DNA of 64,000 nt from the NCBI GenBank assembly GCA_041749375.1, contig JBGTBN010000149.1:3014-67013 (forward strand), in the 5' to 3' direction. Shown in pieces: positions 1 to 64,000 of the stretch. The stretch comes from Spirochaetota bacterium (GTDB lineage: Bacteria; Spirochaetota; UBA4802; UBA5550). Below the pieces are notes generated by a model. The model was not told where the DNA came from. It made no database searches and worked only from the letters and a program-made list of their open reading frames with translations. A program made the translations under genes and the position numbers. Every line of letters begins with the position of its first letter. Positions within the stretch are counted from its first letter, which is position 1.

Positions 1-266
1 TTTATTATATTATTAACAATACCATGATTTTCATGGATACTATTAAACATTATAAAATAATAGTTATTCAAAAAATCTATGATTTCTCTCGGCGATGAAT
101 TGTTTATCAAAGACGGCCAACCTTCAATTTTAAGCATAACAATTGTTAGTTGTTTTACTTCACCTGCAACGGTTAAAAAATTATCTCCTTCCTCAATAAT
201 CTTTGTATAAACATATTCGCCAGCAAATTTCTTAAGTGCTTTAATATACAGGTTTTCTTTAAACAA
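1..266 (-). CDS. putative immunity protein for the adjacent Rhs toxin tip (partial; its C-terminus lies beyond the left window edge)
   Basis: Not in the supplied ORF track. The reverse strand reads AGGTG-N4-TTG (start codon 266..264), then an open frame to position 1: LFKENLYIKALKKFAGEYVYTKIIEEGDNFLTVAGEVKQLTIVMLKIEGWPSLINNSSPREIIDFLNNYYFIMFNSIHENHGIVNNII. It begins 18 nt after the toxin stop (285-287), on the same strand and with the same AT-rich composition. The function is inferred from position only, and the start codon is uncertain. Confidence 0.45.
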   Translation of the reverse strand, partial: MFKENLYIKALKKFAGEYVYTKIIEEGDNFLTVAGEVKQLTIVMLKIEGWPSLINNSSPREIIDFLNNYYFIMFNSIHENHGIVNNII

Positions 267-284
267 ATTTCACCTACTCTATTA

Positions 285-1505
285 TTATTTAATAAAAGTT
301 GTCTTGCCGTCTTTCACTCTATATGATTCAAAGTCAAATCCTTTCTCAATATCTCCTCTTCCCCAATGTTGATTATCAACCAATTTATCATATGCTTCCC
401 AATCTTTCTTTTTAATTGCTTTATTTATATCTGAAATAGTTTTATTAGATTCTTTTACCTGTTTATGTCTTTCAACTATTTTTTTAACTGTTGTATATTT
501 GGGGGGGGTATTAGTTGTTTCTTCTAAAACATTTCCTAATTCTTTTAATTTTGTTCCTTGAACAGCATCTTCCGCAACGCTACCACCACTGATTTTTCCA
601 GCAATTTTCTTAGTAAGCCATGCTTGCCCCAAAATTCCCGTTAAATTCCCAGCAGATCTAAAGATATTATTTGATACATAATCACCCAATGCGCCTAATT
701 TTCTTTCTGCATATTTACTATAACTACCATCAATAATATTAGCTTCTGCCTTTGAATTATCATAAACTTCTCGCAAACCATGCCCAATATCGACAGCCTT
801 ATTATATGCATAAACAAAAGGACCTGCTGCAGTATACTTTTTACAAGTATCAACTATTTCTTTTACTTCAGCTTTAAGTTGATTAATTGAAGGTAAAGTA
901 TCTTTTATTCCTTCAAGATAATTACTACCCGCATTACTTAATTTACTTAAGATCCCTTCATCCTTTATTTCTTCAGCATGACCAGTTGGATCTTTATAAA
1001 TAATCGGATTGTTTCTACAATATGAAAATCTATTCCATGATTGAGTTGAGAACTGATCCGGCACCACCGTATCCGCAGTCACAAATCTCCCGATCTCCGG
1101 GTCATAATGCCGTGCGTTGTAGAAATAATACCCGCTCTCCTTGTCCAGCTCCTGGGAGTTGTACTTCGGCGCGTTCTTCTCGTTGCCTTCCGTGATCCAT
1201 GACTCACCAAAGGGAAGATACTCGTGAGCGGTAACCACCTGGCCCGAGTCATTGGTCACCACCTTTACAGAGTCCACCTGGTCGGTCAGGTAATACTGCG
1301 CCTCGCCGTTGGGCAGGACCGCGGCCATGCGCACCCCGTTCAGGTACACGTTGTTCACGCCGAACCCGGTGTCGCCCACGGGCGTGCCGTCCAGCTCCCT
1401 CACGGTCTCCACGCTGAAATACATGGACGGGTTCAGGAGCTGCACGCGGCGCTCCACGCCGTCCACCTCCAGCCGCGCCTCGCGGCGCACGCGGAAGTGA
1501 CCCAC
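285..1505 (-). CDS. Rhs/YD-repeat core end plus variable C-terminal toxin tip (truncated, orphan-type cassette)
   Basis: RHS repeat-associated core signature: YYLTDQVDSVKVVTNDSGQVVTAHEYLPFGE, YYFYNARHYDPEIGRFVTADT, NRFSYCRNNPIIYKDPTGH (DPxGx boundary at 978-992). Only about 175 aa of core are present, followed by about 230 aa of unrecognised sequence. The listed start is an internal GTG, and the frame is closed upstream by TGA at 1578-1580. Confidence 0.8.
   Translation of the reverse strand: MGHFRVRREARLEVDGVERRVQLLNPSMYFSVETVRELDGTPVGDTGFGVNNVYLNGVRMAAVLPNGEAQYYLTDQVDSVKVVTNDSGQVVTAHEYLPFGESWITEGNEKNAPKYNSQELDKESGYYFYNARHYDPEIGRFVTADTVVPDQFSTQSWNRFSYCRNNPIIYKDPTGHAEEIKDEGILSKLSNAGSNYLEGIKDTLPSINQLKAEVKEIVDTCKKYTAAGPFVYAYNKAVDIGHGLREVYDNSKAEANIIDGSYSKYAERKLGALGDYVSNNIFRSAGNLTGILGQAWLTKKIAGKISGGSVAEDAVQGTKLKELGNVLEETTNTPPKYTTVKKIVERHKQVKESNKTISDINKAIKKKDWEAYDKLVDNQHWGRGDIEKGFDFESYRVKDGKTTFIK
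501..508. repeat. G8/C8 homopolymer tract inside the toxin-tip coding sequence
   Basis: ggggggggt at 501-508 sits in a stretch that is otherwise strongly AT-rich. On the coding strand it encodes the PP of TNTPPKYTT. Confidence 0.9.
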
Positions 1506-1590
1506 AGGATGTGGGAAATGTCGCGGAGGACAGGACGTCCGAGAGCGACCCCTGGTCGTCGTAGTAGTAGCGGCCGATCACCTGGTTGGT
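1506..1590 (-). pseudogene. frameshifted upstream remnant of the Rhs/YD core
   Basis: A different reverse frame (track ORF 1249..1581) reads NQVIGRYYYDDQGSLSDVLSS, which is YD-repeat-like (Y-x-Y-D-x-x-G-x-L). The frame of 285-1505 reads low-complexity SAATTTTTRGRSRTS over the same bases. GC-rich Rhs-like sequence stops abruptly near 1590. Confidence 0.5.
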
Positions 1591-1797
1591 GTTGTGATTT
1601 AAAAGATCTAACTTAATATTTCGATTATGATTGTATTATTTCAACCAATTGTCAACACTATTGTTCCTCAATCACGAAAATCGATGCGCCCAGAAAACAT
1701 CTTGACGCCAGCTATCTCAATCTATACTTTCATCGCCGGGACATGCAGCCTGACAGATAAAAATGTCCTCGCACCAGTCGCCAGAGGGAACGTTCTG

Positions 1798-4374
1798 ATG
1801 GACACAAAAATCACCCCTGCCATGAAGCAGTACCTCGACATGAAGAAGCAGTATCCGGAGGAGATACTCTTTTTCCGCATGGGCGATTTCTACGAGATGT
1901 TTTTCGACGACGCGCATGTCGCGTCACGCATCCTGGATATCGCCCTCACCTCGCGGCAGAACGACATTCCCATGTGCGGCATTCCGTATCACGCGGCGGA
2001 GAGCTACATCGCGCGGCTCATCAAGGCCGGGAAACGCGTTGCCATCTGCGAACAGATGGAGACCGTTCCCTCGGCAGGCACCGTTGTCAGGCGGGAAGTC
2101 GTCCGCGTCATAACCCCGGGCACCGTGGTCGAAGCGAACCTCCTCCAGTCGGACGAGAACAATTTCCTCGCGTCTGTCATAATCGGCAGCGACCGCATCG
2201 GTCTCTCGTTCGTCGACATCTCCACCGGGGACTTTTTCCTCTCTTCAATCGATAAGTCGATCGAGCTTTTCCGCGGCGAAATGGCCAAGTTCTCGCCGCG
2301 CGAGGCCGTGTTTTACGGAGGCACCGCCCCGGACGGCGAGGCATATGCCGAATATCTTTCCCAGCGGGACATACCGCTCTACCGGATCAACGAATGGCTG
2401 TACGACACGGAATTCATGATCTCGGTCATATCGGAAACCTTCCGGATCTCCGGCACCAAGGGCCTGGGCATTACCGACGACCTTGACATCATGGCAGCGG
2501 GCTCCATTCTGCAGTATCTCAGGGACACGCACAAGAAAACCATCGACCATCTCAAGTTCCCCAAAACCATCGTGTCCCGCGACTACATGGTGCTCGACGA
2601 CGCAACTATATCCAACCTCGAGCTGGTACGCAATACCACCGACGGATCTAAAAACCGCACTCTCTTTTCCGTCCTGGACTATACCCGCACTGCAATGGGA
2701 AAGCGCACGCTCGAGCGTAACGTGCTCCAGCCGCTCCTGGACACCGCCGCGATCGAAAAACGCCTTGATACAGTGCAATACCTTCACGAGTTTCACGAGT
2801 TGACCGGGAAGCTCGTGCAGCACCTGAGAGAGATCCAGGACATGGAGCGCCTCCTCTCCCGCTTCATGATCGGCAGGATTTTCCCCAGAAATTTCATCGC
2901 GCTGATGAGCTCCATCTCGGCCTGCATGAAGATACAATCGCTGCTCGCAGAACAGCCGCATGAGAGCATGACCCGCCTCTCGGATGCCATGCCCGACCTG
3001 TCGGAGCTCGCGGCCATGATCAGGGCAGCGGTGGAGGACGAGCCGGCCCTCTCCCCGGAGCACGGACGCGTGATCAGGAAAGGCTTCAACCCGGAGCTGG
3101 ACCGCATCTACGAATTGAAAACAAACGCAAAGAACTGGATCGTCGAATACGAGGCCGAGGAGAAAAAGAGGCTCGGCATGTCCTCGCTGAAAATCCGGTA
3201 CAATAAGATCCTCGGATACTTTATCGAGATCAGCAAGGGACAGGCGACCGGGATCCCGGAAACCTATTACCGGAAGCAGACGCTCGTCAGTTCCGAGCGG
3301 TATACCACGGAAAAGCTGCAGAAGTTCGAGTCTGAGATCCTCTCCGCGTCCGAGACAATCCAGCGTATCGAGAACGAGGAGATCGACCGGCTCCTCCGGG
3401 CTGTCATAGCAGAGCGGGACCGCCTCCAGTCCCTGGCAGGCACCATTGGAGAAATAGACTGCCACTGCTCCCTGGCTCTCTGCGCCCTCGAGAACCGCTT
3501 CGTCAGGCCTTTGTTCGATACCGGCAACAGGACACACATCAAGGAGGGACGCCATCCGGTCGTGGAGAAATACTATACCCGCGAGGTGTTTATCCCCAAT
3601 GACATCAACCTCGACGGCGACGAGAACATCATCAAGATCATCACCGGCCCGAACATGTCCGGCAAATCCACGTATATCCGAATGGCCGCCATCATCCAGC
3701 TGATGTCGCAGATCGGATCGTACGTCCCTGCGCGGGAGGCAAGCATTTCGGTCGCCGACCGTATTTTCACCAGGATCGGCGCCTCCGACAACATATCGCG
3801 CGGGGAATCGACCTTCCTTGTGGAGATGAACGAAACAGCCGGCATCCTCAACAATGCGACAGATAAAAGCCTCATCATAATGGACGAGATCGGGCGTGGT
3901 ACGAGCACCTATGACGGCCTGTCCATCGCGTGGGCGGTGGTCGAATATATTCTCCGCTACCTGAAAGCAAAGACACTGTTCGCAACACATTACCATGAGC
4001 TCACCCAGCTGGGCGGAAGGCGCGGCATCGTCAACTATACAGTCATGGTCAAGGAACACCTGAGCGGTGTCGACTTCCTTCACAAAGTGGTGCGCGGGGC
4101 TGCTGACAAGTCATACGGCATACATGTCGCGAACCTCGCCGGCATACCGAAACCGATTATCGCCAGGGCCGAGCAGATGCTTCAAAAGCTCGAGCGGGGC
4201 GGAAAAAGCATCAAACCGGGCACACTCGACGCAGAGACTCCTTCCGGTCAGCTCGAGATATTCAACGCTTCGAACCATGTCGTGGTTCAGGCCATCAAGG
4301 CGATTGATCTCAATACCATCACCCCGATAGAAGCATTGAATGAACTGAGCAGGCTGAAAAAACTGATTGAATAA
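1798..4374 (+). CDS. mutS: DNA mismatch repair protein MutS
   Basis: N-terminus MDTKITPAMKQYLDMKKQYPEEILFFRMGDFYEMFFDDA, Walker A GPNMSGKST, MDEIGRGTSTYDG, ATHYHEL. The track ORF starts at 1627, but the conserved MutS N-terminus begins at ATG 1798. Confidence 0.95.
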   Translation: MDTKITPAMKQYLDMKKQYPEEILFFRMGDFYEMFFDDAHVASRILDIALTSRQNDIPMCGIPYHAAESYIARLIKAGKRVAICEQMETVPSAGTVVRREVVRVITPGTVVEANLLQSDENNFLASVIIGSDRIGLSFVDISTGDFFLSSIDKSIELFRGEMAKFSPREAVFYGGTAPDGEAYAEYLSQRDIPLYRINEWLYDTEFMISVISETFRISGTKGLGITDDLDIMAAGSILQYLRDTHKKTIDHLKFPKTIVSRDYMVLDDATISNLELVRNTTDGSKNRTLFSVLDYTRTAMGKRTLERNVLQPLLDTAAIEKRLDTVQYLHEFHELTGKLVQHLREIQDMERLLSRFMIGRIFPRNFIALMSSISACMKIQSLLAEQPHESMTRLSDAMPDLSELAAMIRAAVEDEPALSPEHGRVIRKGFNPELDRIYELKTNAKNWIVEYEAEEKKRLGMSSLKIRYNKILGYFIEISKGQATGIPETYYRKQTLVSSERYTTEKLQKFESEILSASETIQRIENEEIDRLLRAVIAERDRLQSLAGTIGEIDCHCSLALCALENRFVRPLFDTGNRTHIKEGRHPVVEKYYTREVFIPNDINLDGDENIIKIITGPNMSGKSTYIRMAAIIQLMSQIGSYVPAREASISVADRIFTRIGASDNISRGESTFLVEMNETAGILNNATDKSLIIMDEIGRGTSTYDGLSIAWAVVEYILRYLKAKTLFATHYHELTQLGGRRGIVNYTVMVKEHLSGVDFLHKVVRGAADKSYGIHVANLAGIPKPIIARAEQMLQKLERGGKSIKPGTLDAETPSGQLEIFNASNHVVVQAIKAIDLNTITPIEALNELSRLKKLIE

Positions 4375-4469
4375 GCGGGCGTGCCGGTCAGAGCACACGC
4401 GCCAGCTGTCTATTATGAACAATTTCAACGAATTGATGCAGATAAGGCCGCAGAGTCATGGTATAATCG

Positions 4470-4492
4470 AGGCATGTGGTAAATGCCTTTTT
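4470..4492 (+). terminator. weak hairpin plus T-run downstream of mutS
   Basis: aggcat-gtggtaa-atgcct followed by ttttt. The stem is only 5-6 bp and lies about 95 nt after the mutS stop. Confidence 0.3.
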
Positions 4493-4588
4493 ACTTGACA
4501 CGCCCGGCATAAAAAACTAGAAATTACTTGATTTTTTGCCGAATTTAATAATAGTGCACTATATCATCTGATTTGCTAAAGAGGAAGA

Positions 4589-5809
4589 ATGGCCGATACC
4601 CAATTTAAAGTAGAAAATTATCTCGCAAATTCTTTTATCATTGTTGAAGGTAAAAAGAACGCCAGTAATTTCTATATAATTCTCAAGGGAAAAGTCAAAG
4701 TCGCCAAGGAAAACCCCGTTGTAGCTACCGAGCCGTATTCGATCCTCGGGCCCGGCGACTTTTTCGGCGTCGTATCGTGCATGAGCGCACACAACCGCAT
4801 TGAGTCGGCCGTAGCGCTGGAAAACGTGTCGCTCATCTCCGTAGAAAGGGAAAAGTTCGGCCTCCTGATCCAGAAAAATCCGACCGTAGCGATGAAGATC
4901 ATTCGTTTTTTCAGCCGCAAGCTCAGGGATTTCGACCAGGCGATCACCAACCTCACTTTCAAGAACGTGGCCGAGGAGGATCCCTCGCACCTCTTCAACA
5001 TCGGGGAATACTATATTAAAAAGAAAATCATCAATCATGCCACCTACGCGTACCAGAGATATTTGCAGTACCGTCCCGAGGGCGAAAACCGCGATAAGGC
5101 GATCCAGCGCCTCCAGACCCTGAAAGCACCGATGAAGGCCCCGGCCCAGGGTCAGATGGTCGGCATGAACCGCCGCTATAGAGACAACACCATGATATTC
5201 TGCGAATACGAGCCGGGCGAAGAGCTCTTTATCATACAGTCGGGCAAGGTAAAAATCACGAAGATAGTGAACGAGGAAGTGCTCCTGGCTGTGCTCAAGG
5301 CCGGTGATATATTCGGCGAGATGGCCATCCTTGACAACAAGCCGCGCAGCGCATCAGCCATTACATTTGGAGACGTGGAAGTGCTCGCCATCAACAAATC
5401 CAACTTCGAGGGCATGGTCCAGGCCCAGCCCCAGCTGGCTACCCGTCTTATCCAGATCCTAAGCGAGAGGATATGGACAGCCTACCGTCAGCTCGAGAAC
5501 CTGATGATCCGCGACACACTCGGACGCATCTATGACACGCTCCTCATCCAGCTTGAAAAACACAAGATCAAGATGGAAGCCAAACAGGTACATAACTTCG
5601 AGTTCGGCACCAAGGAGCTCATCAACATGGTCGGCCTCACCCCTGAGAAAGGAGACATGTTCATCGTCCAGCTCCTCGAAGACAAGCACTTCACCCTCGA
5701 GCACGGAAAGATAATCTGCACGGACCTTCTCGAACTCGAGAAAACCGTTCAGTTCTTCAAGAAAAAATCCACGATGGAAAGGAAACGTGAAGCCAGCAAG
5801 AATTCTTAA
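4589..5809 (+). CDS. Crp/Fnr-like regulator with two cyclic-nucleotide-binding domains
   Basis: Two cNMP-binding modules (GDFFGVVSCMSAH...; GDIFGEMAILDNKPRSASAI) and a C-terminal Crp-type wHTH-like segment (ELINMVGLTPEKGDMFIVQLLEDKHFTLEHGKI). Confidence 0.8.
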   Translation: MADTQFKVENYLANSFIIVEGKKNASNFYIILKGKVKVAKENPVVATEPYSILGPGDFFGVVSCMSAHNRIESAVALENVSLISVEREKFGLLIQKNPTVAMKIIRFFSRKLRDFDQAITNLTFKNVAEEDPSHLFNIGEYYIKKKIINHATYAYQRYLQYRPEGENRDKAIQRLQTLKAPMKAPAQGQMVGMNRRYRDNTMIFCEYEPGEELFIIQSGKVKITKIVNEEVLLAVLKAGDIFGEMAILDNKPRSASAITFGDVEVLAINKSNFEGMVQAQPQLATRLIQILSERIWTAYRQLENLMIRDTLGRIYDTLLIQLEKHKIKMEAKQVHNFEFGTKELINMVGLTPEKGDMFIVQLLEDKHFTLEHGKIICTDLLELEKTVQFFKKKSTMERKREASKNS

Positions 5810-7844
5810 GTTTTCCTTCCGGTTCCTGTTTGCAGCTCTAATTCTCCTGATTGTCGGCGCCCTGCTTATTATTACTCTCTATCCCGCCGAAAATATTTTA
5901 AAGCTGGTCACATCGAACGCGGAAGAGGTCCTGGGCAGGAAAGTAACGATCAGGGACATCGGCTACAGCCTGGGCGGAATTTCCCTGGACGGGCTGGTTA
6001 TTTACGAGTCGGATGAAAAGTCACCGGTCCTGGCGAGCGTTGAGAGCGCGGACATCCGGTTCTCATTCCTGTCGCTCCTGAGGTCCGAGTTCGACGCAAC
6101 GGCCATCACGCTGAAAAAGCCGCTCTGCAACATATCGTTCAACGACGCGGGGGAGTCCAACATCGAGAGCCTGATCACGAGCCTTTCGAAGAACAAGGGC
6201 TCGGGCATGTCGGCGAAGATATCCAAAATTTCGCTTTCAGACGCCACTCTTGCGCTGACCAACGCGCCCGCCTACCTCGCCCCTCTCGCCGGCACCTATA
6301 ACATAGATGCCGACGTGTATCTCAAAAAAAAGATCGAGGTTCGGGATTGCAGGCTCAGGCTGCCTGAAAACCGGGGCGTGCTGCATCCCGAGATGGATAT
6401 CGAGATATTGAAAGGAGATTTCAAAATCACCGGTTCTGTCAACCTGGAAAACGCCTCGCTCCTGTGGGTATACCGATGGGGAACGAACCTGACACTGCCC
6501 TACAATATCATCAACGGCTCGGTTACGAACCTGATCATTACCAAGAACTACGTAAAGGGCAACGCCAACGCCACGTCAACGCTTCTCAATACGCCTAAAA
6601 TCCTGCATGCTGACGGTTTCTGCCACGTGGACATCGCGGGACGAACCGTTCTCATTGCCGAGGCGCAGGGCCACATTGAAAAATCCTCCTTTTTCGTGGA
6701 GAATCTTCATTTTACTTTCTCCGGGAGCCTGATAAAATTCAGCATAAATAAAATAGCAGCATCGATAACTGACACGATGCCGCTGCTCAAATTCATGCCC
6801 CCGAAACTGTTCGGGTATGCAGAGGGCAGTCTCCGTTACGGCGGCGGCGTCTACAACGGCACGCTTGCGGTCAGCAATGCCGGTTATGACCCGGCGACAA
6901 AGCTCATCAGCGGCCTCTCGACGACCATTACCGTCAATAATAACATTTTCCAGAAGACCGGCATCCCGTTCAATTTCTATGGGAATCCCTGCACACTTTC
7001 TATCGCGTCTACCGACCGTTCCCTGAAGCGGCTCCATGTCAACCTGGCCGCCGACAGGATATCGATCGAATCCCTGACCGATAAATTTCCGAAATCCGAC
7101 GCTTCCCTATCAGTCCCGATTGAGATACTTGGCTCAATTAATGTAACGCGCGCCCAGTACGGCCAGTACCAGATGGGAAATGTCCAGTTGCAGTACAACC
7201 TGTCCGGCAGCACCCTTGCCATCAATGGTTTCCAGTTCTATTTTTCAGACGGAAAAATCACGGGCAGCGGCTCGATCAACATGGCACAGGCGCGGCCGCT
7301 GGCCACTCTCCAGCTCCAGATAAGCAATCTTGTCGTGCAGAAAGCTATCGCTTCAAATGATAAGTTCAGGAACCGGTTTTTCGGAATAGCAGGGGGCAAA
7401 TCGTTAATCGAGTTCGAGGTGAGCGGCGACATTTTCAAGACTGCCCGGGGTAACGCCGAGATCACCATTGACAGGGGAAAACTGGTCGACACCGGCATCC
7501 AGAACGGCCTGGGCCTGCTGCTTGCCGAGCTGAAATACAAGCTCCGGGACCTGGAGTTTAACAAGATATACGGGAACATCGATATCAGGGGGACTAATTA
7601 TCTCATCAATTCGTTTATATTTAATTCCAACAACGTCCGTCTGAAAATAACGGGCGCATTCGACCAGAAGCTCGTTGCCGCCCCCCTCAACATACAACTT
7701 GAGTTCACCAGGGAGTTTATCCAGGACCTTCCCGGCGCGCTGAACCTGACCCTGAACAGGTACCTCCGGGGGGACTGGTACATTATCCCGTTCGTGATGA
7801 ACGGCGACATGACAAGCAGCCAGAACGTTCGCCGGGTACAATAA
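5787..7844 (+). CDS. AsmA-family-like membrane-anchored protein
   Basis: N-terminal TM anchor, then LGRKVTIRDIGYSLGGISLDGLVIYE-type AsmA-like N-terminal pattern, followed by a long beta-rich body. GTG start with upstream GGAAAGG. Overlaps the preceding gene by 23 nt. Confidence 0.55.
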   Translation: MKPARILKFSFRFLFAALILLIVGALLIITLYPAENILKLVTSNAEEVLGRKVTIRDIGYSLGGISLDGLVIYESDEKSPVLASVESADIRFSFLSLLRSEFDATAITLKKPLCNISFNDAGESNIESLITSLSKNKGSGMSAKISKISLSDATLALTNAPAYLAPLAGTYNIDADVYLKKKIEVRDCRLRLPENRGVLHPEMDIEILKGDFKITGSVNLENASLLWVYRWGTNLTLPYNIINGSVTNLIITKNYVKGNANATSTLLNTPKILHADGFCHVDIAGRTVLIAEAQGHIEKSSFFVENLHFTFSGSLIKFSINKIAASITDTMPLLKFMPPKLFGYAEGSLRYGGGVYNGTLAVSNAGYDPATKLISGLSTTITVNNNIFQKTGIPFNFYGNPCTLSIASTDRSLKRLHVNLAADRISIESLTDKFPKSDASLSVPIEILGSINVTRAQYGQYQMGNVQLQYNLSGSTLAINGFQFYFSDGKITGSGSINMAQARPLATLQLQISNLVVQKAIASNDKFRNRFFGIAGGKSLIEFEVSGDIFKTARGNAEITIDRGKLVDTGIQNGLGLLLAELKYKLRDLEFNKIYGNIDIRGTNYLINSFIFNSNNVRLKITGAFDQKLVAAPLNIQLEFTREFIQDLPGALNLTLNRYLRGDWYIIPFVMNGDMTSSQNVRRVQ

Positions 7845-7898
7845 CGCACCTCTCCGTAACGGGAGATCTCCCGTTACGCAAGGTCGGCAGGGATACTG

Positions 7899-8423
7899 TC
7901 AGTATTTTTTGTCCGCGTATTCGAGCCAGCCGCCTGCTTCCACGAGCTGCCTGTCGAAACCGGATATGGTGAAGTCGATCCGCTCTGTTTCTCCGCCCGC
8001 ATGTACTGCGTACTGGCCCCTGTCGAAATCCGTCTCGATTGTTATCTCGCCGGTCGCCCCGAGCTTGAACAGCCGGTCAATCGTATCGGGATGAAGCTCC
8101 ACTGCAAGCATCCCCCCATTATACATGTTCTGCCGGAATATGCGGGCAAAGCTCTCGGCGATGACGAGGTAAATCCCGTTCACCTCCAGCGCCCAGGGAG
8201 CGTGCTCCCGCGACGAGCCGCAGCCGAAGTTCGAGCGGGTTATGACGACGCTTTTTCCGGGGATATCGCGCCGCGGCTCGAATCCGTCGAGCTTGAGGCC
8301 TTCGAGAAGGTACGGCTTCAGTGCTTCCTTGGTGATCTCGGTAAGATACCGGGCCGGTATTATCTCATCCGTATTTATGTCAGTCCTGTCGAGAAGGAGA
8401 GCCTTTCCGCTGAAGTTTTTCAT
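7899..8423 (-). CDS. leuD: 3-isopropylmalate/homoaconitate-type dehydratase small subunit
   Basis: GCGSSREHAPWAL motif, 174 aa, immediately downstream of the large subunit. Confidence 0.9.
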   Translation of the reverse strand: MKNFSGKALLLDRTDINTDEIIPARYLTEITKEALKPYLLEGLKLDGFEPRRDIPGKSVVITRSNFGCGSSREHAPWALEVNGIYLVIAESFARIFRQNMYNGGMLAVELHPDTIDRLFKLGATGEITIETDFDRGQYAVHAGGETERIDFTISGFDRQLVEAGGWLEYADKKY

Positions 8424-8424
8424 T

Positions 8425-9717
8425 TCACTTGCGCCCGCCGTAAAGATGTGAGTTGGTGATCGTGCCGGTGATCGCCGAGGCCGCCGCTGTCGCAGGGCTC
8501 ATGAGATGGACCATTCCGCCCTCACCCATGCGTCCCCTGAAATTGCGGTTCGTCGTCGAAGCGCAGGTCTCTCCGGGAGCCAGTACGCCGTTGCTCATGC
8601 CCAGGCAGGCCCCGCAGGTCGGGTTGGTCACGCAAAAACCCGCTTCCATGAAGATGTCAATTATACCTTCCTGCAGCGCCTGCCGGTACACCCCCGGGGT
8701 GGCGGGTGATACGACGCCGCGCACCGTGGGGCTAACCTGTTTCCCCTTTAAAACCTCGGCAGCTACCCGGAGGTCTTCGATCCGTCCGTTGGTGCAGGAC
8801 CCGATATACACCTGGTCGATCGGCGTTCCCTCCATCTCCCTGACAGGTTTGACCTGGTCAGGCTTAAAGCCGACCGTAACCAGCGGCTCCATTTCCGAGA
8901 CGTCGATGCGCAGCTCTTTTTCGTAGACTGCGTCCTGGTCCGAAATCCATTTTGAATATTCCCCGAGGGCCGAGGTACGGTCCCTGAATTCGCTCTTTAT
9001 GAATTCCCACAGGTACTCCACCGTGACCATGTCCGGGTAGCATATCCCGCTTGTCGCTCCTGCCTCTACCGACATGTTGCACAGGGTCATACGCGACTCC
9101 ATGCTCATTGCCGCAATGACTGGTCCGGTGAACTCAATCACCATGTTCGTCGCGCCGTTGACGCCGATATTCGCTATTATCGAGAGAATGACGTCCTTGG
9201 CGAACACTCCGTGCGGCATTTCCCCGGTAACGGTCACGCGCATCGTCCGCGGCGCGTTGAAAGCGCACACGCCCTTGAGTATGGCCACCTCGAGGTCCGT
9301 TGAGCCAACGCCGGCAGCGAATGCGCCGAACGCCCCGTGCGTGCAGGTGTGGGAGTCCCCCATGATGACAGTGTAGCCCGGCCGTACGAAACCCATTTCC
9401 GGGAAAAGCGCATGGCACACGCCGTTCCTTCCGATATCGAAGAAATCCTTTATCCCGTGACGCCGCGCCCAGTCGCGCAGTATCTTGCCCTGCTCCGCAG
9501 TCTTGGAATCCTTAGCCGGAGTAACATGGTCGATCACTGCCTTGATTTTACCCGGGTCGAAAACACGGTCCTTACCTTTTTCGATCAGGTCATTTATGAC
9601 GATAGGGGTCGTTATCTCGTGGCAGAAGACGGCGTCCAGGGACAAAACATGAATTTGGTTATCGATCGTATCTATTCTGTGGGCATTGAATATTTTTTCC
9701 GATATGGTATATCCCAT
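8425..9717 (-). CDS. leuC: 3-isopropylmalate/homoaconitate-type dehydratase large subunit
   Basis: Aconitase-family motifs MGDSHTCTHGAFGAFA, GSCTNGR and CGACLG; 430 aa short-type LeuC. Confidence 0.9.
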   Translation of the reverse strand: MGYTISEKIFNAHRIDTIDNQIHVLSLDAVFCHEITTPIVINDLIEKGKDRVFDPGKIKAVIDHVTPAKDSKTAEQGKILRDWARRHGIKDFFDIGRNGVCHALFPEMGFVRPGYTVIMGDSHTCTHGAFGAFAAGVGSTDLEVAILKGVCAFNAPRTMRVTVTGEMPHGVFAKDVILSIIANIGVNGATNMVIEFTGPVIAAMSMESRMTLCNMSVEAGATSGICYPDMVTVEYLWEFIKSEFRDRTSALGEYSKWISDQDAVYEKELRIDVSEMEPLVTVGFKPDQVKPVREMEGTPIDQVYIGSCTNGRIEDLRVAAEVLKGKQVSPTVRGVVSPATPGVYRQALQEGIIDIFMEAGFCVTNPTCGACLGMSNGVLAPGETCASTTNRNFRGRMGEGGMVHLMSPATAAASAITGTITNSHLYGGRK

Positions 9718-9720
9718 CTA

Positions 9721-12215
<2,495 letters not shown>

Positions 12216-12219
<4 letters not shown>

Positions 12220-13271
12220 TGAACCTCATACTGATGCAGGGTCTTCCGTATATAGTCGGCGCGATACTCATCGCATTCGTTGGTGCTCTTGAACAGGAGA
12301 TTATAACATCTCTGTAAATGGGCCCATTGTATGTTGACCATCAGGTCATTGACTATCTTGACGTCCATGTTTTTCAATACCGCCATGATGATCCCGAGCC
12401 GGATGTTTGAAATATGGTCCATCGATTCGATATAGGTCAGCCGCCGGGCGTGGAGGAGGATCCCGAGCGAGCGCCAGATACGGTCCTCTATCTCGAGACG
12501 TGAGAGGGAAAAGAACTCGTCCCGGAGCGCGTCCTCTGCCGCCATGATCCTTGCGAGGACCTCGTCCACGGTCTCAATAATATCGACTTCCGAAAGGCCG
12601 AGCGACACCCGGTTCGAAAGCTGGTAGAGACTGCCCAGGGTCTTGCTTGAAGCGCCGATCGTACCCTTGATCTCCACGAGGTGCTTTTTTCCCTCAGGGA
12701 TGAGCTCGCTCATCCTGTTTTTCATGGTTATGACAGGCAGGTGCACCAATACTGAAATGCGAAGCGCCGTGCCCAGGTTGGAGGCGCATGACGTCAGGTA
12801 TCCCAGCTCCTCTGAAAAAGCGTACGGGACGAAACGGTTCAGCTCCGTGTCTACCCTGTCCGCGGTACGATATGCCTCCATGAATTGAAGACCGGGCCGG
12901 ATCACCTGGATGCGGAAGTGGTCTTCCTCGTTTACAAGTATGGTAAAATCTTCGACAGTATCGATCGCCACCAGGCTGTTGTCGGAAACCTCGATCTCGT
13001 AGGTTATGACATTGCGCTCCCTGAGGAACCTTTTTTCGCCGCTGTCGATCTCGCGCAGGTCCATGACGGTGATATGGTCGCGGTAAGCCGACTCCTGCGC
13101 AAAACGATATATTGCATCGCTGACCGGATGCGATTCATCGACGAGCATGCGGTTAGGGAACGGCACGGATTGCATGTTCCGGGCCAGGCGCGCACGGGTC
13201 GAAATCACTATATGGCTGAAGGGCCCGCATGACGTCCAGAAGCCCGACTGTTGCAACACTTCCTCAAACAC
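12216..13271 (-). CDS. mcsB: protein arginine kinase McsB
   Basis: Guanido-kinase motifs NEEDHFRIQ and CASNLGTALR; 351 aa. Confidence 0.9.
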
Positions 13272-13804
13272 TAAGCACTCCCCTTTTCGCGTTCCATTTC
13301 ATTGATCCTGTCCCTCAGCTGCGCGGCATCCTCGTACCGCTCTGCATAAACCGCGCGACCGAGCTGGTTCCTCAATTCATCGATAGATTTTTTTACCGTT
13401 ACGATCCTGGGTGTGCGTGCATGCGCCTCTACGGTGATGCTGCCCGGTGCGGAGGGCTGTTTGCCGACATGTCTGGTCGCGCCGTGATATCCTGCTATCA
13501 CGGATTTCAACGAATCATCGAGGTGCAGGTAACAGTCCGGACAGCCCAGCCTGTTTTCCCTGCCATAGTCCATGAATGAGAGCCCGCAGGACTTGCACAC
13601 CGACCCGGCCGAAATTTCATCTATTTCGCTGACATCAAGAAACGAGAGCATCTCGGGAATCGACAGAGAAAAGTTAGAGAGCTTCGAATTGAGGCCGATC
13701 TCACGGGCACACGACTCGCATAGATGGACCTCTGACTTCACGTCTTTGATTATCTCGGTCAGGTGTATCGTAGCTTCTATGTTCTTGCATCGTTCACAAA
13801 GCAT
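13271..13804 (-). CDS. mcsA: McsA-like activator (CxxC zinc fingers plus UVR domain)
   Basis: CERC...CESC...CKSC...CPDC cysteine pairs and a C-terminal UVR motif (YEDAAQLRDRINEME). Overlaps the mcsB start by 1 nt. Confidence 0.85.
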   Translation of the reverse strand: MLCERCKNIEATIHLTEIIKDVKSEVHLCESCAREIGLNSKLSNFSLSIPEMLSFLDVSEIDEISAGSVCKSCGLSFMDYGRENRLGCPDCYLHLDDSLKSVIAGYHGATRHVGKQPSAPGSITVEAHARTPRIVTVKKSIDELRNQLGRAVYAERYEDAAQLRDRINEMEREKGSA

Positions 13805-13817
13805 TGTATTCTAACCC

Positions 13818-13845
13818 ATTTTACCATGAAAAAACATTCTGTTCA
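13818..13845 (-). promoter_or_regulatory. candidate sigma70-type promoter for mcsA-mcsB-clpC
   Basis: The reverse strand reads TGAACA-N16-(TGg)TAAAAT, an extended -10, about 15 nt upstream of the mcsA ATG. Confidence 0.25.
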
Positions 13846-13998
13846 TACTTCAATATACATAATTAATGATAATATATTTATCAATAATTATTTAGCAGTA
13901 TGATTTTAACAGAATTGTAATCAACTCATCATTATACACGATTACGCAATAATATATACCGCGTTATCCCATGTAAATAAAAAAATGTCATTTATATA

Positions 13999-14044
13999 AT
14001 ATTGTATATTTTCCATTAAATGTCCTTTTTAAAATATACAATAT
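13999..14044. repeat. 14-bp perfect inverted repeat with an 18-nt spacer
   Basis: atattgtatatttt (13999-14012) and aaaatatacaatat (14031-14044), in the divergent AT-rich intergenic region. Confidence 0.7.
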
Positions 14045-14350
14045 ATTATGTTATGTACATTTATATATTTATAACAATTTTTTAAACACTATTTCAGCTC
14101 AATTAATTATCGGCATAATCTGTATCTCAATAACCTGAATACTGATTCATTCATGGCACTGCCTGATATTATATTTGCTATACAGACAAGGCAGACGCTT
14201 GCATCAACAATTTCATCTGTGATCGGTGAACGGTTAGATTTTTCCCACCATGTTTCCTGATCCGTATAACTCTAATGCATCGAGATCAATGATAATGCTT
14301 TCTGTCCATAATCTTGTTGACGCATACCATGAATAATACAAGTATTAACC

Positions 14351-15568
14351 ATGTTTTTCAGAAGAAAGAAAGTACAGCAGGTCAATTATTTCGTATCCAT
14401 CGGGGCCGGGTTGAACCAGATCCCGCTGATATCAGAGGCAAAAAAACTTGGCCTCAATGTAATCGGCGTCGATGCCAACGCGTCCGCCCCAGGATTTTAT
14501 CACTGTGACCTGAAAATCCAGGAATCGATTGAAAATTTTGACGTGATCTACAAGAAGCTTCTCGAGCTCCTGGTCGACGGCGACATACACGGCATCATGA
14601 CCAAGTCGTACGGCACTGCCATCATGACGACAAGCTATCTAGCGGAGAAATTTAATATACCGTTTCTGCCTTACGGTTCAAGCGTTGGTTTCATCAATAA
14701 AAGAAAAATGAAATCCATTTTCATGGAACATAACATACTCACCCCGCAAGCGATTCCCCTTACATCGCGAACCAGGCCTGAAAAAATATCCGCCGGCAGT
14801 TATCCTATTGTCATCAAGCCCAATATCGGGCACGCCAAGGTGGACGTACTTCTCGCCAGCAACGCGACCGAGCTGCAGCAATTCTGCTCTGCGCACGACC
14901 GTTTTTACGACGAATTCATACTGGAGAAATTCGTCAAGGGCGATGAAATCATCACTGCCGGTATCGTTCATGACGGTCGGTTCCACCTGGTCGAGATCAC
15001 TGATAAAAAAACCTCCTATCCCCCCTATTTCATAGACCTGATGCATATCTCGCCTTCAAAATACGCGTACCTGTCAAAAACGATCGAGGATATCGGCCAG
15101 ACGGTGTCGGAATCGTACGGGATCCTGAGATCACCCCTTATCATGGAGTTCGTCATTAACGAAGACGGTGAGCCGTTCCTGATCGAGGCGGTACCCGAAT
15201 TCGGGGGTGAATTCCTGCCGGACGTGCTGATCCCCGCCAGCGCCCAGTACAATTTCCTCCAGGAGGCCATCAAGTCGGCTACCTCGCGTGGTTTCCGACC
15301 GCCCCAGGCCCGAAAAAATAAAAATGCCGTTATCGTACGATATGTAACCGGCCAGAAAGGAGTGCTCGCTTCCTGCAATCCCGATGGACCCGGCCAGATT
15401 AAAGGCACGATTTTTTCCCGTGTACTCAAGGATATCGGCTCACCCATCAATGATCCGGTCAACAACCATGACCGTGTCGCGGTCGTCGCGGTGACTGCGC
15501 CCACGGTTGACGAGGCGATCTCGCTCTCCGAGCAAGCGGCGGCAAATTTTAACATGAGGATCAAGTGA
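14351..15568 (+). CDS. ATP-grasp domain protein (L-amino-acid-ligase size class)
   Basis: Pre-ATP-grasp N-terminal domain (GAGLNQIPLISEAKKLGLNVIGVD), then YPIVIKPNIGHAKVDV and LIMEFVINEDGEPFLIEAVPEFGG. No obvious SD at the start. Confidence 0.75.
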   Translation: MFFRRKKVQQVNYFVSIGAGLNQIPLISEAKKLGLNVIGVDANASAPGFYHCDLKIQESIENFDVIYKKLLELLVDGDIHGIMTKSYGTAIMTTSYLAEKFNIPFLPYGSSVGFINKRKMKSIFMEHNILTPQAIPLTSRTRPEKISAGSYPIVIKPNIGHAKVDVLLASNATELQQFCSAHDRFYDEFILEKFVKGDEIITAGIVHDGRFHLVEITDKKTSYPPYFIDLMHISPSKYAYLSKTIEDIGQTVSESYGILRSPLIMEFVINEDGEPFLIEAVPEFGGEFLPDVLIPASAQYNFLQEAIKSATSRGFRPPQARKNKNAVIVRYVTGQKGVLASCNPDGPGQIKGTIFSRVLKDIGSPINDPVNNHDRVAVVAVTAPTVDEAISLSEQAAANFNMRIK

Positions 15569-15571
15569 CCC

Positions 15572-16207
15572 GTGGATACGGGATCCTGGGACAACCATTA
15601 TACCCGCAGCAAATCCGAGCTCCTGTACCCGGACGAAAACCTTGTGCGACTGCTGAATAAATCCGTCCGGGACCCGGGGCGGATGACCGCGGTTGACCTG
15701 GGGTGCGGCAGCGGCAGGCACCTCAAGCTCCTTTCGGAAATCGGCATATCGCGTATCATAGGGCTGGACTCCAGCCATGGCGCCCTTCTGGTATCGCGTA
15801 AAACCGGCCGGTCGTTGCTGGTCCAGGGCAACAACATGCAGCTTCCCCTGAAAGACGGCTCTGCTGACATCATAATCGCGTGGGGCTCTCTCCATTATAA
15901 CGTCAAATCAGACCTTGCTCCGATGCTCGCTGAGATTTGCAGGATTCTTAAAAAGGACGGGCACATATTTGCAACGCTCCGGTCGTCCAGGGATACCTAT
16001 CTGAAAAAAGGCACCCATCTCGGGAATGACACGTGGATAACGAATCTGCAAGATATCAGCGGTTCAACGGCTTCCTTCTATGACGAGAGCGAGATAATGA
16101 ATGAACTGTCCATATTCAAAGAATATTCCTACGGCCTGATAGAGCGGACCCTTGTAGGCGATATTTCCAGCCTGATATCCCATTGGATAATTCATGCCCG
16201 GAAGTGA
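15572..16207 (+). CDS. class I SAM-dependent methyltransferase
   Basis: Motif I AVDLGCGSGRHLKLL and post-I IIGLDSS; 211 aa. Confidence 0.85.
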   Translation: MDTGSWDNHYTRSKSELLYPDENLVRLLNKSVRDPGRMTAVDLGCGSGRHLKLLSEIGISRIIGLDSSHGALLVSRKTGRSLLVQGNNMQLPLKDGSADIIIAWGSLHYNVKSDLAPMLAEICRILKKDGHIFATLRSSRDTYLKKGTHLGNDTWITNLQDISGSTASFYDESEIMNELSIFKEYSYGLIERTLVGDISSLISHWIIHARK

Positions 16208-16239
16208 TATGCTCCCGGAGCCGGCCTCTCACAGGAACC

Positions 16240-17163
16240 ATGATGCGAAACAATGAGCTATTTGAAGCACCCGCCGCCCGATGTCCCCTATGCACGGGCG
16301 AATCAATCGGGCACCGGTATGAAATCCGCACCTACAATCCGGCTTTTATTATCGACCGTTGTGTATCCTGCGGATTCATGTTCATGAACCCGCGCCTGCG
16401 CGACGAGGCGATCAACGACCTGTACGTCGAAGAGTATTATTCCGGCGGGGCCGAATATTCTTATCATGACGAGCGCACTACTGAACCTTATTCAATGGAG
16501 GTTTGGAACAGGCGCATCGATCGGCTGCACGAGATCGTCCCGTCAGGCAACTTTCTTGATGTAGGTTCTTCATTCGGCGGTCTGATGAAAGCGGCCTCCC
16601 GCCATTACGTGCCGCACGGTATTGAGCTGTCGCCCTATGCGGGCGGATACGCGAAAGAGCTGTTCGGCGACAGGGTGCATATCGGGACGCTGGCCGATCA
16701 TCCTTTCCCAGAAAGACATTTCTCCGTGATAACAATGGTCGAGCTCCTGGAGCACCTTCCCGACCCGGCGGCAGCCCTCAAGGAGTGCTATCGCCTGCTC
16801 GACGGCAACGGTCTTCTGATGGTGCAGACGGCCAACATGGATGGGCTCCAGGCGCGGTTTTACGGCGACCGGTACGCCAATTTCATGCCCGGACACCTGT
16901 CCTATTTTACACGCAGAAACCTTGTCATGACCCTCAAGTGCTGCGGTTTTGACGCCATAACCGTCTTTTATCCGGTGGAATTCGGGCTACTCCCCAAGCT
17001 GAGAAAATCGCGGGGCAGCTTTTCAACGTTATGGGATTACCGGGCATGGGCCCGTATCGCGGCATATCACTGGCTCAGCAAAATCCATTACCGTGATTTC
17101 GCATTCACCAGCTCCATGGTCGTGTATGCCCGCAAAAAGCTCCCGACGACCCGCGCGGTTTAA
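16240..17163 (+). CDS. class I SAM-dependent methyltransferase with N-terminal zinc ribbon
   Basis: CPLCTGES...CVSCGF, then motif I FLDVGSSFGGLMK. The track ORF starts at 16183, but ATG 16240 avoids overlap with the previous gene. Confidence 0.8.
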   Translation: MMRNNELFEAPAARCPLCTGESIGHRYEIRTYNPAFIIDRCVSCGFMFMNPRLRDEAINDLYVEEYYSGGAEYSYHDERTTEPYSMEVWNRRIDRLHEIVPSGNFLDVGSSFGGLMKAASRHYVPHGIELSPYAGGYAKELFGDRVHIGTLADHPFPERHFSVITMVELLEHLPDPAAALKECYRLLDGNGLLMVQTANMDGLQARFYGDRYANFMPGHLSYFTRRNLVMTLKCCGFDAITVFYPVEFGLLPKLRKSRGSFSTLWDYRAWARIAAYHWLSKIHYRDFAFTSSMVVYARKKLPTTRAV

Positions 17164-17234
17164 AACCGGCAAAATGCTTGACCCCTTTCCATATCTGTTT
17201 TTTTATACCAAAACCGAAACAGGAATAATCCCCG

Positions 17235-19265
17235 ATGAATTTGATTCGAACAATTATAAAACCACGGTATGCTTCTATCGTGCCACTGCTCATCCTCCAC
17301 GCCGCGCTCATTATTTTCCTGAGCGGAATCTACCGCGTCCGAGTGTATGCACTTATCGCCGAGATCTACCCAGACCTCAGGCTGACCGGCTTTTTCGAGT
17401 ACTTATCGCTGTCGCTGCACCATGACAGCATTTTGATCATCATCGCCATTCTTCTGGTTCTGTTGATCGCGCTGCTGCTCGCAGCTTCCAGGCGCGCTTT
17501 GCATATCCTCCTTTCCGCAGGCTCGATCCTGTTCATCTTTTTCATCCTGTTCAGCATGGATTTTTTCAGGGTGTACCAGACCTCGTTCCAATCAAATTTT
17601 GCAGGCAGGGAGCACTTCTCCGGGCTGAGCAATATCTTCGACTCGGCGCGGGCCGAATTTTCATCGGAATTTTACGCCCTGTTTTTGCTTTTTTCAGCTC
17701 TATCTGCAGGGGCCCACATCTTTCTATATTACCGTGAGAAGGTCATCCACCGGGTAAAGCCGGCCGGATCTTCCCGACTCCGGGCCCGGCTCGGAGCGGT
17801 GTCCATCCCGCTGCTGGTCCTGTTCTTTATGCTGGTGCGGGTGTCTACCAGTGCATCGGCACCTCCCGGGCAATTCGCAGACCGCTACCGGGGCGATCAG
17901 GTATCGCGTAATATTTCCCTCCTGAATGAATTCAGTGCCAACCCGGTCCTTAACCTTTTCGGCGCCGTCCCGGCAGCACACGTTCAACATGAACCGGCGG
18001 GAAACTCCGCATTAACAAAATTCAAATTCGGTCTTGATACCGTATCCCTGGACACGAAACAGAAGCATGAGCGGATACGATCAATCCCGCGTAACAAACG
18101 CTATAACATCATACTCTATTTTTTCGAGTCGACTCCCCGTAAGTATTATGATATGAAGATTAATGAAAGGTATGTCGTTGAAACATGGCACCGTCTTGAA
18201 AAAAACAGCATCAACTTCCTTAACCATTACGCCAATTATCCCCTGTCAGCGAACGCACTCATGTCTGTGCTCACGTCCGCCTACGATCTGAACTCGAAAG
18301 ACATGGTTATCCAGAAATACCCGGACATACCTCTTCGCACCCTCCCGGAGATACTCAAGGAAGAGGGGTACCGCACCTGCCTCATACATACCGGCGGCCT
18401 CGGGTATGCGGGACAGAAACGATTTCTCAAAAACAGGAAGTTTGACCGGATCATCGAATATGATGATCTGGTTTCGACACCGCCCTATAACCGGCAGGTC
18501 GGGTGGGGGGTGGACGAACGGGCCATGATCAAGCCGGCGATCGAATTTATATCCCGAAAGCCCGGCTCCCCCTATTTCATGGTGTTTCTTCCCGTCAATC
18601 CGCATCATCCCTATGCGTACCCGGACAGCTCCTATCGGATTGCGGGCAATTCAGATGACGCTACAGGCAAAAAAAAGACATGGATCAATTACCTGAATTC
18701 TCTGCACTACGCTGATGCGTCCCTCGGGATGCTTGTTGACGAGCTCGAGCGTACGAACTGCCTTGACGATACGCTGTTATTCCTTTTCGCGGATCATGGA
18801 GAGGCCTTTTATCAGCACAAGATGAACTACAATCACCCGCTGTTTCTGTATAACGAGAACGTGCACGTCCCGTTCCTCATCTACAACAGGGAGCTGTTCG
18901 ACGCGCCGGAGTACCATGAGGGAACCACCCGCCACATCGACATACTCCCAACCATACTTGACATCCTGGGAATACCGCAGCGGCCGGAGCAGGAAGGCAT
19001 TTCAGCACTTTCCGAGCATTACGAACAAATGGCCCTGCTCCACACCTCGTGGAAGGACGACTACATGGGCATTGTCGACCGGCAGTGGAAATACATACGC
19101 AGGACCGGAGACGGGATGGAAGAGCTGTATGATCTCGGCAGTGATCCGGATGAGAAAAAAAATATCGCCGCAGAGAACCCCTCGGTGGTGAAGCGATACC
19201 GCGGGTTTATCGATAGGGCCAGGAGCTATAAAAACGCGTATTACAAACGGATACTCGGGAAGTGA
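17235..19265 (+). CDS. LtaS/sulfatase-family transferase with polytopic N-terminal membrane domain
   Basis: About 5 N-terminal TM helices, then an alkaline-phosphatase-superfamily domain (YFFESTPRKYY, LFADHGEAF, NVHVPFLIY). Confidence 0.8.
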   Translation: MNLIRTIIKPRYASIVPLLILHAALIIFLSGIYRVRVYALIAEIYPDLRLTGFFEYLSLSLHHDSILIIIAILLVLLIALLLAASRRALHILLSAGSILFIFFILFSMDFFRVYQTSFQSNFAGREHFSGLSNIFDSARAEFSSEFYALFLLFSALSAGAHIFLYYREKVIHRVKPAGSSRLRARLGAVSIPLLVLFFMLVRVSTSASAPPGQFADRYRGDQVSRNISLLNEFSANPVLNLFGAVPAAHVQHEPAGNSALTKFKFGLDTVSLDTKQKHERIRSIPRNKRYNIILYFFESTPRKYYDMKINERYVVETWHRLEKNSINFLNHYANYPLSANALMSVLTSAYDLNSKDMVIQKYPDIPLRTLPEILKEEGYRTCLIHTGGLGYAGQKRFLKNRKFDRIIEYDDLVSTPPYNRQVGWGVDERAMIKPAIEFISRKPGSPYFMVFLPVNPHHPYAYPDSSYRIAGNSDDATGKKKTWINYLNSLHYADASLGMLVDELERTNCLDDTLLFLFADHGEAFYQHKMNYNHPLFLYNENVHVPFLIYNRELFDAPEYHEGTTRHIDILPTILDILGIPQRPEQEGISALSEHYEQMALLHTSWKDDYMGIVDRQWKYIRRTGDGMEELYDLGSDPDEKKNIAAENPSVVKRYRGFIDRARSYKNAYYKRILGK

Positions 19266-19309
19266 TAGTGCATGGGCCAACGGGCACCCCGCATGATCCT
19301 GCGCCGGTG

Positions 19310-20662
19310 TTACTTCCTGTCCCTGAGGTCCTTGTAATTCTTAACATCTGAGCTTACCTGTATGTATGCAGGGCGTATGATCTTTCCCTGCATGATCTGC
19401 TCGATCCGATGCGCGCACCATCCCACGACCCGCGCCATGGCGAATATCGGGGTGTAGAGCTCGCGCGGTATGCCCAGCATCTCGTAAATGAAGCCCGAGT
19501 AATAATCGACGTTAGCACTCATGATCTTCTTACCGCGCCTGTTCAGCATCTCGGTAGCCAGCTTCTCCACCTTCTCATACAGGAGGAATTCGTCATGCAT
19601 CTCCTTCTTGACGGACAGGTTCCGGGCATATTCGCGGAGAATGATCGCGCGGGGATCGGACAGGGTGTAAACCGCATGGCCGAAACCGTAGATCTTACCG
19701 GACATGTCGCCAACCTTTCTGTCGATTATCCTGTTGAGATAGGCCTTGATCTCGCGATCGCTCTCCCAGTCCTTCACGTTCTTTTTCAGGTCTTTCATCA
19801 TGATCTTCACGGACTCGTTCGCCCCGCCGTGCAGGTGTCCCGACAGGGAAGCAATACCCGCGCCTATTGCCATGTAGGTATTTGCACCGCTTGACGATAC
19901 CGATCGCACGGAAAAGGTGGAGTTGTTACCTCCTCCGTGCTCGGCGTGGAGGATCAGCGCAATATCAAAGAGGTGCGCCTCTTCCGGGTCCGGGATAACA
20001 CCGTGGAGCAGATAGAGGAAATTCTCCGCCGTGGAAAGCTCCGGCCTCGGGCGAAGTATCCTGAGATCAAAACCCTTGCTGTAGCGCAGTACGTTATAAT
20101 TTGCGGCCACGATAGTCGGGAACTTGGCAATGAGATTGATGCTCTGGCGGCATACCACGGCGATAGCCGTTGAATCAGCTTCCTCGTCGCACCGGCTCAG
20201 ATGCGAGATAACGCTGTGGAGCGCATACATCTGGTTGTCATTCTGGACCTCTCCCATAATGATCTGCCGCTCTACCTTGGAGAGAGCCCTCCTCTTTCCA
20301 AGTTCCTTGACGAATTTTCGCATGTCAGCAGACTTCGGCAGCTCGCCGGCCAGAAGCAGGTACGCAACTTCCTCGAAGCCGAAGCGTTTTTGCTGCTCAA
20401 CGGCCGCCACGATCTGTTCCACGTCATATCCGCAGTAATAGAGCTTGCCGGGTATCGGCCTGACCTCGTATGCCTTTTTCGCCGGGTCTTTTAATTCTTT
20501 CTGGTAGCCGTCGACCCGTCCCTTCGTGGTAATGCCGACAACGACGCCGGTTCCGTCCGGGTTTCTCAGGCCCAGCTTTACGTCCCTCTCCCTGATGATG
20601 GCCGGGGTCAGGTAGTCATTCAGGATGGTCTGTTTTTCGAGTTTCTTAATGATGCTATCCAT
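19310..20662 (-). CDS. citrate synthase family protein
   Basis: GFGHAVYTLSDPRA and HAEHGGGNNSTF motifs; 450 aa. Confidence 0.9.
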   Translation of the reverse strand: MDSIIKKLEKQTILNDYLTPAIIRERDVKLGLRNPDGTGVVVGITTKGRVDGYQKELKDPAKKAYEVRPIPGKLYYCGYDVEQIVAAVEQQKRFGFEEVAYLLLAGELPKSADMRKFVKELGKRRALSKVERQIIMGEVQNDNQMYALHSVISHLSRCDEEADSTAIAVVCRQSINLIAKFPTIVAANYNVLRYSKGFDLRILRPRPELSTAENFLYLLHGVIPDPEEAHLFDIALILHAEHGGGNNSTFSVRSVSSSGANTYMAIGAGIASLSGHLHGGANESVKIMMKDLKKNVKDWESDREIKAYLNRIIDRKVGDMSGKIYGFGHAVYTLSDPRAIILREYARNLSVKKEMHDEFLLYEKVEKLATEMLNRRGKKIMSANVDYYSGFIYEMLGIPRELYTPIFAMARVVGWCAHRIEQIMQGKIIRPAYIQVSSDVKNYKDLRDRK

Positions 20663-20724
20663 GGGCGTGCTCCTTCCATCCGCTGCTATCAGCTAAGAAA
20701 AGGAAGGGATATGTGTCAACTTTT

Positions 20725-21639
20725 TTAATACCGTACCGGGGGAAAATCAATCAGTACGGCCGTCATGTCGTCCTTCTGCTGTTCCGGCCTGCCCATGAAT
20801 CCATACACCGATTCGAAAAGCTCCTGGATCACGAGCTGCGGCATGAGAGTCGTGTGGTCCAGCAGGAGCTGGAGAATCCGTTCTTCACCATACTCGTCGG
20901 TCGGCCTGTCACGGTGGCAGGCCTCGATTATGCCGTCGCTGTAATACAGTATCGAATCGCCCTCGTACAAGACGAAATCGCAGTGAGGCGTCTCGTTGTA
21001 TCTCCCTTCAAGCAGCATGCGGACATCGCTGCTCAGGAGGTTGCCTTTCAACGGGCGCCATCCCTTCTCGTCCCTGTTAAGGTTATAAACTCCAACCACC
21101 TGTTTCTCGAACTTGCGGAGGATGATGGGGAAGAGCATGCTGCGGTTGTAGAACCTGAGATTGAACCGATCGCCGTTATTGCTGATGAAGGTGAAGATTA
21201 CGCATGCGAAATCATGGGAGTTCGAACCCTCCATGATGTCGGTAAACATGGTGCTGATGGTGCGCACCAGGAACTCGGAATCGACCGCGCCGGATTGGTC
21301 GTAGATCTTTTTCGACTCACCGATCGCGATGGTGATCGCCGACCTGAGACGCACGAGGTTCGTATAAGCCGGCAGGCCGTGACCGCTCATATCCGCGAAG
21401 ATGAACAGGTAATTCCCGTCCGGGAGCTGGATCAGGTCGAAATAATCGCCCGAGAGGATCGCCCCGTGAGCACGCTGGAAGCCAATACCCACGTTGAGCT
21501 TCTTACCGTAAAAATTCTGGAAGAGCCCCTTTATGAGGACTTTGTCTTTTTCCCTGATCGTATTGGCTTCTCCGTCAAGAAGCCTGAATTGCCTCAGCTT
21601 TTCACGATCTTCGTTTGAAAACGCTTTGTTATCATTCAT
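20725..21639 (-). CDS. PP2C/SpoIIE-family serine phosphatase
   Basis: FADMSGHGLPAYTNLVRLRS, YSDGIIEA and DDMTAVLIDF. ATG 21639 is preferred over the listed start because it clears the pgi stop (21656). Confidence 0.8.
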   Translation of the reverse strand: MNDNKAFSNEDREKLRQFRLLDGEANTIREKDKVLIKGLFQNFYGKKLNVGIGFQRAHGAILSGDYFDLIQLPDGNYLFIFADMSGHGLPAYTNLVRLRSAITIAIGESKKIYDQSGAVDSEFLVRTISTMFTDIMEGSNSHDFACVIFTFISNNGDRFNLRFYNRSMLFPIILRKFEKQVVGVYNLNRDEKGWRPLKGNLLSSDVRMLLEGRYNETPHCDFVLYEGDSILYYSDGIIEACHRDRPTDEYGEERILQLLLDHTTLMPQLVIQELFESVYGFMGRPEQQKDDMTAVLIDFPPVRY

Positions 21640-21655
21640 ACGTTGCCACGGCAGG

Positions 21656-23290
21656 TCAGGGCCGCTTCTCCCTGCTCCGGTAATACCGAATGAGGCCGTT
21701 CGTCGAGCCGTCATGCGCTGGCTCGCTCGCGTTCCCCGGCTCCAGATCCGGTAAAATCTGCCCCGCCAGCGCCTTCCCCAGCTCTACCCCCCACTGGTCG
21801 AATGAGTAGAGGTCCCAGATTATTCCCTGGGTGAAGATTTTGTGCTCGTACATGGCGATCAGCCCCCCCAGGGTGAACGGCGTCAGCTCATCCGTCATGA
21901 TAGTATTGGTCGGCCTGTTGCCGGAAAACGTCCGGTACGGGATGAGCCGCTCCGGCACCTTTTCGCGGCGCAGCTCTTCCGCGGTCTTACCGAACGCAAG
22001 CGCCCGTGTCTGGGCGAACAGGTTCGACGTGAGCTTGCTGTGATGATCGCCCGTGTCGTTGAGCGACCTCGCAAAGCCGATGAAGTCCGCAGGCACGAGC
22101 TTCGTGCCCTGGTGTAGCAGCTGGTAAAAGGCGTGCTGTCCGTTTGTGCCCGGTTCTCCCCATATGACCGGGCCGGTCTGGTACCCGACGGCGCACCCGG
22201 AGCGGTCAACGCCCTTGCCGTTCGATTCCATGTCCGCCTGCTGGAGGTAGGCCGGGAATCGCTGCAGGTACTGGTCGTACGGAAGGACCGCGTACGACTG
22301 CGCATTGAAAAAATTATTATACCATATACCCAGCATCGCCATGATGACCGGGATATTCTTTTCGAACGGCTCTTTCCTGAAATGGAGGTCCATCTCATGG
22401 AACCCCCGGAGGAGCGACATGAAATTATCCCGGCCTACAGAGATCATAACAGGGAGGCCGATTGCCGAGGTGACCGAGTACCTGCCGCCGACCCAGTCCC
22501 AGAATTCGAACATGTTGGATGTATCGATGCCGAACCGTTTGACCTCTTCGGTGTTTGTCGACACTGCAACGAAATGGAACGGTATTGCTTTCTCGGAGCC
22601 GAGCTTCTCTACCAGCCAGCTCCTGGCTCTGCCCGCATTGGTCATTGTTTCCTGGGTGGTAAAAGTCTTCGATGCCACAATGAACAGGGTGGTGGCAGGA
22701 TCGACGCGTCGAAGTGTCTCCATGATGTGGGTTCCGTCGACATTCGACACGAAGTGGCTTTCAAGATCCCGCATCGAGTAATATTTCAGTGCCTCTGTTA
22801 CCATGCAGGGACCGAGGTCCGAGCCGCCGATGCCTATATTGACGATATGCTTCATCGGCTTTCCGGTAAAACCTTTCCAGGAACCGTCGCGTACGGCATC
22901 TGAAAAGCGCCCCATCCTGTCCAGGACGGAACTCACCCCCGGCATCACATCGGCCCCGTCCATTACAACCGGGCTGCCCGACAGGTTGCGAAGGGCTGTA
23001 TGAAGGACGGCCCTTCCCTCGGTTCCGTTTATCTTTTCCCCGCGGAACATCCTCTCGATCTCTCCTGCAAGGCCGCATGCTTCCGCCAGGCTCGTGAGAA
23101 GCCTCATGGTTTCCCCGGTTATGATATTTTTTGAATAATCAAAATAGTATCCGTTTGCGGTTATGACGAATGATTCCGCCCTGCCGGGATCAGAATCGAA
23201 AAGCTCCCGAATTGTTACGGAACGCATTTTTCTATAATGCTTTTGCAGAAGCCGCCATTCCTTCATTTTCGTTAAATGTATTCGTGACAT
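21656..23290 (-). CDS. pgi: glucose-6-phosphate isomerase
   Basis: [20 protein letters not shown] and [18 protein letters not shown]. Confidence 0.93.
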
Positions 23291-23363
23291 ATCATCCCCC
23301 GGTCACTCCCTGCTGCACGATTGAAGCGTATAGTAACCGCAATTAATTCAAGAGTCAAGAAAT

Positions 23364-24140
23364 TTAATCTTTGTCCGCACGCGTCGCATTCCAGCGGCAC
23401 ATTGCAGAGAGACAGCATGCTTCGCACAGCGGTTTCTTTTTACAAAAGTCCTTCCCATGGGCGACGATTAGCGCATGGTATTCATTATACTCGGCCGCGT
23501 TTCCCCTGAAGTGTCGATGGAACAGCGCCTGTATATCATGATATTTTACGGCACCGGTAAGCACTCCGAGCCTGGTGAAGATTCGCACTGTATATGCATC
23601 AACAACGAATAGTTTCGCACCGAGCGCGTACAGGAGGATCGAGTCTGCCGTCTCCGGTCCAATGCCGTTCACCGACAGGAGCTCATTGCGGACTGTCAGC
23701 ATGTCCATTTCCCTGAGCAACCGCCAGTCAAAACTGCGGGTCTCGTACCATTTAATAAAATTGCGTATCTTTTTAGCTTTCTGGTTATAATACCCGGTCG
23801 ATGTTATCAACCCGGCCAGTCGCGCCGGCCTCATCCTGAATAGTGTCACAGGATTCAATAAACCTTTCTGTTTTAATACGGTGAGGACCGAATCGACATT
23901 CTTCCAGGAAACATTCTGGGTGAGTATTGCTCCTACGGCTATCTCAAAGAAATCCGCGGCCGAGCGAGGGGCCCCTGCATGGTATTCGCCCGTACCGAGC
24001 TTCGTGTTGACTATCGGCCACCAGCCCTGCGGCCCATGAAAAGAGAGCAGACGCCTGTACACCGCACGGAAAAGGTTCGAATGCCCCCGTTTCCGTCCGG
24101 GCGGCGTATCGCGCCCGGGCTCTTCCGGTCTTGCCCGCAT
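23364..24140 (-). CDS. endonuclease III-related HhH-GPD protein with Fe-S cluster
   Basis: HhH segment LLSVNGIGPETADSILLYA and a C-terminal cysteine cluster CKKKPLCEACCLSAMC. Confidence 0.8.
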   Translation of the reverse strand: MRARPEEPGRDTPPGRKRGHSNLFRAVYRRLLSFHGPQGWWPIVNTKLGTGEYHAGAPRSAADFFEIAVGAILTQNVSWKNVDSVLTVLKQKGLLNPVTLFRMRPARLAGLITSTGYYNQKAKKIRNFIKWYETRSFDWRLLREMDMLTVRNELLSVNGIGPETADSILLYALGAKLFVVDAYTVRIFTRLGVLTGAVKYHDIQALFHRHFRGNAAEYNEYHALIVAHGKDFCKKKPLCEACCLSAMCRWNATRADKD

Positions 24141-24142
24141 CG

Positions 24143-24646
24143 TCAGCTGACTGGCACCCGTTTCGATTCCTGCTGGTCCACAAGCACAACGCCGTCTTCC
24201 TTGTACTTCTTCAATAAAAAGTGGGACACGGTTGATTGAACCCCCTGGATGGTGGCAAGCTTTTCCGACACGAACAGGGCGACCTCGCGCAGGCTTTCGC
24301 CTTCCACCTGGACCAGCAGATCGTATCCGCCGGACATCAGGAACGCCGAGGTCACCTCGGGAAAGCGGTAAATCGACTCGGCGACCGAATCGAACCCGAC
24401 CTTCCGCTCCGGTATGATCTTGACCTCTATAATCGCCTTGACCTCGTTGAGTCGTATTCTCTGCCAGTTAATATCGGTGTGGTAACCGAGAATGATCCTG
24501 TCTTCCTCGAATTTTTTTATGTAGCTCTTTACCCTGTCTGCAGGTATATCCACCTGCTTGGCGATCTCCGCCGGGTCCGCTTTTGCGTGCTTGTGTAATA
24601 TCTCAAGAATACGTTCGCCGGTTTCATCAACTTTATACGGTTTCAT
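24143..24646 (-). CDS. Lrp/AsnC-family transcriptional regulator
   Basis: N-terminal HTH (ILEILHKHAKADPAEIAKQVDIPADRVKSYIKKFEE) plus a C-terminal RAM-like domain. Confidence 0.88.
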   Translation of the reverse strand: MKPYKVDETGERILEILHKHAKADPAEIAKQVDIPADRVKSYIKKFEEDRIILGYHTDINWQRIRLNEVKAIIEVKIIPERKVGFDSVAESIYRFPEVTSAFLMSGGYDLLVQVEGESLREVALFVSEKLATIQGVQSTVSHFLLKKYKEDGVVLVDQQESKRVPVS

Positions 24647-25647
24647 CGGGCATTCTCCTTAACGGTGAAATATAATGAATCTCGATTATTCATGACATAG
24701 TCTTCAAGGGCCGCATCCCATCGGCACGGCCGCAACCCGGTACAATCCTCAAACTTTTTCGTATCGAGGACATTATATAACGGACGATCGGCTGGCGCAA
24801 GAATTTCATCGTTCCGGACCAGTTTAATTACACCTTTTTCAGCTCCCTCTCCGTTGCGGCCGGCAAGTTCAAGCGCTTTCTCTGCAAATTCAGCGGCCAT
24901 TACCGTGCCGGCCGCGCTAAAATGGAAAACGCCCATTGCTCCGCGGGTTATAAGGGCCGATACCGCCCTGGCCGCATCGATGGTCCTTGTGGGAGCTATC
25001 ACCTGTCCTTCGACCAAGGTCACTCCATGCTCTCCGTTCCCCGGACCCATGCCGTGGTTGAAAAGCGGAATTCCGTCCCCATAGAGATATGGCAAGCGCA
25101 CGGTAAGACTCCGGCATCCCGATTCGGCGATGAGCTTCTCGCCCAGGCTTTTCGAATCACCGTACACGTTCACCGGGTCATGTGGGTCTTCCTCGCGTCC
25201 TGGTGCTCCGCTCCGGCCGCTGAACACGGACGATGACCCGAGTGTAACAAGCAGTATGTCCCGATCACGGCACAGGGATGCGAGGGTATTCATCATGAGT
25301 CCGTTGACCGCATAGGCGGTTTCCCTCTCGTATTCGGCCCTGTCGATATCCCCGTATTCGATGCAATTCAGGATGACATCAGGGTTGCTGTCGCTGATGG
25401 CCTTTTCGAGATAAGCGCGATCGGCATAGGTGGAGCGATCAACGAACGCACGCTCAACAGTGCCGGACTCATGTAATAGTGAATGGAAGATGTTTCCCGG
25501 GGTATAGGCTGAGATCGCGTTGTCTGTAGTGTCGAGTATCAGAAGCATGGAGCGGAATGGTACTGTCAATCCCCGTTTACGGTTACCGGTGTTCCTGCTC
25601 CGGAATAACGCTTCATCTCGGTACGTTATTCCGACCGGAACATTCAA
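24643..25647 (-). CDS. RmlD-like SDR-fold protein with degenerate nucleotide-binding motif
   Basis: VYGDSKSLGE (YxxxK) and LGSSSVFSG resemble dTDP-4-dehydrorhamnose reductase. The expected GxxGxxG position reads LILDTTDNAISAY. Confidence 0.6.
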   Translation of the reverse strand: MNVPVGITYRDEALFRSRNTGNRKRGLTVPFRSMLLILDTTDNAISAYTPGNIFHSLLHESGTVERAFVDRSTYADRAYLEKAISDSNPDVILNCIEYGDIDRAEYERETAYAVNGLMMNTLASLCRDRDILLVTLGSSSVFSGRSGAPGREEDPHDPVNVYGDSKSLGEKLIAESGCRSLTVRLPYLYGDGIPLFNHGMGPGNGEHGVTLVEGQVIAPTRTIDAARAVSALITRGAMGVFHFSAAGTVMAAEFAEKALELAGRNGEGAEKGVIKLVRNDEILAPADRPLYNVLDTKKFEDCTGLRPCRWDAALEDYVMNNRDSLYFTVKENAR

Positions 25648-25741
25648 TCCAGTGCCTGTTTCTCTGTCTCACGTTAGCGTATTACGTAAACCCGGGTGTG
25701 ATCCTTCGGGTAACGGCACAGGTAAGAGGATTGACGTTTTG

Positions 25742-25954
25742 TCAGTCCTTTTTCTCCTCATTCGATTCAGGCTTTTTGTCTTCCGCTTCGCCGGAGATGG
25801 ACTTCTTAAACTCTCTGATCCCGTGTCCAAGATCTTTCGCTATTTTAGGCAGTTTATTCGCTCCAAATACGAGCAGAACGATAACGAGGATGATTACCAG
25901 TTCCTGCGTGCCTATGGGGCCGAAAATTGCAAGATTTACAGGTGCATGTATCAT
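25742..25954 (-). CDS. tatA: twin-arginine translocase TatA/E
   Basis: [41 protein letters not shown], with GGAGG 8 nt upstream of the ATG. Confidence 0.85.
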
Positions 25955-26073
25955 TAAAAAACCTCCGCACTAACCAGTGCCAAGAATATGGAAAATTAAG
26001 TCATTTACTTTGACAACAATGTCTTTGTCAAATTAAATTCCGGGGTGTTACATGGAATATGGGTTTTTCCGCT

Positions 26074-27798
26074 TCAAACTGCGGGGCTGAACCGAATGAT
26101 CTTCTCGTCCGGGTCTTCGTAGTACTTGACGTTATCAATGGGGCTTTCAAGGCGCTTGGTGTTCTTCTTGATGCTGATTATGGTGCCCGGGTACGCCTTG
26201 TTCTTGATAATGATACAGGGCTCTCGCTCCAGCTTGAGCTTGTCCATTATCTCCTTGCTCTGCTCCATCATTTTTTTCAATTCCTTGTTGTTGGCGCTCA
26301 GTTCCTTGAGCATGAGGAGACAGCTTTTCTGCTTTGCAGGGATCAGCTTGGCTATGAATTCCTTCGGGTTATCGAACACCGCTTCTCCGAAGCTCACCTT
26401 CAGTTTTCGGATGGTTTCGTCGACCGCCGTGCGCCATTTCGTAATTTCCTTGTGTATGGCCGTCAGTTCTTTTTCTATGAAAAGGTTCCTGCCGACAATC
26501 AGCTGTGTCTCCGTTTCGTTGGGGGATCCGGAAACATTCACCTGTATCTCGTAAAGCGCCGTGGCCTTTCCGCCGATGATCTTGCCCTGGCGCGCGATTA
26601 CGCTGATCTTCGTGTTCGAAAATACATCTGAGTTGATGATCGAATCCTCAACGACGATATCGCCCGCGGCCTCGACATTTGCATTGAGCAGGTACTTGAC
26701 CGTGATCTTGCCATTCGCCGAAAGCTTGACGTTTTCCTTGCCCACGACTCCCATCTTGACGGTGATATCTCCCTGCGCGTCGATGAACGCGTCATCCACG
26801 TTTTTATCAATGATAATGTCACCCCGCGCCTTCACCGTAAATCCGGGAAGGACGGATCCGGTTATATGGACCGATCCGTCAAAATCGATGTTGCCGGTGT
26901 CATAATTCACATCGCCATGTATGAAGGCTACGGGGAGTACTGATATCTTTTTACCGTCAACGTCAACGCAGCCATCGAGAGAGGATACGAAGATATTCTC
27001 GTCTTCCTTTCCCTGTTCGATGTTATCGCCCTTGTAATAGCCGTCATGGCGCAGGAAATCCGCGAATATTTTATCGCCGAACACGTCATACCCGTCAGCC
27101 GGCTTTACCGCGGGAACGCGCTTGAGAATGTCCTGGAATTTTTTTATTTCGATGATGGAACCGACTTCCTTGAAGTCAATACTGCCATCGGACTTTATCT
27201 CACCCGCTTTCTTTTTCAGATTTATAAGCGGCAGGAAATACTCTTCGTGCCCGTGTGCCGGCTCCCTCCCCTGTGCTATGAGAATCCTGGTGAAGCGGGG
27301 ATTTCCCAGCTCGATGGCCCTCAGCTGTTCTTCAATCTTATCCTGCTCTATCCTCGCCAGTATCTTGTACCCGTGCAGCGCTTCCTCAATGTCAGAATAC
27401 GAAGGCAACTTGCCAGTCTTTGTCGGGTATACCGAGTAATATGCTTTTGATTTGTCCTTGCTTATCGATAGCGGGGATAACCACCTGATCTTCTGTCCGT
27501 CAAATACCACGAACCCATACGCCGAGGCCTTGTAACACTGGTTCGATTCGTCAAAGTAGATGCCGGTGTCCGCTTTTATCGTTTGGAAATCGATGATATT
27601 GTAATAATCATACCCGGGGTCCAGCCGCGTCGGTATCTGCTCTTCCGTGTCAATTGTGATTACGCGCGCCACAATTTCAGATGCATATACGAAATTCTTC
27701 GGGGAGGAGAGAACGAGCTTCTTTTCTCCCTCTTCGGTAATTGTCTCGGTCAGGATCTTGTTGACCGTGGGATCAAAATATATAATAATCTTTTTCAT
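26074..27798 (-). CDS. FapA-family (DUF342) protein
   Basis: Characteristic beta-helix repeats GNIDFDGSVHITGSVLPGFTVKARGDIIID...VEAAGDIVVEDSIINSDV and a C-terminal coiled coil. Confidence 0.8.
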   Translation of the reverse strand: MKKIIIYFDPTVNKILTETITEEGEKKLVLSSPKNFVYASEIVARVITIDTEEQIPTRLDPGYDYYNIIDFQTIKADTGIYFDESNQCYKASAYGFVVFDGQKIRWLSPLSISKDKSKAYYSVYPTKTGKLPSYSDIEEALHGYKILARIEQDKIEEQLRAIELGNPRFTRILIAQGREPAHGHEEYFLPLINLKKKAGEIKSDGSIDFKEVGSIIEIKKFQDILKRVPAVKPADGYDVFGDKIFADFLRHDGYYKGDNIEQGKEDENIFVSSLDGCVDVDGKKISVLPVAFIHGDVNYDTGNIDFDGSVHITGSVLPGFTVKARGDIIIDKNVDDAFIDAQGDITVKMGVVGKENVKLSANGKITVKYLLNANVEAAGDIVVEDSIINSDVFSNTKISVIARQGKIIGGKATALYEIQVNVSGSPNETETQLIVGRNLFIEKELTAIHKEITKWRTAVDETIRKLKVSFGEAVFDNPKEFIAKLIPAKQKSCLLMLKELSANNKELKKMMEQSKEIMDKLKLEREPCIIIKNKAYPGTIISIKKNTKRLESPIDNVKYYEDPDEKIIRFSPAV

Positions 27799-28027
27799 GG
27801 TTATTGTGATTACTGCAGAGCGGTATCAGACCCCGCGCCATCCTGTATTAGGTATAATAGAATCATAATAAATGATCTATTATTCAATCTATTATAATTT
27901 TCGTATAAAATGGCAAAATAAATTAGCAAATGACACGTAAATTGGAGGAATTTATCCTGTATTGGTCGATACTGCCTGGATTTTCCGGATAAAACGTCAT
28001 AAATCAACCCATGATTTGTTCAATCAT

Positions 28028-28067
28028 AAAAAAAAGCCCTTCCCGTGATTTACGGGAAGAGCTTTTT
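28028..28067 (-). terminator. rho-independent terminator after asd
   Basis: The reverse strand reads gctCTTCCCGTaaatcACGGGAAGggc followed by T8; it lies about 25 nt after the asd stop. Confidence 0.7.
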
Positions 28068-28089
28068 GGCAAGGCAACATTGATTCCTG

Positions 28090-29106
28090 TTATTTGAACA
28101 TCCCTTTCTGTATCATCAATTCAGCTATCTGTACCGCGTTGAGAGCCGCGCCCTTTCGTATATTATCGGATACAATCCACATGTTTATGCCGTTCGGGAT
28201 CGAGTCATCCGCACGTATACGGCCGACATAGGTGTCATCCGTCCCGGCGGCATTTATGGCCATCGGATACTCGCTCTTCGCTGGATTATCCACTACTTTC
28301 ACGCCAGGCGCCCTGCTCAATAATTCCCGTACCTCGTCCGGGGTGATCTTTTTTTCAGTCTCGATATTGACCGATTCCGAATGGCCGTAGAGCACTGGTA
28401 CGCGCACCGTGGTCGCGGTGACACGGATGGAATCATCGCCCATGATCTTCCTGGTCTCGTTGACCATTTTCATCTCTTCCTTCGTATAGCCGTTATCCAG
28501 GAATACGTCGATCTGCGGCAGCGCGTTGAAGGCGATCTGGTGCGGATACACTTTCCGCTGCGATATAGGCCTGTCGTTGACGATGTCTCTCGTCTGGATA
28601 AGGCATTCCTCGATTGCCTTGAGACCGGTCCCGGAAACGGCCTGGTACGTGCTGACAACTATCCGCTTGATTCGGGCCGCGTCATGGATCGGCTTTAACG
28701 CAACGACCATCTGTATAGTCGAACAATTCGGGTTTGCTATTATGCCTTTGTGCCATGAAACATCGTCAGGGTTAACCTCCGGCACGACAAGCGGTACTTC
28801 GGGGTCCATTCGCCACGCGGAGCTGTTGTCCACAACGACGCATCCCTCCTCGGCAGCGCGCTTCGCCACCTTTTTGCTGATATCGCCGCCGGCGGAAAAG
28901 AGGCCTATGTCAAAGCCCTTGAAGCAACCATCCACAACCGGCTCCACCGTGATCTTCCGGCCTCCGAAATCAATCTCTTTACCGACCGTGGTGAGCCCAA
29001 GAAAACGTATGGTATCAATCGGGAACTTCCGTTCCTGCAATATTTTCCTGAATTCGATACCCACCGCGCCGGTGGCGCCGAGTATGACTACATTGTATTT
29101 TTTCAC
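28090..29106 (-). CDS. asd: aspartate-semialdehyde dehydrogenase
   Basis: VVILGATGAVG, active-site NPNCSTI and QAVSGTG. GTG start with AAGGAG 7 nt upstream. Confidence 0.93.
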   Translation of the reverse strand: MKKYNVVILGATGAVGIEFRKILQERKFPIDTIRFLGLTTVGKEIDFGGRKITVEPVVDGCFKGFDIGLFSAGGDISKKVAKRAAEEGCVVVDNSSAWRMDPEVPLVVPEVNPDDVSWHKGIIANPNCSTIQMVVALKPIHDAARIKRIVVSTYQAVSGTGLKAIEECLIQTRDIVNDRPISQRKVYPHQIAFNALPQIDVFLDNGYTKEEMKMVNETRKIMGDDSIRVTATTVRVPVLYGHSESVNIETEKKITPDEVRELLSRAPGVKVVDNPAKSEYPMAINAAGTDDTYVGRIRADDSIPNGINMWIVSDNIRKGAALNAVQIAELMIQKGMFK

Positions 29107-29215
29107 CGCCGAACTCCTTGATCATTTGTACGGGTCCCTGTTGATTGGTACCGCCCGTGATATGCATGAGGCATTAATATAAATTCCCGGTAATTGTCAA
29201 GAATATTGTGCAATA

Positions 29216-29512
29216 CTAAAGCTCTATTCTCCTCTTTGATTCGTCGCGGGATTGCCTGAAGACTATGGCGATATTACCGATGAGGTTGAGCAGTTCCGCG
29301 CCGGTCTCGGCCGCAATCCGTTCGAGAAAACCACGCTTCTCATCCTTGAAGTCAATGAACTTGATCTTGATCAACTCATGGTCGTCGAGGGCCTGTTCGA
29401 CCGCTGAAATCAGTCCGGTGGTTATCCCGTTCTTTCCTATGTATACCACCGGCTTCAGGTGATGCGCAAGGGACTTTAGTTTACGTTTCTGTTTTCCGCT
29501 GAGCTCCGTCAT
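29216..29512 (-). CDS. yhbY: ribosome-assembly RNA-binding protein YhbY (CRS1/YhbY domain)
   Basis: LSGKQKRKLKSLAHHLKPVVYIGKNGITTGLISAVEQALDDHELIKIKF. Confidence 0.85.
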   Translation of the reverse strand: MTELSGKQKRKLKSLAHHLKPVVYIGKNGITTGLISAVEQALDDHELIKIKFIDFKDEKRGFLERIAAETGAELLNLIGNIAIVFRQSRDESKRRIEL

Positions 29513-29596
29513 CTGCTGCCTGTTTTCCTCTGCCCAAATTTCAAATCCAGATGATGGGAAAAGCCGGGGGATAATTTGGCAAGTGTTTTTCGATAT

Positions 29597-29624
29597 AAAA
29601 AAACTCCGTTGACGGAGTTTTTTA
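29597..29624 (-). terminator. rho-independent terminator after the 148-aa lipoprotein gene
   Basis: aaaaaaACTCCGttgaCGGAGTttttt, with symmetric A/T flanks; 9 nt from the stop at 29633. Confidence 0.6.
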
Positions 29625-29632
29625 CGGCGGCT

Positions 29633-30079
29633 TTAAAAGGTTCCGTGGTTATCCAGATCAAAATTGAGGATCATTATTTCAGTATCCGCCACTGGCAAAG
29701 GATTGAGGCTATCGCTGGTGCGATCGATCTTACCCTGCCAGCCCTGGTAGAAATCAACGCCGGGCGTTGGCAGGCCATCGCCGTCCGCATCATACCATAC
29801 CTCAAAAAAGAGCGGGTAATCACCGACGTTGAGCTGGGGTGTAATCACCGAGCTCATGGGGAAACCAAGCGACATCCAGGGCGTTGCCCAGTCATTCGCG
29901 ACATAGAACACGATATAGATTTTATTCGCACTGCTCACGGGATAGGTAACTTCATCAAGCTTGACGTTCAGAATCAATTGCGGGATTTTCGCCTTTGTCG
30001 AATCGCATCCGGGGGCCGCAAAAACGGCTGCCGTTATCAGTAATGCCAGTCCCGATGTAATGGCTCTTTTCTTTATCAT
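29633..30079 (-). CDS. hypothetical exported/lipoprotein-like protein (paralog A)
   Basis: Signal peptide ending AAPGC. Shares YIVFYVANDWATPWMSLGF...WYDADGDGLPTPG with the upstream neighbour. Confidence 0.6.
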   Translation of the reverse strand: MIKKRAITSGLALLITAAVFAAPGCDSTKAKIPQLILNVKLDEVTYPVSSANKIYIVFYVANDWATPWMSLGFPMSSVITPQLNVGDYPLFFEVWYDADGDGLPTPGVDFYQGWQGKIDRTSDSLNPLPVADTEIMILNFDLDNHGTF

Positions 30080-30104
30080 GCCAGCTCCCGTGCATCTCCC
30101 AGTT

Positions 30105-30590
30105 TTAATAGGTTATTCCCACATCAAGCGTGATCGTGATCTCACGCCATTCGAGCGGAAAAAATACAATTTCCGTCATTTCCTCCGGGAAGGGAAGAAC
30201 GGAATGGTTCGCGTTTACATAACCCGTGCACGGTTCTCCAGGGTCAAGCATACCATTCCCGTTAGTTGCTGGTGTTGAGCCGTCTGCCTGGGCATCCCAG
30301 AATGCAGCCACATAGGTTGAAAAGGTGCCGACCACGGGATTGATGAGGGTTCGTGAATTCGCTCCAAACTGCAGCCAGGGGCTAAGCCACGTGCTGTCTA
30401 CGTAGAACATGAGATAAGCTTTGTTAGTATCATCAATGATAATGGTTGATTCAGACCCTGCCGCAATATCAATATGCACAATAAGTACTGGCGACTGGTC
30501 ATCAACATCATCCATATTGCCGCATGAATTAAGTCCGGCGAGTGCTGATATGGCTATAATGAGCCCGAGTACTATTGCATGCTTTTTCAC
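30105..30590 (-). CDS. hypothetical exported/lipoprotein-like protein (paralog B)
   Basis: Signal peptide ending GLNSC. YLMFYVDSTWLSPWLQFGA...FWDAQADGSTPATNG aligns with paralog A. Confidence 0.6.
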   Translation of the reverse strand: MKKHAIVLGLIIAISALAGLNSCGNMDDVDDQSPVLIVHIDIAAGSESTIIIDDTNKAYLMFYVDSTWLSPWLQFGANSRTLINPVVGTFSTYVAAFWDAQADGSTPATNGNGMLDPGEPCTGYVNANHSVLPFPEEMTEIVFFPLEWREITITLDVGITY

Positions 30591-30744
30591 TGTTTTTTCC
30601 TGAGCATTACATCTGCTATATACATTATCTTAATATTTGTTTATTAATTTAATACTTAAATGCTCTCATGTCAAAAAAATATTGTAAGGTCAGACAGGAA
30701 AGAATATAATTGCATCGTATCATTTATACCTGAACTAATATACC

Positions 30745-31683
30745 ATGAAGCAACTATTTTGTCAATTATTGATACTTCTTCTAATATTTTTTACGGAAGA
30801 CTCTTATTCCGGGAACACGGGCGGTTCTGCCTGGGGCTACATTGTCCATACGGACAACCTGTCCCGACCATATCTCCTGAATATCATGAACAGGTTTTCA
30901 GTGATCTGCATAACCGGATTCAGCCTTGAGGATAACGGAACCATCAGGATGTCTGCTGCTTCGTCTATCGATACCATCAGGGAGCTGACCTCAAAAAAAG
31001 GAGTTACACTCTACCCCCTTATATCCTTCAAGTCTGCTCGTTCCGGTCGCCGCATTCTCTCTGACGAACACACACGAAAGAAAGCCGCTCGCAGCATCGC
31101 TGCCATGTCAGACAGGCTGGGGTTCCCCGGCGTTCATCTGGATTTTGAGTTCCTTCCCCCTGAATACGCGAAACTATTAGGACTCCTTCTTGACGATCTC
31201 AGGAAGGACTACAGCGGAAAAATTACCATGGCTGTTTTCCCGAAGATCGGTTTCCCCTCTGCATGGAGCGGTTTTCATGACATGGCCGTCATCGCGCCCC
31301 GGGTCGACGCAGTGGTCATGATGTGCTACGATCTCAATGGCTCTCACACGGGCCCCGGTCCGGTTACCGATGTGAAATGGGCAGAAAAAAATATTAAATA
31401 CGCACTGAAGCACATTAAGCCCGGCCGGCTCTGGCTCGGGATACCCGCATACGGATACCGCTGGTGCGGAAACAAGGCCACTGCCCTCTCTTCAAAACAT
31501 GGCGTAAAGCTGCCAGAAAAGCACAATGCCCGGAGGGACCCATCAGGCAACCTTTTCTATAAATCCGGGAATTCCTGTCTCACATATATATCCGACAGTC
31601 ATACCCGCTCGTTGTTGAGAGAACTGGCCGGCAGGTATGGTCTTGCAGGCACAGCTGTCTGGCGTATTGGCTTTGAAGAATGA
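30745..31683 (+). CDS. secreted glycoside hydrolase family 18-like protein
   Basis: Signal peptide, GVHLDFEF (DxxDxDxE-type catalytic strand, partly degenerate), and a GH18-like TIM-barrel pattern (MCYDL, LGIPAYGY). Confidence 0.65.
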   Translation: MKQLFCQLLILLLIFFTEDSYSGNTGGSAWGYIVHTDNLSRPYLLNIMNRFSVICITGFSLEDNGTIRMSAASSIDTIRELTSKKGVTLYPLISFKSARSGRRILSDEHTRKKAARSIAAMSDRLGFPGVHLDFEFLPPEYAKLLGLLLDDLRKDYSGKITMAVFPKIGFPSAWSGFHDMAVIAPRVDAVVMMCYDLNGSHTGPGPVTDVKWAEKNIKYALKHIKPGRLWLGIPAYGYRWCGNKATALSSKHGVKLPEKHNARRDPSGNLFYKSGNSCLTYISDSHTRSLLRELAGRYGLAGTAVWRIGFEE

Positions 31684-31870
31684 TTCAACTGCTTTTGAAT
31701 CCTGAATGAACCATCCCCGCATAATCATGTATTCGTACAATTAATTTGAACTAACATTTTTAATACAATATATATAAAAATTAATCAAGTTATCCGACAT
31801 AAAACCGATATTCAAGATGGGACATAAAAATTAATTAATCAGAAAAATCTAATCTTCTTGAGGGGATACT

Positions 31871-32095
31871 ATGGCACACAAAAAAGGAAAGAAAAAGAAT
31901 TTCAAACAACTGCTGACGAAGTATCTTGATATCAAGGGACTTGACATTATCCTGGTGCTCGAGGACGGACTTGAGATCGAGCTTTATAAAAACCGGTCCA
32001 TTGTAGGCGACATGATCGTTACCTTCGATATCGATAATGGTGAAAAGCAGATTCCGCTCAAGCAGGTCAAACACGTGGATATGTACGCCGCATAA
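31871..32095 (+). CDS. small hypothetical protein (74 aa, basic N-terminus)
   Basis: GAGGGGA SD 6 nt upstream of the ATG, followed directly by a strong terminator. No recognisable motif. Confidence 0.5.
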   Translation: MAHKKGKKKNFKQLLTKYLDIKGLDIILVLEDGLEIELYKNRSIVGDMIVTFDIDNGEKQIPLKQVKHVDMYAA

Positions 32096-32117
32096 TTCTC
32101 AATGCAATATTCATTAT

Positions 32118-32156
32118 CCGCGAAGGCGGGGCGTCTCGGCCCCGCCTTCGCGGTTT
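32118..32156. terminator. bidirectional GC-rich hairpin between convergent genes
   Basis: CCGCGAAGGCGGGGC-gtctcg-GCCCCGCCTTCGCGG followed by ttt; a 15-bp perfect stem. Confidence 0.75.
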
Positions 32157-32159
32157 CAT

Positions 32160-34097
32160 TCACTTCACCAGCTGCGAAATATCGACAAAATCCAGCTTCA
32201 GTTTCTTGAGAGTTCTCTTTTTGGGAATGCCGTTCTTGTCCCAGCCCCTGAGCTTGTAATACTTCGGGAGCATTTTATCCATCCGGACAACGGTTTCCGG
32301 CTTCCCGGGAATGAGCGGCTCATGCGTGAACCGCCTTGCAAGCCTGTCCTGGTCCTTGTTTATGCCCTCGCGGAGGTTGAACAGCTTTTCCATATTATAA
32401 CCACGGTCGCCGATCCTTGTCCATATGCCGAAATCCATTTTCATACCGGTCGCTTCCTTCAGGGCCTTTGAATGCGGTAGAAGGAACGGTACATGTATCT
32501 TTAACAGCCATGGCGGCGTTTTAACCGTGGCGGCGATGAGCCAGCCGATATTGCTCATTATTGCGGTAATTATTTTCGATAGCAGCGGCTTTCCCGGAAC
32601 CTTGTAAGCCGGTTTTGGGACGAAGGTCCACCCGGTGAATAGGCAGTTCCCGCCCGCGCTGATTACGGCCATGAGATTCTGCGTGAGAACGGTCCAGGGC
32701 GCCTTTCCGCGATACTTGTGCTGGTCCATTGTAATGGGGCCGGTCACCTCCATGTAGACCTCGTAGCCTGCGTCAAGATGGCAGGCACCGCGCGAGGCGG
32801 TGGCATACCCGAGCGCCTGGGAAACGGCACCCCGTGGCTCGTACGCGGGAATCTCCAGGCCCTTGACATGCGGCGCGAAATCCTCGCCGCCGTATTTCTT
32901 CGACAGGAAGCGCACACCCTCTGCGAGATCATTGCCGATACCCTTGCGGTAGGCGATGTCCCGTATCGTCTTCGACATCACCTTTTTATCGCCGAATGCT
33001 ATGCCGTTTTTCCAGAGGCCTTTTTCATTGAGCTCCGCCGCGAAACCGAGAATGGTCCCGGTGCTGATCGTGTCCATTCCCAGCAGGTCGATCTCGTAGT
33101 TCCAGTGTATGATCGCCTCAAGGTCATCGATAAGGAGGTTCGAGCCCATCAGGCACATGATCTCGTATTCCGGTCCCTTCACCTCGAGCCCGTTGATATT
33201 GACGACTCGCCCGCACCGGATCGGGCAGGAAACGCACCCGAAGTTCTTCACCAGGTACTTCTCGGCCAGCATTTCCCCGCTTATGTTATATGCCTTGTCA
33301 TAGGTCCCGACGCTGAAATTTTTTGTCGGGAGCGCGTTCCGGACCGACAGCGGCATGAGCGAGAAAGCTGTTCCGAGGCGGGGCGCCATGTCGCCCGTGG
33401 CCGGGTGCGCCTGGAGAAGCTTAATCCACTTTTTCACCGTGACCTTGTAATTCTCGGGATCATGGATCGGGACCGAATTCGTCCCGCGCGCGATCATGCC
33501 CTTCAGGTTCTTCGATCCCATCACCGCGCCCATGCCGGTCCGCCCGTGGCAGCGCTCCTGTGAGACAACCGCTGCGAACTTGACCAGGTTCTCGCCCGCA
33601 GGGCCTATCGCCATTGATCCGCCCTTTTCCTTCCCGAGCATGGCCTTCTGCGATTCCTGCGTGTCCATTCCCCAAATTTTTCCCGCCGGTTTAATCGTTA
33701 CCGAATCATTTATGATCTCGATGTAGACCGGCTTTTTGGCTTTCCCCCGCACGACCATTCCGTCCCATCCGGCCCTTTTCAAATTCATGCCGAAATTCCC
33801 GCCGCTGTTGGAATGGCCGATAGCCCCGGTCTGCGGACTTTTTGAAGAGATATCGTACCTGCTGGTGCAGGGACCTCCCGAGCCGGTGAGCGGCGATGTC
33901 ATGACTACCAGTATGTTTTCTTCAGAAAGTGGATCGATCCCGGGCTTCAGTTCGTCCCAGAGTATCTTTGTGCTCAGGTAACGTCCCCCCAGGAAAAGCT
34001 CCCGGTCCGTATCACTCACTTGGTACTCTCCAACCTTGCCCGTTGACAGGTTGATATCAAGCATAGTACCCATGTATCCCTTGTAGATGCTAGCCAT
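32160..34097 (-). CDS. aldehyde:ferredoxin oxidoreductase (tungstopterin AOR family)
   Basis: AOR_N plus AOR domain pattern and the GCVSCPIRCGR cluster motif. ATG 34097 has AAGGAG 6 nt upstream, whereas the listed start at 34115 is TTG. Confidence 0.92.
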   Translation of the reverse strand: MASIYKGYMGTMLDINLSTGKVGEYQVSDTDRELFLGGRYLSTKILWDELKPGIDPLSEENILVVMTSPLTGSGGPCTSRYDISSKSPQTGAIGHSNSGGNFGMNLKRAGWDGMVVRGKAKKPVYIEIINDSVTIKPAGKIWGMDTQESQKAMLGKEKGGSMAIGPAGENLVKFAAVVSQERCHGRTGMGAVMGSKNLKGMIARGTNSVPIHDPENYKVTVKKWIKLLQAHPATGDMAPRLGTAFSLMPLSVRNALPTKNFSVGTYDKAYNISGEMLAEKYLVKNFGCVSCPIRCGRVVNINGLEVKGPEYEIMCLMGSNLLIDDLEAIIHWNYEIDLLGMDTISTGTILGFAAELNEKGLWKNGIAFGDKKVMSKTIRDIAYRKGIGNDLAEGVRFLSKKYGGEDFAPHVKGLEIPAYEPRGAVSQALGYATASRGACHLDAGYEVYMEVTGPITMDQHKYRGKAPWTVLTQNLMAVISAGGNCLFTGWTFVPKPAYKVPGKPLLSKIITAIMSNIGWLIAATVKTPPWLLKIHVPFLLPHSKALKEATGMKMDFGIWTRIGDRGYNMEKLFNLREGINKDQDRLARRFTHEPLIPGKPETVVRMDKMLPKYYKLRGWDKNGIPKKRTLKKLKLDFVDISQLVK

Positions 34098-34188
34098 GTT
34101 CCGCTCCTTGATCAACTGTTGTTACCGGGATGCTGCATTGGGAGCATGGCCGGTTGAATATCGCCTTGTGCCGCAATCGCTCCCGTAT

Positions 34189-34665
34189 TCAGCGCGCTGC
34201 CGTGGTACCGGGCAGTTCGTTCGCGACCCCGAGTATCACGTCTATATTCCTTATCAGGTCCAGCATAACACCGAGCTGCGCGTCCGTATACCCCCCCAGC
34301 CTGGCAAGTATCATTTCCAGGGTATGCGTCTCGATCCTCGTGACCATATCCTCACCCTGAGGCGACAGGCGTATGAAAATATTCCTCCTGTCTTTTACGT
34401 CCCTGCTTCTCGTAATCAATTTCTTTTTTTCGAGCTGGTCTATAAGGCGTGTCGCGGCAAATACCGGTATCCTTAGTTCATCGGCTGTTTCGCTTACGCG
34501 AAGAGGGTCGGATCGCTTGAGATATTTCAGGAGATACATCTGCTGGTAATCCAGTCCGAATAATTCGATCTCGGTTCGCTCAAAGAGGTATATTGTCCTC
34601 AGGGCGTGGTAGAGTAGCTCTTCAATCTGGTTTTTATCCATTGTTGTCAATAATGACTTCTTCAT
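34189..34665 (-). CDS. MarR-family transcriptional regulator
   Basis: wHTH core QMYLLKYLKRSDPLRVSETADELRIPVFAATRLIDQLEKKKLITRSRDVKDRRNIFIRLSPQG. Confidence 0.85.
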   Translation of the reverse strand: MKKSLLTTMDKNQIEELLYHALRTIYLFERTEIELFGLDYQQMYLLKYLKRSDPLRVSETADELRIPVFAATRLIDQLEKKKLITRSRDVKDRRNIFIRLSPQGEDMVTRIETHTLEMILARLGGYTDAQLGVMLDLIRNIDVILGVANELPGTTAAR

Positions 34666-34690
34666 GATATAAACATACCAGCATGTTGAA

Positions 34691-34717
34691 AAATTGCAAC
34701 AATATTTCTTGCAATTT
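34691..34717. promoter_or_regulatory. candidate MarR operator (9-bp perfect inverted repeat, three TTGCAA hexamers)
   Basis: AAATTGCAA-caatatttc-TTGCAATTT, followed by a third TTGCAA; 26 nt upstream of the marR start. Confidence 0.4.
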
Positions 34718-34827
34718 GCAAATATTTTTCATTTTACCATCTACCCTCTCCACTCGGCTCTTTTTTTTATTGATTAATTGAAAGAGATACCTGATTTATT
34801 GATCATCATGTCCGGGACGCTCTACAG

Positions 34828-34987
34828 GGCTGTCCCATAAGCTACCTCGATACGAATTTCGTAACGCTTGTCGAGCGCTGTACCGAGCCCGTCGAGGTGT
34901 GATTTTGACGCCATGGGCGGCAAAATCGTATCAAGACAAGCAAGAGGCAAGAGCGAAATTCACTCGGCAACCGCTTATGGGACAGCC
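34828..34987. repeat. 160-nt element bounded by 15-bp perfect inverted repeats, with nested hairpins
   Basis: ggctgtcccataagc (34828-34842) and gcttatgggacagcc (34973-34987). Internal hairpins at 34846-34875 and 34901-34927, ccgag/ctcgg pairing at 34883-87/34963-67, and CAAG x4 at 34932-34951. Confidence 0.7.
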
Positions 34988-35042
34988 TCATACTGATAAA
35001 ACGATACATGACATGTCATTAAAAGGAAAGGTCGAATACTTC

Positions 35043-36299
35043 ATGAACATCATTCAAAGATACAGAAATTTTTCAACAGGTCTGTCAGACCCTCGAAGGA
35101 AATCTATCATATCGAGGCGTTTTATAATCGCCCTTTCCGTCATATATTCTTCACTTATTATTGCTGTTGCGATCTCTTTCAATGTCATAATGCACAAAAA
35201 TGCTGAAACGCTCAGGGACGCTCTGGAATCAAACGCGCGCGATACCATGCTTGAACGTACTGAGCTGATCGTTTCGCGTCTCCAGTCGTCCGGTGTGATT
35301 ACCCCAGGCGCTATATCCGGCAAGCTGCGTGAATATAACGCCGGTACCGGCAGGCTCCTTGCCGCAATCATCTTCACCAAGACAGCAGATGAAAATTTTT
35401 ACAGGACTTCCGAGATCATCCACCTCCATGAAAACTTCACTCCCGGCCTTCAACCCCGGTCGATCGTGCGGCAGGAAAAAGAGGTGAATTACCTGAAAAA
35501 AGGACGGTTGCACGGCATTGTCGACCCAGCGATATACACCGGTGACGGTTACTGCTGGCAAAATGCCTATTACCCGATTGACCTCGGTAAGAAAAAGGGA
35601 ATACTACAGCTCATGATGACGGCTTCGACTATCAGGGAGACCCTTGAGGGGTACGTCGCAGACACGAAAACAACGCAAACAGTCATGATTGTCATCGCCG
35701 CCCTTCTCGTCCTGGCCGTGGTACTGCTTACACTGATATTTTTGCAAAACTATTCCCTGCTGCTCGGCAACCTGTCGCAATTCATGGAAAAAGCAGCGGG
35801 CGGAGATCTCAATATTTCCCTGAAGGAAACCGGCGACGATGAGCTTGACCAGCTCGCCCAGTCCTTCAACACACTCATCGAGGAGATGAAGGATCTCTCT
35901 GCCAGGCCTTCACCTGAGCCCGGTACGCAAACCGCGCCAGTTTCCGCTGCGTCGGAGCCTGCCCCGGTTCCGGAAGATAAACCTGGTCAACCGGCACCGG
36001 GTGAATCCGGGACCGCTGCCGGGCCGCAGTCCGACGAGACCGGGGTCCTGTTCACCTCTGCGGTTACCCTTCTGAAAAACAACGAGCTTGATGACGCCAT
36101 CGCCATGTTCAGGACCCTGACCATCGTGAAGCCGCAGGGTTTCGGGAGCTGGTTTAACCTGGGTGTCGCCCATGCCAAAAAGCGCGACTACGACAAGGCC
36201 ATCCTGATGTTCGAGAAGGCCCGCCGTCTCAACCCCGGGTTCGAAGTAACAACGCAATACATTGAAAAACTCAAAAGGCTGATACGTCCGGATGCCTGA
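35043..36299 (+). CDS. membrane sensor-like protein: periplasmic domain, HAMP, Pro-rich linker, TPR
   Basis: Two TM segments and a HAMP domain (FMEKAAGGDLNISLKETGDDELDQLAQSFNTLIEEMKDL), then C-terminal TPR repeats. ATG 35043 is preferred because the listed upstream extension runs through the inverted-repeat element. Confidence 0.7.
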   Translation: MNIIQRYRNFSTGLSDPRRKSIISRRFIIALSVIYSSLIIAVAISFNVIMHKNAETLRDALESNARDTMLERTELIVSRLQSSGVITPGAISGKLREYNAGTGRLLAAIIFTKTADENFYRTSEIIHLHENFTPGLQPRSIVRQEKEVNYLKKGRLHGIVDPAIYTGDGYCWQNAYYPIDLGKKKGILQLMMTASTIRETLEGYVADTKTTQTVMIVIAALLVLAVVLLTLIFLQNYSLLLGNLSQFMEKAAGGDLNISLKETGDDELDQLAQSFNTLIEEMKDLSARPSPEPGTQTAPVSAASEPAPVPEDKPGQPAPGESGTAAGPQSDETGVLFTSAVTLLKNNELDDAIAMFRTLTIVKPQGFGSWFNLGVAHAKKRDYDKAILMFEKARRLNPGFEVTTQYIEKLKRLIRPDA

Positions 36300-38106
36300 G
36301 ACCGACCATTTAAAAAGGATTCTCTCCGGAGCACCCGGCGAGCCGGGCGTGTATCTCATGAAAGACGACGCAGGATCGATCGTCTACATCGGCAAGGCCG
36401 GCTCTCTCAGGAAAAGGGTCACGTCCTATTTCCAGAAGCGTGAGCATGATATCAAAACAAGGGTCCTTGTAAAAATCATCCGGGACATCGAATTCATTGT
36501 TACCGATTCGGAAATCGAGGCGCTGATCCTGGAAAGCAGCCTCATCAAGAAACACCGGCCTAAATTCAACATCCAGAAAAAGGACGACAAGCGGTACCCC
36601 TATATAGCCATTACCCTTGACGAGGAGTATCCCCGCGTTATCTATACCCGTACGGTCAGGAAAAACGGCACTCGTTATTTCGGGCCCTATACCGACGCCC
36701 GCGCCGCGAAAGGAACGGTCAAGCTCATAAACGGCATATTCAAGCTTAAGATATGCATGCGCGGCCTGCCTCTTAAAAGCAATGAACGTCCCTGCATGAA
36801 TTTCCAGATCAACAAGTGCAGCGGCGTGTGCCGCGGGACGATCTCCCGGGACGAATACCGGGCAATCATCGACAACGCGGTACGCTTCCTTGAGGGATCG
36901 GTCGAGCCTGTCATACAGGACCTCCAGGGCATGATGAAGGGCTTCTCCGAAGCCCGGGAATACGAGAAGGCCTCGGAAATACGGAACATCATCTTTGATA
37001 TCCAGAAGATCTCGGAAACGCAAAAGGTCGATGTGCCGATCGGAAAGGACCAGGACTACATAGGCGCGTCAAAGTTCGGAAACGAGGGAATCATCGTTCT
37101 GTTCGAGTTCAGGAGCGGAGCGCTTCTCGGCAGAAAGATATCGATTTACGACAATGCCGAGTTCGCCGACACCGGGGAGATCGTCAGGTCGTTCATACTC
37201 GGCTATTACGAAACAGCCGACATCCCGGCCCGCATCATTGCCGAACGGCAGGTCCCCGACCGTGCCGTCATACAAGACCTTCTCAAGAGGCGTGCGAAGC
37301 GGTCCGTTACGATCTCGGTCCCGGAGACCAACGACGACCGTGGCATCATCAGGCTTATTCACAAGAACATCGACGTGATCGCTGCGGAACGCTACGCTGA
37401 GCGAGAAACACGGGACACGCTGAAAGGCCTGCAGGAGCTACAGGAGCGCCTGTGGCTGGACCTACCGCCCCGCCGGATGGAATGCTTTGACGTATCGAAC
37501 CTGCAGGGTACCGACGCCGTTGCCTCGATGGTTTCGTTCCGCGACGGGAAACCGGACAAAAAAAGTTACCGGCGATACCGGATACGCGGCTATGAATCTG
37601 CCGATGACCCGGGCATGATCCACGAGGCAGTGGGACGCCGCGTCCAGTTCCTCGTCAACGAAGGACTGGAACTTCCCGATCTCATGATCATCGACGGCGG
37701 GCCGACTCAGCTCACACGGGCGCTGGAGGCAGCGCGTAATTTTACGCCCTCCCTGAAGATTGTATCCATAGCCAAGCGTTTCGAGGAGCTTTATACCGAT
37801 CCCGGGCAGGAGCCACTCCGGCTCCCCCCCGCTTCCCCGGGCCTCAAGCTGATCCAGAATATACGCGATGAGGCGCATCGATTTGCGGTATCGTATCACC
37901 GCGCGCTCCGTGATAAAAAGACGTCGCGGTCGGTCCTTGACGAGATACCGCTCTCTGAAAAAACGAAGCGGCTCCTGCTTGAGCGGTTTAAATCGATCAG
38001 TGCCATAAGCGCAGCGTCGAAAGAGGACATTGAAAGCGTCCCGGGTATCGGGAGTAAGACAGCGATGAAAATCAGCGGGTTCTTCAAAAAGCGAGACGAC
38101 GGGTGA
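36292..38106 (+). CDS. uvrC: excinuclease ABC subunit C
   Basis: GIY-YIG (GVYLMKDDAGSIVYIGKAGSLRKRV), a UVR domain, an endonuclease domain and a C-terminal HhH. Confidence 0.95.
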   Translation: MPETDHLKRILSGAPGEPGVYLMKDDAGSIVYIGKAGSLRKRVTSYFQKREHDIKTRVLVKIIRDIEFIVTDSEIEALILESSLIKKHRPKFNIQKKDDKRYPYIAITLDEEYPRVIYTRTVRKNGTRYFGPYTDARAAKGTVKLINGIFKLKICMRGLPLKSNERPCMNFQINKCSGVCRGTISRDEYRAIIDNAVRFLEGSVEPVIQDLQGMMKGFSEAREYEKASEIRNIIFDIQKISETQKVDVPIGKDQDYIGASKFGNEGIIVLFEFRSGALLGRKISIYDNAEFADTGEIVRSFILGYYETADIPARIIAERQVPDRAVIQDLLKRRAKRSVTISVPETNDDRGIIRLIHKNIDVIAAERYAERETRDTLKGLQELQERLWLDLPPRRMECFDVSNLQGTDAVASMVSFRDGKPDKKSYRRYRIRGYESADDPGMIHEAVGRRVQFLVNEGLELPDLMIIDGGPTQLTRALEAARNFTPSLKIVSIAKRFEELYTDPGQEPLRLPPASPGLKLIQNIRDEAHRFAVSYHRALRDKKTSRSVLDEIPLSEKTKRLLLERFKSISAISAASKEDIESVPGIGSKTAMKISGFFKKRDDG

Positions 38107-38125
38107 TGCGCCCCATGACGAAGTC

Positions 38126-38884
38126 TTAATCCGCCGGCGGTCGCTCGCATCCGCGGCCGCTTTTGAATCTTTTTTCCAGGCGGTTCACGATTGACCTGAA
38201 ACGGGCCATGTTCCGTAACTGATCGAACGAATTCTCTTCATGCAACAGGGCGGGATTGCATAAGCCGGCCTCTTCCGCACGCTCGAGGCATTCGAGCGCT
38301 CTCTCCGTTTCTTTTTTTTGCGCGTAAAGGCAGGCGCGGTTGAAATGCGCAACGAAATACCCGGCATCCCTTTCAGCGGCCCTGCCGTACATGTAGATGG
38401 CTTCATCATCAAGCCCGAGGCGGGTATAGGTCTGCGCGAGATTGAAATAATACGCCGCCTGTTCCGGGTCAAGGATAATCGACCGGGAATAGTCCTTCAG
38501 GGCCCTGTTATAGTCACCCTTCCTGTAATATGAATTGCCCCGTATGAAATAGGGCATCGCGTATTTCTCGTTCATCATGATAGCCCGGTTCGCGTCCGCA
38601 ATCGCGTCGTCGAAGCGCTCCTTCCGGTTGTACTCGGACGCCCTGTTACTGTATGCCGCGGCGCCGGGATTTATCCGGATGGAGCGCGTGTAGGATCGAA
38701 TCGCCTCATCGATCCTGTTCTCTTTGGAGAACTGTATGCCTTCATCATAATAGCGGCGCGCCTCCATGTTGAGGCTCCGGATGCGCGAATTGTCGAACCC
38801 GGCAGAGCATGAGGCGCACATCGCGGCTACAACGGTAATCATGACGAGTGATATAACGTTTATTTTGATAGGCATATTCAGCAT
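38126..38884 (-). CDS. TPR-repeat exported/lipoprotein-like protein
   Basis: Signal peptide with Cys residues (AAMCASCS) and about 5 TPR units (AIRSYTRSIRINPGAAAYSNRA...). Confidence 0.75.
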   Translation of the reverse strand: MLNMPIKINVISLVMITVVAAMCASCSAGFDNSRIRSLNMEARRYYDEGIQFSKENRIDEAIRSYTRSIRINPGAAAYSNRASEYNRKERFDDAIADANRAIMMNEKYAMPYFIRGNSYYRKGDYNRALKDYSRSIILDPEQAAYYFNLAQTYTRLGLDDEAIYMYGRAAERDAGYFVAHFNRACLYAQKKETERALECLERAEEAGLCNPALLHEENSFDQLRNMARFRSIVNRLEKRFKSGRGCERPPAD

Positions 38885-39010
38885 GTATGGATGTTGCCCT
38901 TTCCGGTATCAGGATAAACAGCATTTCCTGTCAGAATGAAATATATCAAGGATTAATTCTTCATAATAATGGAATTTTGTCTTTCTCCTCCATACTACAC
39001 CTGTACCGGC

Positions 39011-39170
39011 GAGGCGAATGGGTGAACCACTAATGGACACGAATGAACTCTAATGATGCACTAAATAATCCATCTGCATGAGTGTTTAGGATTTTATCTC
39101 CGTGTTCCTTGTGAACTCTGTGAGATGTATTTAAGGCAATTCGCGTGTATTCGTGTTCATTCGTGGTTTA
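39011..39170. repeat. inverted pair of 10-bp-phased short repeats
   Basis: The left arm has (G/T)AATG at 39016, 39031, 39041 and 39051. The right arm is attcgcgtgt/attcgtgttc/attcgtggtt. aaccactaatggacacgaat (39025-39044) matches the reverse complement of 39149-39168 at 18 of 20 positions. Confidence 0.7.
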
Positions 39171-39266
39171 TTTTTTATTCATAATGCCCCCCTTGCACTT
39201 TCTGTTACCTGCCTCTTAGAGCGGCCTGGGACGCTGCGTTTTATTACAAGAAATTGAGAAATTTAC

Positions 39267-39294
39267 TTTACACGACCACCCTCTTCTGTAAAAG
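39267..39294 (+). promoter_or_regulatory. candidate promoter for tRNA-Pro
   Basis: TTTACA-N16-TAAAAG, about 20 nt upstream of the tRNA 5' end. Confidence 0.3.
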
Positions 39295-39313
39295 TTGTAT
39301 CAGATTAGTTACT

Positions 39314-39388
39314 CGGGGCGTGGCGCAGCCCGGTTAGCGCACTTGACTGGGGGTCAAGGGGTCGAAGGTTCAAATCCTTTCGCCCCGA
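39314..39388 (+). tRNA. tRNA-Pro (anticodon GGG)
   Basis: Hand-folded cloverleaf. Acceptor CGGGGCG/CGCCCCG, D-arm GCGC-agcccggttag-GCGC, anticodon stem CTTGA/TCAAG with loop cuGGGgg (G37), T-arm GAAGG-ttcaaat-CCTTT, discriminator A. CCA is not encoded. Confidence 0.9.
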
Positions 39389-39437
39389 ATGCTATCTACC
39401 TTTCTTGTTACTACCATTCTACCCGCATGGAAGGCTT

Positions 39438-40256
39438 ATGGACTTGGAAGAGTTATTTCAGAGGAACCAGATTGTTAAGCTAAAATCAACTGAAAAGCAG
39501 CTCGTCATCAAGGAGCTCGTCGACAAACTCCAGGACCTGGAATACATCAACAACAAAGAACGCTATTACGCTCAGGTTATCCACCGGGAATCACTTGAAA
39601 ACACCGGTATCGGGAACGGCTTTGCCATACCCCATGCCAGAACCGAGTCGGTTACAGACCTCATCTCGATATTCGGGGTGCTGGAAAAACCGATCGACTA
39701 CCAGTCGATCGACGAAAAGCCGGTTAAGTACGTGCTCCTGAGCATTTTCCCCACAGAGATGAGCACAAAGTACCTGTATCTCATAGGAATGATGGCCCGC
39801 CTTTTTTCAAACAAGCAAAAGAAAAAGCTGATCGATGCGGAGCCGACTCCTGCGAAGATATACGCCCTTCTGAAAAAAGAGGCTAAGGCCTATTACGAGT
39901 CGATATCGGTCAAGGACAAGCCGGCCCCGGGAAAACCCGATAACCTCTCCGGCGTCCCCTCCTCCGACCTCGACCTTCTCATCCGCCTGGACAGCCTGTA
40001 CAAGATGCTCGATGAGGGGAACAAGTCCGAATCGCTCGAAAAGAAAATCGATTCCATGAAAAAGCTTATCGATAACCGCTCCCTGACCTATTACGAACGG
40101 ATGCGGAAAAAGCGGGACAATCCCTTTTCTATCGTGGAAAAAAACAGCTGTTCCGGCTGTCACATGGAAATACCGCCGTTTTACGTCGAGCAAATCAAAG
40201 AGCGGAAGGGGATCTCTCTCTGCACCCACTGCGGAAGGTTCCTGATACTGCTGTAA
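39438..40256 (+). CDS. PTS EIIA(Ntr)-type domain fused to a coiled coil and a C4 zinc ribbon
   Basis: EIIA-2 pattern with GIGNGFAIPHART (phospho-His context). The C-terminus CSGCHMEIPPFYVEQIKERKGISLCTHCGRFL resembles the COG1579-type zinc ribbon. ATG 39438 has GGAAGG upstream, and the listed start overlaps the tRNA. Confidence 0.7.
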   Translation: MDLEELFQRNQIVKLKSTEKQLVIKELVDKLQDLEYINNKERYYAQVIHRESLENTGIGNGFAIPHARTESVTDLISIFGVLEKPIDYQSIDEKPVKYVLLSIFPTEMSTKYLYLIGMMARLFSNKQKKKLIDAEPTPAKIYALLKKEAKAYYESISVKDKPAPGKPDNLSGVPSSDLDLLIRLDSLYKMLDEGNKSESLEKKIDSMKKLIDNRSLTYYERMRKKRDNPFSIVEKNSCSGCHMEIPPFYVEQIKERKGISLCTHCGRFLILL

Positions 40257-40257
40257 A

Positions 40258-41130
40258 TCAACTCGCCGTACCGGCGCCATACTGCGCCTTCTTCATGATC
40301 AATGATTCCAGGGAATCCTGCAATTCAACCGGAATGGGCCGGTCTTTCCGGTAATAACCTATCGTCTCGTCCTTGTCCCCGTGGAAATCGCTGCCGCCCG
40401 TCACCAGCAGACCGTTCTTACGAGCTATCTCTTCGTACAGGGCCGCCTGCTCCACCGTGTGCATGGACGCAAAGGCCTCGAGCCCCTCGACGCCGGCGCT
40501 GATGAAACCCTTTAACAGACGTTCGAATTCATCCATGTCTTTGCATTCGAGTGAAATCGGATGGGCCACCACCGCTATCCCGCCGCATTCGCGCACCAGT
40601 CCAATCGCATCCTCGAAGCAGATCCTGACTTTCTTAACATAGCCGGGTTTCCCCTTCACAAGGTACTTCTGGAATATCTCGCGTATGTTCTGCGCGTAGC
40701 CATGGTTCACCATGACCCGGGCCACATGGGGCCGCCCCATGGAGCCTCCGCCGGCCTCCCTGACCACTTCATCGACGGGGATATCGATACCATGCTTTTT
40801 CAGATCGTCTATGATGCGGTATGCCCTTGTCTCGCGATGATCGGCGAGTTCACGGAGAGTCCCGGCAAGGCGCGGGTTGCCGTAATCGATATTAAGCCCC
40901 AGCAGGTGGAAGGAGCCGGCATCGTAATCAATGCTGAATTCGACGCCCGGATAGAGCTTGAACCCCAGGGAGGCGGCGTATTCCATGGCATCCGGGAGGC
41001 CTTCGACCGTATCATGGTCGGTCATCGCCATTGCGATTACCCCGCTCCTCATGGCAAGATCGATAAGCTCCCGCGGCGGGAAAATTCCATCCGAAGCCGT
41101 TGTGTGGGTGTGTAGATCAATTTTTTTCAT
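40258..41130 (-). CDS. PHP-domain phosphoesterase
   Basis: MKKIDLHTHTTASDG, MTDHDT and GGSDFHG. Confidence 0.85.
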   Translation of the reverse strand: MKKIDLHTHTTASDGIFPPRELIDLAMRSGVIAMAMTDHDTVEGLPDAMEYAASLGFKLYPGVEFSIDYDAGSFHLLGLNIDYGNPRLAGTLRELADHRETRAYRIIDDLKKHGIDIPVDEVVREAGGGSMGRPHVARVMVNHGYAQNIREIFQKYLVKGKPGYVKKVRICFEDAIGLVRECGGIAVVAHPISLECKDMDEFERLLKGFISAGVEGLEAFASMHTVEQAALYEEIARKNGLLVTGGSDFHGDKDETIGYYRKDRPIPVELQDSLESLIMKKAQYGAGTAS

Positions 41131-41291
41131 GATGACAGTAAAATGATATCCCGGCGTCAAATCAAGCAAATAAATTGCGCGTGGGACCTAGACGAATAAA
41201 ATTAAATTACCCCTGTACATCTTTCGTGGTACACTCCTTTTTGTTGCTTGATTTTTTGCCAGTATAAGCAATTCTGGGGATACTGTATCTA

Positions 41292-42818
41292 ATGACAAGG
41301 AAACCCGTAATGACAACGGCTATAGAAAAGCTGAATACTGCATGGGCGCGCATCAGCAGGATCGAGCAGACCATTGCCGTCCTCGGCTGGGACATGGAAA
41401 CGTACATGCCGGAAGAAGGCGTTAAACCCCGCGCCGAGCAGCTTGCACTCCTCTCGGAGCTGGCACACCGCTGGCTGGTCTCCGATGAGACAGGACGTTT
41501 GATCGAGGATGCGGAGTCCGAAACCCACGAATCTGATTATTATTCAATCGAAGCGAGCCTTGTCAGGGCCGCGCGCCGGACTTATGACCAGAAAAAAATG
41601 CTGCCGGAGGAGCTTGTGACACGTCTTGCCCGCACCACGGCGCAGGCAAACTCCATCTGGATCAGGGCGCGCCAGAATTCGAGCTTCCGGGAGTTCGCGC
41701 CTGTTCTTTCCGAGCTGGTCGGTATCAGCAGGGAGATGGCCGACCTCCTGGGAAATAACGGCCACCGCTACGACGCGCTCCTGGACATGTACGAGCCGGA
41801 CCTGACTACGGCCGAGGTCGAACGGCTTTTCGGAGAGCTTAAGGAAGGCCTGGTTCCCCTCGTGAAAGAGATTACCGGGATGAAATCCCCTGCCGATACC
41901 GGTTTCCTCTCCCGGAAATACGACACCCGCAGGCAGGAGGCCTTCGGTCTCGGGGTCCTGCGCGACATGAAGTTCAATTTCAGCCGCGGGCGCCAGGACC
42001 GGTCGGCCCATCCCTTTACCACGTCATTCACCCCCTATGACGTCAGGATCACAACGCGTTACTCGGAAGACGATCTCCTCTCCGCGCTCTTCAGCACCAT
42101 TCACGAGGCCGGGCACGCGCTCTATGACATGGGTCTTCCCCTTGACCTGCTGGAAACGCCGTTGTGCCAGTCCATCTCACTCGGCGTCCACGAGTCCCAA
42201 TCGCGACTCTGGGAGAACATAATCGGCAGGAGCCGCGGCTTCTGGAAGCACTACCTGCCCGTTTTGAAAGAACATTTTCCGGGCCAGCTCGATGACGTTG
42301 GGCTGGACCGCTTCTATTCAGCGGTCAACATTGCACGTCCCGGGTTCATCCGGGTTGAATCGGATGAGCTTACATACAACCTCCACATCTTCATACGGTT
42401 CGAGATAGAGAAGGAGCTGATCGGCGGTTCATTATCCGTGGAGGATATCCCTGCCCTATGGAATAAAAAATACCGTGATTACCTTGGCATCGACCCGCCG
42501 AATGACGCGCTCGGCTGTCTCCAGGACATCCACTGGGCGCATGGTTCGTTCGGATATTTCCCGACCTACACGATAGGGAACCTCCTCTCCGCGCAGCTGT
42601 ACCGAGCTGCCGTAGAAGCATGCCCCTCTATCCCCGGGGACATTGAGAGCGGCGAGTTCACGGCTCTGCTCGGGTGGCTGCGCGAGAATGTGCACGGTCA
42701 CGGATCCCGTTTTACTTCGGCAGAGCTGGTAAAAAACATTACCGGCGGAGTCATACAGGTCGGACCGTTTATGCACTACCTGACCGATAAATTTCATGAA
42801 GTGTATGCACGTTCATAG
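41292..42818 (+). CDS. M32 carboxypeptidase (carboxypeptidase Taq family)
   Basis: AHPFT, DVRITTRY, HEAGHALYDMG, HESQSRLWEN, IRVESDELTYNLHI and LQDIHWAHGSFGYFPTY. The start may be ATG 41310. Confidence 0.9.
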   Translation: MTRKPVMTTAIEKLNTAWARISRIEQTIAVLGWDMETYMPEEGVKPRAEQLALLSELAHRWLVSDETGRLIEDAESETHESDYYSIEASLVRAARRTYDQKKMLPEELVTRLARTTAQANSIWIRARQNSSFREFAPVLSELVGISREMADLLGNNGHRYDALLDMYEPDLTTAEVERLFGELKEGLVPLVKEITGMKSPADTGFLSRKYDTRRQEAFGLGVLRDMKFNFSRGRQDRSAHPFTTSFTPYDVRITTRYSEDDLLSALFSTIHEAGHALYDMGLPLDLLETPLCQSISLGVHESQSRLWENIIGRSRGFWKHYLPVLKEHFPGQLDDVGLDRFYSAVNIARPGFIRVESDELTYNLHIFIRFEIEKELIGGSLSVEDIPALWNKKYRDYLGIDPPNDALGCLQDIHWAHGSFGYFPTYTIGNLLSAQLYRAAVEACPSIPGDIESGEFTALLGWLRENVHGHGSRFTSAELVKNITGGVIQVGPFMHYLTDKFHEVYARS

Positions 42819-43036
42819 TTCCGGTCCCGCACGACACCTGTGCAGGGCTTTAACCAGCAGACGTGCCCGACCTCTTGCGTAAAATAAGGATGTCCTAAAA
42901 AAAATACTTTACTTATACATGATTTATTTAAAAAAATATTACGATTCATTATATGCTGGTATAAGACGTGTAGCATATCGCATGATTTTCTGATAACAGG
43001 GTATTGCACCATGTACCGGTGCAGAGAGAGGAATGG

Positions 43037-43984
43037 ATGTTTGTCGGCATTGACATCGGCGGAACTAAAATAAAGGGCGTTCTGACCGACCGATCAGGCA
43101 AGGAGCTCAGCTTCAGGGAAATAGAGACGCCCGGGACTGCCAGGGAGATCGATGACGGCATATGCATGCTGATCGAGTCACTGGCAACCTCTGCGTCGGT
43201 GTCGAAAATCGACATCAAGGCGATCGGTATCGGTTCGCCCGGGCCCATCGACAAGGACAAAGGCACCATCCTTAAAGCGCCGAACATACCGTCGTTCAAC
43301 AATCATCCGATCGTCAAGAACATGGAGGGTGCGACCGGGGCCCGGGTATTCCTCGAGAACGATGCAACCGTTGCGCTCCTCGGCGCGTGGTGGAAGGAGA
43401 ACGTCAGCAGGTTCAGGAACTGGATCATGATAACGCTGGGCACGGGCGTGGGCGGCGGTGTTTTCATCGACAACAAGATTTATACAGGGCAGTCCGGCAA
43501 TGCAATGGAGGTCGGGCACATGACGATCGAGTTTAACGGGCGGAAATGCCCGTGCGGAAACTGCGGCTGCTGGGAGAGATACGCATCCGGTACGGCCCTG
43601 GTTGAAAACGCCGGAGCGCACCTTAAAAGGCAGAAGGGCTCTTCCATCTTAGCGCGGATGAAGCAGGAGCCCCTCACCCCGCTTCTCATATTCGAGGAAG
43701 CCATGAACAAGGACGCGGCAGCGCTGATCATACTTCAAGAATACGCGGAATTCGTCGGTATCGGCATGGCAAATCTCGTGAACATATTCAACCCGGAAGC
43801 GATCCTGATCGGAGGCGGCGTTTCGAGGGCGCACAAATTCATTCTCCCTGTCGTCAAGCAGGTCGTTAACGAACGCGCCCTCAAGGGCTTCAAGGGGCAT
43901 TTCCAGCTCCTGCCGGTCCAGGAGCCGAGCAAGGTCCCGGCGTTCGGCGCGGCCAGGATTGCTATTGATTTGACGAACAGGTAA
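43037..43984 (+). CDS. ROK-family glucokinase
   Basis: FVGIDIGGTKIKG and the ROK zinc motif CPCGNCGCWERYASG. Confidence 0.85.
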   Translation: MFVGIDIGGTKIKGVLTDRSGKELSFREIETPGTAREIDDGICMLIESLATSASVSKIDIKAIGIGSPGPIDKDKGTILKAPNIPSFNNHPIVKNMEGATGARVFLENDATVALLGAWWKENVSRFRNWIMITLGTGVGGGVFIDNKIYTGQSGNAMEVGHMTIEFNGRKCPCGNCGCWERYASGTALVENAGAHLKRQKGSSILARMKQEPLTPLLIFEEAMNKDAAALIILQEYAEFVGIGMANLVNIFNPEAILIGGGVSRAHKFILPVVKQVVNERALKGFKGHFQLLPVQEPSKVPAFGAARIAIDLTNR

Positions 43985-44143
43985 TCACATTCTTCTTGAC
44001 TTTTAACCCCCAATCAACCTATTGGTTCTTATTATTATTCACTTAATACGCCGTCCCGCCCTGCCGGTGACACCGACGTAACAGCTAGCATGACGCCGAC
44101 ATCACCCTCCTGGGGCGAAACGGCCGGGAAGAAGACACCGACC

Positions 44144-45175
44144 ATGGAACAGGAACTAACCAGCCTCAGGGCGGAAGCCCTCTCAGCCATCAGCGCCGCA
44201 AGCACGGTCGACGCCGTCGAAGAGCTGCGCGTCAAATATCTCGGCAGGAAGGGGGCACTGACCCTCATCCTCAGGTCGCTCGGAACCCTCCAGCCCGACC
44301 AGCGGGCGGCGATGGGAAAGCTTTCGAATGAATTCAAGGTGGAAGTCGAAGCCGCCCTTGAAGCGAAAAAAGGCGAGCTCGCCATGAGCGGCGTAAAGAA
44401 CCTGGCCAACACGCAATGGATCGACGTGACCCTCGATACTCCTGCCGCCACTGACCGCGAGCGCCTGGGCCGCCTTCACCCGATATCACAGATCCAGTAT
44501 GAGATTGAAGACATCTTCACCTCCATGGGCTTCGAGATCCACAACGGGCCCGAGGTCGAGACCGATTACTACAACTTCGAGGCATTGAATATTCCGAAGC
44601 ACCACCCCGCCCGGGACATGCAGGACACGTTCTGGACCGAAGATGGCAATTTGCTCCGCACCCACACCTCGGCCATACAGATCCGGGCGATGGAGAAGGT
44701 TAAACCGCCATTCCGCGTAGTCGGGCCGGGACGTGTTTTCCGGTACGAGAGCACTGACGCCTCCCACGAGAACACCTTTTACCAGGTCGAGGGCATGATG
44801 GTCGACCGGGACATCACCGTGGCTCATCTCATTTACGTCATGAAACAGCTCCTGAAGGAGATCTTTCACCGTGAAGTTACCATACGCCTTCGTCCCGGTT
44901 ACTTCCCCTTCGTCGAGCCCGGATTCGAAATGGACATACACTGCCTCATCTGCAACGGCAAGGGGTGCAGCGTATGCAAGCAATCCGGCTGGGTCGAGCT
45001 CCTTCCCTGCGGGCTGGTGCACCCCATGGTGCTGAGCATGGGCGGCATCGATCCGTCCATGTGGTCCGGGTTCGCTTTCGGCCTCGGCCTCAACCGGCTG
45101 ATAATGATGAAATACGGCATAAACGACATACGGCATTTCCTGAGCGGGGACATCCGCTTCTTGCAGCAATTCTGA
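44144..45175 (+). CDS. pheS: phenylalanine--tRNA ligase alpha subunit
   Basis: Class II motifs (HPARDMQDTFW, GRVFRYE, GFAFGLGLNRLIM). ATG 44144 is preferred over the listed 44090. Confidence 0.93.
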   Translation: MEQELTSLRAEALSAISAASTVDAVEELRVKYLGRKGALTLILRSLGTLQPDQRAAMGKLSNEFKVEVEAALEAKKGELAMSGVKNLANTQWIDVTLDTPAATDRERLGRLHPISQIQYEIEDIFTSMGFEIHNGPEVETDYYNFEALNIPKHHPARDMQDTFWTEDGNLLRTHTSAIQIRAMEKVKPPFRVVGPGRVFRYESTDASHENTFYQVEGMMVDRDITVAHLIYVMKQLLKEIFHREVTIRLRPGYFPFVEPGFEMDIHCLICNGKGCSVCKQSGWVELLPCGLVHPMVLSMGGIDPSMWSGFAFGLGLNRLIMMKYGINDIRHFLSGDIRFLQQF

Positions 45176-45190
45176 TTCTGGAGCTTTCAT

Positions 45191-47587
45191 ATGTGGCTTT
45201 CACTGAACATACTCTCGCAGATGGTTGACACGACCGGTATCGATCCCGAAGAGCTGGCGCTTCGCCTTACCATGTCCACCGCAGAAATCGATTCAATCGA
45301 GCGGGTGAACGAGCACTTCGCCACGATATTCGCAGCGCAGATACTGGACGTAAAGCAACACCCGAACGCGGACAAGCTGACCCTCGTCGATTGCGATCTC
45401 GGCACGAGGAAGATCCGCGTGGTCTGCGGCGCGCCCAACCACCGGACAGGCGACATCGTCCCCCTGGCCACTGTCGGTACCCGTTTCAGCGATGATATAA
45501 TCATCAAAAAAACGAAGATCCGCGGCGAGGAATCGGAGGGAATGCTCTGCTCTGAACGCGAGCTCGGCCTGTCGGAAGACCACAGCGGCATCATGGTGCT
45601 CCCCGCCGGTACGAAAATCGGCGCTTCATTAAGCGAGATATACCCCCATCGCGCCGATGTCAGGTTCGAGATTGACAACAAGTCGATCACGCACCGGCCC
45701 GACCTGTGGAGCCACGTGGGCTTCGCCCGCGAGCTCGGCGCCCTGTACGGCCGCCCCTTTAAAAGCATTGTAAATTATGACCTGATGAAAACCTTCAGGG
45801 ACAAAGAAAAGCTGTCCGTGCGCATCGAAAACCCGGATGCCGCGCCCCGCTACAGCGGCCTGGTCGTGACCGGCATCCGCATCGAGGAATCTCCCGACTG
45901 GCTTAAGGCGATGGTCGAGTCGATCGGCATGCGTCCGATCAACAACATCGTCGACATCACCAACTACGTCATGGCCGAGATCGGCGAGCCGATGCACGCC
46001 TTCGACCGAAAAAAGCTTAGCGGACAGGAGATCATCGTGCGCATGGCCGGTAACCGGGAGCCCCTCACCACCCTGGACGGCTCCGTGTTCGAGCTCAACC
46101 CCGAGGATATCGTCATCGCTGATGCCAGGGGTCCTGTCGCGCTGGCCGGCGTCATGGGCGGCGGCAACAGCGAGATCGAGGACGGCACATCAGAGATCGT
46201 GCTCGAGGCCGCGAGCTTCAACCCGGTCAATATCCGTAAGACCGCGAACCGCTACGCCCACCGGACCGAGGCGGCCATCCGCTTCGAGAAGTCACTTTCT
46301 CCCGAGTTGACCATACCGGCGCTCCTGCGCTGTTTTGATCTTATCAAGCAGGTACTCCCCGGCGCGGAAGCGGCCTCGACGATCATCGACGCCTACCCGG
46401 TAAAGCAGAAAACGATTGTTATAAAAACGACAACCGACTTCATCCGCACGCGCCTGGGAGAGAACATCGATGACGCTCGCATTACCTCGATATTGACGTC
46501 CCTTGACTTCAAGCTGACGCCGGACGGGGACGCGCTTTCCATCGAGGTGCCAAGCTACCGCGCGACAAAAGATATCTCGATCCCCGAGGACATAGTCGAG
46601 GAGGTCGGCCGGATTTACGGATATGACACAATTACCCCGAAGGCGCCCAGCGTCCCCTGCGCACCGCCGGGAAAAAACCTGTTTCGCCTGTTCGAGCGCA
46701 GGGTCAAAACCATTCTTTCCGGAAATCACAACATGATCGAGGTGAGCGGATATTCCTTCATCGGCGAGGACACCCTTACGAAGCTCAAGGTCAGCGAAGA
46801 CCATGAGCTCCGCCTGAGAAACCCACTCTCCAGCGAACAAGACCGCCTCCGGAGGAGCCTGGTGCCTTCTATCATGAACTCCGTCAGATACAACAGCCGT
46901 TTCCACGACGATTTTGCGATTTTCGAGCTTGGCAGGGTCTACCTCAAGAAGGACCGCTCTTCGACAGAACTTGCCACGGAGCGGACAATGGTGACCGGCG
47001 CGGTGTACCGCAAGAAAACGGGCGATCCGCTATTTTATAGTGCGAAGCAGATCGCTAGCGGCCTCATGCACAAGCTGCAGGTAGCGGACTGGGACCTGGT
47101 CCCGGAAAGCAGTGAACTTCCTCCCTTCGCGCACCCGGGAAGGGCCATGAAGCTGATAGTAGATACGCAGGCCGCCGGTCTCGTGTTCGAGCTGCATCCG
47201 GAGACGATTGTGGCTTTCGATATCACCGGAAGCGCGGCCCTGTTTGACATCGACGTTGATCTCCTGTACGCCACTCGCCGCCGTGACACGGTGTTCACCG
47301 AGCTGCAGAAGTACCCGGATGTTCCGTTCGAGGTCAGCGTGCTTGCCGACCGGCAGGTATACGCGAAGGAAATATGCGGCATCATTCGGAAGAGCGGCTC
47401 GGATCTGGTGCAGAGCGTATCGGTTGTGTCAATGTATGAAGGAAGCCCGATCCCGGAGGGCAAGAAATCGGTTTCGGTGAAAGTCGTGTTTGCCTCCAGG
47501 GACCGGACACTCACGACAGCCGAGGTCGAGAAGCTCCAGAAGCAGACGGTGGGCGCGCTTGCCGCCAAGGGGTTCCCTCTCAGGTAA
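45191..47587 (+). CDS. pheT: phenylalanine--tRNA ligase beta subunit
   Basis: tRNA-binding OB domain (HPNADKLTLVDCDLG), B3/4, B5 and FDX-ACB domains; 798 aa. Confidence 0.95.
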   Translation: MWLSLNILSQMVDTTGIDPEELALRLTMSTAEIDSIERVNEHFATIFAAQILDVKQHPNADKLTLVDCDLGTRKIRVVCGAPNHRTGDIVPLATVGTRFSDDIIIKKTKIRGEESEGMLCSERELGLSEDHSGIMVLPAGTKIGASLSEIYPHRADVRFEIDNKSITHRPDLWSHVGFARELGALYGRPFKSIVNYDLMKTFRDKEKLSVRIENPDAAPRYSGLVVTGIRIEESPDWLKAMVESIGMRPINNIVDITNYVMAEIGEPMHAFDRKKLSGQEIIVRMAGNREPLTTLDGSVFELNPEDIVIADARGPVALAGVMGGGNSEIEDGTSEIVLEAASFNPVNIRKTANRYAHRTEAAIRFEKSLSPELTIPALLRCFDLIKQVLPGAEAASTIIDAYPVKQKTIVIKTTTDFIRTRLGENIDDARITSILTSLDFKLTPDGDALSIEVPSYRATKDISIPEDIVEEVGRIYGYDTITPKAPSVPCAPPGKNLFRLFERRVKTILSGNHNMIEVSGYSFIGEDTLTKLKVSEDHELRLRNPLSSEQDRLRRSLVPSIMNSVRYNSRFHDDFAIFELGRVYLKKDRSSTELATERTMVTGAVYRKKTGDPLFYSAKQIASGLMHKLQVADWDLVPESSELPPFAHPGRAMKLIVDTQAAGLVFELHPETIVAFDITGSAALFDIDVDLLYATRRRDTVFTELQKYPDVPFEVSVLADRQVYAKEICGIIRKSGSDLVQSVSVVSMYEGSPIPEGKKSVSVKVVFASRDRTLTTAEVEKLQKQTVGALAAKGFPLR

Positions 47588-48686
47588 CGGGGCCGCCGTC
47601 TTTCGTGATCGCCGGATCGTAAAAGGACACGCCGTTCCTGCCGCTTTTTTTGGCGTGATACAGGGCAAGGTCCGCCATCTCCATCATCTCGTTCGAGTCC
47701 TTCGGCTGCAGCTCGGGCAGCGATGATATCCCTCCCGATACGCTGAGGCGTATCGTGCTTTCCTCATACTCGATGCGGAGCCCCTCAACGACGTCGCGTA
47801 TCCGCGCGGCGAAGATCATCGCTTCGTCCCTGCCCGTCTCCGGAAGAATCACGGTGAATTCTTCCCCGCCGTAACGGCAGGGTATGTCGATGGACCGGCA
47901 ATTCGCCTGCAGCACGCGGGCGACCTCCTTGATGACCCGGTCTCCGGCCTGATGGCCGTAGGTGTCATTGATGCTCTTGAAATAGTCGATGTCGAAGATG
48001 ACGACTGCCATGCTGCGCTTCATGCGGACCGAGCGGTTCCACTCCTCCTGGAGGCGCTCACGGAAATACTTGTTTATATAGAGCCGCGTCATCCCGTCCC
48101 TGATTGCCATGTTGTAGAGATCGGCGTTGTTGATCGCGATCGCCGACTGCGTCGACACGAACTGGAGAACCTGCAGATCGAAGCCCGAAAAGCCGCCCGA
48201 GGTCTTATTGATGGCCTCGATCACCCCTATGATCTCGCCGTTTACCGTAAGTGGCACGGCGATGATCGATCGGGTCGTGGTCATTGCCTTCTTGTCCGCC
48301 CTGTCCGAGAAGCGCGGATCATTCTGCGCATCATTAATGAGGATGGGAATCCCGTTCTGCCACACGGTCCCCGCTATGCCCTCTCCCATCTTAAGGCTCG
48401 TATCCTTCAGGATTTCCCCTTCATCGTCCCTGCTCAGGACCGCGAAGTTGAGCCGGTTGAGGGCCCGGTCGACCAGTAGGATCGAGCTCCTTTCGCAGTT
48501 AAGGAGAACCTTTGTCTGGTTGAGAATCCTTTTTAAAACCTCATCCTTTTCAAGCGAATTGGCTATGTAGGTGTTGATCTCGATCAGTGTCGTGAGCTGC
48601 CTGTTCTTATTCTCCAGATCGGCCAGATGTTTCTTCGCGTTATTCGTATCCCTTGACTTTTTATCCGTGTTCATTGCCACCCTCAT
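47580..48686 (-). CDS. GAF-GGDEF diguanylate cyclase
   Basis: GAF domain followed by GGDEF with RYGGEEFTVIL. Converges on pheT with an 8-nt overlap. Confidence 0.88.
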   Translation of the reverse strand: MRVAMNTDKKSRDTNNAKKHLADLENKNRQLTTLIEINTYIANSLEKDEVLKRILNQTKVLLNCERSSILLVDRALNRLNFAVLSRDDEGEILKDTSLKMGEGIAGTVWQNGIPILINDAQNDPRFSDRADKKAMTTTRSIIAVPLTVNGEIIGVIEAINKTSGGFSGFDLQVLQFVSTQSAIAINNADLYNMAIRDGMTRLYINKYFRERLQEEWNRSVRMKRSMAVVIFDIDYFKSINDTYGHQAGDRVIKEVARVLQANCRSIDIPCRYGGEEFTVILPETGRDEAMIFAARIRDVVEGLRIEYEESTIRLSVSGGISSLPELQPKDSNEMMEMADLALYHAKKSGRNGVSFYDPAITKDGGPVT

Positions 48687-49231
48687 ACCTTTGCGCCATT
48701 CCCGGTCCCGGGAGAGCTGTATTTCATCTCGAGATATGACCTCCGCTCAAAGCGTTCGAGCCCCAGCTCTCCGGCCAGCCTGAACAGCTGATGCTCAATC
48801 CGTTCCCGATCCGAGCCCTTCATCTCGATCTCGACAAAGCGGCCAACCCCTTCGACCGTGTCCAGGCAGACCTCAATATCGTCCAGCCGGTATAGTTCCC
48901 GCACTTTGGTGACCGATCCAAATTCGACGAATCCGAGGTTTTTCAAGATAGCGAGCGTCTTTTCAAAGTCCGCAACCGGGACCTCTTCCTCAAGACGCGT
49001 CTTCGCAGCAGTCCCGATTTTCGGTCCCTTGTAGGTCAGGATGATCCGTTCGCCCGCCCGCCTGAGGCGCAGCGCTTCGTCAGTGTCCCTGAAATTCCGG
49101 CACGGGTGGTTCATGTAGAGGTCCTGCTCTGTTTCGCTTCCCGCCGGGCGCGCGCCCATTGCCGCAAGCTTCGCGGCTACGGGTTCGTGGTCATCGCAGT
49201 ATGACTTGATCTCTATCTCCAGTATATCCAT
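48683..49231 (-). CDS. CYTH-domain protein (class IV adenylate cyclase / triphosphatase family)
   Basis: N-terminal EIEIK (ExExK) signature; 182 aa. Confidence 0.8.
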   Translation of the reverse strand: MDILEIEIKSYCDDHEPVAAKLAAMGARPAGSETEQDLYMNHPCRNFRDTDEALRLRRAGERIILTYKGPKIGTAAKTRLEEEVPVADFEKTLAILKNLGFVEFGSVTKVRELYRLDDIEVCLDTVEGVGRFVEIEMKGSDRERIEHQLFRLAGELGLERFERRSYLEMKYSSPGTGNGAKV

Positions 49232-50019
49232 TATTGTCTCCGGTGGAGCGGGCCTGATATTGAGAGCCCGTCGGCACCCAGTGTCTGCCTGGTCTTCCCG
49301 TTGATTTTTATGATAACGCTTCCCACACCGCTGAATTGCGTCGCCGTGTACACGATCTGGTCCAGCCGATTTAACAGTATGCTGCCAGCGGCGCCGTGTT
49401 CAATCGCTCCGTTAAAATCTATCTCCGCGGTTTTATTCCGTACCTTCACGCTGTTAATTTTCAGCTCCACCGGGATGGCGGTCAGGAGACCTTTCCTTTT
49501 TTCTGCCGCGGTCGGCCCCTTGACCAGCTCGCGGAGCGTGTTCTCCAGGAGGGGCTGCCTTACTACCTTCCGGCTGACCGGTGCGAGGTACAGTTTGTCG
49601 GTCTTCTCGTTAAGGGCGACAAAGTATATCTTGACGTTTTCCTCCTGACGGTTCTCCAGCACTTCCTTTATAATGATTGTCTTTGGGGTTTTCTCCTCCC
49701 TGGCGGACTTGCTTTCGCCGCCGTCCTCCTTTTCCCTGGCTTCCTTCACCTTTTCGCGTTTCTCTTCCTTTTTTTCAACATCCAGTTTTTTTACGGGAGT
49801 CTTTTCCACGACGTGCCGTTGCGGAGTATAATACTTCCCGAACAGGAGCGCCAGCGCCGTCACCAGGCCCATGATGATGAGCACGTATGCGGGATTCTTT
49901 CCGCGCTCCGGGGGCCGGGCAGCCGCAGCTGTTTTTGGCGCCTTGCCGGCCGCAGGTTTTTTCTTTGCCGTTGATTTGGCTTTCTTCCCAGTGCTTTTCG
50001 CAGCTTGTTTTGCCACCAT
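49231..50019 (-). CDS. GerMN-domain membrane-anchored protein with Lys/Ala-rich N-terminus
   Basis: TM anchor, K/E-rich linker, and a GerMN-like C-terminus (LRELVKGPTAAEKRKGLLTAIP...VIIKINGK). Confidence 0.65.
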   Translation of the reverse strand: MVAKQAAKSTGKKAKSTAKKKPAAGKAPKTAAAARPPERGKNPAYVLIIMGLVTALALLFGKYYTPQRHVVEKTPVKKLDVEKKEEKREKVKEAREKEDGGESKSAREEKTPKTIIIKEVLENRQEENVKIYFVALNEKTDKLYLAPVSRKVVRQPLLENTLRELVKGPTAAEKRKGLLTAIPVELKINSVKVRNKTAEIDFNGAIEHGAAGSILLNRLDQIVYTATQFSGVGSVIIKINGKTRQTLGADGLSISGPLHRRQ

Positions 50020-50262
50020 GATGCTCCGTTTATAGAAAGATTCGGATGCCTCAATAAAATCCTTGAAATTATTGGCCGCCTGTGCTACATATTAAAAAAG
50101 AGAGTCCGTGCCTTCCGGTACGGCATCATGCATCCGTGATGCACGTTAAACCGATCCAATGCCGGACTGTCCCTTACGATATGATACACGAATATTCAGC
50201 AAGTTAATAATATTTCAATAATAATTTTATTTTCCGGCGGCCGGGTATAAAGGAGTCATCGG

Positions 50263-50979
50263 ATGATTGCCGTTTCATCGAAAATAGCATGCGCCGTGAT
50301 AACAATCACGCTGTTACCGGTTTCTTGCAGCAGTAAAGGAGAAACGTCAATGGAGCAACTTCGCAATCGCATGGTCATGACCCAGATCGAGGCCCGCGGC
50401 GTCACCGATGAACGCGTGCTTGCGGCCATGCGTCGTGTCGAGAGGCACAAGTTTGTCCCCGGCCAGCAGGTGGCGAGCGCCTACGAGGACCACCCCCTGC
50501 CTATCGGACACGGCCAGACGATTTCGCAGCCGTATATCGTGGCCCTCATGACCGAGTTGTGCGATCTCGACGGCGGTGAGAAGGTCCTCGAGATCGGTAC
50601 CGGGTCCGGGTACCAGGCGGCCGTTCTGTCGCTCCTTTCTAAATCTGTGTACAGCATCGAGATCGTGGAACCGCTTGGTAAAAGCGCCCGCCGCTCGCTC
50701 GCGGAGCTGGGATACCGGAACGTCGAGGTCAGGATCGGCGATGGGTACGCCGGCTGGCCCGAGGAGGCCCCGTTCGATGTCATCATACTTACCGCCGCGC
50801 CGCCAAAAATACCCGGCGCGCTTATCGACCAGCTCATCGACGGAGGTATCCTCGTCGCCCCTGAGGGCGAATATGCGCAGGAGCTGGTAGTTATCACAAA
50901 ACAGGGGGGCACAATCTCCAGGCGGACAGTTACGTACGTGCGCTTCGTACCAATGATTCACGCCGAACCGGGCAAGTAA
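50263..50979 (+). CDS. pcm: protein-L-isoaspartate O-methyltransferase with N-terminal signal/lipoprotein-like peptide
   Basis: QTISQPYIVALMTE and VLEIGTGSGYQAAVLS. AAAGGAG lies 7 nt upstream of ATG 50263, and a second AAAGGAG lies 8 nt upstream of in-frame ATG 50350. Confidence 0.88.
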   Translation: MIAVSSKIACAVITITLLPVSCSSKGETSMEQLRNRMVMTQIEARGVTDERVLAAMRRVERHKFVPGQQVASAYEDHPLPIGHGQTISQPYIVALMTELCDLDGGEKVLEIGTGSGYQAAVLSLLSKSVYSIEIVEPLGKSARRSLAELGYRNVEVRIGDGYAGWPEEAPFDVIILTAAPPKIPGALIDQLIDGGILVAPEGEYAQELVVITKQGGTISRRTVTYVRFVPMIHAEPGK

Positions 50980-51054
50980 ATGTATTGACAAAATCAATTC
51001 GCGTTTTTCTTCTATTAGTTAGTTTAATCGTTTCATTCGACCGGATACAAAGCA

Positions 51055-52923
51055 ATGGCAAAAGAAAGCATCCAGGACAAGCGTTTCCAGTTTCTCCATG
51101 CACACGTGGCACGCGAGCCTCACATCTATGAAGTCCTTGGCGAGATAATGAATTACCAGTCTAACGTGCTGAATAACGGTATCGGCCACCTTGCCTTCAT
51201 GGACGACCTCAAGACGTCCCGGAATATCAAGATACCATTCACGATCGCACGCAACAAGATCATAACCAACCTCGTAGAGATACTGACAAAAAACTATCCC
51301 GACAAGGTGCGGGCCATTATTACCTTCACCTTTACGGTTGACCCGCAGACCAAAAAGCTCTCGATCAACGAAGAGCGGGAGTATTCTGTCCTTCTCAGCA
51401 ACGACGAGTTCAACCGGCTGCAGACAGAGCGGAACATCGTTTCATCCGTGAATTTCATGAGCCTGATCAACCAGTTCAGGCTCTTTAACCTGACCAAGTT
51501 ATTAAAAAAGACAAAGGAGCGCGCCCTCCTGTCTCAGGTCATCAAGCTCGAGCTAGGCAAGAACGTATTCACCTACAAGAATTATACCATGGACCGGCAG
51601 GGCAATGAGACTGCCGAGGACTACTGCTTTCATCGGAGCAATTACGAGTCCGTGCTTAAAATGCTTACCCTCGAAAAGATGAACAAGGTCATCCTCAACC
51701 ATTCAATACCGATACTCAGACGGCTTAAAAATTTCGGCATTCTGAATACGGACTTCAGCGATTACCAGGACTCGAAACTCGATTACCTCCTGAACGTACT
51801 TCTCCAAGACATCTATCTTTCGCTTTCAGACACCGAGCTGACCGAGGTAAAGAATTTCAATTCCCTCCGCTCCTGCGTTCTCAAGGTCGAAACGATCATT
51901 GACCCGATGATAACCGCCAGTGGTGACCTGGCCGCCTACGTACGCGAAAGCCGCATCTGCCCTATCTCCGCACTGTCATCGGTAGTTCACGACATCACGG
52001 AGGACCAGGTCTTCCAGTGGGTGGCTGAAAACGGCGCCCGGTATAAAATCATTCTTTTCAGGGATGAAGACGGGATATCCTACCTGATCGACGGCAACTT
52101 CCTCCTGCCCCGGCTCACCGAGCTCCATGACGTTATCGTCAACAGGCCGGAAGCCCTCGCTGCCCTTGGCCACTCCGAGAAAGAGCGCATCTTCGACGAG
52201 ACCACCCTGCTCTGCAATTCAGCTAAAAACCTGCTTGAATCTCCGGAAAGGCTCAAGCCGATCATTGGCAGGGAGGACAGCGCGCAGAAGCTCAGGACGA
52301 TAATCCAGGAATATGAGAATTACCAGAACCGGCTCTCAATGGAATCGGCCGTCGAGCGCGACGAGCGCACCTCCAGGAGAAAACGGTCCATCATGGAGGC
52401 CATATCCGACTTTTTCCGCTCGTTCTTCGTGTCACACAAGGAGGAGGCTGCGGCCGGGAACGTCGCCCGCGAATCCGACGATGATGCCGGCGTATACCGT
52501 CCGTCGGCCACCGGCGAGGCGAAGAACATCATCTACAAGATCAAGAATAGCACGGCGAAAATCATACCGCTCTCCAACTACATAGATCTTCTGCCGGCAA
52601 ATGAACCCGAGATCGAGACCATCATCAACGACACCAGGAAGCTCAACCTGAAAATCGTAATCCCGATGTATAACGCCCGTCGGGTCCTCTATCCCAACCG
52701 GAGCCAGCAGTACCTTCTGCCAGACATCGAGTACCTGATGGTGAACCCGGAGGTGGCCCAGGCACCGGAAACCATACGCGAATTCACCGACTCACTGTAC
52801 GGTGAAAAACTAAAAGACGAAAAGCTCCTGGGACCGGCCATAATCACGATCGAAAAGTACCTCATGAGCCTCTACACGCAGAAAAAAGCCCAGATGATGA
52901 GAAAGGGCAGGATGAAAAAATGA
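51055..52923 (+). CDS. hypothetical protein (622 aa, no recognisable motif)
   Basis: A long uninterrupted ORF whose codon bias resembles its neighbours. No TM segment or signal peptide; basic C-terminal tail. Confidence 0.6.
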   Translation: MAKESIQDKRFQFLHAHVAREPHIYEVLGEIMNYQSNVLNNGIGHLAFMDDLKTSRNIKIPFTIARNKIITNLVEILTKNYPDKVRAIITFTFTVDPQTKKLSINEEREYSVLLSNDEFNRLQTERNIVSSVNFMSLINQFRLFNLTKLLKKTKERALLSQVIKLELGKNVFTYKNYTMDRQGNETAEDYCFHRSNYESVLKMLTLEKMNKVILNHSIPILRRLKNFGILNTDFSDYQDSKLDYLLNVLLQDIYLSLSDTELTEVKNFNSLRSCVLKVETIIDPMITASGDLAAYVRESRICPISALSSVVHDITEDQVFQWVAENGARYKIILFRDEDGISYLIDGNFLLPRLTELHDVIVNRPEALAALGHSEKERIFDETTLLCNSAKNLLESPERLKPIIGREDSAQKLRTIIQEYENYQNRLSMESAVERDERTSRRKRSIMEAISDFFRSFFVSHKEEAAAGNVARESDDDAGVYRPSATGEAKNIIYKIKNSTAKIIPLSNYIDLLPANEPEIETIINDTRKLNLKIVIPMYNARRVLYPNRSQQYLLPDIEYLMVNPEVAQAPETIREFTDSLYGEKLKDEKLLGPAIITIEKYLMSLYTQKKAQMMRKGRMKK

Positions 52924-53005
52924 GGACCGGATGTCACAACGCTCCTCAAAGAGGAGCGCTGCGACGAAAAAAAATTATTCCGGGAGATTTAAGAAAGATT
53001 TCCGT

Positions 53006-53302
53006 CTAACCCTGCTCTGTGGAGCCTGCGGGACAGTTTGCAGTTGAGCAGGAATCCGTGCCCGTTTTCGATGCGTTGTCAGAATCGCTGCTCTTTTTTA
53101 CCGATGAGCTTTTACCGGTACCGTTGTTCTTGTAATCATTTACGTGAAACCCCGATCCCTTGAATATGATCCCTGCAGAAACAAAAAGTTTTCGCACCCT
53201 GCCGCCGCATTTCACGCATGTCGCAACAGGATCATCGTTCATCGACTGAAACACATCGAACCTGTGTTTGCATTCCAGGCATTCATATTCGTACGTCGGC
53301 AT
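53006..53302 (-). CDS. FmdB-family zinc-ribbon protein
   Basis: MPTYEYECLECKHRFDVFQSMNDDPVATCVKCGG. Confidence 0.8.
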   Translation of the reverse strand: MPTYEYECLECKHRFDVFQSMNDDPVATCVKCGGRVRKLFVSAGIIFKGSGFHVNDYKNNGTGKSSSVKKSSDSDNASKTGTDSCSTANCPAGSTEQG

Positions 53303-53546
53303 AAACGATAACCTTTTTCCCCTTCAATAATACTCGGATTACTTAATCCGACAGGCATTACAATTACAACCCTGTTTATTGTCAATGAAATAAACGGCTA
53401 TTTTTCGTGATTTTTCTATTCAACCTTATTATGCAGGTATTTTTTTGATTATCACCCGATGAAAAGTCCTTGAATTTTTAAAAAAACAACCCCGTGTTAA
53501 ACACACGGAAACTTTGATCCGTCCATGTTCACAGGTAACGATACCG

Positions 53547-54578
53547 ATGCCCAAACAACAGATAACAATCCCGATTTTTCTCCCCAACCTGGGGTGCCCC
53601 CACCGATGCGTTTTTTGCGATCAGAAAAAATCTACATCCGTGCGCCATATGCCCGGTCCCGAGCTGATCGATACCATGATCGGAAAGTATATTCCCCATA
53701 TCAAAAAAAGCGTACGCCGCATCGAAGTGGCCTTCTTTGGCGGGAGCTTTACCGGTATTAAGAAGGAAATCCAGGAAACGTTTCTCAAGGCTGCCCATCA
53801 TCACCTTAAGAAAAAAACAATCCAGGCCATACGCCTATCGACCAGGCCCGATTACATCAGTGATGAAGCACTCGAGCTGCTGAAAAAGTACGAGGTCTCT
53901 ACCGTCGAACTTGGCGTTCAGTCATTCGATGATCGCGTTCTCGAAGACTCCGGCAGGGGGCACACGGCTGCGGACGTACACGATGCGGTCCGGTGCCTGA
54001 AAAAGCATGGGATCGATTTCGTGATACAGTTGATGCCGGGCCTCGTCGGCGACACATGGGAAACATCCCTCTGTTCGGCTGCGGAGGCGGCATCACTCAA
54101 CCCGGCCGCCGTGCGGATATACCCGGTGGTCGTCCTGAACGGTACCGGTCTCGATGAGCTGTATCGTCGCGGGCAGTACTCGCCATTGTCCCTCGAAGAG
54201 GCCGTAGAGCTGTGCAAGGAGATATATCTTCTGTTCAGCTCCCGCTCGATCCCCGTCATCAGGATGGGCATCCATCCCTTCGCCCCCGGAGAGATCGCGA
54301 ACATCGTGGCAGGCCCCTACCACCCGTCGTTCGGGTACCTGGTTAAAGCCCGCGTCCGCCGGGATGAGATGACCGCCTGCATGCGCTGCCATATCGGCGC
54401 CGGGCGGCCCGGGGCCGATCGGATCAGCATCCGTATCCCGGGCAGGTTCATGGAGGAATATCTCGGCGCCAACAGGGAAAATATTGCTTTTCTGCAGAAC
54501 AGGTTCAATATAGACCGAATCGATTACACAATCGAGGATATCCCGGCAGTTATGGTCGCCCGGGCCGGGCGCGAGTAG
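53547..54578 (+). CDS. radical SAM protein (ELP3-related core without acetyltransferase domain)
   Basis: CPHRCVFCDQ (CxxxCxxC) near the N-terminus, with a TIM-barrel pattern. ATG 53547 is preferred. Confidence 0.8.
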   Translation: MPKQQITIPIFLPNLGCPHRCVFCDQKKSTSVRHMPGPELIDTMIGKYIPHIKKSVRRIEVAFFGGSFTGIKKEIQETFLKAAHHHLKKKTIQAIRLSTRPDYISDEALELLKKYEVSTVELGVQSFDDRVLEDSGRGHTAADVHDAVRCLKKHGIDFVIQLMPGLVGDTWETSLCSAAEAASLNPAAVRIYPVVVLNGTGLDELYRRGQYSPLSLEEAVELCKEIYLLFSSRSIPVIRMGIHPFAPGEIANIVAGPYHPSFGYLVKARVRRDEMTACMRCHIGAGRPGADRISIRIPGRFMEEYLGANRENIAFLQNRFNIDRIDYTIEDIPAVMVARAGRE

Positions 54579-54602
54579 CATACTACAAGAGGGAGAGACC
54601 CT

Positions 54603-55751
54603 ATGCTGAAGCCATGTAACATCCTTCTCGTTATAGTGATGACAATCCTTATCGCCGGCGCACCGTCAGCGCCGGACGCCGCTCCAATGAAGAAAAAAAC
54701 CGCTGCGAAGGCTAAAACCGCCCGGGGACCTGCACCGGTCCCGGGTACGCGTGTCATAAAGGATTTCGCATCGGCCTACAACTCTCCGGCAGAATTGATA
54801 ACGTTGAAAACGTATTATATCGGCATTGCACGGAATGCCGTTGAAACACGGGGCGTGAACAGCGTCCCGGTCCAGTTTCACACCGTAGGTGTTACCGGCC
54901 GCCTGTCCGATTGCGGCCTTAACATGAAAAACACATGGGAAGCACGCTATTACCGCCTTGAAACTGAATGGATATTCCAGGACATAACCCTGAAAAGCTC
55001 GGTGCCGGACGGAAGACCGACAGCCAGACTCCCCAACCTCGGCGACGATACCGCCAGGAAGCTCATTGCCGAAGGGGTCGGCTCCCAGTATGGCGTGACA
55101 ATACGGGAAGTCACACTCCTCGGAAAAAAAGGATCCTGGAAGCTCTGCGTACCCACATACCAGGTGACATCGAGGGTCGTGGCTGTCGCAAAAAATGATA
55201 TACAGAATACCTCGACCCTCTACGAATGCCTTATGAGATCGACCATTGCTCAGGAAAATGGATCATGGGGATACGTGACCTCTGGCTGCGTCTATAAGGG
55301 CAAGGATTCTTCCGAATGCCACATCGGGACCATGTGCCGGACCATGACGCAGGACAGCACCATCCCTCCGATCTCCGATCCGGATGCACTGCTTATACTG
55401 CGTGAAGCTTTTACAGCTGAATACGGACTCAGGAAAAACAATATTTCGATCGAGAAATTCACGCTCGTAAGCCGGCTCACGGCTGAAACCTTCGGGACAA
55501 CGATATTCTGCGTCATGAGCACGGTCTTCGTGATCGACGAGATCAGGGAATCATCGGCCGGCGACGGCCGCCGGACCGCCGAAAAAGTACGGGCAGTGTA
55601 CGAGTGCTCCGTATACGGCATGCTCCGCTACTCGCTTCGCGAAAGTAAGTGGGAAGGAATCATTACCTCCTGCTGCGCCCCTGATTCCGGAGACTGCGGC
55701 ATGTCCTGCTCCGCTCCATACAAAGGCTGCCGCAGGCTTGGCGAAAAATAG
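54603..55751 (+). CDS. hypothetical secreted Cys-rich protein with internal repeats
   Basis: Signal peptide. Repeated modules end in LYECLMRSTIAQENGSWGYVTSGC and VYECSVYGMLRYSLRESKWEGIITSCC. The C-terminal tail is Cys-rich. Confidence 0.6.
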   Translation: MLKPCNILLVIVMTILIAGAPSAPDAAPMKKKTAAKAKTARGPAPVPGTRVIKDFASAYNSPAELITLKTYYIGIARNAVETRGVNSVPVQFHTVGVTGRLSDCGLNMKNTWEARYYRLETEWIFQDITLKSSVPDGRPTARLPNLGDDTARKLIAEGVGSQYGVTIREVTLLGKKGSWKLCVPTYQVTSRVVAVAKNDIQNTSTLYECLMRSTIAQENGSWGYVTSGCVYKGKDSSECHIGTMCRTMTQDSTIPPISDPDALLILREAFTAEYGLRKNNISIEKFTLVSRLTAETFGTTIFCVMSTVFVIDEIRESSAGDGRRTAEKVRAVYECSVYGMLRYSLRESKWEGIITSCCAPDSGDCGMSCSAPYKGCRRLGEK

Positions 55752-55783
55752 GCCCGCCACGGGACGTTACGCGGAGGACGTAC

Positions 55784-56716
55784 ATGCGACAGGACATGCT
55801 GAACCGGGTGATCTGCGAAACGCTGAAACTGCGCGCCTATACAGCGACCACGCTCTCCGCGGTCAGTGAAATCACGTCCATCCACGGCACCTCGCCCAAC
55901 GGCACGGTCGCCCTGGGCAGGACCATTACCGCGGCAGCCCTCCTGAGCGCGACTCTAAAACCGGATTCGAACCAGAGCCTCCTCCTGAAAATCGAGGGGA
56001 GCGGGCCCATACGGGAAATACACGCGCAGGCAGACGCCCGCGGAAACATCAGGGGCTACGCCGCCAACCCATCTCCAGACCTCGATGAAGATATCGGCGT
56101 CATCAGCTTTTCCAGGACAATCGGCGCGGGATTCCTTACCGTGCGTAAGGACATCGGGCTCGGGGAGCCCTACTCGAGCATCACTCCGCTCCATGCCGGC
56201 GAGGTCGCGGGAGACCTCGCCTATTACCTCACCGCGTCCGAGCAGATCCCATCCGCGGTCATCATAGCCCTGACCCTTGATGCTAACGGGGCGGTCGCCT
56301 CCTCCGGCGGGATCCTGATCCAGACATTTCCCGACACCCCGGACAAATCGATCGGCCGTGTCGAGCAGTCCATGGCATCGCTCGGAAAAGACCTCGGAGC
56401 CAGCCTCAGAGAGGGAACGGATATCACATCGGTGCTCGGTGATATCCTGGGCGGAGAGCCGTTCACCGTTATCCAATCCCGCCCTATCCGCGCCGGGTGC
56501 AGGTGCTCGCGGGAGGTTATCCGCTCCGTTCTGCTGAATATTCACCGTGAGGAGCTGGACGATATGCTCCTCCGCGACCGGGGGGCAGAGGTGGTCTGCA
56601 CCTTCTGCACAAAAAAATACCGGTTTGACGAAAAGGATCTCGAGACATTAATCAAGGAAAAATCCGGCGGCATGGCCATAAAACCGTCCGAGCGGGAGCG
56701 GCAGGACATTCATTGA
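55784..56716 (+). CDS. hslO: redox-regulated chaperone Hsp33
   Basis: Hsp33 fold pattern plus the zinc centre CRCS...CTFC. Confidence 0.9.
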   Translation: MRQDMLNRVICETLKLRAYTATTLSAVSEITSIHGTSPNGTVALGRTITAAALLSATLKPDSNQSLLLKIEGSGPIREIHAQADARGNIRGYAANPSPDLDEDIGVISFSRTIGAGFLTVRKDIGLGEPYSSITPLHAGEVAGDLAYYLTASEQIPSAVIIALTLDANGAVASSGGILIQTFPDTPDKSIGRVEQSMASLGKDLGASLREGTDITSVLGDILGGEPFTVIQSRPIRAGCRCSREVIRSVLLNIHREELDDMLLRDRGAEVVCTFCTKKYRFDEKDLETLIKEKSGGMAIKPSERERQDIH

Positions 56717-56805
56717 CCGATCCGCTCCATTAAACTACATTTTTTGTTGACTCGCAACGCACCATTGGGCGATACTATCCGTCACTTTTATACATTACGG
56801 CCGAC

Positions 56806-58419
56806 ATGAAACGATACGAAACAGAAGTCATTATCATAGGAGGCGGCGTCACGGGTGCGGGGATTCTGCGCGACCTTTCGCTCCGCGGCATCCCGGCCGT
56901 GCTCGTTGAAAAGGACGACATTGCCTACGGCGCAACCGGCCGCAATCACGGCCTCCTCCATTCCGGCGCCCGATACGCGGTCAATGACCTTGAATCGGCC
57001 AAGGAATGCGTCAGCGAGAACCGGATACTGAAAAATATCGCCCGGCACTGCATCGAGGACACGGGCGGCCTTTTCGTCACTCTGCCCGACGACGACCCCA
57101 TGTACCATACCCGACTCATTGAAGGGTGCAAGATCGCCGGCATCAAGGCGAATGAAATCAGCAGCAAGGAGGCGCTCCGTCTCGAGCCCCACCTTAACGA
57201 AAACATCATGGCCGCCATATGGGTCCCTGACGGAACCGTGGACCCGTTCCGCCTCGCCGCCTCGAACATCCTCGACGCAGAGGAGCACGGCGCTCGCGTG
57301 TTCACCCACACCGAGGTCACCGAGATCATCAGGAGCGACGGAACGGCCGTCGGCGTGCGCTGCAAGACCCGCGATAACGACGTGATCGAGCTGTACGGCC
57401 GGGTCATCATCAACGCATCGGGCGTCTGGGGCCAGCATGTCTGCTCCCGGGCCGGTATCGAGCTTGCGATGTTTCCCTCCAAGGGATCCATGCTGATCAT
57501 CGATTACCGGGTCAACAACATAGTCATCAACCGATGCCGCCCCCCCGCCGACGGCGACATCATAGTTCCCGGCGATACGGTCTCAATAATCGGGACCACC
57601 TCCCGGAAAATCGACTATGACCGGATCGAGTACCTTACCGTCGATGACGACGAGATCGAGGTGCTCCTGGCAGACGGTGAAAAGCTGATTCCGAACGTTT
57701 CCCGGACCCGCGCCCTCAGGGCCTATTGCGGTGTCCGTCCCCTGGTCGCCGTATCGGGCGATACCGAGGGGCGCAACATCAGCCGCGGGATAGTGCTCAT
57801 CGACCACGCAGAGCGGGACGGGATCGAGGGATTCATCACCATCGCCGGCGGAAAGCTCATGACCTACCGTCTCATGGCCGAGCAGACCTCTGACCTTGTG
57901 TGCAGCAAGCTCGGCGTGAAGAAGGCGTGCTCCACGCACAAAACGCACCTTCCCGGATCGGAACGCAAGGTGCGCCCGGGCATGAACATCAAGGCCTTCA
58001 CGGGCATTCCCAATTCGGTCGTCGGCTCAACCCTGTACCGGCACGGACAGAGGGTACACAACTTCCTGACAAAAGACAAGAAGAACTACCGTCTTATCTG
58101 CGAGTGTGAGATGGTCACCGAGGGCGAGGTCGAATACGCCCTGAAAAAGCTGCACGTGAGGGATATCGTCGACCTGAGACGAAGAACGCGCGTCGGCATG
58201 GGCCCCTGCCAGGGCGAACTCTGCGCGTACCGATCCGCCGGCCTGTTCCATGAGTACGGCTCCGCCACGCCCGTTGAATCACAGAAGCTGCTCCGGGACT
58301 TCCTCGAGGAGCGCTGGAAGGGAATAAAGCCGGTTTTATGGGGCGACACGCTCCGTGAATCGGAGTTCACATACTGGATCTACCAGGGCCTGTTCGGCCT
58401 GGGCAACATCAAGGAATAA
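56806..58419 (+). CDS. glpA: anaerobic glycerol-3-phosphate dehydrogenase subunit A
   Basis: FAD motif VIIIGGGVTGAG and a BFD-like 2Fe-2S domain (CECEMVTEGEV...GPCQGELC). Confidence 0.9.
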   Translation: MKRYETEVIIIGGGVTGAGILRDLSLRGIPAVLVEKDDIAYGATGRNHGLLHSGARYAVNDLESAKECVSENRILKNIARHCIEDTGGLFVTLPDDDPMYHTRLIEGCKIAGIKANEISSKEALRLEPHLNENIMAAIWVPDGTVDPFRLAASNILDAEEHGARVFTHTEVTEIIRSDGTAVGVRCKTRDNDVIELYGRVIINASGVWGQHVCSRAGIELAMFPSKGSMLIIDYRVNNIVINRCRPPADGDIIVPGDTVSIIGTTSRKIDYDRIEYLTVDDDEIEVLLADGEKLIPNVSRTRALRAYCGVRPLVAVSGDTEGRNISRGIVLIDHAERDGIEGFITIAGGKLMTYRLMAEQTSDLVCSKLGVKKACSTHKTHLPGSERKVRPGMNIKAFTGIPNSVVGSTLYRHGQRVHNFLTKDKKNYRLICECEMVTEGEVEYALKKLHVRDIVDLRRRTRVGMGPCQGELCAYRSAGLFHEYGSATPVESQKLLRDFLEERWKGIKPVLWGDTLRESEFTYWIYQGLFGLGNIKE

Positions 58420-58442
58420 CTCAGAAGGAGGGACGCACCCGG

Positions 58443-59744
58443 ATGGCTTACGATTGTCTTATCATCGGCGGAGGACTGGCGGGGCTTACCTGCGGTATCA
58501 AGTGCCTGTCTGAAGGGTTGCGCACCGTCATCATATCCTCCGGCATGAATGCGCTCCACTTTTCATCCGGGTCGATCGACGTATTCGGCTATACCCGCAG
58601 CAAAGAGCCGGTCAACCGCCCCTTCGACTATATCGACATGTATACTAAAGAGCGCCCGGACCACCCATACGCGAAAATGGGCTCGGCCGGCGTTCGCGAG
58701 GCAATCGATTTCATAGTCCCCCAGATAGCACGGGAGAACCTCTCGCTCGTGACCAACGGCGACGAGAACCATTTCCATGTCACCGGCATCGGCACGCTGA
58801 AGCCGACATATCTGTCACAGCCGAGCGTGTACAACGAACGCATCAGAGCGGCATGGGAGAACAGGGAGCCGATCGCGGTCCTCAATTTCGAGGGCTACCG
58901 CGATTATTACGCCGAGATGGCGGCTGAACAGCTGAAAAAGCAGCCACTCTTCCAGGGTGTTGACATATTCGTCGACAGCATCAGGCTTCCCTACTATGCA
59001 CCCACCGAGAAGAACCTTCTGGAATTCAGGTCCATCGATCTGGCGCGCGTGTTCGATACGGAAAAATACCTGCCGCGCATAGCCGGGGAGATCGTCAAAA
59101 AAGCGGGTAATGCGCGGATCGTCTGCCTGCCCGCATTTATCGGTATACGCGACTACGAGACCATCCACCGCAAGCTCGAGGAGATGACGGGCCGGCTCAT
59201 ATACGAGGTCCCTTCACTTCCGCCGTCCATTCTCGGGATGCGGCTCGACAACGCGCTGAAATCACGCTTCGCGGCACTTGGCGGCGAGTTTTCCATCGGC
59301 GACACGGTTAATGGCGGCGAGATAGTATCGGGTTTACTCGACCACGTTCATACCTGTAACTACGGTGCAACGCGCCACCGGTCAAAATACTACGTCCTTG
59401 CGTCAGGCAGCTTTTTCAGCGATGGTCTGCGGAGCGAATTCAACAAAATCACCGAGCCCATCCTCGGACTTACGGTCAACGCATCGCAAAAACGGAGCGA
59501 ATGGTACTCGGAGCACTTTTTTGACGAAGCGAGCCACCCCTTCCTCGGCTACGGTGTTGAAACGAACGCCCGTCTCAACCCGTTTGACGCCAGCGGCAGT
59601 CCCGTTGAAAACCTGTTCTGCGCGGGCGCGCTCCTGTGCGGCTATGACCCGATCCGGGAGGCCTCGGGCGGCGGCGTGGCCATCGCGACCGGTTATAAAG
59701 CTGCCCGCGAAATCATCGGCCTGTGCCGGGGAGCACGCGCATGA
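58443..59744 (+). CDS. glpB: anaerobic glycerol-3-phosphate dehydrogenase subunit B
   Basis: CLIIGGGLAGLTCG; size and position between glpA and glpC. Confidence 0.85.
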   Translation: MAYDCLIIGGGLAGLTCGIKCLSEGLRTVIISSGMNALHFSSGSIDVFGYTRSKEPVNRPFDYIDMYTKERPDHPYAKMGSAGVREAIDFIVPQIARENLSLVTNGDENHFHVTGIGTLKPTYLSQPSVYNERIRAAWENREPIAVLNFEGYRDYYAEMAAEQLKKQPLFQGVDIFVDSIRLPYYAPTEKNLLEFRSIDLARVFDTEKYLPRIAGEIVKKAGNARIVCLPAFIGIRDYETIHRKLEEMTGRLIYEVPSLPPSILGMRLDNALKSRFAALGGEFSIGDTVNGGEIVSGLLDHVHTCNYGATRHRSKYYVLASGSFFSDGLRSEFNKITEPILGLTVNASQKRSEWYSEHFFDEASHPFLGYGVETNARLNPFDASGSPVENLFCAGALLCGYDPIREASGGGVAIATGYKAAREIIGLCRGARA

Positions 59745-60955
59745 TAAAGCTCGAGAACATCAGCTTTGACCACTGCCTGAAATGCACCGTGTGCACCATA
59801 TACTGCCCCGTGGCGAAGGTGACCCATCTCTTCCCCGGCCCCAAGCAGTCAGGCCCGGACGCGGAGCGTCTCCGTATCAAGAACCCGGAGCTGGTGGATG
59901 CCTCTCTTAAATACTGCTCCAACTGCAAGCGGTGCGAGATTGCCTGTCCCTCGGGCGTGCAGATCGCCTCTATCATCCAGGAGGCAAAATGGAATTACGT
60001 GCGCAAGGGCATGTTCCGCCCGCGCGACTTTTTCATGAGCAGGACCGACCTGGTCGGCTCCATCGCCACCCGGGTGAGCACCATAGCGAATTTTGTCCTC
60101 GGGCTCTCGCTGGTCAAATTCTTCATGGAAATCATACTGAAGATACCCATGAAGAGCGTGTTCCCATCGTACGCGTCCGGCACCTTCGTTAATAAATTCT
60201 CCCGCCTGCGCAAATCCCAGGCCCCCTACGCAAACAGGGTCACCTATTTTCACGGCTGTTTTGTCAATTACAACAACCACCGGCTCGGCCGGGACCTGGT
60301 CCGTGTCCTGAACGCGATGAACATAGGCATCGACATTACCGATGAAAAATGCTGCGGGGTTCCGCTGATCGCCAACGGCTACCTCGAAAAGGCGAAGAAA
60401 AACGGGATTTATAACATACGCTCCCTCTCGCGAATGCAGCGCGCGAACGGCGGCAAGATCGTATCGACGTCATCGAGCTGCTCCTACGCCCTTAAGCACG
60501 AGTATTCGCATTTCCTGAAGCTCGACAACAGCGCAATCTACGACGACGTGGAGTATATCACGAAGTTCCTGTTTGACCAGTTTGAAGCCGGGAACATGCC
60601 CGCGATGAACCCGGTACCTTTGAGGGTTGCATATCACTCACCCTGCCATCTCGAGCGCCTGGGCGGCGTTATCTACACGATTGACATCTTAAAGCGCATC
60701 CCGGGGCTGGACCTTGTCATCCTTCACTCTGAATGCTGCGGGATAGCGGGTACCTACGGTTTCAAGAAGGAATATTACCAGATCAGCAAAAGGATCGGCT
60801 CCCAGCTCTTCCAACTCATCGAGCATGTGAACCCTGAGTTCGTCGTGACCGACTGCGAGACCTGCTCGCTCCAGATCGAATCCAACACCGAGTACAGGGT
60901 CTTGCACCCGGTAAATCTCCTGGCAATGGCGCTTGAATCGATGCCGGAAGCCTGA
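59741..60955 (+). CDS. glpC: anaerobic glycerol-3-phosphate dehydrogenase subunit C
   Basis: Two ferredoxin motifs, CLKCTVCTIYCP and CSNCKRCEIACP, plus two CCG domains. ATGA overlap with glpB. Confidence 0.85.
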   Translation: MIKLENISFDHCLKCTVCTIYCPVAKVTHLFPGPKQSGPDAERLRIKNPELVDASLKYCSNCKRCEIACPSGVQIASIIQEAKWNYVRKGMFRPRDFFMSRTDLVGSIATRVSTIANFVLGLSLVKFFMEIILKIPMKSVFPSYASGTFVNKFSRLRKSQAPYANRVTYFHGCFVNYNNHRLGRDLVRVLNAMNIGIDITDEKCCGVPLIANGYLEKAKKNGIYNIRSLSRMQRANGGKIVSTSSSCSYALKHEYSHFLKLDNSAIYDDVEYITKFLFDQFEAGNMPAMNPVPLRVAYHSPCHLERLGGVIYTIDILKRIPGLDLVILHSECCGIAGTYGFKKEYYQISKRIGSQLFQLIEHVNPEFVVTDCETCSLQIESNTEYRVLHPVNLLAMALESMPEA

Positions 60956-60977
60956 CGCGCTGTCCAGTTCCCCTGCC

Positions 60978-61766
60978 TTATCGTCCTTTCCTCATCGCAA
61001 AAACGGCCGCGCCCAGCGCGCCGATTATCTGAGGATCAACGGGGAGCGCCGTCACCTCTGCGTCCAGGATCTTGCCCAGCGCCCTGATAAGCCCCCTGTT
61101 CTTTGCGCAGCCGCCCGTAACGGTCACACGGGGGCGAACGCCGATCCGCTTCAGGAGGGTAAAGCAGCGCTTGGCTACCGCCGCCTGTATGCCCGCGGCT
61201 ATTTCATCCGGCGGGTTCCGCTTGGCCAGGAGGCTTACAACCTCGGTTTCAGCAAACACGCTGCACTGGGCTGTGACCGCAATCGGCTTTTTCGCTTTCA
61301 TAGACAGCTCCGAAAACTGCTCCAGGTCCATGCGGAATATGCGGCTCATCCCCTCCAGGAAACGCCCGGTCCCGGCGGCGCACTTATCGTTCATCGCAAA
61401 CTCCATGACTGAGCCGTCTCCGTTGAGGGATATTCCCTTCACGTCCTGACCGCCGATATCGACGATTGTTTTTATTTCTTTATTGCAGTGAAACGCGCCG
61501 GCTGCGTGGCAGCTTATCTCTGAAATGTTCTCGTTCGCGAACGGCACCTCGTTCCTCCCGTATCCCGTGCCCACCAGATACGCCAGGTCCCTGTAGCTTT
61601 TCAGGTCCTGCACCTGCGCGCACGCTTTCTCCAGAGCGTTGCGCGATGTTTCCTCCGGGTCTATTTCACTCGGCACGATACAGGACGCGACTATTCCGTT
61701 CTCGTCCATAATGACCGCTTTGCCGGTCGTAGATCCCACGTCGCATCCGCCGAAATACTTTTTCAT
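60978..61766 (-). CDS. 2-hydroxyacyl-CoA dehydratase activase (BcrAD/BadFG/HgdC ATPase)
   Basis: GCDVGSTTGKAVIM, DIGGQD and TGGCAKN. Confidence 0.88.
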   Translation of the reverse strand: MKKYFGGCDVGSTTGKAVIMDENGIVASCIVPSEIDPEETSRNALEKACAQVQDLKSYRDLAYLVGTGYGRNEVPFANENISEISCHAAGAFHCNKEIKTIVDIGGQDVKGISLNGDGSVMEFAMNDKCAAGTGRFLEGMSRIFRMDLEQFSELSMKAKKPIAVTAQCSVFAETEVVSLLAKRNPPDEIAAGIQAAVAKRCFTLLKRIGVRPRVTVTGGCAKNRGLIRALGKILDAEVTALPVDPQIIGALGAAVFAMRKGR

Positions 61767-61835
61767 CTCATACCCCGTCCATAGTGATGCGCGGCCGATC
61801 AGCCGCGTCTGTTGTTTCGCCCCGTCTCCGCGGAC

Positions 61836-63221
61836 CTATGACAGCTTTTCCGCCTTCATAACGTTTTCCATGAAATGCTCGACCTGCGTGATCATTCCCT
61901 CGTGCGTGACGATTCTCGGGTCGGATAGATCGTAATCGAGTATGAGGAGCGGGATCCCGGCCTCGCGGCACATCTCCCTGAGCACGCCGTTCAACGCGGC
62001 GGTATTCTTGCAGCCGACATGTCCGGCCACCCATATCATGTCCAGGTCAAACTGCTTGTATATCCGGAATATGTCATCGAGATAGTTTTCCGCCGGCCCC
62101 CGGGTATGGCGCGCCATCGGACCCTGCATGATAATATTCCCCATACCGCGCAGCATCGAGTCTGGCGTCGACGTGTCGATGATGGGTAGGCTATTATAAG
62201 TCATGCTGTCAATGATGAGAGCAACGCCATAGGTCTGCTCGACCCAGTTGAAAATATCCAGGAAATGAAGAAACGGCGGGTTCCAGAGCACTGCCCGGTA
62301 CTTTTCATTCCTGACCGCACCCTTTTTTTCAGAAATGTTTTTCCTGCATAGTTCCGCAAGGCGCTCATATAGTTTGAGGGAAGCTTCCGATCCGGCGGTT
62401 ATGTTAAAATGCCACAGGTGCGGGAGGTATACTGCCTCCGCGGCCAGCGGTGCCGGGCGCGTCCGGATCATGTCCCAAATCTCCATCTCCAGCTCGGCCA
62501 TTCGGTTGCGCCGCTCGCAGATCTCACTGAACCGGTCCCAGTCCATGCGGCCCGGGGTGCGCTCCTCGAGCCACGCAATCATCTTTTTCAGATCGTCCGC
62601 AAAATAGCGAGTGGCGCGTTCGTTGTAAAAGTTAAACGGCACGTCGAGCCGGTACGTCGGCGCTTTGAGCGCTTTCTCAATCAATTCGTATGACATCATG
62701 CCGCCGTCACAGGGAAGGTTCGACGCGACGATCGCCAGGACATCCGGGAGCTTCCCCTTCAGGGCCATGCCCATGGTACTTTTCGGCAGGCTGCAGACAT
62801 CGGGCGGGATGCCCTCGTTTTCACTCGCGTCAATGTACTCTTCCATGGCAGTCGGGTCAAGCATGGGGAGCAGTATGCCGAGCACTTCCGTCGTCCAGGT
62901 TGTCAGGCCCATGGCCCGGGCTATCTCCGAGGGCACCATGTCCTCATTCATGATGAGACGGTCCGAATGGAGGAAAACCCCCTCGAGCAGCTCACCAATG
63001 CTGCAGACGACCGTGTAGATGACAAGGCAGATCGCCTCACGGTACAGTCCGGTCCTTCCCCGGGACATCCGCCTCATCAGGCCAATTACTTTTAAAAGGT
63101 ACCAGAGCCAGTCATACTTCCGGATTTCGCGGATCATGTCAATGGGGCCGTGCTTCAGGCCGAGGCGTGCAATCCTGAGCAATATTAAAATCGAGTATTT
63201 GATGAATACGATCTGGTCCAT
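61836..63221 (-). CDS. 2-hydroxyacyl-CoA dehydratase family subunit
   Basis: HgdA/BcrB-family pattern (CSLPKS, NLPCDGG, VAGHVGCKN); 461 aa. Confidence 0.8.
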   Translation of the reverse strand: MDQIVFIKYSILILLRIARLGLKHGPIDMIREIRKYDWLWYLLKVIGLMRRMSRGRTGLYREAICLVIYTVVCSIGELLEGVFLHSDRLIMNEDMVPSEIARAMGLTTWTTEVLGILLPMLDPTAMEEYIDASENEGIPPDVCSLPKSTMGMALKGKLPDVLAIVASNLPCDGGMMSYELIEKALKAPTYRLDVPFNFYNERATRYFADDLKKMIAWLEERTPGRMDWDRFSEICERRNRMAELEMEIWDMIRTRPAPLAAEAVYLPHLWHFNITAGSEASLKLYERLAELCRKNISEKKGAVRNEKYRAVLWNPPFLHFLDIFNWVEQTYGVALIIDSMTYNSLPIIDTSTPDSMLRGMGNIIMQGPMARHTRGPAENYLDDIFRIYKQFDLDMIWVAGHVGCKNTAALNGVLREMCREAGIPLLILDYDLSDPRIVTHEGMITQVEHFMENVMKAEKLS

Positions 63222-63251
63222 TGCGTCCTTTTCCCCTCTGCCGTGCTTTTG

Positions 63252-64000
63252 TTACCTGCCCATGCTCTCAAGGAACGCCTGCACCCTGGTCCGGAGCTGG
63301 CCCTCCCCGCTCAAGCGGTATTCGCGCTCCAGCTTGAGCACCGGTATGCCGGCATCCCTGAGCGCGGAAACCAGCGACCCGGACTCGACCCCCCAGATGT
63401 CGCAGAATTTCACGATCTGTATGATCACGCCGTCGACCCGGTACTCTTTCACCGTCTCGATGATTTTTTCAACCCGGGTGTCGAAATCCTCCATCATGCG
63501 GGGACACATCGTTTTCCTGAAAACATGCCTGGCCACGTCCTCAAGCGGGTCCCCGGACAGGGGAATGGCTTCAAGCCCGGGGATGGAACCGGTACAGAAC
63601 CGGTCGGCCACCACGATCCCTCCCTGGGACTCAATGGCCCGGATATACTCGGGATCATCGAGCTCCCCCCCGGCGACCATGAGTCGTGCGCGTGGCTCCT
63701 TCTCGCCGTCACCGTCTGCAATCTCATCAAGCAGCGTCCTGACATGCGGCACGATAAGGCGCGTCGGCGATACCTGCGCAGCCATGATAACCCGGTGAAA
63801 ATCCGATCCGGAAATGGGCGGGCGCTCTTTCATTCTTAATTCGCCTATCGACCTGAGAAGCGCGAGGAGCTCATTATACCCGCGTACCGATTTCTCGATC
63901 ATCGCGCTGCCCGTATCCACGGCGAAATGGCATGCCAACTTTTCAGCAAGGTCCCGGACCTCCTCGATGTACCAGTCCTCGCCCGCCTGGCCGGTTTTGT
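63252..64000 (-). CDS. 2-hydroxyacyl-CoA dehydratase family subunit (partial; N-terminus beyond the right edge)
   Basis: The listed start at 63938 is an internal TTG, and the frame stays open to 64000 (...TGQAGEDWYIEEVRDLAEKLACHF). HgdB/BcrC-like C-terminus (DRFCTGS, VKFCDIWG). Confidence 0.8.
   Translation of the reverse strand, partial: KTGQAGEDWYIEEVRDLAEKLACHFAVDTGSAMIEKSVRGYNELLALLRSIGELRMKERPPISGSDFHRVIMAAQVSPTRLIVPHVRTLLDEIADGDGEKEPRARLMVAGGELDDPEYIRAIESQGGIVVADRFCTGSIPGLEAIPLSGDPLEDVARHVFRKTMCPRMMEDFDTRVEKIIETVKEYRVDGVIIQIVKFCDIWGVESGSLVSALRDAGIPVLKLEREYRLSGEGQLRTRVQAFLESMGR

Follow-up and report, generated by a model that had tools for sequence, protein, structure and literature searches.

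A probable solitary orphan rhs-CT/rhsI-type cassette with a previously unseen putative toxin tip beside mutS in a Spirochaetota bacterium

Orphan rhs modules are fragments of rhs genes that have no initiation signals of their own, come with linked immunity genes and can be re-armed through recombination with a main rhs gene (PMC3967940). In Salmonella Typhimurium LT2, the orphan STM0292 with its rhsI-orphan is made up of a short stretch of 3' core that has neither initiation nor export signals, an unrelated toxin tip bounded by the DPxG motif and a small ORF directly 3' of it, and it is deployable only once it has recombined with a full-length rhs gene through the common core (PMC3967940). The dissociated tips of enterobacteria, described by a C-terminal displacement model, are likewise built from a GC-rich core piece of variable length and a non-homologous tip of low GC; the drop in GC from core to tip and the silence of such tips are established features, most of them have no start site, some have degenerated further, and they form a horizontally shared pool (PMC2935791). 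Orphan cdiA-CT/cdiI pairs of the CDI systems are also stored toxin tips with immunity genes and retain part of the homologous sequence upstream, and such core fragments may contain in-frame stops (PMC3150448). Moreover, the tips of main and orphan rhs genes in Salmonella have been reported to act internally, as an addiction or growth-control pair (PMC7043789).

Here we describe a locus at the left end of a 64-kb stretch of Spirochaetota DNA (hereafter the window, meaning the whole stretch that was analysed), whose features are collected in Table 1. We propose that positions 1-1593, on the minus strand, are probably a solitary orphan rhs-CT/rhsI-type cassette that holds a silent, stored tip. 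The resemblance to STM0292 is close; however, STM0292 lies directly 3' of its main rhs gene in a T6SS island, whereas in the window a divergent mutS stands upstream of a frameshifted retained core, without a visible parent gene, and the toxin and immunity roles are putative. The enterobacterial dissociated tips occur in strings behind an intact gene with an identical core, whereas the fragment in the window is solitary (PMC2935791), and the cdi orphans derive from a CdiA filament with a VENN motif rather than from an Rhs shell with a DPxG motif (PMC3150448).

Table 1. Positions of the features of the Rhs locus and of its mutS neighbour, numbered along the window.
Feature	Position	Strand	Details
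Co-oriented downstream ORF, putative immunity gene	1..266	-	TTG 266-264; AGGTGA 270-275
Variable C-terminal tip, putative toxin	288..977	-	230 aa, AT-rich; stop 285-287
Core/toxin boundary motif PxxxxDPxG(L/H)	978..1007	-	PIIYKDPTGH (translation); kept in all homologues
In-frame Rhs core	978..1496	-	173 codons, FRVRREARLEVDG...NNPIIYKDPTGH; TIGR03696 over 978-1220
Swap junction	1066..1072		End of nucleotide homology to every other Rhs locus; ~30 codons 5' of DPTGH
49-52-nt insertion	1498..1549	-	GTCGCTCTCGGACGTCCTGTCCTCCGCGACATTTCCCACATCCTGTGGG(TCA); gap in alignment to related locus L001
5'-most Rhs remnant	1549..1593	-	15 codons, NTNQVIGRYYYDDQG; frame differs from main block
Promoter-like site TTGACA-17-AATCAT (10/12)	1627..1655	-	Consensus scan only; in mutS-rhs spacer, reads into fragment
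mutS	1798..4374	+	MutS domains I-V, E down to 1.8e-82; divergent from Rhs fragment

The original prediction, made from the bare sequence, had read the left of the window as the end of an Rhs/YD shell, and a profile search for the RHS core agrees with it. The NCBIfam profile TIGR03696 (Rhs_assc_core) matches residues 96-176 of a 406-aa ORF on the minus strand (285..1505, containing ...EYLPFGE...YYFYNARHYDPEIGRFVTADT...NNPIIYKDPTGH) with E=7.2e-21 and a score of 74.5 bits against a curated cutoff of 32.5, and the ORF carries the DPTGH boundary motif. A Pfam-A scan of the locus listed no RHS family; precomputed database annotation assigns PF25023 (TEN_YD-shell) to the protein. When the last 1205 residues of the core of a full-length relative were compared with the locus by tblastn, only the last ~170 (+15) residues aligned (~1022-1205), and no Rhs homology was found past 1593. 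The additional 15 residues are the 5'-most remnant, which is read in frame -1, against -2 in the main block, and of which 11/15 residues are identical to those of the protein P0009 (tblastn, E=4e-4); its homologues run uninterrupted through ..IGQYYYDDQGFRVRK.. at this place. The retained shell amounts to the last ~188 codons of an Rhs gene (978-1593, minus strand), in line with the ~175 core residues that had been predicted. By homology the truncation point of the core is at ~1593, close to the position near 1590 given by the original prediction, and it is internal to the contig, a spacer of ~205 nt separating it from the start of mutS. The true start of mutS is taken as ATG 1798, since the MutS_I domain only sets in at residue 63 of the longest ORF (915 aa). 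The locus lacks both a complete YD-repeat shell (>1000 aa) and the N-terminal part that would serve for delivery or as a plug, and neither a second Rhs copy nor a full-length rhs gene was found within the 64-kb window, nor any Rfam element in 1-2000. A protein search with the core profile listed only proteins of up to 320 aa, with the query's own 406-aa protein missing, and is uninformative on full-length relatives.

Related loci place this fragment in a wider family. A scan of a genome collection gave one match, L001, in another lineage (MAG Spirochaetota USMO_maxbin.118), and a metagenome scan gave L002 and L003, of the same lineage as L001; these three are independent assemblies and are 100% identical. 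Two scans of viral contigs gave no match to the locus, and exact-protein look-ups for the 406-aa ORF, MutS and the gene after it gave no record. The core of L001 is 88% identical to that of the window in amino acids and 84% in nucleotides, begins within ~10 codons of the window's truncation point, is followed by an AT-rich tip and a downstream ORF, and is solitary, not placed behind a main rhs gene. However, the tip of L001 is unrelated to the window tip (alignment z=0.84), its 181-aa downstream ORF and its genomic context are both unrelated to those of the window, and its core, which does not have the 49-52-nt insertion, stays in frame. The cassette of L001 is also flanked by a ~165-nt direct repeat that holds a REP palindrome and the leader of an IS200-like Y1 transposase gene; we looked for the same arrangement in the window and rejected a REP/RAYT involvement there, the palindrome, the bracketing repeat and the Y1 transposase all being absent.

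A canonical layout is found in L010 (Spirochaetota, JGI 3300058926), which belongs to the same Rhs core family at ~50% amino acid identity. Its 2563-aa SpvB/FG-GAP/RHS gene and a 234-aa ORF are followed by orphans (416+135 aa, then 208 aa), the cores of which share 94-98% identity with the main gene. These orphans keep nearly as long a core as the window does, beginning at query positions 1028 and 1038 against ~1022/1036 in the window, and a small ORF follows each of them. In contrast to the window, L010 has a main rhs gene, and its tips are unrelated to the window tip. Among the other loci, L004 carries an array of three orphans, and L009 (doubly truncated), L011 and L013 are, besides L001, solitary fragments. 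Altogether, solitary fragments account for 5/8 of the independent loci examined, and five fragments at four loci begin within ~25 codons of one YYDDQGFRV repeat. The internal truncation point, the same core with a different tip in the L001 lineage and the main gene followed by orphans in L010 all sustain the orphan Rhs-CT/immunity layout that had been proposed for the locus. It had also been suggested that the parent rhs gene may lie just to the left, which is unlikely in a canonical layout, since left is downstream of the fragment and its upstream neighbour is the divergent mutS; for the latter reason the fragment is solitary, not behind a parent gene. We see no sign of functional meaning in the adjacency to mutS, which looks incidental.

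These comparisons also bear on whether the truncation is real. Conserved Rhs cores are classic assembly breakpoints, the contig, of 69,320 nt, is of metagenome type and two of the related loci, L008 and L004, end inside or beside Rhs cores, and it could be argued that the gene is really full length and that a mis-join through its repeated core produced either the ~1593 junction or the connection of the tip to mutS. However, a repeat mis-join would sit inside the conserved core and not at its 5' edge beside a unique AT-rich spacer, a like truncated fragment is identical in the three independent assemblies of the other lineage, and five fragments of this Rhs family begin within ~25 codons of one place. 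We consider an assembly artefact highly improbable.

The two parts of the retained core are separated by the 49-52-nt insertion, which is flanked by a GGGTC direct repeat, has two hairpins (predicted fold -20.6 kcal/mol) and causes a +1 frameshift in the retained core. It is absent from all protein homologues of the core, and no second copy was found in the window or in L001. The 406-aa ORF also owes its GTG start (1505-1503) to the insertion. The Rhs fragment has no ATG, and at the level of sequence there is no SD before GTG 1505, GTG 1581 or any internal start. An alternative that gives this GTG a role is a module of toxin-antitoxin type, in which a local promoter drives the downstream ORF and the tip, the latter behind a short core leader, as an intracellular addiction or growth-control pair. 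For this speak the in-frame ORF made by the insertion, the promoter-like site that reads into the fragment from the spacer, further such sites inside the AT-rich tip and the Salmonella precedent cited above. However, AT-rich DNA is expected to yield promoter-like matches (the consensus scan gave 13 in this region against 4.6 expected, and they are no evidence of function), and the missing SD counts against translation from GTG 1505 or from internal starts. Internal expression of this kind is, we think, improbable.

The join between core and tip can be placed at the nucleotide level. The end points of blastn matches fall at 1065-1072 in L004, L008, L009 and L010, the GC of successive bins drops at ~1070 from 0.58 to 0.25, and identity to L001 falls to 58-67% across window 978-1076. 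The core has a GC of 0.63-0.70, and the tip and downstream ORF of 0.27-0.31, with the rest of the window at ~0.53; GC3 is 0.75 in the core, 0.157 in the tip and 0.227 in the downstream ORF, every other gene in the window having 0.48-0.79. Compared with L001, the core has a dN/dS of 0.16 at a dS of 0.61, which means that it has been mostly under protein-level selection through its history. This points to a functional rhs gene from which the core detached recently or with which it underwent gene conversion. The swap junction at ~1070, the insertion and the solitary state of the fragment had all gone unremarked in the original prediction.

A tip of ~230 aa with a co-oriented ORF after it had been foreseen, and both are present. 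The tip is predicted to be all-helical, without a transmembrane segment (hydropathy maximum 0.47), and its single-sequence AF2 model has a pLDDT of 42. Searches for homologues returned only the tip itself, both among 5.8e9 clusters (word-indexed search) and among 1.84 billion (1.84e9) representative proteins (full HMMER); one eukaryotic repeat protein (P0122) that was matched in these searches was rejected as spurious. Comparison with PDB sequences, Pfam, NCBIfam, PADLOC and PHROG gave no meaningful match, and pairwise alignment with five other tips was not significant, an apparent likeness over 60 aa to the tip of L004 being due to shared core. As far as sequence searches can tell, the tip is a previously unseen, putative toxin that is like no known toxin. 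Its 230 codons are open in DNA of ~30% GC, for which we estimate a chance of ~1e-8, a rough figure from composition at ~0.08 stops per codon.

The downstream ORF starts 18 nt past the stop of the putative toxin and runs for at least 88 codons, being open at base 1, the edge of the window. Immunity genes typically lie just 3' of the toxin stop and have an SD of their own, as this ORF does, and from its position the ORF most likely encodes the cognate immunity protein. The part within the window matched no immunity family in Pfam or NCBIfam, and the protein is absent from the protein database. A different reading is that the ORF is a degenerate protein like class III nucleotidyl cyclases that came with the same AT-rich island, the true immunity gene, if any, lying further left. 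The Pfam family Guanylate_cyc gives E=0.0048 on the ORF (residues 36-82 against profile positions 5-50), and class III cyclases make up its four best PDB sequence matches, each aligned in register with the beginning of the catalytic domain. However, the Pfam match (PF00211) is below the gathering threshold (16.9 against 21.9 bits), the PDB matches are weak (E 0.2-0.7), and a Lys stands at the first metal-binding Asp (MLKIEGW against SDLRGFT), the position of the second Asp being outside the window. Moreover, the AF2 model of the ORF (pLDDT 61) is all-helical and of low confidence where a cyclase needs a beta strand, there is no PADLOC cyclase match, and the ORF occupies the standard immunity place. 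Taken as a sequence resemblance, the likeness to class III cyclases is unconvincing; a Pycsar reading was rejected on the PADLOC and AF2 results, and we think it rather unlikely that the ORF is a cyclase relative instead of the immunity gene.

We hypothesise that the cassette belongs to the known orphan rhs-CT/rhsI kind, that it is probably silent and that only its tip is new. On this view, an Rhs/YD-shell gene contributed its last ~188 codons with the PxxxxDPxGH self-cleavage motif; at ~1070 they meet a 230-aa AT-rich tip, presumably acquired horizontally, and the AT-rich downstream ORF is most likely the cognate immunity gene. With more than 90% of the shell and all N-terminal delivery domains missing, no ATG, no convincing ribosome-binding site and a frameshifted core, the fragment could not act alone as an export-competent toxin. 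By analogy with the orphans of Salmonella and Serratia, RecA-type recombination of its core block 1070-1496 with the matching block of a full-length rhs gene elsewhere in the genome could re-arm the fragment; such a partner is hypothetical, there being none within the 64-kb window. The downstream gene might meanwhile still protect against kin that deploy the same toxin, again by analogy. The cassette may have come to lie beside mutS either because a deletion or rearrangement took out the parent gene or because an incoming piece of core fragment, tip and immunity gene was integrated illegitimately.

The first of these origins is shared by another reading, that the locus is a dead relic: the functionless, decaying remains of an rhs gene that once stood in full length beside mutS and was destroyed by deletion or rearrangement. 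The frameshifting insertion in the retained core, the lack of an ATG or convincing SD, the divergent mutS in place of an upstream parent and the lone, even doubly truncated fragments in relatives such as L009 would all fit a relic. However, in stop-rich DNA of ~30% GC the tip has kept all its 230 codons intact and the downstream ORF at least 88, the core has the low dN/dS given above, an insertion in the 5' core is no bar to recombination downstream of it, and orphans with a defective retained core are known (PMC3150448). We regard a dead relic as unlikely. Counting against the stored cassette are the lack of a full-length rhs gene in the 64-kb window, the place of the fragment away from a main rhs gene, a cut downstream ORF that matches no immunity family, a tip like no known toxin and the frameshifting insertion, which could mark the onset of decay.

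A more far-reaching proposal is that the mobile unit in this Spirochaetota Rhs family is a defined cassette, made up of the last ~180 core codons, a tip and an immunity gene, that could land at sites other than rhs genes, in the window upstream of mutS. It is suggested by the clustered fragment starts, by the share of solitary loci and by the one cassette that lies in repeats of a REP/Y1-transposase leader, and we offer it as a speculative idea with little likelihood of being correct. If it were true, the tip in the window would found a new toxin family with a cyclase-fold immunity partner.

Almost no published work on Rhs systems in Spirochaetota was found. Neither the solitary cassettes nor their shared stretch of core changes the current view of Rhs biology. 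Under the preferred reading of a stored orphan cassette, the polymorphic toxins of Spirochaetota gain one uncharacterised tip and, probably, its immunity partner. Together with the related loci, the cassette shows that orphan Rhs cassettes in this group are often solitary and that much the same ~180 codons of core tend to be retained.

The Rhs sequence at the left edge of the window is a fragment. Its reading frame, oriented away from mutS, encodes in order FRVRREARLEVDG, EYLPFGESW, YYFYNARHYDPEIGRFVTADT and NNPIIYKDPTGH. Residues 96-176 match the NCBIfam model TIGR03696 (RHS repeat-associated core; E=7.2e-21, 74.5 bits against a cutoff of 32.5 bits), so the RHS-core HMM check that accompanied the original prediction came out positive. 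A Pfam-A scan of the same ORF gave no RHS model, and the database's precomputed annotation lists PF25023 (TEN_YD-shell) for the protein. When the last 1205 core residues of a full-length relative, the main gene of the related locus L010, were used as a tblastn query, residues 1036-1205 alone aligned, to window 1502-978. Fifteen more codons, NTNQVIGRYYYDDQG (1593-1549), match homologues in another frame, and no Rhs alignment was found past 1593. Since no second Rhs sequence was found within the 64 kb either, the truncation is internal to the contig, where the core joins a unique AT-rich spacer. The predicted truncated core, its abrupt stop near 1590, a tip of about 230 residues and a co-oriented ORF behind it are thus all confirmed.

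Coordinates of features in the window and at related Rhs loci (5' ends are positions on the L010 core)
Feature	Coordinates	Strand	5' end	Description
Rhs fragment ORF	285..1505	minus	~1022/1036	406 aa, GTG start; core, then 230 unrelated residues and triple stop
Core insertion	1498-1549	minus		49-52 extra nt between YYYDDQG and (H)FRVRRE
Downstream ORF	TTG 266-264 to beyond base 1	minus		AGGTGA upstream; 18 nt past tip stop; still open at base 1
mutS	ATG 1798 (true start)	plus		five of five MutS domains; MutS_I from residue 63 of longest ORF, which sets the start
L001 fragment	from 9986		1033	
L010 main gene				canonical: 2563-aa SpvB/FG-GAP/RHS protein and 234-aa ORF, then orphans
L010 orphans (o1, o2)	from 7561 and 9950		1028 (o1), 1038 (o2)	416+135 aa and 208 aa; cores 94-98% identical to main gene
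L004	476-5548 and 7905-8230			Spirochaetota MAG GCA_022704645.1; three orphan Rhs-CT modules, small ORF after each
L009, L011, L013	10001-10965, 1503-2399, 5986-6780		1014 (L011)	solitary Rhs fragments, no main rhs before them

The earlier reading of the retained core holds as regards the fragment itself but overlooked an insertion that shifts the frame by +1. It carries a GGGTC direct repeat at both ends and is predicted to fold into two hairpins (-20.6 kcal/mol). The motif ...IG(Q)YYYDDQGFRVR(K/R)... is uninterrupted in all protein homologues and in the sister locus L001, and neither the window nor L001 holds a second copy of the insertion; it may be a very small mobile element or have arisen by templated insertion. 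The GTG that opens the ORF comes from the insertion, by accident or not. Such damage raises the rival reading of a dead relic; defects in the retained core are, however, tolerated in published orphan rhs-CT/rhsI modules, as is described below. Another rival is an internally expressed pair resembling a toxin-antitoxin system (PMC7043789). A consensus scan found a promoter-like site directed into the fragment (TTGACA-17-AATCAT, 1655-1627), although this AT-rich stretch abounds in such sites (13, where 4.6 would be expected), and no Shine-Dalgarno sequence was found upstream of the ORF's GTG or of GTG 1581.

By composition the tip and the ORF behind it form the sole clearly foreign segment of the window: their GC3 values are 0.157 and 0.227 respectively, against 0.48-0.79 in all other genes, with 0.75 in the core and 0.77 in mutS. 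Three genes at 29576-31683 are far milder outliers (0.48-0.56, compared with 0.58-0.79 elsewhere). Nucleotide homology to every other Rhs locus compared stops at window 1066-1072, and GC drops there from 0.58 to 0.25. This junction lies about 30 codons upstream of DPTGH, and the cleavage motif itself therefore belongs to the exchangeable unit.

Among 5.8e9 clusters the tip recovered itself only, a full HMMER search of 1.84e9 representatives added one spurious repeat protein, and PDB, PADLOC and PHROGs gave no match. A single-sequence AF2 model is all-helical (pLDDT 42) and no hydrophobic segment was found (maximum KD19 hydropathy 0.47). We commit only to a putative soluble helical toxin domain that would act after Rhs-type delivery. 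From its position, co-orientation and shared composition, the downstream ORF is a putative immunity gene. The sole resemblance it shows is to the opening ~50 positions of class III cyclase domains (Pfam E=0.0048, below cutoff; E 0.2-0.7 against four PDB cyclases), with Lys where the first metal-binding Asp sits, and an AF2 model (pLDDT 61) gave the cyclase reading no backing.

A genome-collection scan found a single close relative, L001, in the Spirochaetota MAG USMO_maxbin.118, and a metagenome scan found two loci 100% identical to it, so that the arrangement is seen in three assemblies. The L001 core (88% protein and 84% nucleotide identity) starts at ETYYDDQG, in frame and ~10 codons or less from the window's truncation point. 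A third rival for the window, an assembly artefact, is unlikely. Past DPTGH, L001 carries an AT-rich tip wholly unlike that of the window (alignment z=0.84); the ORF behind it, of 181 aa and lipoprotein-like at its N-terminus, differs as well. The L001 surroundings have nothing in common with the window and lack mutS. A dN/dS of 0.16 (dS 0.61) between the two cores indicates that they evolved mostly under protein-level constraint, and may mean that they became detached from functional rhs genes only recently or underwent gene conversion with such genes.

At L001 the cassette of Rhs-CT and 181-aa ORF is bracketed by a ~165-nt direct repeat, 90% identical (9819-9983 and 11983-12150, also 12487-12534), which suggests a REP/RAYT-associated rearrangement or capture. 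A 48-nt REP-like palindrome makes up part of the repeat; the remainder is the 5' leader of a gene for an IS200-like Y1 transposase (12139-12480; PF01797, E=7e-26) together with the opening four codons of that gene. The truncated core is fused straight onto the upstream copy. An exact 20-nt duplicate of Rhs core sequence, GCATGGCCGCGGTCCTGCCC (9802-9821), borders the upstream palindrome on its left; its counterpart within the core lies 365 nt away (10167-10186), and chance is an unlikely explanation.

Searching with a profile of the 173-aa core recovered at least 132 short proteins, most of them from Spirochaetota and Leptospira and labelled 'RHS repeat-associated core domain', and the tips among the matches listed are of many kinds (M23 peptidase, LysM, YkuD, or none); these matches are all of 320 aa or less and the query's own 406-aa protein is absent, so the search is uninformative on full-length genes. 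At L004 the orphan array is followed by an IS3-family transposase and a fourth, uncalled Rhs core fragment, with the contig end just upstream of the array. L015 holds a full-length gene, broken up in a low-coverage assembly. The solitary fragments of L009, L011 and L013 neighbour toxin-antitoxin genes (MazE/PIN, HEPN/NT, DUF4258) or follow a 7TMR-DISM/SpoIIE histidine-kinase gene. That of L009 is disrupted at its 3' end too, the called gene ending ~40 codons before DPxGH and the rest of the core lying in other frames. Five fragments from four loci each keep ~170-190 core codons, and their 5' ends fall at 1014-1038 on the L010 core, no more than ~25 codons from one shared YYDDQGFRV repeat, a hint that the family may have a favoured boundary for recombination. 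In the displacement model a 'hyperconserved' 3' block guides recombination (PMC2935791), and the clustering may, by analogy, reflect that block.

mutS and the Rhs remnant are divergent, with a spacer of ~205 nt; their adjacency does not recur in relatives and looks incidental. Directly after mutS, 4589-5809 encodes two cyclic-nucleotide-binding domains (PF00027, E=4e-41) in host-like composition, and shows no evident connection with the weak cyclase similarity of the ORF behind the tip. On the minus strand, 9724-13804 holds in series a ClpC-like AAA+ ATPase, an ATP:guanido phosphotransferase (McsB-like) and a UVR-motif protein (McsA-like), a row which constitutes the arginine-kinase protein-quality-control operon, whose best-known examples come from Firmicutes.

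Orphan rhs-CT/rhsI modules are described as fragments without initiation or export signals, with a variable tip, a linked small ORF, a GC drop and tolerated core defects (PMC3967940, PMC3150448, PMC2935791). The fragment in the window shares the missing signals, the tip and the GC drop at the junction, its core is frameshifted, and the co-oriented ORF is a candidate for the linked small one. Its anatomy fits the published definition, save that it does not lie downstream of a main rhs, and the main point of the original prediction is supported. By analogy, the cassette is most likely a silent stored tip, which homologous recombination through the 1070-1496 block would re-arm, with the downstream gene kept as immunity. 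The fragment is an orphan of known kind that stands out only by its solitary placement and by a tip for which no relatives were found. The literature searched contains almost no published work on Rhs in Leptospira and Spirochaetes, and with so little published the family-level observations may have modest descriptive value.
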